32,000 nucleotides of DNA. It comes from Synechococcus sp. A15-28. Its GTDB lineage: Bacteria; Cyanobacteriota; Cyanobacteriia; PCC-6307; Cyanobiaceae. The notes under the pieces were generated by a model that searched no databases, had not been told where the DNA came from, and saw nothing but the letters and a program-made list of their open reading frames with translations. The stretch is from assembly GCF_014280175.1 (NCBI RefSeq), contig NZ_CP047931.1:1440001-1472000 (forward strand), read 5' to 3'. This document shows, piece after piece, positions 1 to 32,000 of the stretch. The position numbers and the translations under genes were made by a program. The number at the start of each line of letters is the position of its first letter. Position 1 is the first letter of the stretch.

Positions 1-444
1 CCGATGGCGCGGGCGGTGCGCCAGAAACCTGGAGGTCTTGAGGCGGGCTTTGTGGATGCGGAGGGGCAGTGGATTCAGATGAACCCTGCAGTCCCCACCG
101 TCAACCCCAGCACATCGATCACGATCAAAGGTTGGACCGCGGAGCGCAGGACGCTGATTGCGTCCTTGCTGCAGCAGCTCAGCCGCCTCGAGGGCAAGCT
201 GCAACGCATCACCCTGCACCCTGATGGCGCTGTCAGTCTTCGCCATCGCACCCTTGGACGGATTGACCTTGGCGATGACAACCAATTGTTGACCCAACAA
301 ATGGACGCGATTGTTGAACTGAATCAATCCATACCACCGCATCTTTTGCAGGGGAATGGAGCGGTGATCGACCTGAGCAACCCGGAACGCCCGGAAATTC
401 AATTGCCGGTGAAGCCCGCCGCCACGGCTAACGACGACGACTGA
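1..444 (+). CDS. ftsQ: Cell division protein FtsQ, C-terminal part (5' end lies outside the window)
   Basis: The frame is open from the window edge to TGA at 442-444. The gene sits directly upstream of ftsZ, as in the conserved cyanobacterial ftsQ-ftsZ pair. The call rests mainly on synteny; I recognise no sharp motif. Confidence 0.55.
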
Positions 445-502
445 TAAGAGAGCAACAGCGTTTGCATCCGATCTGCAGACGGTTGAAGCCTTCAGGGACA
501 TA

Positions 503-1648
503 ATGCAGCCAAACCACTGCAAATCGGCCTCGACGATGGAGATGGGGAGCAGAACATCGTTTGATGCCACGGGGATCCAGCCCAGCCAGAACGCCAAGAT
601 TGAGGTGATCGGAGTTGGCGGGGGTGGCAGCAATGCCGTCAACCGGATGATCCTCAGCGATCTGGAGGGTGTTGCCTATCGCGTGCTCAACACCGATGCC
701 CAGGCCCTGATTCAATCCCAGGCGCAGCATCGCCTCCAACTCGGACAAACCCTCACCCGGGGACTCGGGGCCGGTGGCAACCCAACCATCGGGCAGAAGG
801 CAGCCGAAGAATCCCGCACAGACCTGCACGACTCCCTTCAGGGTTCCGATCTGGTCTTCATCGCCGCAGGCATGGGTGGTGGCACCGGAACCGGTGCAGC
901 ACCGGTGGTCGCCGAAGTGGCCCGTGAGGTGGGCGCCCTCACCGTGGGAATCGTGACCAAGCCCTTCGGGTTCGAAGGGCGTCGCCGCATGCGCCAGGCG
1001 GACGAAGGCATCGCCCGCCTGGCAGAGCATGTGGACACACTGATCGTGATTCCCAACGATCGCCTGCGCGAAGCGATCGCCGGGGCCCCGCTTCAGGAGG
1101 CCTTCCGCAGTGCCGATGACGTGCTGCGGATGGGCGTGAAAGGCATCAGCGACATCATCACCTGCCCAGGATTGGTCAATGTCGACTTCGCCGACGTCCG
1201 CTCCGTGATGACGGAAGCGGGAACAGCACTGCTCGGCATCGGCATTGGATCCGGCCGTTCCAGGGCCGTTGAGGCGGCTCAGGCCGCCATCAGCAGTCCA
1301 CTGCTGGAAACCGAGCGCATCGACGGAGCCAAGGGCTGCGTGATCAACATCAGCGGCGGCCGTGATATGACCCTCGAGGATATGACCACAGCTTCTGAGG
1401 TGATCTACGACGTGGTGGATCCTGAGGCGAACATCATCGTCGGTGCCGTCGTCGATGAGGCGCTGGAAGGTGAAATTCACGTCACCGTGATCGCCACCGG
1501 TTTTGACCAGGGTCAGCAATACCGCTGTGAGCGCAGTGGTTCCACTGGTCTTGCAACCCAACCACTTCGCCGGGAGATGGAAGAGAACGGCGCCCGGATC
1601 CCTGAATTTCTTCGTCAGCGGCAGCAACAGAACACCGATCCGTCCTGA
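503..1648 (+). CDS. ftsZ: Cell division GTPase FtsZ
   Basis: The 381-aa ORF has [17 protein letters not shown] and the tubulin signature [17 protein letters not shown]. The start could also be an in-frame ATG at 536 or 542. Confidence 0.95.
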
Positions 1649-1792
1649 CGGAATTGGGTGACCCGGAATCCACGCCTGCTCTGAGCATCCCGTGTGGCTG
1701 CTCCCTTCCGGGCCTGACCAGATTTGGGTGTCCGAGCCGCATGGCCCGAGTCCCCTTGATGCTAGCAATGAGCGCTGAGGCCCTATGCGCCC

Positions 1793-2596
1793 GTGCGTCC
1801 AGCTGATCTGATCCGACAGAAGCAGAACGGTCGACCGATCACGATCCTCACGGCCTGGGACAGTATGTCTGCGGCGCTGGTGGAAGCCGCTGGCGCCGAT
1901 GCTGTTCTGGTGGGTGACTCCCTGGCGATGGTCGCCCTGGGCCATGCCACCACGCTGCCGGTGACGCTCGATCAGATGCGGCACCACACCCTTGCTGTGA
2001 GCCGCGGATTCAACGCAGAACCCTCGCGGCAACCGCTGCTGATCTGCGACCTTCCCTTCCTCAGCTATCAATGTGGGCCGGACCTCGCCGTACAGGCGGC
2101 AGGAACGCTGTTGAAGGAAACCCCCGCCGCCGCCGTCAAGCTCGAGGGAGCGGAGGCTGAGGTTCTGGCCGCGATCGACCGGCTGGTGCGGATGGGGATT
2201 CCCGTGATGGGCCACTTGGGGCTCACACCGCAGGCGGTGCATCGCCTCGGCTATAGGCGTCAGGCTCAAGACCCGGTCAGTCAGGAACGGCTGCTCAACC
2301 AGGCGATTGCCTTAGAGCAGGCAGGGTGCTTCGCGCTCGTGCTGGAACATGTCCCCTCGGATCTGGCAGGGGTGGTGCGTCGTCGTCTTCAGATCCCTGT
2401 GATCGGCATCGGTGCCGGAGACGACTGCGATGGCCAGATCCGCGTCACCGCAGACCTGCTCGGCCTGACGCAGCAACAGCCACCCTTCAGTCCGGCCTTG
2501 ATTCCTGGGCAGCAGCTGTTTGTGGAGGCCCTTCGGACGTGGGTTGCTGAACAGACTCCCACCACAACACCACCTCCAGCAGCACCCGATTGCTGA
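1793..2596 (+). CDS. panB: 3-methyl-2-oxobutanoate hydroxymethyltransferase (ketopantoate hydroxymethyltransferase)
   Basis: GTG start. The N-terminus [36 protein letters not shown] and the later VKLEG and MGHLGLTPQ segments are typical PanB. Confidence 0.9.
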
Positions 2597-3710
2597 GGGC
2601 CATCCCCTCCGGATCCCTGAGTTGCCAGCGACCGGACCGTTTCTGCAGCAGCCCCTGATCCAGAAATGGTTTCCAGCGCTGCTCGAGAGCCGGACCATTG
2701 CTGCTGGGTAAGACAACACCCTCCCGACGCCGCAATCCCACGAGCAAAAGATCGTCTAGTGGCATCCCGGCCCCATTCGCCACCGGCGGAGGCATCTCCA
2801 GCCAGCTGCGATAGGCATCCCGGGTTCGAGGCCGAGCCAACCGTTCCCCCCGAACAGCCGACGTGGCGCCCATGCCAAAGCCCCACCAGCCGGCACCACT
2901 CCAGTACACCCGGTTGTGGCGTGAGGCGTGTCCAGGTCGGGCATGGTTGGAGATCTCATATCGGCTCAGCCCAGCGGCTGCCAGCCGCGCGCTGGTGTGG
3001 GCCATCAAACGCACCGCCAGGTCCTCCTCAGGCAGCTCCAGCTGCGCCCGCTCAGCTCTTCGGGCGAAGACTGTTCCAGGCTCAACCGACAGGTCATAGA
3101 CCGAGAGATGTGGCGCCTGCGACGCAAGGGCCTGGTCCAGCTGATCGTCCCAGTGGTCAAAGGTCTGGCCAGGCAGGTTCTGAATCAGATCAAGGCTCCA
3201 GCTCTCCAATTCCCCGTCTCGATGGGCCGCCTGCATCCAGTGGCAGGCCTCCAGCAGGTCAGCCCTCCGATGACGGCGGCCAAGGTCGACCAGAACAGCG
3301 TCATCAAAGCTCTGGCCCCCCAGGCTGATGCGGTTCACCCCAGCAGCCAGCACCGCCACGAGTTGGGCTTGATCAAAACTGGCAGGGTCCATCTCAAGGG
3401 TGATTTCCGCACCCGGCTGCAGGCCGAATTGCTGACGCAAGGCTGAAAGCAGTGCGCCGATCTGATCCGCCGTCAGCAGGGAGGGAGTGCCGCCACCGAT
3501 GTAGACGGTCGACAACGGTGGACCACTTGGAGCGGCAGCGATCTCGCGATGAATCAGCTGCAGGTACTCCGCAATGGAGCGGCTGCCCGGACCATCCCTT
3601 GCATCCACGCGATCCCCCAGCGGAACCACAGCGAAATCGCAGTAGTAACAGCGGCGATGGCAGAAAGGAATGTGGAGATAGGCGCTGCGGGGAGGAGGTG
3701 GATAGGGCAT
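2487..3710 (-). CDS. hemW: Radical SAM heme chaperone HemW / HemN-like oxygen-independent coproporphyrinogen oxidase family protein
   Basis: It has the radical SAM CxxxCxxC motif ([16 protein letters not shown]) and GGGTPS. The ORF is open up to 3833, but the family-typical N-terminus begins at ATG 3708-3710 ([17 protein letters not shown]). Confidence 0.85.
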
Positions 3711-3749
3711 GCTGCGAACGTTCGACCTGAGCTGCCACGACCTGAGCCC

Positions 3750-4895
3750 ATGGTGGATCTGCTCATCCTGCTTCTGTTTGTGGGGTCCGGCGCAGCCGCC
3801 GGATGGCTCGGCATTCATCTGCTGCCGGAGCAACTGGTCAACCCGGACACAGATGCTGAACAGTTACGTCTGATCCTTACCGCAGGTGGCGGAGGAGCGG
3901 GTCTGCTGGCGGGGCTGGTGTTCAAGCGGCTACGGGTCCGCTTGATGCAGCAGGTGCGGACCATGCCGACGGATCTGCTGGTCAGCAGGGCGGTCGGTCT
4001 GATCCTGGGTCTGCTGGTAGCCAATCTGCTGCTGCTGCCGGTGCTGCTGCTGCCGTTTGCCGGTGGGGTGGTGCTGCTGAAGCCGTTGCTGGCAGTCATC
4101 AGCAACGTGTTCTTCGGCATCCTGGGCAGCAACCTGGCCGAGGTCCATGGACGGACCCTGCTGCGTCTTCTCAATCCCTCCAGCACCGAAGCCCTGCTGG
4201 TGGCGGACGGGGTGCTGACCCCGGCGACCGCCAAAATTCTCGACACCAGCGTGATCATCGACGGACGCATCCGAGGAATGCTCGCCTGCGGATTGTTGGA
4301 AGGCCAGGTGATCGTGGCGGAGTCGGTGATCAGCGAGATGCAGCAGCTTTCTGACTCGACCAACATCGAAAAGCGCGCCAAGGGCCGCCGCGGCCTCAAG
4401 TTGCTGAAGGATCTGCGCGAGACCTATGGCCGACGGCTGGTGATCAACAGCACGAGATACGACGGAAACGGCACCGATGATCGTCTGTTGCAACTGGCGG
4501 ATGACACCGGAGGAACCCTGGTGACCGCTGACTTCAATCTGGCGCAGGTGGCCACTGTCAAGAACCTCAAGGTGATGAACCTGAGTGAGCTGGTGATCGC
4601 CCTGCGCCCGGAGGTCCAGCCCGGCGACGAGCTCAATCTCAAGATCGTGCGCGAAGGCAAGGAGGAGAGCCAGGGGGTGGGCTACCTCGATGACGGAACG
4701 ATGGTGGTGGTCAACGACGCCAAGCCCCTGATCGGGCAGCGCAAGCCGGTGGTGGTCACCGGCGCCCTGCAGACCCCAACGGGTCGGATGGTCTTTGCCC
4801 GGCTCGGAACCGGAACATCAGCCGCAGGATCAAAGGTGAAAAGCAAGGGCAAACCGTCCAGACCGAACAGCCCCAGGACCGAAGGCCCCCGCTAG
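3750..4895 (+). CDS. Membrane-anchored PIN/TRAM domain protein (YacL-like)
   Basis: N-terminal hydrophobic helices start at MVDLLILLLFVGSGAAAG. A PIN-like core follows (ILDTSVIIDGRI, LVTADFNLAQVA), then a TRAM-like C-terminus (LNLKIVREGKEESQGVGYLDDGTMVVV). The ORF is open from 3549, but the ATG at 3750 precedes the first TM helix. Confidence 0.75.
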   Translation: MVDLLILLLFVGSGAAAGWLGIHLLPEQLVNPDTDAEQLRLILTAGGGGAGLLAGLVFKRLRVRLMQQVRTMPTDLLVSRAVGLILGLLVANLLLLPVLLLPFAGGVVLLKPLLAVISNVFFGILGSNLAEVHGRTLLRLLNPSSTEALLVADGVLTPATAKILDTSVIIDGRIRGMLACGLLEGQVIVAESVISEMQQLSDSTNIEKRAKGRRGLKLLKDLRETYGRRLVINSTRYDGNGTDDRLLQLADDTGGTLVTADFNLAQVATVKNLKVMNLSELVIALRPEVQPGDELNLKIVREGKEESQGVGYLDDGTMVVVNDAKPLIGQRKPVVVTGALQTPTGRMVFARLGTGTSAAGSKVKSKGKPSRPNSPRTEGPR

Positions 4896-4925
4896 GCTCC
4901 TGCCACACGAGCCGAAGCGCGGTAG

Positions 4926-5594
4926 ATGACGACGTCAGCCCCCTATTACGGCGATAGCGCCGTGATGCGGACTCCCCCTCCAGATCTTCCTTCCCTGCTG
5001 TTGAAGGAACGGATCGTTTATCTGGGACTCCCCCTGTTTTCGGACGACGATGCCAAGCGTCAGATGGGGATCGATGTCACCGAGCTGATCATTGCTCAGC
5101 TTCTTTATTTGGAGTTCGATAACCCCGAGAAGCCGATTTACTTCTATATCAACTCCACGGGAACCAGCTGGTATTCGGGTGATGCCATCGGCTTCGAGAC
5201 CGAAGCTTTCGCCATCTGCGACACCCTCCGCTATGTGAAGCCGCCGGTGCACACCATCTGCATCGGCCAGGCCATGGGAACGGCTGCGGTGATTCTCTCT
5301 GCCGGCACCAAGGGGCAACGGGCAGCCCTCCCCCATTCCTCGATCGTTCTGCATCAACCCCGCAGCGGCGCCCAGGGGCAGGCAACGGATATCCAGATCC
5401 GTGCCAAGGAAGTGCTGCACAACAAGCAGGCCATGCTTGAAATTCTCTCCACCAACACCGGGCGTTCGGCGGAGGAGTTGAGCAAGGATTCCGACCGGAT
5501 GAGCTACCTGACTCCCGATCAGGCTGTGGAGTACGGCCTGATTGACCGGGTGCTGAGCAGCCGCAAGGAGCTGCCCACCAGCCCGGCCATCTGA
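4926..5594 (+). CDS. clpR: ClpR, non-catalytic ClpP paralog
   Basis: The fold matches the ClpP family, but the catalytic-Ser motif G-x-A-A-S-M-G reads GQAMGTAA here, with no Ser. The gene lies directly upstream of a catalytic clpP, as in the cyanobacterial clpR/clpP3 pair. Confidence 0.85.
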   Translation: MTTSAPYYGDSAVMRTPPPDLPSLLLKERIVYLGLPLFSDDDAKRQMGIDVTELIIAQLLYLEFDNPEKPIYFYINSTGTSWYSGDAIGFETEAFAICDTLRYVKPPVHTICIGQAMGTAAVILSAGTKGQRAALPHSSIVLHQPRSGAQGQATDIQIRAKEVLHNKQAMLEILSTNTGRSAEELSKDSDRMSYLTPDQAVEYGLIDRVLSSRKELPTSPAI

Positions 5595-5637
5595 TTCATC
5601 CCCTTCCGTTTCCTCACGTTTCCCTCTCCTCTGACCC

Positions 5638-6240
5638 ATGCCGATCGGTACTCCCAGCGTTCCCTACCGCCTTCCCGGCAGCCAGATGGAGCGCTGGGTC
5701 GACATCTACACCCGCCTCGGGGTGGAACGGATCCTGTTTCTTGGCTCCGAAGTCAATGACGGCATCGCCAACAGCCTGGTGGCTCAGATGCTCTACCTCG
5801 ACTCAGAAGACAGCAGCAAACCGATCTATTTGTACATCAACTCTCCCGGCGGCTCGGTCACGGCAGGCCTCGCGATCTACGACACCATCCAATACGTCAA
5901 GAGCGAGGTGGTGACCATCTGCGTGGGCCTGGCCGCCTCCATGGGTGCTTTCCTGCTGGCAGCGGGCACAAAGGGCAAGCGGGTCGCGCTGCCCCACAGC
6001 CGGATCATGATCCACCAGCCCCTCGGGGGAACCAGTCGCCGTCAGGCCAGCGACATCGAGATCGAGGCCCGCGAAATTTTGCGGATGAAGGAGATGCTCA
6101 ACCGCTCCCTCTCCGACATGAGTGGCCAGAGCTTTGAAAAAATCGAGAAGGACACCGACCGGGACTACTTCCTCAGTGCCGAGGAAGCCAAGGAGTATGG
6201 CCTGATCGACCGGGTGATCTCCCACCCCAACGAAGCCTGA
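5638..6240 (+). CDS. clpP: ATP-dependent Clp protease proteolytic subunit (ClpP3-like)
   Basis: Catalytic Ser context [11 protein letters not shown], His context IMIHQPLGG and Asp context DTDRDYF are all present in the 200-aa ORF. Confidence 0.92.
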
Positions 6241-7296
<1,056 letters not shown>

Positions 7297-7300
7297 AGCC

Positions 7301-8293
7301 GTGCCTCTCCAGCCCGATGTCCTGGCGGTTGCCGCCGCCATCGGGCTGGACTGGTCATTGGGAGACCCGTGCTGGATACTGCATCCGGTGGTGGTCATGG
7401 GCTGGTGGATCCAGACCCTGCGACGCATCCTGGAGCCCTGGGCGCAGGACTCCCCCTGGAGACTTCGCCTCAGCGGCGGATTCATCACCCTGGCCCTGGT
7501 GTGCGGCAGCGGACTGGTGGGCTGGGGTATGGAATGGCTGAGCCGGGCTGCTGGCCCGTGGGGATGGCCTGTGCTGGTGGTCGCCCTGGCCAGCGCCCTG
7601 GCCGGTCGCAGCCTTCATGGCAGCGTCATGACGGTGCTTCAGGCCCTGCCTGACGCGGCAACGGATGAGCCCACACTCGCGCGGCAGAAGCTCAGTTGGA
7701 TTGTCGGCCGTGATGTGAGCCAGCTGGACCGGGTGGGCATCCTGCGGGCCTGTGCTGAAACCGCGTCAGAGAACGCCGTGGACGGGCTGTTCGCACCGCT
7801 GTTCTGGATGGCTGCAGGCTGCCTGCTCTGGCGCCTGAACCCGGCCGGACCAGGACCACTGGCGCTGGCCTGGATGTTCAAGGCCTCCAGCACCCTCGAT
7901 TCCATGCTCGGTTACCGCCGTGGACTATTGCGCTGGCTCGGAACCGCCGGTGCCCGGCTTGATGATCTGCTCACCTGGCTGCCCTGCCGTCTGGTGATGC
8001 TCACCCTGCCGCTGGTGAGCGCCCCCTGGAACCGCTGGTTTGCGCTGGTGCGAGCAGCGGAACGGGATGGAGCCCCGGATCCCTCCCCCAACGCCGGTCG
8101 CTCGGAAGCGATCTATGCCCATTGCGCTGAAGTTCGGCTTGGCGGCCGCAATAGATATGGCGCGACATGGGTCGAAAAACCTTTACTGGCAGCCGATCGG
8201 CCGGAACCCGACCGCCAAGCCATCCAAAGGATCCTCAGCCTGACGATTCGGCTTGAGCTGCTGTGGATCGTGCTGCTGGGGCTGATTCAGTAG
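7301..8293 (+). CDS. cbiB: Adenosylcobinamide-phosphate synthase CbiB/CobD
   Basis: GTG start 4 nt after the ilvC stop. It is a multi-TM protein with the N-terminal LDWSLGDP...HPV motif typical of CbiB. Confidence 0.85.
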   Translation: MPLQPDVLAVAAAIGLDWSLGDPCWILHPVVVMGWWIQTLRRILEPWAQDSPWRLRLSGGFITLALVCGSGLVGWGMEWLSRAAGPWGWPVLVVALASALAGRSLHGSVMTVLQALPDAATDEPTLARQKLSWIVGRDVSQLDRVGILRACAETASENAVDGLFAPLFWMAAGCLLWRLNPAGPGPLALAWMFKASSTLDSMLGYRRGLLRWLGTAGARLDDLLTWLPCRLVMLTLPLVSAPWNRWFALVRAAERDGAPDPSPNAGRSEAIYAHCAEVRLGGRNRYGATWVEKPLLAADRPEPDRQAIQRILSLTIRLELLWIVLLGLIQ

Positions 8294-8904
8294 GCGCCGC
8301 GGTCCATCGGCAGCAGCAACACCCCGAAGGTGCGCAGGATGATGGCCAGATCGAGCTTGAAGGAGCGACCCCTGGCGTAAGCCAGGTCCAACTTGACGCG
8401 TTTCTTGTAACTGAGGTTGTTGCGACCGCTCACCTGCCAAAGCCCTGTGAGCCCTGGACGCACCGAAGCCACTTCATCCATGTAGTCGCCGTAGCGCACC
8501 AGCTCCTTGTCCACGATCGGCCGGGGGCCCACCACGCTCATCTCACCACGCAGCACGTTGAGGAACTGCGGCAGTTCGTCCAGGCTGGAACGGCGCAGAA
8601 AACGGCCGATGGAAGTGATGCGTGGGTCGCGCTTGAGCTTGAAGTCCCGTTCGTATTCGGCCCGGAGGGCTGGATCCTCCTCAAGCACCTTGGCCAGAAC
8701 GGCATCCGCATCCGGACGCATCGTGCGGAACTTGATGCATCCGAAACGCTGGTAACCCCGGCCAACGCGCCGTTGCACATAGAAGATCGGCCCTGGCGAG
8801 CTGAGCTTCACCAGCAGGGCCAGAAACAGCAGGACTGGGGAGCCAAGGCCCAGAACAGCCAGGGAGAACAGGATGTCACCACTGCGTTTCAGGCCGCGTC
8901 CCAT
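8287..8904 (-). CDS. Polyprenyl-phosphate sugar phosphotransferase (bacterial sugar transferase, WbaP/WcaJ C-terminal family)
   Basis: It has a KRSGDILFSLAVL TM helix followed by SPGPIFYVQRRVG...IKFRTM...DPRIT..GRFLRRSSLDELPQFLNVLRGEMSVVGPRP. The ORF is open to 9261, but that would overlap the upstream gene, so ATG 8902-8904 is the likely start. Confidence 0.75.
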   Translation of the reverse strand: MGRGLKRSGDILFSLAVLGLGSPVLLFLALLVKLSSPGPIFYVQRRVGRGYQRFGCIKFRTMRPDADAVLAKVLEEDPALRAEYERDFKLKRDPRITSIGRFLRRSSLDELPQFLNVLRGEMSVVGPRPIVDKELVRYGDYMDEVASVRPGLTGLWQVSGRNNLSYKKRVKLDLAYARGRSFKLDLAIILRTFGVLLLPMDRGAY

Positions 8905-9076
8905 GCGGCTCTGCTGGCGGATCAGAGTGCCGGCCGGCAACAGCGAAGCCGGCGCCGAAATCACGGCCAGATGCGGCTTGTAAGAGCTTCGACCGATGGC
9001 CCGCCCGGCAGCCTGTCGCAAGGAAGGGCGGGGGGCCGTGGTCAAAGACTCAACTTGCGTCTCATCACACTCAACG

Positions 9077-10306
9077 TCACAGCTGCAGGGCTGGCATCTC
9101 AGCGGGGTCACTCGCTGCAACGGCACAGCGGCCCTGATGGGCCGTCCAGGCCTGTCGCAACGTCGCCTCAAAACGGGTCTTGAAGGCTTCCGGTCGGAAC
9201 CGCTCCGCCCATTGCCGGATCGCACCGGCATCCAGCTGACGCCAGATCCGGTTCTGCTCAAACCAGCTCACCGCTTCCATAAGGGAGCCGACGTTCTGAT
9301 CAGGGAACAGCACACCCGTGGCCTGCTCGAGACCGCCCGTGGCGCAGCGCACGGTATCCAGCAGCCCTCCGCGGCCAAGGCCGATCACCGGGGCTCCCGC
9401 CGCCATCGCCTCCACCGGGGCGATGCCGAAATCCTCCAGACCGGCGTAGACAAAAGCCCGACAGGAGGACATCAGGGCTTCCACCTGCTCCTGGCTCTGC
9501 CGCCCCAACAGGGTCACCGTGGGACCCGCGAGGGCCTCCAGCCGCTCCCGCTCCGGGCCGTCACCCACCACCAGCAACGGCAGCCCCAGGCGATTGAAGG
9601 CCTCCACCACCAGATCCACACGCTTGTAGGGCACCAGCCGGCAGAGGCAGAGGTAGCTGTCGTCGCGCGCTCCATCCCAGCGGAAACGCTCCACCGCAAC
9701 CGGTGGGTGCAACACCTGGGCCTGACGCCCCCAGAACTTCTGAATGCGGCGGGCGGTGAAGCGGGAATTCGCCAGCAGGTGATCCACCCGCTGGGCGCTG
9801 AGCTGATCCCACTGGCGCAGGGCATGCAGCTGCCAGCGAATCAGAGGGCCAAACCCCCGCCGTGCCAAGGCGGAACGGCTGAGGTAGGCATGCATCTGAT
9901 CCCAGGCGTAGCGCACGGGTGTGTGGACGTAGCTGAGATGCAGCTGATCCGGAGCCGTCATCACCCCCTTGGCCACCAGATGACTGCTGCTGATCACCAG
10001 CTCGGCATCCCCCAGGTCGATCTGCTCAATGGCCAGGGTGAGCAGCGGCAGATATTGCTGGACGTGGCTTACGCCCCAGGGCAATTGCTGAATCGGGCTG
10101 GTGCGGATGTGGCGCCCGAACAGCCAGCTGCCGGGACGTGCTGACTCGCCATCCACCAGCGCCGCCAACTGCGGCGTGCGTTGAAGGCTACAGAGCAGGG
10201 CATCGATGGCCTGAACCACCAGCTCCGCACCACCGGTGGACCGTGGCGAGAACCACTCATGGGCCAGGGCGATGCGCCGCGGTAGATCCTCCTTCGCTGG
10301 AGCCAT
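9077..10306 (-). CDS. Glycosyltransferase, GT4 family
   Basis: C-terminal GT1/GT4 motif EDFGIAPVEAMAAGAPVIG and N-terminal IALAHEWFSPRSTGGAE. The ATG at 10304-10306 is preferred over the GTG at 10330. Confidence 0.8.
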   Translation of the reverse strand: MAPAKEDLPRRIALAHEWFSPRSTGGAELVVQAIDALLCSLQRTPQLAALVDGESARPGSWLFGRHIRTSPIQQLPWGVSHVQQYLPLLTLAIEQIDLGDAELVISSSHLVAKGVMTAPDQLHLSYVHTPVRYAWDQMHAYLSRSALARRGFGPLIRWQLHALRQWDQLSAQRVDHLLANSRFTARRIQKFWGRQAQVLHPPVAVERFRWDGARDDSYLCLCRLVPYKRVDLVVEAFNRLGLPLLVVGDGPERERLEALAGPTVTLLGRQSQEQVEALMSSCRAFVYAGLEDFGIAPVEAMAAGAPVIGLGRGGLLDTVRCATGGLEQATGVLFPDQNVGSLMEAVSWFEQNRIWRQLDAGAIRQWAERFRPEAFKTRFEATLRQAWTAHQGRCAVAASDPAEMPALQL

Positions 10307-10382
10307 CACAGCGCAACCCACCCAACGCAACGAAGTCTCTCAGCCCATTGCGGCGCCGGCGCCTGGTGACGATGCTTGCGGC

Positions 10383-10640
10383 ATGTCCAGCACGAACACC
10401 ACGATCAACCTCCTGCTCGAGGAGGCTCTGAATGAACCGGACATCGGCACCACGAACCGGTTCCGATGGCATGCCACTGCGGTGGGGATCGCTGCGCTGT
10501 GGACGGACGAGTCATCTCCTACCACACCACCGTTTGAGGATGCCCTGCAGGAGGGACTCAAGGTGGGGCTGGACCTCAGTCGCGAGGAACGGGAATTCCA
10601 CCAGGTGCAACAGGGCCTGGTGCTGCTGTTTCACTCCTGA
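10383..10640 (+). CDS. Hypothetical protein (85 aa)
   Basis: ATG-initiated part of ORF 10236-10640, with coding-like composition. I recognise no family. Confidence 0.4.
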   Translation: MSSTNTTINLLLEEALNEPDIGTTNRFRWHATAVGIAALWTDESSPTTPPFEDALQEGLKVGLDLSREEREFHQVQQGLVLLFHS

Positions 10641-10646
10641 TCAGAA

Positions 10647-10733
10647 CGGAGAGGGTGGGATTCGAACCCACGAGGGTGTGACCCCTACACGATTTCGAGT
10701 CGTGCGCAATCAACCGGACTCTGCCACCTCTCC
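10647..10733 (-). tRNA. tRNA-Ser (anticodon CGA)
   Basis: The reverse complement folds as a type II tRNA. It has a 7-bp acceptor stem GGAGAGG/CCTCTCC with discriminator G, and an anticodon stem CACGA/TCGTG with loop CTCGAAA. It also has a long variable arm and a T arm GTGGG-TTCGAAT-CCCAC. CCA is not encoded. Confidence 0.9.
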
Positions 10734-10759
10734 ACACGCCAGACCGGCGTGGTCAGACT

Positions 10760-12588
10760 CTAAAGGCCAACCTCCATTCCGCCTCCCGCCAACCAGCGGC
10801 GCTGGACGCGATTGGGCTGGAACCCAAGCCAGGTGCCATCAACAGGACCGAGCCTGCGCTGACGTTGCAGGGCCAACAGGGCCTGGGGCCGAGGCAGCAG
10901 GCGCCAGCGCAGTTGACCGATCCGCAGCAGCATGGGCTGGCCACGGTCCGCGAGCAGCTCCAGGGACAGGCCATCGCTGCGAAGGCGCTGACCAAAGGCA
11001 AGACCGGCGCGACCCTGATGGGGGGCGACCACGCGATGCCCGAGCCCCTGCCAGCAGGCCATCACCTCACTGGCTACAGGATCCAGCAGCAACACCCAGT
11101 CCAGGCGCCCATGGCCATGGCCCGCCGCCAGGCGGCGGGCCATCCGGCAACTGCTGGCACCAGCGGTCAGACTGACCAGAGCAGCGCGGCCCTGATGCCG
11201 GGCCAACAGCCAGTGCTGCCGGCCGCGTTGAACTGCCACTACGCCATCCGCCAGCTGAACACGCCCGTGCACCAGCACGGCCATCAGCACGGATATCAGT
11301 GCTGCCGGCCGCGTTGAACTGCCACTACGCCATCCGCCAGCTGAACACGCCCGTGCACCAGCACGGCCATCAGCACGGATATCAGTCCCATCCGGCGCCA
11401 ACGCCCCCCTTCGAGCAACAACCAGGGCAGCAGGCCGATCACCAGCAACGCCACCACCCAGGGCTGGGGGTGACCGGTGAGCAACCGCGCAGCGGGCCAG
11501 TGGCTGATCCAGCGCACCATGGCGATCAACAGAGCGGCCAACTGCGCCACGGGCCAGGCCAGCAGCTGCAGGGCCGCCGCGGGCAACACCAGTGACGCCA
11601 GAGCCAGACCCATCGCGGAGAGGGTCAAGGGAGCCAGCAGCGGAGCCGCCAACAGGTTGGCCAGCAGGGCGTAGAGGGGAGCCGAGCCGAAGTGGAGCAG
11701 CTGCAGTGGCAGGGTCCAGGCCATCGCAGCGAGGGGAACCGCCAAAGCTGGTGCCAACCACCCGAGCCGCCTCGGCAAGCGCTCCGCCCACCACCGCTCC
11801 AGGCCAGGGGCCGTGAGGATCAACCCTGCCGTCGCGGCAGCGCTGAGCTGGAAACCGATCGAGCGGGCCCAGGCGGGATGCAGCAGCAGCATCAGGCTGA
11901 GGGTGAGCAGCAACACCCCGAAACCGCGGCTGCGTTCGCCGGACTCGCGGATCAGCAACGCCGTGGCCCCCATCAGCACGGCCCGCACCACCGATGGTTG
12001 GGCTCCAGCGCAGATCAAAAAGATCAACATCGCCAACGCCGCGAAGGCCAGTCGCAGGGAACGCCCCAGACAGCGACCCAGCGCCAGGGAAGCCCCCATC
12101 AGCACCGAGAGGTGGAAGCCTGAGGCCGCCAGGGCATGGGATAAGCCAGCAACCCGGAAGGCCTTGCGCAGATCATCGGGAAGCTGCACCTGGGCACTGC
12201 CCAGCACCAGCGCCGCCAGCAGCCCGCCTCGCTGGGCACCTGCCGCGGCCTGAAGACGGTCAGCGATCCGCCGCCGCAGATCAGCGATGGGCGTCCAGGG
12301 ACGATCAAGCACCTCGATGCGTGATGCACGCAGCTGGCTCCAGCTGCCCCTGGCCGCCAACCGTTCCGCCGGACCAGGCAGCAGGGGGTGAACACCGGCA
12401 GCAGGGCGTTTCAGCTGCCCGCGAACACGAATGCGCCAACCCTGGCGGGGTGGATCCGGGCAAGGACGGAGCTGAAGTTCCGTGCGTCCCGGACGGCGAA
12501 TCCCATCGAGCCACTCCACCGCCACAAGGGCGGAGCAGGCGTGATCAAACCGACGAGCATCCGCCAGCAGCCTGCCGGTCAGCTGCAC
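10760..12588 (-). pseudogene. comEC: DNA internalization competence protein ComEC/Rec2, reading frame broken by an 86-bp tandem duplication
   Basis: The N-terminal ORF (11296-12588) carries the competence-domain motif GLSHALAASGFHLSVLMG and many TM helices, and ends ...VAVQRGRQH-TGA. ORF 10760-11794 repeats ISVLMAVLVHGRVQLADGVVAVQRGRQH in another frame and continues WLLARHQG... to the stop at 10760. Deleting one 86-bp repeat copy fuses the two ORFs in frame. Confidence 0.8.
11211..11386. repeat. Perfect direct tandem duplication, 2 x 86 bp plus 4 bp (CAGT) of a third unit
   Basis: By direct reading, 11211-11296 and 11297-11382 are identical base for base (cagtgctgccggccgcgttgaactgcc...cagcacggatat). 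The next 4 nt (cagt) repeat the start of the unit. Confidence 0.95.
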
Positions 12589-12738
12589 GGGCGACCGCTG
12601 CTGTTGGATTGCCCTGGATGGATCAGATGATGGCGGCAGAGGTGCGCCCCAGAGCAGCCCCCGCAGCAGCAGGGTCAGGCAGAGCAGCAGTGCGCAGGTC
12701 TGAACGGAGGGGAAACGGAGCAGAGGGCGTCAAGCCGC

Positions 12739-13620
12739 TTACGCAAGCGTTCCCCCCTTCAGCAGGGGGAAGCCCAGCTCTTCCCGCTCCGCCAGCCAGG
12801 CTTCCGCCACCTTGCGGGCCAGGGTGCGGATCCGACCGATGGTGGCGGTGCGTTCGGTGACGGAGATCACGCCGCGGGCCTCCAACAGGTTGAAGGTGTG
12901 GCTGCACTTGAGCACGAAGTCCAGGGCTGGTGCCGGCAGCTTCTTCTCGATCAGATCAGAGGCCTCGGCTTCATAGATGGCGAACAGCTGCTTCAGCCTT
13001 TCTGGATCAGAGCCCTCGAAGTTGAAGTGGCACTGAGCCTTTTCAAAGGGCAGCCAGATGTCGCCGTAGTTGCGCTCCGCGTTCCAGCTCAGATCCCAGA
13101 TGCTTTCCACATCCTGGAGGTACATGGCCAGCCGCTCGAGGCCATAGGTGATTTCAATCGACACCGGCTTGCAGTCGATCCCGCCGCATTGCTGGAAATA
13201 GGTGAACTGCGTCACCTCCATCCCATCGAGCCACACCTCCCAGCCCACACCCCAGGCTCCAAGGGTGGGGGATTCCCAGTTGTCCTCCACAAAACGGATG
13301 TCATGGTCCGCCGCCTTGATGCCCAGGGCTTCCAGCGACGCGAGATAGGTCTCCTGGATACCGTCTGGGGAGGGCTTGATCAGTACCTGGAACTGGAAGT
13401 AGTGCTGGGCCCGGTTGGGGTTGTCGCCGTAGCGGCCATCGGTCGGGCGGCGACAGGGCTCGGGGTATGCCACAGCCCAGGGCTCGGGACCGATCGCCCG
13501 CAGCACCGTATGGGGACTCATGGTGCCGGCCCCTTTCTCGGTGTCGTAGGGCTGCAGCAGCAGGCATCCCTGATCCGCCCAGAAGCGGTTGAGGGTGCTG
13601 ATGATGTCCTGAAAATGCAC
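12739..13620 (-). CDS. glyQ: Glycine--tRNA ligase alpha subunit
   Basis: [36 protein letters not shown]...[16 protein letters not shown]...QVLIKPSP is canonical GlyQ. The ORF is open to 13692, but the family N-terminus fits the GTG at 13618-13620. Confidence 0.92.
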
Positions 13621-13745
13621 TGCGAACCGGAGGTGCCTGGGGGTTGATTCTGCCCAGAAGGTCAGCCCCCCCTGCCAAACGGACGTGGCCATCCCGTCCG
13701 TGCCAACTGGCCGAGCTGCCTGAGGCGGGTGGAGCTTCGCAGACC

Positions 13746-14096
13746 TCAGCTCTTCAAGGCCAGGCAGCGGTGCAGGTGGGCAATGGCGTGGTGGCGATGG
13801 GGGTTGCTGCCGTTCGGTCCGATCAACCCGAGCCAGAAACTGCCATCCCCCTGGAACACCAGCACCGGCTTGGCGCCGCCCTTGCCGTGGGATTCCAGCA
13901 ACGACATGCAGAGCTTTTCGGCCACTTCATGCCCCTTGGGACGCTGCCTCAAGCGCCGGAGCAGGGGATCCACCTGGGAGAACGAGACAAAGCTGGCGCG
14001 GGCTGAGTCGGTGACCAGGATCAGACCATCGAGCCACTGCACCTCCTGAAGCAACTCCTCAATGGTGGGAAGCAGCGTCGGGAGCGGGAAGGCCAC
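13746..14096 (-). CDS. Hypothetical protein
   Basis: The ORF is open to 14168, but 14100-14170 contains an AT-rich, non-coding-looking stretch (cttaaacttgtctttagattta). I therefore prefer the GTG at 14094-14096 as the start. No family recognised. Confidence 0.45.
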
Positions 14097-14171
14097 AGCA
14101 GACCTCGTCTTAAACTTGTCTTTAGATTTACGACACCAACAGGCTGTGTCGCAAGCGACGCAGAACAAGCT

Positions 14172-14873
14172 TCATCGTTCCAACAGCAGCATTCCCATCT
14201 GACCTGCCACCAGGGTGTGGTGCCGGGCCTGGGAAAACCCCGACTCGAGAGCCATGCGCTCCTGAGCTGAGCCATCGGGGAAGCGTTTCAGGCTCTCCTC
14301 CAGATAGGCGTACTCCTCCTTAAGGCCAGCTGCAGAGGCCACCGGCACCACAAGCCGACGCAGATAAAAGCGCTGAAAGCTTGCGGCAGGTCCTGACGTC
14401 GTCAAGCGATTGAAATCGAGCACACCAGCCCGTCGCCCCGGTTTCAACAGGCGGGCCATCTCCACCAGCCCCGCCGCTGGATCCTTGAGATTGCGCAGGC
14501 CATAGGCCATCACAATTCCATCGGCGGAGGCATCCGGCAGCCCCGTTGCCAAGGCATCTCCCTGCTGGAACGCAACATTCAGCCAGGGTTGACGGCGTTG
14601 ACGCTGCCGCGCGAGCTCCAGGGGTGCCGCGGCAGCATCCAGACCCAGCACTGAGCCAGCTGGCCTCACGCGGCGCGCCAGCTCCAGGGCAAGATCCCCC
14701 GTCCCGCAGCAGAGATCAAGCCAGGTCTCTCCCGCTGCGGGCCTGAGGAAGCACTGCAACTGTCGCTTCCACTGACGATGCAGCCCCAGACTCAACAGGT
14801 CATTGAGTTGGTCGTAGCGGGAGGCGACCGAATCGAACAACTGCTCAACCGCAGCGGGATCTCCTGGTTTCAC
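14172..14873 (-). CDS. menG: Demethylphylloquinone / demethylmenaquinone methyltransferase (UbiE/MenG family)
   Basis: [21 protein letters not shown] plus the SAM-binding [11 protein letters not shown] motif and AYGLRN. Its GTG start overlaps the hisF stop (GTGA). Confidence 0.85.
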
Positions 14874-15640
14874 GGCCGAATCGACAGACCTCGCTGCAGC
14901 AGATCCTGTTTGATCTCCTCCACCGTGAGAACACCGTCATGCAGCAGTGAGGCCAGCAGCGCTGCCGAGGCATGCCCTCCCCCCGGCCCTGTCTCAAGGG
15001 CCTGGGCGATGTGGTCGATGCAGCCGGCCCCACCGGAGGCGATCACCGGCACCGGCACCGCATCCGCCACTGCTCGGGTGAAGGCAAGGTCGTAGCCGGC
15101 CTGGGTGCCATCGCCATCCATGGAGGTGAGCAGAATTTCGCCGGCACCGAGCTCCGCCACCCTCCGCGCCCAATCCACCGCATCCAGCCCGGTATTCTCG
15201 CGCCCTCCCTTGACGTAGACATCCCAGCCATCGCCATCCCGCTTGCGGGCATCGATGGCCACAACAATGCACTGGCAGCCGAAGCGATCAGCCCCCTCGC
15301 GCACCAACTCGGGACGGCGCACGGCGGAGGAGTTCAAGCTGACCTTGTCGGCCCCGGCGCGCAGCAGATCCGTGATGCCGTCAACCGTGGAAATGCCTCC
15401 GCCCACGGTGAAGGGAATCGTGACCGATTCGGCGGTGCGCCGCACCATATCGATCAGGGTGCCGCGTCCTTCATGGCTGGCGGCGATGTCGAGGAACACC
15501 AGCTCGTCTGCGCCGGCTCCGCTGTAGCGACAGGCCAGTTCCACAGGATCCCCGGCATCGCGAAGACCGACGAAGTTGACGCCCTTCACCACCCGTCCGC
15601 GGGCGACATCCAGGCAGGGAATCAGGCGGAGAGCGACCAT
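14870..15640 (-). CDS. hisF: Imidazole glycerol phosphate synthase, cyclase subunit
   Basis: [19 protein letters not shown]...DELVFLDI...PFTVGGGI...GADKVSLNS...SGGAG is canonical HisF. Confidence 0.95.
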
Positions 15641-15696
15641 CGATCCGGCGCAAAAGCGACTGTTAGGGTTGCGCCACTATCCAAGCCTTGCAGGCC

Positions 15697-15912
15697 ATGT
15701 CCCAGGCTGCGTCGATCAACATCGGCTCCAAGATCCGTGTCACCCGTGTTCGTGATCGGATTCCCCAAAGTCTGGTGGACCTGCTGAAAGCTGATGCCAG
15801 CGGAACGGTGAAGGAATTCCGCACCGTCGACGGCCAGGGCATCGGTGTGGTGGTGGAGCTGAGTGATGGCTCCACCAACTGGTTTTTCGAAGACGAAATC
15901 GCAGCAGCCTGA
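15697..15912 (+). CDS. Small conserved-looking hypothetical protein (71 aa)
   Basis: ATG inside ORF 15688-15912, with coding-like composition, directly upstream of chlG. I am not confident of the family assignment. Confidence 0.5.
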   Translation: MSQAASINIGSKIRVTRVRDRIPQSLVDLLKADASGTVKEFRTVDGQGIGVVVELSDGSTNWFFEDEIAAA

Positions 15913-15923
15913 GGACAACTCCT

Positions 15924-16877
15924 GTGAGTGACGCACGCCAGCTGCTGGGCATGAAAGGTGCCTCCGGCACCACCAACATCTGGAAGCTGCGGCTGCAGCT
16001 GATGAAACCGGTCACCTGGATCCCGCTCATCTGGGGTGTGATCTGCGGCGCCGCGGCCAGTGGCAACTACCAGTGGAAACTGGATCACGTGCTTGCGGCC
16101 TTCGCCTGCATGTTGATGAGCGGTCCTCTGCTGGCGGGTTTCACCCAGACCATCAACGACTACTACGACCGAGACATCGACGCCATCAACGAGCCCTACC
16201 GGCCGATCCCATCCGGCGCGATTCCCCTGGGCCAGGTGAAGCTGCAGATCTGGCTGCTGCTGATCGCGGGTCTGGCGGTGTCCTACGGCCTCGATCTCTG
16301 GGCCGGCCACAGCACTCCCGTGGTGTTCCTGCTGGCTCTGGGGGGATCCTTTGTCAGTTACATCTATTCAGCACCACCGCTGAAGCTCAAGCAGAACGGC
16401 TGGCTGGGGAACTATGCCCTCGGTGCCAGCTACATCGCCCTGCCCTGGTGGGCCGGCCAGGCCCTGTTCGGCCAGCTCACCTGGAGCACAGCGCTGCTGA
16501 CCCTGGCCTACAGCCTCGCGGGTCTGGGCATTGCCGTGGTGAACGACTTCAAAAGCGTTGAGGGTGATCGCGAACTGGGGCTTCAGTCCTTACCCGTTGT
16601 GTTCGGAATCAAAACAGCCAGTTGGATCAGCGCCGGAATGATCGACATTTTCCAGTTGGCGATGGTTGCCGTTCTCATTGCCATCGGTCAGCATTTCGCT
16701 GCGGTCCTGATGGTGCTGTTGATCGTTCCCCAGATCATCTTCCAGGACATCTGGTTGCTGCGGGACCCAGTGGAATTTGACGTCAAATACCAGGCCAGCG
16801 CTCAACCCTTCCTGGTGCTCGGCATGCTGGTGACCGCTCTGGCCGTCGGCCACAGTCCACTCACTCAGCTGATGTGA
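15924..16877 (+). CDS. chlG: Chlorophyll a synthase (UbiA prenyltransferase family)
   Basis: LQLMKPVTWIPLIWGVICGAAASG and NDYYDRDIDAINEPYRPIPSG, in a multi-TM protein. Confidence 0.92.
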   Translation: MSDARQLLGMKGASGTTNIWKLRLQLMKPVTWIPLIWGVICGAAASGNYQWKLDHVLAAFACMLMSGPLLAGFTQTINDYYDRDIDAINEPYRPIPSGAIPLGQVKLQIWLLLIAGLAVSYGLDLWAGHSTPVVFLLALGGSFVSYIYSAPPLKLKQNGWLGNYALGASYIALPWWAGQALFGQLTWSTALLTLAYSLAGLGIAVVNDFKSVEGDRELGLQSLPVVFGIKTASWISAGMIDIFQLAMVAVLIAIGQHFAAVLMVLLIVPQIIFQDIWLLRDPVEFDVKYQASAQPFLVLGMLVTALAVGHSPLTQLM

Positions 16878-18979
16878 ACCGTTCCCGTCTGCATTGGGCC
16901 CTCATCGCCGCTGCTGCAGCGGGTGTGGGCATCGGTGCCGCTCTCGGAACACGGGCGCTGACCAAGCTGATCGATACGGCCCTGCCGGATGCCCGCGGCA
17001 TCGCCAACTTCAACCGTCCTGGAACGATCACCCTGCTGTCCACACGGGGGCGCATCATCCAGAAACTGGGACCGGCCACCCGCGACAAGCTCGAGCCGGG
17101 GTCCATGCCTCTGCTGGTGCAGCAGGCCTTCATCGCCGCTGAAGACCGCCGCTTCTTTGACCATGACGGGGTCGATGGCTGGGGGATTGCCCGGGCCGTG
17201 GTCACCAATGTCCGGCAGGGCTCGGTGCGGGAAGGCGCCAGCACCATCACCCAGCAGCTGGCCCGCACCGTTTTTCTCAGCCAAGACCGCACCATTATTC
17301 GAAAGCTCAAGGAAGCAGCCTTGGCCTTGAAGCTGGAACGTCAGCTGAGCAAGCAGCAGATCCTTGAGCAATACCTCAACTTCGTGTACCTCGGATCCGG
17401 TGCCTACGGCGTGGCGGATGCCGCCTGGAACTACTTCTCCAAGTCCCCAGACCAGCTCACGCTGCCGGAAGCTGCTCTGATCGCGGGTCTCCCCCCGGCA
17501 CCTTCGGTCTACTCGCCCCTGGTGAACCCGGAGCTGGCCCGGCAGCAACGATCCATCGTGCTGGAGCGAATGCTTCAGGAGGGCTTCATCACCAGCGCCT
17601 CGGCCTCGGCAGCAAAAAACTCTCCTCTCAATCTCAAACCGGCCACACCGAAATACTTCAACAGCGCAGCCCCATTCTTCACCGGCTGGGTGGCCCAGGA
17701 ACTTCCCAAAATCGTCACCCAGGAACAGCTGGAAGTGGGCGGCCTCAAGGTGCGCACCAGCCTCAACCTCGACTGGCAGAGAAAAGCCCAGCAGGTCATT
17801 CGTGAGTACGCCCCCTCTGATACAGAAGGGGCCCTGGTCACCATCCAACCGGGCACCGGTCTGGTGCGCGCCATGGTGGGAGGCAAGAGCTTCAAAGACA
17901 GTCAGTTCAACCGTGCCACCCAGGCTCTGCGGTCGCCCGGGTCGACCTTCAAGCTCTTCCCCTACGCGGCAGCCATCGACCGAGGCATCAGACCCGAGGA
18001 TATCTTTATGGATTCGCCCCGCTGCTGGCGGGGCTACTGCCCGAAGAACTTCGGCGCCAAGTACTTCGGACCGGTCTCCCTTGCCGACGCTCTCAAGAAC
18101 TCACTTAACACCGTTGCGGTGCAACTGCAGGACCGAGTGGGTTTCGACGCCATTATCGAAACCGCCAACGGCTTTGACATCGGGACCACCCGCCCCCTCG
18201 GGAAGTACTACCCGATGGCGATCGGTGCCTACGAGCAGACGATCCTTGAGATGGCCGCGGCCTATGCCGGTGTGACGAACCGTGGAGTGTTCGTGCAACC
18301 GACACCATTTGAGGAGATCCGCGGTCCGAAGGATGGACTGATCTGGAGTCGCCGCCTGGATGGCGATCGCGGCCGTCGCGCCCTGGACAGTGATGTCGCC
18401 GATGCCATGAACTGGATGCTGCAACGGGTCGTGACCGGTGGTACAGGCATCGCCGCCAAGCTAGAAAACCGAGCTGTGGCGGGCAAAACCGGAACCTCAG
18501 AAGGCGCCCGCGACCTCTGGTTCATCGGATCGATACCGCAGCTCACAACAGCTGTTTGGTTCGGGTACGACAACAACAAAGAGACCAAGAGCAACAGCGG
18601 GGAAGCCGCCTGGGCCTGGAAGCAATTCATGCTGCAGATCGAGGACGAGTTTCCTCTGCAGCCGTTCCCAGCCAAACCTGTGCTGAACCGCAAGTTCGAA
18701 CCACCTGGCAAGCCCAAACCAAAGACAACAGACAAAAAAGTCCCGTACCGCGGCTACGACTACGCGCCGAAGCCGATCTACACAGCTCCACGCTGGGAAC
18801 CCGACCCATCCATGGCCCCGGTGCCGTTCACAACTCCCGAATCTGCTTCGACATCGGCACCCCAACCTCGGATCGCGCCAACTCCAGCGCCAATCTCTCG
18901 ACCCGAACCACCGCGTGAGCCTCAGGCTGAGGTGAACGGTCGCCGCAACTGGCTCAAACCCCAGATTCAACGGCGCTGA
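16874..18979 (+). CDS. Class A penicillin-binding protein (bifunctional transglycosylase/transpeptidase)
   Basis: GT51 motifs EDRRFFDHDGVD, GASTITQQLAR and RKLKEA. Transpeptidase motifs STFK, SLN and KTGT. Pro-rich C-terminal tail. Its GTG start overlaps the chlG stop. Confidence 0.92.
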   Translation: MNRSRLHWALIAAAAAGVGIGAALGTRALTKLIDTALPDARGIANFNRPGTITLLSTRGRIIQKLGPATRDKLEPGSMPLLVQQAFIAAEDRRFFDHDGVDGWGIARAVVTNVRQGSVREGASTITQQLARTVFLSQDRTIIRKLKEAALALKLERQLSKQQILEQYLNFVYLGSGAYGVADAAWNYFSKSPDQLTLPEAALIAGLPPAPSVYSPLVNPELARQQRSIVLERMLQEGFITSASASAAKNSPLNLKPATPKYFNSAAPFFTGWVAQELPKIVTQEQLEVGGLKVRTSLNLDWQRKAQQVIREYAPSDTEGALVTIQPGTGLVRAMVGGKSFKDSQFNRATQALRSPGSTFKLFPYAAAIDRGIRPEDIFMDSPRCWRGYCPKNFGAKYFGPVSLADALKNSLNTVAVQLQDRVGFDAIIETANGFDIGTTRPLGKYYPMAIGAYEQTILEMAAAYAGVTNRGVFVQPTPFEEIRGPKDGLIWSRRLDGDRGRRALDSDVADAMNWMLQRVVTGGTGIAAKLENRAVAGKTGTSEGARDLWFIGSIPQLTTAVWFGYDNNKETKSNSGEAAWAWKQFMLQIEDEFPLQPFPAKPVLNRKFEPPGKPKPKTTDKKVPYRGYDYAPKPIYTAPRWEPDPSMAPVPFTTPESASTSAPQPRIAPTPAPISRPEPPREPQAEVNGRRNWLKPQIQRR

Positions 18980-20301
18980 AGCACGGCGGCATAGAAACCA
19001 TCACCACCGGTCTCAGCATCGGGCCAGCGCTGGGTCTCCTCAAGCAGCTTGAGCTCGGTGTGATGTTGCAGCAGCCCATGGATCTGAGCCGTGTTCTCCG
19101 CCGGGTGAATCGTGCAGGTGGCGTAGACCAGGGTTCCGGTCTCAGCCAGCAGTGGCAACAGCCCCTCCAACAGGGATTTCTGAAGGGGCAACAGGCCCTC
19201 AATCGCAGCGGGTGTCATACGCCAACGCGCATCGGGATGACGGGCCAGGGTGCCCAATCCGGAGCAGGGGGCGTCGATCAGGATCCGCTGGAAATGGCTG
19301 CGCCACTGGGGGCGGTCCTCCAGCAGCTGTTCGGCATCCGCCGCCAGGGCCTGAATCGAGCCATGGCCGAGCCGGGCGGCATTGGCCGCCACCCGTTGCA
19401 AGCGACCGGCCGAGCGGTCCACCGCCCAGATCTCAGCCTGATCCTTCACCAGTTCCGCGAGGTGGGTGGTCTTTCCACCAGGGGCGGCACAGGCATCCAG
19501 GATTCGATCTCCGGGCTGCGCAGCCAGCAGCGGCGCCACCCACTGGGCCGCCCGATCCTGAACACACCAATGGCCCTCCTCATAGCCGGGCCAGCTGCGT
19601 AGATCCCCCCTGTGCCCGTCCACCTGCAAACCATGGAGACAACCCTCGAGGGGATGACTGCTGATGCCGGCACTCGCCAGGGCAGCCATGACCTCCGCCC
19701 TGGACGCCCGCAGTGGATTCACCCGCAGATCAAGGCAGGGCACCAGGTTGCAGGCGGTCGCCACGGCGGCAGCCCCCTCCTCCCCCCGCCACTCCAGCAG
19801 CAGCGGCGGCAACCAGTCCGGAAGCGAGTGCTCGAGGGCGAGGGCAGCAGCCCACTCGGAGGGTGTGTCCAACCCTTGGCCGGACTCCCGAGCCCGCAGC
19901 GCAGAACGCAGCATGCCGTTGACCACGGGGGCCAGACGGGCCAAACCAACGGCTTTCGCCAGATCCACGGCTGTGTTCACCGCAGCGGAGGCGGGAATGC
20001 GCTCCATCCAGAACAGCTGGTACAGCCCCACGTGCAGAAGCCAACGCAACTTGGGCGGTTGCTTCAAAGCGGGAATCTTGCCCAGACGATCCAGCCAGGC
20101 ATCCAGGGGTCGCCGCCGTCGGATCGCTCCGTAGGCCAGCTCCGTCGCCAGGCCCCGATCGGCGCCCGTCAGATGATGCTCCCGCAGGGCCCGTTCCAAA
20201 GCAACATCGGCATAGGCCCCCGCCGCCACCGCCTGCAGCACCTCCCAGGCGAGCCTCCGTGGTGCCAGTCCTTTGGTTTGCGGCTGTGTCAATCCAGTCA
20301 A
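18967..20301 (-). CDS. rsmB: 16S rRNA (cytosine-C5)-methyltransferase RsmB/Sun
   Basis: NusB-like N-terminus followed by LDACAAPGGKT, IDAPCSGLGT and YATCT motifs. The start is a TTG, so it is uncertain. Confidence 0.88.
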   Translation of the reverse strand: MTGLTQPQTKGLAPRRLAWEVLQAVAAGAYADVALERALREHHLTGADRGLATELAYGAIRRRRPLDAWLDRLGKIPALKQPPKLRWLLHVGLYQLFWMERIPASAAVNTAVDLAKAVGLARLAPVVNGMLRSALRARESGQGLDTPSEWAAALALEHSLPDWLPPLLLEWRGEEGAAAVATACNLVPCLDLRVNPLRASRAEVMAALASAGISSHPLEGCLHGLQVDGHRGDLRSWPGYEEGHWCVQDRAAQWVAPLLAAQPGDRILDACAAPGGKTTHLAELVKDQAEIWAVDRSAGRLQRVAANAARLGHGSIQALAADAEQLLEDRPQWRSHFQRILIDAPCSGLGTLARHPDARWRMTPAAIEGLLPLQKSLLEGLLPLLAETGTLVYATCTIHPAENTAQIHGLLQHHTELKLLEETQRWPDAETGGDGFYAAVLQRR

Positions 20302-20304
20302 CCC

Positions 20305-20658
20305 TCAGGATCCAGACATAGCTTCCGGCCGCCAAAGCCGTTCCTTCAACGGCAAACGCCCCTCTTCATCCACCGGCACCCCTTCCGCTAGCAGCAGCTC
20401 CCGTTGGATCCAATCGCTGCCCTCGCGACTGAGGCTCATCGAAATGCGCCCCTGGGCATTCACCACCCGATGCCAGGGCACCTCAGTGGGCAATTTCAGC
20501 CGCCGCAAGGCCCAGCCCACCTGCCGGGCGCAGCCATAGGCGCCGATCAGATCAGCGATCTGTCCGTAGGTGGCCAGGCGGCCATGGGGGATGCGAGACA
20601 CCGTCACCCACACGCGCTGATCAAAAGGGCCCTCCACCGAGCAAAGCAGCCTCAGCAA
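20305..20658 (-). CDS. Alkyltransferase-like (ATL) protein of the MGMT DNA-binding domain family
   Basis: VSRIPHGRLATYGQIA helix-turn-helix region, with VPWHRVV in place of the PCHRV active site. The start (TTG 20658 or the GTG 21 nt downstream) is uncertain. Confidence 0.8.
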   Translation of the reverse strand: MLRLLCSVEGPFDQRVWVTVSRIPHGRLATYGQIADLIGAYGCARQVGWALRRLKLPTEVPWHRVVNAQGRISMSLSREGSDWIQRELLLAEGVPVDEEGRLPLKERLWRPEAMSGS

Positions 20659-20693
20659 TCTCGGCCAACGTAGGCCGACACGTCAGAACGTTG

Positions 20694-21563
20694 ATGCCTG
20701 AGGACTCCATTACAGAGCTCACCACGACGGTGTTGCGCAAGTCGAAGGGCCGCCAGCTTGCAGACGGCGATCGACTCCTCGTGAACTACCAGGGGACTCT
20801 GCTGAGCGGAGAGCAATTTGACGCGAGCTTCGACTTCAGCAGCTTCGAAGCCGAAGCTGGCCGCAGACCCTTCGAATTCGTACTAGGCGCGGGGCAAGTG
20901 ATTCAGGGCTGGGATCAGGGCTTGAACGGTCAGAAGCTCGGTGAGGTTGTGGAGCTCAAGATCCCCTCAGAGCTCGCCTACGGCGAACAAGCCATCGGCG
21001 ACAGCATTCCTCCGAACAGTTCCTTGATCTTCACGGTTGAGGTGCTTGCGATGCTTCCAGCTGGCGAAGCCGTTCCGATCTATCTCGATTTCAAGGACAT
21101 CGGGATCAAGCCCAAGAAGATCGGTCTCACCGATGAACTCCTGGCAACGGTCCAGTTCTCCAAAACAGGGCTGAACCTCAACGATGAACTGAACGGAGGC
21201 GAAGAAGCTGATCTGCTTATCGGCCTCAAAGGCAAGGACACCCTCGATGGAGGCCTTGGCGCCGATGTGCTGATCGGCGGTAAAGGCAAGGACCGTTTCC
21301 TGTACTCAGGCGTGGAGGATTCGCTGGCCGATGCGGATGGGCGCGATCACATCCTTGATTTCGGCAAGAAGGACAAGATCAATCTGCAAGCCCTTGCTGA
21401 GGAGCTGCAGTACATCAAAAAGCGGCAGTTCACCGGAACGGCCGGCGAAGTACGGTTCAAAAAGGAGACCCTTTCGATCGACATCGATGGCGACGAGTCG
21501 GCGGATTTTGCCGTTGCTATGCCCGGGGTTGAGAAGCTGAAGGGGTCCAATCTGCTCCTCTGA
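20694..21563 (+). CDS. FKBP-type peptidyl-prolyl isomerase fused to an RTX Ca-binding repeat / serralysin-C-like domain
   Basis: The N-terminal half matches FKBP_C (LLVNYQGTLLSGEQFDASF...FEFVLGAGQVIQGWDQGL...IPSELAYG...IPPNSSLIFTVEVL). The C-terminal half has GGxGxD-type nonapeptides (GGEEADLLIG, LKGKDTLDG, GLGADVLIG, GKGKDRFLY). These are followed by DHILDFGKKDKINL...FTGTAGEVRF...IDIDGDESADFAV. Confidence 0.8.
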   Translation: MPEDSITELTTTVLRKSKGRQLADGDRLLVNYQGTLLSGEQFDASFDFSSFEAEAGRRPFEFVLGAGQVIQGWDQGLNGQKLGEVVELKIPSELAYGEQAIGDSIPPNSSLIFTVEVLAMLPAGEAVPIYLDFKDIGIKPKKIGLTDELLATVQFSKTGLNLNDELNGGEEADLLIGLKGKDTLDGGLGADVLIGGKGKDRFLYSGVEDSLADADGRDHILDFGKKDKINLQALAEELQYIKKRQFTGTAGEVRFKKETLSIDIDGDESADFAVAMPGVEKLKGSNLLL

Positions 21564-21578
21564 CGTCTCCCCTCGGAT

Positions 21579-22268
21579 ATGCCCCTTCTGCCCAGACGGT
21601 TTGAACGGCTGAAATCCGTTTTGAACCATCGCATGGCAGATCTGACCGTGGTGCTGGAGCACGTGGAGAAGCCCCACAACCTCTCCGCCATCCTGCGCAG
21701 CTGCGATGCGGTGGGAGCCCTGGAGGCCCACATCGTCAGCCTGCAGGGACGTCCCCGCACCTTCAACAGCACCGCCCAGGGCAGTCAGAAATGGGTGCCC
21801 CTGAACGACCATCCGGACATCGAGACCGCAATCTGCAGCCTCAAAAACAGGGGATTTCGGATCTACGGCACCCACCTCGGGGTTGAAGCGAAGGACTACC
21901 GGGACTGTGACTTCACCGGTCCAACCGCATTTGTGCTGGGGGCGGAGAAATGGGGCCTGACCGATCAGGCCAGAGACCTGATGGATGAGGCCCTGTTCAT
22001 CCCGATGCGGGGCATGGTGCAGTCCCTGAATGTTTCGGTCGCCACGGCCACCCTGTTGTTCGAGGCCTTGCGCCAGCGCCAGGTGGCTGGAACAGCTCCA
22101 ACGCGGGGGGAAGGGTTGTCAGCAGACCATTACAGACAGCTACTGTTCGAGTGGTCCTACCCCCAGGTGGCCGCCTGGTGCCGGGAGCAGGGGCGTCCGT
22201 ACCCCGAACTCAATGATGAAGGAGAGCTGCTGGAAGAGCTGCCCCGAACAGTGAAGTTGCGCTGCTGA
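21579..22268 (+). CDS. trmH: tRNA/rRNA 2'-O-methyltransferase, SpoU/TrmH family (TrmH-like)
   Basis: HNLSAILRSCDAVG, FVLGAEKWGL and IPMRGMVQSLNVSVATA motifs. Confidence 0.82.
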   Translation: MPLLPRRFERLKSVLNHRMADLTVVLEHVEKPHNLSAILRSCDAVGALEAHIVSLQGRPRTFNSTAQGSQKWVPLNDHPDIETAICSLKNRGFRIYGTHLGVEAKDYRDCDFTGPTAFVLGAEKWGLTDQARDLMDEALFIPMRGMVQSLNVSVATATLLFEALRQRQVAGTAPTRGEGLSADHYRQLLFEWSYPQVAAWCREQGRPYPELNDEGELLEELPRTVKLRC

Positions 22269-22333
22269 TTTCACAGGTCCCCTTGCCGATGGGGGCGCAG
22301 CTGAGCCATAACCGAATCAGCGAATTGTCAGGA

Positions 22334-22507
22334 ATGGACGACAAAGCAATGCACGACTACGCCGTCACGTATCACTGCGGCGAGGAATGGGGCGAGGAGA
22401 TGCTGCAGTCCGTCGATCTGGGCCAGGCGGTGGAGGCGGCCCATGCCCTGTTCCCCAGCTCCTGCAGGATTTCCATCCGTGAAGTGAAGCCCCCCGCCAG
22501 CCGCTGA
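22334..22507 (+). CDS. Hypothetical small protein (57 aa)
   Basis: ATG-initiated part of ORF 22283-22507. No family recognised; weak support. Confidence 0.3.
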   Translation: MDDKAMHDYAVTYHCGEEWGEEMLQSVDLGQAVEAAHALFPSSCRISIREVKPPASR

Positions 22508-22511
22508 GGAA

Positions 22512-22727
22512 TCAGTGGCGTGAACCGGAGGCAAAGGGCAAACGCAGGGCCGCGATCAGTGCCACGCTCTCCAGCACAAGGTTCTGGCTGACCAAGACCA
22601 CCACCAGAACCAGCAGTGCTGCCAGCAACCGCTCCAGCAGCCCGATCACATCATCGGGATTGTTGCGGCCTGACATCCACAGCATCACGGAGATCGCCAG
22701 GAACAGCAGGCTGGTCCACCAAGGCAT
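22512..22727 (-). CDS. Hypothetical small membrane protein (71 aa, two hydrophobic helices)
   Basis: The ATG at 22725-22727 opens MPWWTSLLFLAISVMLW...LLAALLVLVVVLV. It lies 20 nt downstream of the permease gene on the same strand. Confidence 0.4.
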   Translation of the reverse strand: MPWWTSLLFLAISVMLWMSGRNNPDDVIGLLERLLAALLVLVVVLVSQNLVLESVALIAALRLPFASGSRH

Positions 22728-22747
22728 GGCGTGAGGAACTGTTGCCG

Positions 22748-23569
22748 TCAGTTTGACGTCGGTTGGTTCTCCGCGCCGCTGACCCAGGCTTCGATGCCTT
22801 CCCCGAGGAAGGACAGGCCCAGCACCAGGATGAACATGGCCAACCCTGGAAACAGAGCGGTCCACCACACACCGGTGGGCACCGCCGCCAGAGCCAGGTT
22901 CAGATCGCCGCCCCACTCGGGCACGGTTTCCGGCAGCCCCAGACCAAGGAAACCCAGGCCCCCCAGCACCAGAACGGCATCGGCGGCGTTGAGGGTGAGC
23001 AGCACCGGCACCGAGGTGATCACGTTGCGGAAGAGGTAACGGCGCAGGATCCACAACGGCCCTGCACCGAGGGTGCGGGCGGCTTCCACAAACAGTTCAC
23101 TCTTCACCTGAGCCGTCTGGTTGCGCACCACCCGGAAGTACTGCGGTACGTAGACGACACACAGGGCGGCAGCGGCATTGGGGATGCCCTTGCCCAGCAG
23201 AAATGCCAGCACCACCGACAGCAACAGCACTGGAAGCGTGTACAGGGTGTCCATCAGCAGCACCAGCACCCGGTCGACGGCACCCCCCAGGTAGCCGCTC
23301 ACCATGCCCAGGGGAACACCCACCAGCAGGGCAACACCAACCGCCAACAGCACCACCTGCAGGGCCACCCCACTGCCGGCCATGGTGCGGATGCAAACAT
23401 CCCGGCCGAGGCGATCGGTACCGCACCAATGCTCAAAGGTGGGCGGCGCATAGATCGGATTCGCCAGGCCGGCGTTGGCATCCGGCAACCAGCCCAGGGC
23501 GACAAGAATCGGCGTGAACACGGCGATGACGCCATAGATGCCCACGATCACGAGCCCCCAACGGGCCAT
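22748..23569 (-). CDS. ABC transporter permease, peptide/nickel (DppC/OppC) family
   Basis: Multi-TM protein with DRLGRDV and the EAA-like loop FVEAARTLGAGPLWILRRYLFRNV. The ORF is open to 23650, and the alternative ATGs at 23650, 23623 and 23569 cannot be resolved by eye. Confidence 0.85.
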   Translation of the reverse strand: MARWGLVIVGIYGVIAVFTPILVALGWLPDANAGLANPIYAPPTFEHWCGTDRLGRDVCIRTMAGSGVALQVVLLAVGVALLVGVPLGMVSGYLGGAVDRVLVLLMDTLYTLPVLLLSVVLAFLLGKGIPNAAAALCVVYVPQYFRVVRNQTAQVKSELFVEAARTLGAGPLWILRRYLFRNVITSVPVLLTLNAADAVLVLGGLGFLGLGLPETVPEWGGDLNLALAAVPTGVWWTALFPGLAMFILVLGLSFLGEGIEAWVSGAENQPTSN

Positions 23570-23648
23570 CCGTGTGGAGAGGCTGAGGATCACGAAAGGG
23601 GTTCCATGCAACGGATGCATCATCCCCCCATCAGCGGGAGAATGGGCC

Positions 23649-25088
23649 ATGGCAACCTCCCGATCCTGGCGCCGGACGCTGCTGGGCAGCCTGCAGGGTC
23701 AACTGCAGTTGGCGACCTATTTGGCCGTGTTCATCGGCTTCACAGGTGCATCGTCAGCTGGGCTCTGGATCGGCCAGCGCAACCTGATTCAAAACGACCT
23801 CCGGGAGCTCCGAGACAGCGCTGATTCCATCCAGCAGTGCCTGCGGAAGGGAGGTGGGGACGATGCAAGTGTTCGACAGGAGCTGCTGCTGCATTCCAGA
23901 ATGCGCACAAGCCTCTGGATCGAGCAACCCGATGGGTCGCTGCTGTTGCCCGAGAGCGATCATGTGTCGATCTCGGATCAGACAATCCGAGCGGCCATGG
24001 CCGCCAACCAGAAACGAACCGTTGGGCTGCAGCAGCAGTTGCGTCTTGGAGAGAACCAATACCTGAGTGAACTGGTGGAGCGATTCCCCTCCGGCGCCCG
24101 GCTCTGGATCAGCCATGAGGTGAGCTCGAACCAACAGGCCCTGAGCCATTACCTGGGGCTGATGATCCTCATCTGGGGGAGCTGTCTGATCATCACGCTG
24201 ATTGCTGTGAGCGCCCTTGTGCGTCGCATCGTGCAACCGCTCCAGCAACTCAATGCCGCGACGAACGACGTCACCGCCGAGACCCTGGCCTCAGCCCGAC
24301 TGACGTTGAAGCACGGTCCCATCGAAGTGCTCCAACTGGGTCGCACCTATGACGCCCTGCTGGAACGTCTCTCCCAGTCATGGGAATTGCAGCGTCAGTT
24401 CGTCAGCACCGTCAGCCACGAATTGCGCACGCCCCTCACGATCGTGCAGGGCTATTTGCACCGCACGATCCGCCGCAGCGACAACCTGTCATCAGGTCAA
24501 CTCAAAGGCCTGCAAACAGCGGAGGACGAGAGCATCCGCATGCGACGGCTTCTCGATGATCTTCTCGATCTCTCCCGAAGCGATTCAGGACGGCTGAGCA
24601 TCAGCCATGAACCCCTTCAGCTGATCGATCAACTGGACCAGGTCGTGACACTTGCCCGCAGCACCCTGAGCCGCAGGCTGGAGCTCAATCTTCCGGAATT
24701 GACCGATTCAGACGCCGTGATCGTGCAGTCCGACCCGGCGAGGCTGCGCCAGGTTCTGCTCGATCTGATCGAAAACGCCGATAAATATTCCCCGAATGAC
24801 CGTCCCATTCGTCTGACCCTGCGCCTTGAACAAGAGTTCGCCTGCATTGACGTGATCGATGAGGGCATCGGCATCCCCGCTGATGAGCTGGAACGGGTGT
24901 TCGAGCGGTTTCAACGGGCCAGCAATGCCACGGAGAAAAGCGGATCAGGGCTTGGACTGTCGGTGGTGAAGCTGCTGGTGGAGGGAATGGGCGGCACCAT
25001 TGGGGTCAGCAGCCACCTGAATCAAGGCAGCTGTTTCACCGTGAGGTTGCCGCGATTATTGCGTATCTGGTGTTCTGCTCTCTGCTGA
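23649..25088 (+). CDS. Sensor histidine kinase (two TM helices, HAMP, HisKA, HATPase_c)
   Basis: H-box FVSTVSHELRTPLT, N-box LIENADKY, and G-boxes DEGIGIP and GSGLGLSVV. The ATG at 23649 precedes the first TM helix. No response regulator is adjacent. Confidence 0.88.
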   Translation: MATSRSWRRTLLGSLQGQLQLATYLAVFIGFTGASSAGLWIGQRNLIQNDLRELRDSADSIQQCLRKGGGDDASVRQELLLHSRMRTSLWIEQPDGSLLLPESDHVSISDQTIRAAMAANQKRTVGLQQQLRLGENQYLSELVERFPSGARLWISHEVSSNQQALSHYLGLMILIWGSCLIITLIAVSALVRRIVQPLQQLNAATNDVTAETLASARLTLKHGPIEVLQLGRTYDALLERLSQSWELQRQFVSTVSHELRTPLTIVQGYLHRTIRRSDNLSSGQLKGLQTAEDESIRMRRLLDDLLDLSRSDSGRLSISHEPLQLIDQLDQVVTLARSTLSRRLELNLPELTDSDAVIVQSDPARLRQVLLDLIENADKYSPNDRPIRLTLRLEQEFACIDVIDEGIGIPADELERVFERFQRASNATEKSGSGLGLSVVKLLVEGMGGTIGVSSHLNQGSCFTVRLPRLLRIWCSALC

Positions 25089-25405
25089 TCCCAGCCAACC
25101 TGTGGGCCGCGATCACGCCGCACCTGCACAGCGACCTGTCGATGCGCGTTTTGCACGGTGTGTCCACGTTGGCCCTGCTGCCTCTGCTCTGGAGCCTGTG
25201 GCAGGGGCGGCAGTGGCAGAACCCACTGGTCTCGCTGGTGCTCGGGGTGTTCGGCGTGATGCTGGTGCTGGTGAACAGCTGGATCACCGCCATGGGCATG
25301 GGGGTGGAATTCGGCTGGCTTGATCACGTGATGCTGTCCGTGGCCTACGGCAGTGTTATGGCGTTCTTCCTGCTCAAACCTGAGGCTGCTGAACAGGAGT
25401 CGTGA
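25070..25405 (+). CDS. Hypothetical membrane protein (111 aa, about 3 TM helices)
   Basis: GTG start overlapping the kinase 3' end by 19 nt. The sequence is strongly hydrophobic. No family recognised. Confidence 0.45.
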   Translation: MFCSLLIPANLWAAITPHLHSDLSMRVLHGVSTLALLPLLWSLWQGRQWQNPLVSLVLGVFGVMLVLVNSWITAMGMGVEFGWLDHVMLSVAYGSVMAFFLLKPEAAEQES

Positions 25406-25406
25406 A

Positions 25407-25958
25407 CTAACCAACGCCGGTGCTGCGGACCCGACGGTCCTTGCCGGGAAGACGTTGCTCCAGATGGAATTCCAGCAGGGGCAAGCCATCGGGCTGACGG
25501 ACTCTGAAGGCTTCCACGCCATCAAGAACCACCCGGTTTTGGTAGGCACCGCCCGGGCGGGCACGACCGTTCAGATCAAAGGCAGGGCCGCAACGCATCA
25601 ACACCTGGCCCTGCCAGATCGCTGATGGTGCCGTCCCAAGGGAATACACCACAGGGTTTGAGCCATGTCTTGGTTGGATGGCGAGCAGCGGTCGCCGGCC
25701 GGACAGTCCACAGGCCCAACGTTGTTGCGGGTTCGGATCGAGCTGCCAGGAAGCAGCTTGGCGGAGGTCACCCTTCACCAACGCCAGGGTTCGGCGTTGC
25801 ATCCCTTTCATCAGCATGGCCTGCGCCAGGGAGCCGCCCTGGCGCAGCTCGCCAAGCAGGAGCTGACCCATCACACCGCAGAGCAGCAGTCCCAGAGCCG
25901 CTGCCAACAGCAACTCCACCAGGGTGAAGCCAGCGGAGGAACGATCAGCGCGCATCAC
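25407..25958 (-). CDS. Prepilin-type minor pilin (PilW-like)
   Basis: Class III signal MMRADRSSAG|FTLVELLLAAALGLLL, with Gly at -1, Phe at +1 and Glu at +5. It is the last gene of the four-gene operon, and its start overlaps the upstream stop. Confidence 0.75.
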   Translation of the reverse strand: MMRADRSSAGFTLVELLLAAALGLLLCGVMGQLLLGELRQGGSLAQAMLMKGMQRRTLALVKGDLRQAASWQLDPNPQQRWACGLSGRRPLLAIQPRHGSNPVVYSLGTAPSAIWQGQVLMRCGPAFDLNGRARPGGAYQNRVVLDGVEAFRVRQPDGLPLLEFHLEQRLPGKDRRVRSTGVG

Positions 25959-26460
25959 GGGGCCTGCATTGGGAACTGCTGAGGGGAGTGTTGATGTCTG
26001 CGCGGTAGATGCCGCCGCGGGTGATGCCGAGGGGCAAGCCGATCACGAAACAGAGAGCGTGGTTGCGCTGGGGGTGGCTCAGCACCACCAGACTGCTATC
26101 AAGCACCAGACCATTGGCGGTGAACCGCACGACATCAGGCAGGTTGCTGCGCAGGATCAACGGGCTGGCGCCTTGGTCCTGCAGATCCAGGCTTCCTCCA
26201 CGGCAGGCCGGCAGATCCCCAGCCACCGGGGGTTGCCAGCCTTGAGGGGTGAGATGCAACGCGCAAGGCTGCTGATTGCGTTCTGCGGCCATCTGGCCTC
26301 GATCCACCCCGATGCGCAAGCGCCGCAACCCAGTTTCCAGGTCAAGGTTGTGTTTCACCGCCGCCGGGCTGGCGATGGCGATCGACGCCAGGATCCCCAG
26401 CATCACCACCGCGAGGAGCAGTTCGATCAGGCTGAAACCAGCGCATGGATCGCGATCCAT
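25945..26460 (-). CDS. Prepilin-type minor pilin / pseudopilin (FimT/GspH-like)
   Basis: MDRDPCAG|FSLIELLLAVVMLGILASIAIA is a canonical cleavage/methylation motif. Its ATG at 26458-26460 overlaps the upstream TGA (ATGA). Confidence 0.75.
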   Translation of the reverse strand: MDRDPCAGFSLIELLLAVVMLGILASIAIASPAAVKHNLDLETGLRRLRIGVDRGQMAAERNQQPCALHLTPQGWQPPVAGDLPACRGGSLDLQDQGASPLILRSNLPDVVRFTANGLVLDSSLVVLSHPQRNHALCFVIGLPLGITRGGIYRADINTPLSSSQCRPRDAR

Positions 26461-26840
26461 CAGGGCACCTCTGCGCGGCAATGACCCAACCCAGCGGGAG
26501 TCAACAACTGGCGGCGTTGCACCGGACCATGGGCCACGGTGAGCCAGAGGCCATCGGTGGACCGATCGTCTTCGACCGTTTCTGTGATGGCGGGAGCCAT
26601 GGGTATGGCACTGAGCGCGGCATCCACGGCATCGCCGTCAAAGCGGCAATGGGGATGCACCACTGGGGCTTTTGCCAGCACTCGCCGCGTGATCAGGAGC
26701 CGTTGCTCCAATTGAGTGAGCTGCTGATCCAGCTGATCAGCGGCGGCGGCAGCCTGGGCTGTGCGGGTCCACCCCTGCAAACCCACCTGGGTGCTGATCC
26801 CCAGGATCACTGCGGAGACGAGCACTTCCGTGAGCGTCAT
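26460..26840 (-). CDS. Pilin-like protein with apparently leaderless N-terminus (PilV-like)
   Basis: It starts MTLTEVLVSAVILGISTQV, that is xTLxE plus a hydrophobic helix but no leader peptide. Its ATG at 26838-26840 overlaps the upstream TGA (ATGA). An alternative ATG at 26885 would give the non-canonical leader MERWPPEPAGSGAAA. Confidence 0.6.
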   Translation of the reverse strand: MTLTEVLVSAVILGISTQVGLQGWTRTAQAAAAADQLDQQLTQLEQRLLITRRVLAKAPVVHPHCRFDGDAVDAALSAIPMAPAITETVEDDRSTDGLWLTVAHGPVQRRQLLTPAGLGHCRAEVP

Positions 26841-27250
26841 GGCAGCAGCTCCAGATCCAGCCGGCTCTGGCGGCCATCGCTCCATTGCAGTCGCAAGGTT
26901 CCGGCCAACGCGCCCTGGGGTTGCCAATCCAGCAGTTGCCAGTCGCGATCGGCGACTCGGCCGGATTGAAGCGCTGCAGGGTTCGCCCCAGGGCAGCCCG
27001 CCGGGAGGTCCCACTCGGAGGAGGGCAAGGCCAGCAGGCAGGCATGGGCACCGGCAGCGTGCTGTTTGAAGGCCATCGCCACCGAACGCTCGGCATCGCG
27101 GGTCTGGGCGGTGACCAGCGCCTGGCTGCTGCGCTGGCGCGCGTGCAAGGCGAGGGTCTACAACGACAAACTGCTCAGCAGCAGCAGGGCCGAAGTGGTT
27201 AGCGCCAGGGGCAGAGCAAAGCCCCTGCTGGCAACAGGATGAATCAACAT
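26837..27250 (-). pseudogene. PilX-N-like minor pilin interrupted by an in-frame TAG at 27158-27160
   Basis: ATG 27248-27250 opens MLIHPVASRG|FALPLALTTSALLLLSSLSL, then TAG. The same frame continues TLALHARQRSSQALVTAQTRDAERS... to the stop at 26837. I verified the frame codon by codon. A TTG at 27148 could restart translation, but the product would lack the N-terminal anchor. Confidence 0.6.
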
Positions 27251-27472
27251 CAGCAAATGGTGGGCTGAAAGAAGGGTTCCCCGCTGACGCTGTTGTTGAT
27301 CACATTAAAAAGTGCGCAAGACATTTAATTGAATGCATCGAAAACCAAGGACCTGCAACTGAAAGAACAATGAGACCCAGCCTCAGAAAGAACTCATCTC
27401 AATAAAAGCCGCGACTCAGACAAGGCCTTCAAGATCAGTGGATAGTGAATATGTCGAGATCAATTCCGATTG
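27251..27472. promoter_or_regulatory. AT-rich divergent intergenic region, presumed to hold promoters and 5' UTRs for the minor-pilin operon (-) and the pilA-like gene (+)
   Basis: 222 nt of non-coding AT-rich DNA lie between two divergent start codons. I could not place convincing -35/-10 boxes by eye. Confidence 0.3.
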
Positions 27473-27841
27473 ATGACTAACAAATTCCTGCAAACCGCAC
27501 TCCTCAATAACAAGAAAGCCAAGAACGCACTCCAAAAAGGTTTCACCCTGGTGGAACTGATGGTCGTGATTGTAATCGTGGGCATCCTGTCTGCTGTTGC
27601 TTTACCTCAACTAAACGCGGCACAAGACCGAGCCAAAGATTCTGTTGCCAAGCAGGAGGCAATTGCAGCTGCTAAAGAGTGTTCCATTTACACCCTTGCT
27701 GGTGGCACCATTCCTAATGGGTCTCAATACATAGCTGTTACTATTGGGAAAGATTGTGCAGATGTGGTTTCTACCAGTCCCACTGGCACCACTTACAAAG
27801 TCACCCTGACTGACGGCATTCCTGGACCTGTTGAGGACTGA
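27473..27841 (+). CDS. pilA: Type IV pilin (PilA-like) with a 23-aa leader
   Basis: MTNKFLQTALLNNKKAKNALQKG|FTLVELMVVIVIVGILSAVALPQL has Gly at -1, Phe at +1 and Glu at +5. A small globular domain with two Cys follows. The long basic leader resembles cyanobacterial PilA1-type pilins. Confidence 0.88.
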   Translation: MTNKFLQTALLNNKKAKNALQKGFTLVELMVVIVIVGILSAVALPQLNAAQDRAKDSVAKQEAIAAAKECSIYTLAGGTIPNGSQYIAVTIGKDCADVVSTSPTGTTYKVTLTDGIPGPVED

Positions 27842-27844
27842 TTT

Positions 27845-28471
27845 ATGAATATCGTTTCAGTGATTACTGGTATGACGATCATGGGGATTGCCGCCCCCAA
27901 GATCGCTAACATGAGCATTCAACCGTTTATTGCTCAAAAGCGTGCAGAAAACTTCGGCATTGCTGAGGCTGCCGCTGTCACTTTCGCAGCCCAAAATGAA
28001 GGAGCAACCTCACTTACAGTTACACCTTCTCTTTGCGATGCACCTGATCCACTAAGCAACGGTGCGTATTCCATCACTTGCACCGAAGGTACAGGAACTC
28101 CTTACGTTCAAACTGTGACCCGCAGCTTTAGGCTCCAACAGTGCGATGACAACGACGGCAACAATGGCCATGGCAATAGCGGTGGCTACGATTGCTCCAA
28201 CCCCGGTAACGGCGGTGGCGGTTACGCGGACAATGCTCGCGTCTTCAACTTCCCCACGCCTACAAAATTCACGGGCCACCAATGCCCGACTTATGACACC
28301 TGGGGAGTGAATGGCTACAACGATGCCCAAGCAGCCATCTATGGCGAGGACTATGGGGCTTGCATTCCTGATGTCGCCTGGTCGAAACAAACATACAAAG
28401 CCAGCAATCCTGACAGCTGGCTTTATGACATCAACAACCACAACGGCTGGGGTAACCACAAAGACTATTAA
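27845..28471 (+). CDS. Pilin-associated protein of unknown family: leaderless pilin-like N-terminal helix plus a Cys6, Asn/Gly-rich domain
   Basis: 208-aa ORF starting 3 nt after the pilA stop, in the same frame. The N-terminus MNIVSVITGMTIMGIAAPKI is followed by an amphipathic helix-like stretch. There are six Cys (positions 64, 79, 100, 117, 147, 173) and tracts such as DDNDGNNGHGNSGGYDCSNPGNGGGGY. Confidence 0.7.
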   Translation: MNIVSVITGMTIMGIAAPKIANMSIQPFIAQKRAENFGIAEAAAVTFAAQNEGATSLTVTPSLCDAPDPLSNGAYSITCTEGTGTPYVQTVTRSFRLQQCDDNDGNNGHGNSGGYDCSNPGNGGGGYADNARVFNFPTPTKFTGHQCPTYDTWGVNGYNDAQAAIYGEDYGACIPDVAWSKQTYKASNPDSWLYDINNHNGWGNHKDY

Positions 28472-28536
28472 AGGAGATGCTCTGATTGCGATCTTTCTTG
28501 AGCAGGGCACCTCATTCATTCACAAAGCTAAAAGAT

Positions 28537-28570
28537 GGCTGCTCATCATCGGGCAGCTTTCTTGTTGATT
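28537..28570 (+). terminator. Possible intrinsic terminator downstream of the pilin pair
   Basis: Stem ggctgctc / gggcagct is 8 bp including two G-U pairs, with loop atcatc, followed by ttcttgttgatt. On the opposite strand the same hairpin is followed by atctttt. The stem is modest. Confidence 0.35.
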
Positions 28571-28733
28571 AAACGGAAACAAGAGACGATTGTCGCCGAG
28601 ATCAAAAAACGAGGCAAAGAGGGCTTTCACGATAAATACCCAAAATGAGAGACTAAAATCAACGAAAACACCCTGAGAATTCACTGGTCTTGCAATGAAC
28701 CTAGACAACGATAAATCAAAGGCCAGAAGCTCA

Positions 28734-30554
28734 TTAAGCTGATCCACCATCATTCAGCTTCAACACAGCCATGAAGGCCTCCTGCGGTACATCTACCTTG
28801 CCCATCGCCTTCATTCGCTTCTTGCCCTTGGCCTGTTTCTTCAGCAGTTTCTTCTTCCGTGATATATCGCCGCCATAACACTTGGCGAGCACATCCTTAC
28901 GGATGGCACTAATGCTGGTGGAGGCAATGATTCGGCTACCAATCGAAGCCTGAATGGGGATCTTGAACTGCTGGCGGGGGATCAGCTCCTTCAGTTTCTC
29001 CACCAGGGCCTTACCCACGTTGTAGGCCTTGTCTTGATGAACAATCGTGGTGAGGGCATCAGCCCGATCGCCGTTGATCAACACATCGAGGCGTACCAGC
29101 TGGTTCTTGCGGTAGCCGATCAGGCTGTATTCCATCGAGGCGTAGCCTTGGGTGCGCGTCTTCATCTGATCGAAGAAATCGGTCACCACCTCCGCCAGCG
29201 GTAACTCGTAGATCAACGTCACCCGATCGGTGGTGATGTATTTCATGTCGATGTACTCCCCGCGCCGTTCCTGACAGAGGCCCATCAGGGCACCGTTGTA
29301 CTCATTCGGCGCATAAATCTCCATCTTCACGTAGGGCTCTTCGATCGACTCACGCTTCTGCGGATCGGGAAGGGTGGCGGGGTTATCCACCATCTCCTCA
29401 CTGCCATCGACCATATTCACCTTGTAAATCACCGACGGCGCGGTGACGATCAGATCCAGGTCGTACTCACGCTCCAGCCGCTCCTGCACGATCTCCATGT
29501 GCAGCAGGCCAAGGAAGCCGCAGCGGAAGCCGAAGCCCATGGCGCTGCTGGTTTCCGGCTCGTACTTCAGCGCCGCATCCGAGAGCTGCAGCTTGTCGAG
29601 CGCATCGCGCAGATCGGGGTACTGGTCGGCTTCGGTGGGGAACAGGCCGCAGAACACCATCGGCTTGGCCTCGGTGTATCCGGGCAACGGCTCCTCCGCC
29701 GGTGCGTTCAGCAGGGTGATCGTGTCGCCCACACGGGCATCTGCCACCGCCTTGATCGACGCCGCCAGGTAGCCCACCTCACCGGCGTGGAGCTCGTCCA
29801 CTTTCTTCTGATCCGGCGCCATGATCCCGATCTCGTCGAGCTCATAGGTCTTCTTGCTCGCCATCAGCAGCACCTTGTCCTTGCAGCTGATGCGGCCGCT
29901 CATCACCCGGAAATAAACGATCACGCCCCGGTAGGGGTCGTAATAGGAGTCGAAGATCAGCGCCTTGGTGGGTTCCTCCACCGCATCCTTCGGCGGCGGC
30001 ACCCGGTCCACCACCGCCTGCAGGATCTCGGGCACCCCCAGGCCGGTCTTGGCCGAGCAGGGGATGGCGTTGTCGCAATCGAGGCCGATGATCGCCTCCA
30101 CCTCTTCCTTGATCCGATCGGGATCCGCACCGGGGAGATCGATCTTATTGAGCACCGGGATGATCTCGAGATCGTTGTCCAGGGCCAAGTACACGTTGGC
30201 CAGGGTCTGCGCTTCCACCCCCTGGCTGGCATCCACCACCAGCAGCGCCCCTTCACAGGCCTGCAGGCTGCGGCTCACCTCATAGGAGAAGTCCACGTGG
30301 CCAGGGGTGTCGATCAAGTTGAGGACGTACTCCTCACCATCGGCCGCCTGGAAGTTCATCCGAGCGGCCTGAAGCTTGATCGTGATCCCCCGCTCCCGCT
30401 CCAGATCCATGTTGTCGAGGAACTGGTCCTGCATGTCCCGGTTGGCCACGGTGCCGGTGTCCTGCAGCAGGCGGTCAGCCAGGGTCGACTTGCCGTGGTC
30501 GATGTGGGCAATGATGCAGAAGTTGCGGATCCGTGAGACGGGGGCGTCGGTCAT
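28734..30554 (-). CDS. lepA: Translation elongation factor 4 (LepA)
   Basis: [30 protein letters not shown] and NKIDL GTPase motifs, plus the LepA C-terminal region ...[15 protein letters not shown]. Confidence 0.97.
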
Positions 30555-30637
30555 GCAGCAGCGGAATCCCGTCTCGGGTCCATGGTTCTTCGTTCTCCCA
30601 ATCCTAAGGAGGGGTCAGCAGTGGCGATGAAGCAGCG

Positions 30638-30964
30638 ATGTCTCTGAGCAATCCCTGGACCCTGCTGTTGCTGGCCATCAGCGCTGAGGTGATCGGCACC
30701 TCCTGCCTGCGGTTATCGGAGGGCATGACCAGGCCCCTGCCCACCCTGCTGGTGTTCAGCGCCTACGCCCTTGCGATGGTCCTGCTCTCCAAGGTGGTGC
30801 TGAGCATTCCCCTGGGAATCACCTATGCCCTGTGGAGTGGCATCGGCACCGTGGTGATCGTGCTGGTGGGTCGCTTCGCATACAGCCAGATGCTGCAGCC
30901 CGCGCAGCTGATCGGCATCGGCCTGATCACCGCCGGTGTGGTGCTGGTGAATCTGGCCAAGTAG
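30638..30964 (+). CDS. SMR family multidrug efflux transporter (EmrE/QacE-like)
   Basis: 108 aa with four TM helices. AISAEVIGTSCLRLSEGMTR carries the conserved membrane Glu, and ITYALWSGIGTV is also present. It resembles EmrE closely rather than the SugE/Gdx subtype. Confidence 0.9.
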   Translation: MSLSNPWTLLLLAISAEVIGTSCLRLSEGMTRPLPTLLVFSAYALAMVLLSKVVLSIPLGITYALWSGIGTVVIVLVGRFAYSQMLQPAQLIGIGLITAGVVLVNLAK

Positions 30965-30967
30965 TCC

Positions 30968-32000
30968 TCAGCCCGTCAGTCCCAGCAGGGCATCGCTGCG
31001 TTGACGCATCGCTATCAGCAGTTCTGGATCCTGGGTCGGGTCGCCGCCGATGCTCGGCAGCAGAGCCTGCAGACGCTCCTGCCAGGGGGCACTCGCCAGC
31101 CGCTCCTTGAAACAACGCTGCAGAACCTCCAGCATGATCGTCACCGACGTACTGGCACCGGGCGAGGCCCCGAGGAGTGCGGCCAGTGAACCGTCGCTGG
31201 AGGCCACCACCTCGGTGCCCAGCTGCAGCCGCCCCCCCTCTTTGCTGCGCTTGATGATCTGCACCCGCTGGCCGGCCACCGACAGGCTCCAGTCCTCCGT
31301 GCGAGCCGTGGGCATGAACTCCTGCAGCGCGTCATGGCGTTGCTCCGGGCTCTGGCGCAGCTGGTTGATCAGGTATTTCACCAGGTCCACATTGGTGGCC
31401 CCCACCTGCAGCATCGGCAGCAGGTTGGTGGGCCGCACCGAGGCCGGCAGATCCAGCAGCGACCCCTGCTTGAGGAATTTGCTGCTGAAGCCGGCGAAAG
31501 GACCGAACAGCAGCGATCGCTTGCCATCGATCCAGCGGGTGTCGAGGTGAGGCACCGACATCGGAGGCGCCCCGACCGCGGCCTTGCCGTAAACCTTGGC
31601 CCGTTGTTTGTCCGCCAGCTGGGCGTCACCGCAGACCAGCCAGAGACCGCTGACGGGGAATCCGGCGAAATCATCCGCCTCCGGAATACCGGAGCGTTGC
31701 AGCAGCGGCAGGGCTCCCCCACCAGCCCCGAGGAACACAAACGGCGCCCGCACCTCCCGCTTGCCGGAGGGGTCCTGCAGGATCACCCGCCAGTCGGCCT
31801 CGGTCATGTCACCTCGGCGCAGGCGCTTGAGATCACGCACCTGGGTGCCGTACTCCACGCTGAGGGCACCGCTGTGCTGCAGCGGATCGAGATAAGCGCG
31901 GGTGAGAGCACCGAAATCCACATCCGTGCCGCGCTCGATCCGGGTGGCCGCCACCGGCTGCTTCAGATCCCTCCCGGCCATCACCAGCGGCATCCACTCG
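30968..32000 (-). CDS. mqo: Malate:quinone oxidoreductase, C-terminal about 340 aa (5' end outside the window)
   Basis: FLGAGGGALPLLQ, VSGLWL, YGKAAVGAPPMSVPHLDTR, LLFGPFAGFS and ALLGASPGASTSV are typical Mqo. The frame remains open to the window edge. Confidence 0.9.
   Translation of the reverse strand, partial: EWMPLVMAGRDLKQPVAATRIERGTDVDFGALTRAYLDPLQHSGALSVEYGTQVRDLKRLRRGDMTEADWRVILQDPSGKREVRAPFVFLGAGGGALPLLQRSGIPEADDFAGFPVSGLWLVCGDAQLADKQRAKVYGKAAVGAPPMSVPHLDTRWIDGKRSLLFGPFAGFSSKFLKQGSLLDLPASVRPTNLLPMLQVGATNVDLVKYLINQLRQSPEQRHDALQEFMPTARTEDWSLSVAGQRVQIIKRSKEGGRLQLGTEVVASSDGSLAALLGASPGASTSVTIMLEVLQRCFKERLASAPWQERLQALLPSIGGDPTQDPELLIAMRQRSDALLGLTG

Follow-up and report, generated by a model that had tools for sequence, protein, structure and literature searches.

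Organization of the comEC locus

The window, by which we mean the entire 32-kb stretch of Synechococcus sp. A15-28 DNA that we analyzed, carries on its minus strand a comEC gene whose reading frame is broken by a tandem duplication (Table 1). The 430-aa ORF that runs from position 12588 to 11296 is identical to the proteins deposited for this clade III strain as QNI42818.1 and WP_286187787.1, and GenBank and RefSeq label this stub as an ordinary ComEC. The assignment of the gene to the ComEC family, as the original prediction had it, is supported by the match of its product to PF03772 (E 1.3e-49; score 169 bits, cut-off 23), which extends over aa 127-392 and over profile positions 1-266 of 270. 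The profile also matches the ComEC chains 9vc6_A (E 2e-31) and 30bt_A in the PDB. The protein passes the N-terminal subfamily-domain model TIGR00360 (102 against a cut-off of 36.5) and reaches 88 bits with the full-length equivalog model TIGR00361 (ComEC_Rec2), below its cut-off of 190; judged by these scores, it is a divergent member of the ComEC/Rec2 family and not a TIGR00361 equivalog. A Pfam search of A15-28 ComEC gave no match to DUF4131 or Lactamase_B. In the AF2 model, the N-terminal region resembles the OB folds of SSB proteins and the ComEC OB domain 9iew, a likeness that holds at the level of the fold only.

Direct comparison and TRF (period 86, 2.0 copies, score 352) demonstrate an identity of 100% between positions 11211-11296 and positions 11297-11382. 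The run of identity amounts to 90 nt, as the CAGT at 11383-11386 repeats the start of the unit; it does not extend leftward. This 86-nt perfect repeat is the sole long tandem repeat of the window, and its origin by chance is impossible. Since 86 equals 3 x 28 + 2, the duplication shifts the reading frame and forms a TGA at the junction (11298-11296), which takes its TG from the upstream copy and its A from the downstream copy and so spans the junction exactly. The downstream copy has kept its original frame with the C-terminal coding region but is offset by 2 nt from the frame of the upstream ORF. The novel two-copy junction reads ...CACGGATAT|CAGTGCTGCC..., while a one-copy arrangement would join GGATAT to CAGTCCCATC. 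When one copy was removed in silico, a single ORF of 580 aa resulted (...GRQHWLLARHQGRAALVS...) that ends at the stop codon at 10762-10760. The original prediction had described the two identical units with their trailing CAGT, a comEC frame that reads GRQH and then meets a TGA exactly at the junction, and a restored ORF of about 580 aa that continues to the natural stop at 10760; each of these points agrees with our data, the truncated ORF ending in ...VQRGRQH*.

Table 1. Features of the interrupted comEC gene and its surroundings in the window.
Feature	Position	Strand	Remarks
Truncated comEC ORF, 430 aa	11296..12588	-	Putative OB-fold region and whole Competence (transmembrane) domain, aa 127-392
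86-bp unit, upstream copy (gene orientation)	11297..11382	-	ComEC aa 403-430 (ISVLMAVLVHGRVQLADGVVAVQRGRQH) plus TG of codon 431; phase from the GTG at 12588
86-bp unit, downstream copy (gene orientation)	11211..11296	-	Identical to the upstream copy
CAGT microhomology	11383..11386		Same 4 nt at the unit start (11211-11214); at both segment ends in one-copy relatives
Premature TGA	11296..11298	-	Stop codon across the duplication junction
Stranded C-terminal coding region, aa 431-580	10760..11210	-	Natural stop 10762-10760; conserved; models as a reduced metallo-beta-lactamase-like fold
Perfect 13+1+13 palindrome	11117..11143		ATGGCCCGCCGCC a GGCGGCGGGCCAT

The C-terminal domain severed by the frameshift

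The domain of about 150 aa that is lost from the truncated protein is conserved and, according to structural modeling, probably adopts a reduced metallo-beta-lactamase-like (MBL) fold. W431, R435, G438 and R439, which lie at the junction, are invariant in 108 homologues, and D419, H436, H464 and D468 are conserved in at least 95% of them. In AF2 models with a pLDDT of 86-88, the duplicated segment takes in the terminal part of the last TM helix together with the first beta-strand. Sequence searches (Pfam, PDB) matched nothing outside the transmembrane domain, so that the C-terminal domain was recognized by fold comparison only; the MBL-fold proteins ETHE1, PqqB and YhfI align to it with TMq values of 0.45-0.58 and E values of about 1e-3, a likeness at fold level only.

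In the order of its parts, a putative OB-fold region, a Competence domain and a putative MBL-like domain at the C terminus, the picocyanobacterial protein follows canonical ComEC/Rec2 of the B. subtilis type (PDB 9vc6, 30bt). It is, however, shorter (580-610 aa, counted from a putative start codon, compared to about 800 aa), and its C-terminal domain is restricted to about 150 aa with HGHxRLDW in place of the HxHxDH motif. In characterized ComECs the C-terminal domain is extracytoplasmic, and inactivation of its nuclease in B. subtilis reduces transformation 10-100 fold (PMC8579336). The 430-aa stub of A15-28 might nevertheless keep some activity, since Competence-only ComECs of about 417 aa exist in some naturally competent bacteria (PMC6299819).

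Close wild relatives possess a single copy

Four metagenome contigs with 97.5-99.4% nucleotide identity to the window (L002, L003, L004 and L007) possess one copy each of the 86-bp unit, and in these one-copy relatives the unit is flanked by CAGT at both ends. In alignments of more than 8 kb with L002-L004, the duplication is the sole indel. All 11 near-identical proteins from the wild continue across the junction site, none of them duplicated, and the disabling lesion of A15-28 is absent from the intact orthologues of its closest wild relatives. This distribution shows the one-copy state to be the ancestral one. The notion that the duplication truncates comEC is borne out as well; the one-copy orthologues read straight through, and the two-ORF arrangement occurs in no relative. 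A search of JGI metagenome contigs for the two-copy junction gave no match, a negative without weight since the one-copy control itself matched 1 contig only, and no A15-28-specific proteins were found in Logan assemblies. An exact look-up of contigs encoding the 430-aa product gave no match either, although the cluster table lists this protein.

A perfected palindrome and the substitution pattern of comEC

At a distance of 68 bp from the duplication lies the palindrome listed in Table 1, which was made by three A15-28-specific substitutions at 11121, 11123 and 11124 (D460A, V461G). All relatives contain its pre-existing form, a 10/13 quasi-palindrome, and the affected arm reads ATGGACATCCGCC in all five of the closest relatives, A15-24 included; in A15-28 this arm is the exact complement of the unchanged one. 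All three clustered changes raise the complementarity of the imperfect inverted repeat, and the stability of the predicted hairpin increases from a dG of -9.7 (ancestral) to -19.8 kcal/mol (A15-28). Perfection of an imperfect inverted repeat by clustered changes is the defining outcome of quasipalindrome-associated template switching (Ripley, 1982; Dutra and Lovett, 2006; mechanism in PMC7202029), and by this measure A15-28 comEC carries a second template-switch-type mutation. Unlike the events recorded in quasipalindrome reporter studies, it occurs in a cyanobacterium, as natural variation that has become fixed, and adjoins what would be a direct-repeat template-switch product. We considered and rejected recombination as an origin of the clustered changes D460A and V461G, since 'AG' at both positions is present in one distant homologue only. 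A causal tie between the perfected palindrome and the 86-bp duplication is a matter of conjecture.

The window-specific codons of the C-terminal part comprise 0 synonymous and 3 nonsynonymous changes, compared to 37 and 15, respectively, in the pooled neighboring genes (p about 0.03-0.09). We do not take this as evidence that selection was relaxed past the frameshift: in the C-terminal part, all four substitutions specific to A15-28 lead to residues that are used elsewhere in the family. The three new residues (A460, G461 and L543) are common there, and two of these three stem from one template-switch event. No excess of damaging substitutions was found downstream of the lesion in the C-terminal part of comEC. 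Since the gene shows no decay aside from the duplication, there is no independent sign of relaxed selection before or after the event, and the missing decay signal fits a lesion of very young age. The original prediction had concluded from the zero divergence of the copies that the event was very recent. The copies are indeed identical, but their identity dates the event less firmly than claimed since, in a lineage that has diverged by about 1%, a stretch of 172 bp offers mutation little to hit.

Erosion of competence and type IV pilus genes in related strains

The comEC gene of the sister strain A15-24 is broken independently by deletions of 23 bp and 1 bp, and that of A18-40 contains an internal deletion (PMC7994388 Supplementary Data 1). 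The published tables report damage beyond comEC as well (PMC7994388 Supplementary Data 1). In A15-24 the pilins and PilC are missing, and ComEA and PilQ are present as fragments; the PilB and PilC proteins of A15-28 are without their N-terminal segments, and competence or pilus genes are damaged in other clade II/III strains. PilQ of A15-28 is reported to be without a match in the published BLAST table. Clade III also includes strains with an intact comEC, such as A18-46.1 and RS9915. Related genomes hence contain both pathway-wide and same-gene independent disabling lesions. Given the reported state of PilQ, PilB and PilC, reversion of comEC alone probably would not restore DNA uptake in A15-28.

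Origin of the duplication and fate of the gene

We favor, with a probability of roughly 0.7, a real and recent loss-of-function mutation of comEC by microhomology slippage. During replication, the nascent strand would have misaligned between the two CAGT tetranucleotides that lie 86 bp apart, and a slipped-strand or template-switch error would have copied the intervening 86 bp twice. The CAGT had been read as a slippage footprint in the original prediction, and a 4-bp microhomology is consistent with this; it is expected in only about 1.6% of random joins by analytic estimate and is typical of slippage, not of unmerged contig overlaps. As a consequence of the frameshift, only the 430-aa ComEC would be made, with its putative OB domain and full membrane channel and with the C-terminal MBL-like domain gone. 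Loss of this conserved domain would leave comEC crippled or dead, and the lesion may have been tolerated, under relaxed selection, because the lineage was already losing its machinery for DNA uptake and type IV pili piece by piece. A15-28 comEC is therefore most likely an early-stage pseudogene, a case of ordinary recent gene decay and not a regulatory device.

The true A15-28 chromosome might instead be one-copy, the extra 86 bp having been introduced by manual joins during gap closure. Assembly of the genome (BioProject PRJNA596899, Genoscope) relied on Illumina reads of 50-150 bp, both paired-end and mate-pair, and on CLC, WiseScaffolder and local reassemblies, and gaps were closed manually by contig extension in Geneious, with reads aligned to contig-edge motifs of about 20 bp; manual extension from short reads can create such repeats, so a local duplication could arise in this way. 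The absolute identity of the copies and the restriction of the junction to this one sequence among all collections fit such an error, and the GC-rich hairpin at a distance of 68 bp, very stable with its dG of -19.8 kcal/mol, could have lowered coverage and broken contigs. However, the authors remapped the reads and checked the coverage after closure, and the locus is unique and single-copy, so that only a real duplication or a real hairpin would have given contigs cause to break there. Junction k-mers that the reads do not contain cannot arise in a de Bruijn assembler, a period of 86 bp is unlike the usual k-mer overlap, and the microhomology would be expected in an unmerged overlap by chance only (about 1.6%). 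The correction of the adjacent quasi-palindrome shows real template-switch mutagenesis on the same stretch in the same lineage, and the sister genome of A15-24 contains different, non-duplicative lesions in comEC. Taking these observations together, we regard a finishing error as improbable but far from negligible, and the deposited sequence as probably correct.

The original prediction had also proposed that the duplication serves as a reversible off-switch for DNA uptake. In such a system, slippage would interconvert a two-copy (off) and a one-copy (on) state, as in pneumococcal cap3A, where, as summarized in PMC11163986 (Waite et al., 2001), perfect in-ORF tandem duplications silence the gene and revert precisely. 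The structure found in A15-28 is that of the cap3A off-state, template switching is known to delete tandem repeats of about 100 bp independently of RecA (bioRxiv 10.1101/2020.10.27.357855), and no secondary lesions have accumulated in comEC. Collapse to one copy by the same RecA-independent slippage is in principle possible; this capacity follows from the repeat structure, however, and does not testify to an evolved function. The forward step depends on a rare event at a microhomology of 4 bp, which argues against a two-way high-frequency switch. A second allele is present in no data, with 0 of 11 wild sequences duplicated, and the comEC genes of A15-24 and A18-40 were lost via deletions, not duplications. 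With PilQ reported missing, a flip of comEC would be without phenotype in A15-28, and natural competence has so far not been demonstrated in marine picocyanobacteria (PMC7994388). The off-switch proposal is not borne out by these data, and we consider an evolved or exploited phase-variation device very unlikely. We give equally little credence to the idea that the A15-28 culture is a flipping mixture of two-copy and one-copy cells, or to its variant in which palindrome perfection and duplication are a single compound accident of fork stalling, with the microhomology-mediated duplication triggered by the hairpin. If true, the mixture would represent heritable yet reversible heterogeneity of DNA uptake in a marine picocyanobacterium.

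It is hardly credible that the gene is functionally split into a 430-aa channel and a cooperating C-terminal domain translated separately by reinitiation inside the second copy. The duplication does leave each half with a complete boundary segment, a GTG (V405) and an ATG (M407) are present in the C-terminal frame 7 and 13 nt past the junction stop, and the 178-aa C-terminal piece models on its own as a compact domain (pLDDT 88). Yet no Shine-Dalgarno-like motif precedes the GTG or the ATG, the split arrangement is present in no relative, and the reinitiated product would lack a signal peptide and retain no more than some 11-13 residues from the last TM helix, which presumably puts the extracytoplasmic side out of its reach. 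Programmed frameshifting or readthrough at the junction was rejected upon inspection, since both a slippery heptamer and a +1 site are absent.

Relation to known systems

With its head-to-tail perfect copy, the ancestral CAGT direct repeat, the premature stop and the intact orthologues, the lesion of A15-28 comEC corresponds to a microhomology-mediated tandem duplication that generates a frameshift pseudogene. There is no essential difference from this class; A15-28 adds a new case to it, in a gene whose annotation does not show the damage, and its duplication opens no new mechanism. The resemblance to cap3A lies in the perfect in-ORF tandem duplication that turns the gene off, with loss of one copy expected to turn it on. 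For cap3A, many independent duplications and frequent reversion are reported within one population; comEC of A15-28, in contrast, is represented by one allele from one genome, shows no evidence of reversion and belongs to a pathway that is apparently already defective. Repeated independent disruption of comEC in related strains has been reported elsewhere in non-competent lineages, for example through IS interruption in Piscirickettsia salmonis (PMC12955456) and through loss in endosymbionts (PMC6299819). The Synechococcus lesions are, by comparison, small replication-slippage-type indels, not IS insertions, and the wild relatives closest to A15-28 retain intact genes.

The practical value of these findings lies mainly in annotation. 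Published presence/absence surveys score A15-28 and A15-24 as ComEC-positive, and the competence potential of clade III strains is overstated because comEC is broken in both strains. In the reading that we favor, A15-28 comEC would be a very young example of the piecemeal loss of type IV pilus and competence functions in oligotrophic clade II/III Synechococcus, whose closest wild relatives retain intact genes. The locus also offers a natural pair of putative template-switch events inside 270 bp, the first of which involves direct repeats and the second inverted repeats.

A tandem duplication interrupts comEC in Synechococcus sp. A15-28

The clade III strain A15-28 (Dore et al. 2020; chromosome of 2,341,586 bp) carries a 430-aa ORF (GenBank QNI42818.1; RefSeq WP_286187787.1) annotated as 'ComEC/Rec2 family competence protein'. 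As the original prediction had claimed, this frame is interrupted by a perfect 86-bp tandem duplication. TRF analysis (period 86, 2.0 copies, 100% matches, score 352) and repeat comparison placed both copies at the predicted coordinates, and no other long tandem repeat was detected by TRF within the 32-kb window. The run of identity spans 90 nt, with the CAGT at 11383-11386 repeating the initial four bases of the unit; there is no leftward extension. Translation of the minus strand confirmed the frameshift and a TGA at the junction, formed by the last two bases (TG) of the upstream copy and the opening A of the downstream one. In silico removal of one copy yielded the anticipated longer ORF (...GRQHWLLARHQGRAALVS...).

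Features of the window in and around comEC, and beyond it
Feature	Position	Strand	Remarks
Upstream copy of the unit (gene orientation)	11297-11382		86 bp
Downstream copy of the unit	11211-11296		86 bp
Truncated comEC ORF (stub)	GTG 12588 to TGA 11298-11296	minus	430 aa, C-terminal end ...VQRGRQH-stop
Stop of the restored ORF	10762-10760	minus	580 aa
Open frame 5' of the annotated GTG	12589-12738	minus	TGA at about 12732-12730
Perfect 13+1+13 palindrome	11117-11143		27 nt, inside the stranded comEC C-terminal coding region
tRNA-Ser(CGA)	10646-10734	minus	about 25 nt downstream of the comEC stop, same strand
Convergent ORF	10386-10640	plus	85 aa, beyond tRNA-Ser(CGA)
Small SRP RNA, bacterial	1656-1753	minus	RF00169, 60.8 bits

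Upstream of the annotated GTG the frame stays open, with codons for a hydrophobic stretch and for the conserved WGAPLPxxSDP motif. The TTG start codon of comEC in relatives is CTG in A15-28 (about 12672), so that the GTG is a provisional start for this strain. GlyQ is shortened from 320 to 317 aa by a window-specific C-to-A change at 12740, which makes TAA of a codon (12739-12741) that is TCA or ACA in relatives. Since the next gene past tRNA-Ser(CGA) is convergent, the premature stop in comEC has no obvious protein-coding polarity target.

Predicted architecture of ComEC and of its truncated form

The restored protein contains the Pfam Competence domain (PF03772, aa 127-392, E 1e-49) and the ComEC N-terminal domain TIGR00360, and scores 88 bits against the full-length equivalog TIGR00361, below the 190-bit cut-off. 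A profile from 108 homologues matches the solved ComEC structures 9vc6_A (E 2e-31) and 30bt_A over the membrane domain only. A full-length AlphaFold2 model, built from a 99%-identical orthologue (pLDDT 86.5, pTM 0.82), is confident and consists of a beta-barrel at the N-terminus, which structurally matches SSB-type OB folds and the ComEC OB domain 9iew, followed by a helical membrane domain and a C-terminal alpha/beta domain (CTD). When the CTD was modelled by itself with the sequence of the window (pLDDT 88), nearly all of its best PDB matches had the metallo-beta-lactamase (MBL) fold (TMq 0.45-0.58, E about 1e-3, probability about 1.0), including ETHE1/persulfide dioxygenases, PqqB, YhfI, RNase J and class B lactamases. 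The restored protein thus probably follows the canonical order of OB, channel and MBL domains, though shortened and divergent.

With secondary-structure limits taken from the coordinates of the full-length model (shifted by 28), the unit encodes aa 403-430, in which the terminal 15 residues of the last TM helix are followed by a linker, beta-strand 1 of the CTD and the first two residues of strand 2. The stub retains the entire channel but not the CTD. W431, R435, G438 and R439 are invariant in the 108 homologues and D419, H436, H464 and D468 are conserved in at least 95% of them, a pattern which points to constraint on the CTD within the family. Abolishing metal binding in the ComEC CTD of B. 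subtilis lowers transformation 10-100 fold (PMC8579336), whereas competent bacteria with Competence-only ComECs of about 417 aa exist (PMC6299819). Given the constraint on the CTD and the B. subtilis data, weighed against these short proteins, we infer that ComEC function has likely been lost in A15-28.

One-copy comEC in close relatives and the age of the duplication

Each of four metagenome contigs with 97.5-99.4% nucleotide identity to the window (L002, L003, L004, L007) contains exactly one unit-like match at this locus; their alignments break at the duplication only, where both copies of the window align with the one copy present. In these one-copy sequences CAGT stands at either end of the unit, and unit and flanks agree with the window base for base; the duplication is the only indel relative to L002-L004 in more than 8 kb of alignment. 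Moreover, 11 of 11 near-identical wild proteins (P0001-P0004, P0197-P0203) read GRQHWLLARHQG. In this comparison with orthologues of close relatives, which had been proposed with the original prediction, the one-copy contigs and the read-through wild proteins show that the two-ORF arrangement is not conserved and that one-copy comEC is ancestral.

Zero divergence between the copies, from which a very recent event was deduced earlier, is weak evidence of age, because just about 1-2 changes are expected in 172 bp at ~1% local lineage-specific divergence. Of the window-specific codons after the stop, 3 are nonsynonymous and none is synonymous; the pooled neighbouring genes have 37 synonymous and 15 nonsynonymous ones. 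We did not count this as decay under relaxed selection, since the new residues (A460, G461, L543) are all frequent at their positions across the family. The gene looks freshly broken.

Lesions in competence genes of related strains

The comEC gene is also broken in the clade III sister strain A15-24 (CP047960.1; locus L008, 4001-5803), where 467 or 439 aa are annotated together with a 117-aa remnant. Nucleotide alignment revealed two deletions, one of 23 bp following ...SWISHWP and one of 1 bp some 486 bp beyond it; wild cluster-mates of this protein have 607 aa. A15-24 has been counted as ComEC-positive in surveys despite this pseudogene. Intact ComEC is present in A18-46.1 (580 aa) and RS9915 (608 aa). 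According to Supplementary Data 1 of Aguilo-Ferretjans et al. 2021 (PMC7994388), A15-28 has no match for PilQ and its PilB and PilC miss N-terminal segments; A15-24 is without pilins and PilC and has PilQ (79 aa) and ComEA as fragments; ComEC of A18-40 has an internal deletion of ~38 aa (VPLAAM|GLALAS) and a truncated N-terminus; and the clade II strain WH8109 is without ComEA and ComEC. Natural competence is not known for marine picocyanobacteria (PMC7994388). Given this damage to comEC, pilus and competence genes, the duplication joins other, independent lesions of a pathway undergoing erosion in these lineages. Two frameshifted comEC variants occur in environmental assemblies, P0084 (369 aa, NCBI) and P0202 (422 aa, ENA); both are of the same clade and end in out-of-frame tails, representing either natural frameshift alleles or assembly errors.

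Origin of the duplication

With a rough probability of 0.7, we regard the duplication as a real and recent product of microhomology-mediated slippage. Slippage between short direct repeats (CAGT) would have duplicated the 86 bp and truncated ComEC ahead of its conserved MBL-like domain, a lesion that would be tolerated because DNA uptake was already dispensable or defective in A15-28. The proposal that CAGT is a slippage footprint gained support: slippage between short direct repeats predicts such junction microhomology, and a random join would share four or more bases in about 1.6% of cases (analytic P(k) = (k+1)(1/4)^k(3/4)^2).

The A15-28 genome was assembled with CLC from Illumina short-insert paired-end and 4-10-kb mate-pair libraries, scaffolded with WiseScaffolder and 'closed by manual finishing' (PMC7522525), which involved reassembling locally, extending contigs by hand with reads in Geneious and checking coverage at the end (PMC4559175). 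Manual gap closure beside a strong hairpin is a plausible source of error and might have introduced the second copy, but we consider such an artefact rather improbable. An unmerged contig overlap gives no reason for junction microhomology, the locus is unique sequence at which a de Bruijn assembler needs junction k-mers present in the reads, the authors remapped reads and checked coverage (PMC4559175), and another mutation of template-switch type lies in this stretch. A junction scan of JGI metagenome contigs gave 0 matches, with the one-copy control matching 1 contig only, so that this zero carries no weight.

A perfect repeat could in principle collapse precisely, and the reversible off-switch for DNA uptake envisaged earlier would resemble the phase variation of the pneumococcal capsule gene cap3A. 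That system is defined by coexisting alleles, recurrent duplications and a phenotype, whereas a single allele and a predicted effect are at hand for A15-28 comEC; the 11 wild near-identical sequences are all one-copy, and the comEC lesions of A15-24 and A18-40 are deletions, so that the switch was not borne out. A functional split gene, with the CTD translated separately from GTG or ATG codons that follow the junction stop in the correct frame, is unlikely, since these codons have no ribosome-binding motif before them and the product would be without a full TM helix or signal to reach the membrane side where the CTD works; inspection of the junction found no programmed-frameshift motif.

Slippage duplication is a well-known type of mutation and not mechanistically new; the new instance lies in a gene publicly annotated as intact and is useful for correcting competence-gene inventories of marine Synechococcus.

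A second template-switch signature in comEC

Four nucleotides in the C-terminal coding part (10875, 11121, 11123, 11124) are specific to A15-28 in comparison with five relatives. Those at 11121, 11123 and 11124 change GACATC to GCCCGC (D460A, V461G), and the left arm ATGGACATCCGCC has become ATGGCCCGCCGCC, the exact complement of the unaltered right arm GGCGGCGGGCCAT. The resulting palindrome is the window's only perfect inverted repeat with 13-nt arms; all relatives examined, A15-24 included, keep a 10/13 quasi-palindrome. With the A15-28 changes, the hairpin predicted for single-strand DNA is stabilised from -9.7 to -19.8 kcal/mol. Recombination is an unlikely source of D460A/V461G, as 'AG' is found there in just one distant homologue. 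Such perfection of an inverted repeat is what defines quasipalindrome-associated template switching (PMC7202029), and tandem-repeat expansion and deletion have been ascribed to a related RecA-independent template switch (bioRxiv 10.1101/2020.10.27.357855). One may conjecture that slippage nearby was promoted by the new hairpin, or that a single accident gave rise to both mutations; the locus is a clean case from nature of two template-switch mutations side by side. At 10875, a C-to-A change specific to the window (W543L) gives positions 10870-10879 (GGGCCAACAG) the same 10 nt as 11200-11209, which ends one base short of the duplication, an identity that may be coincidence.
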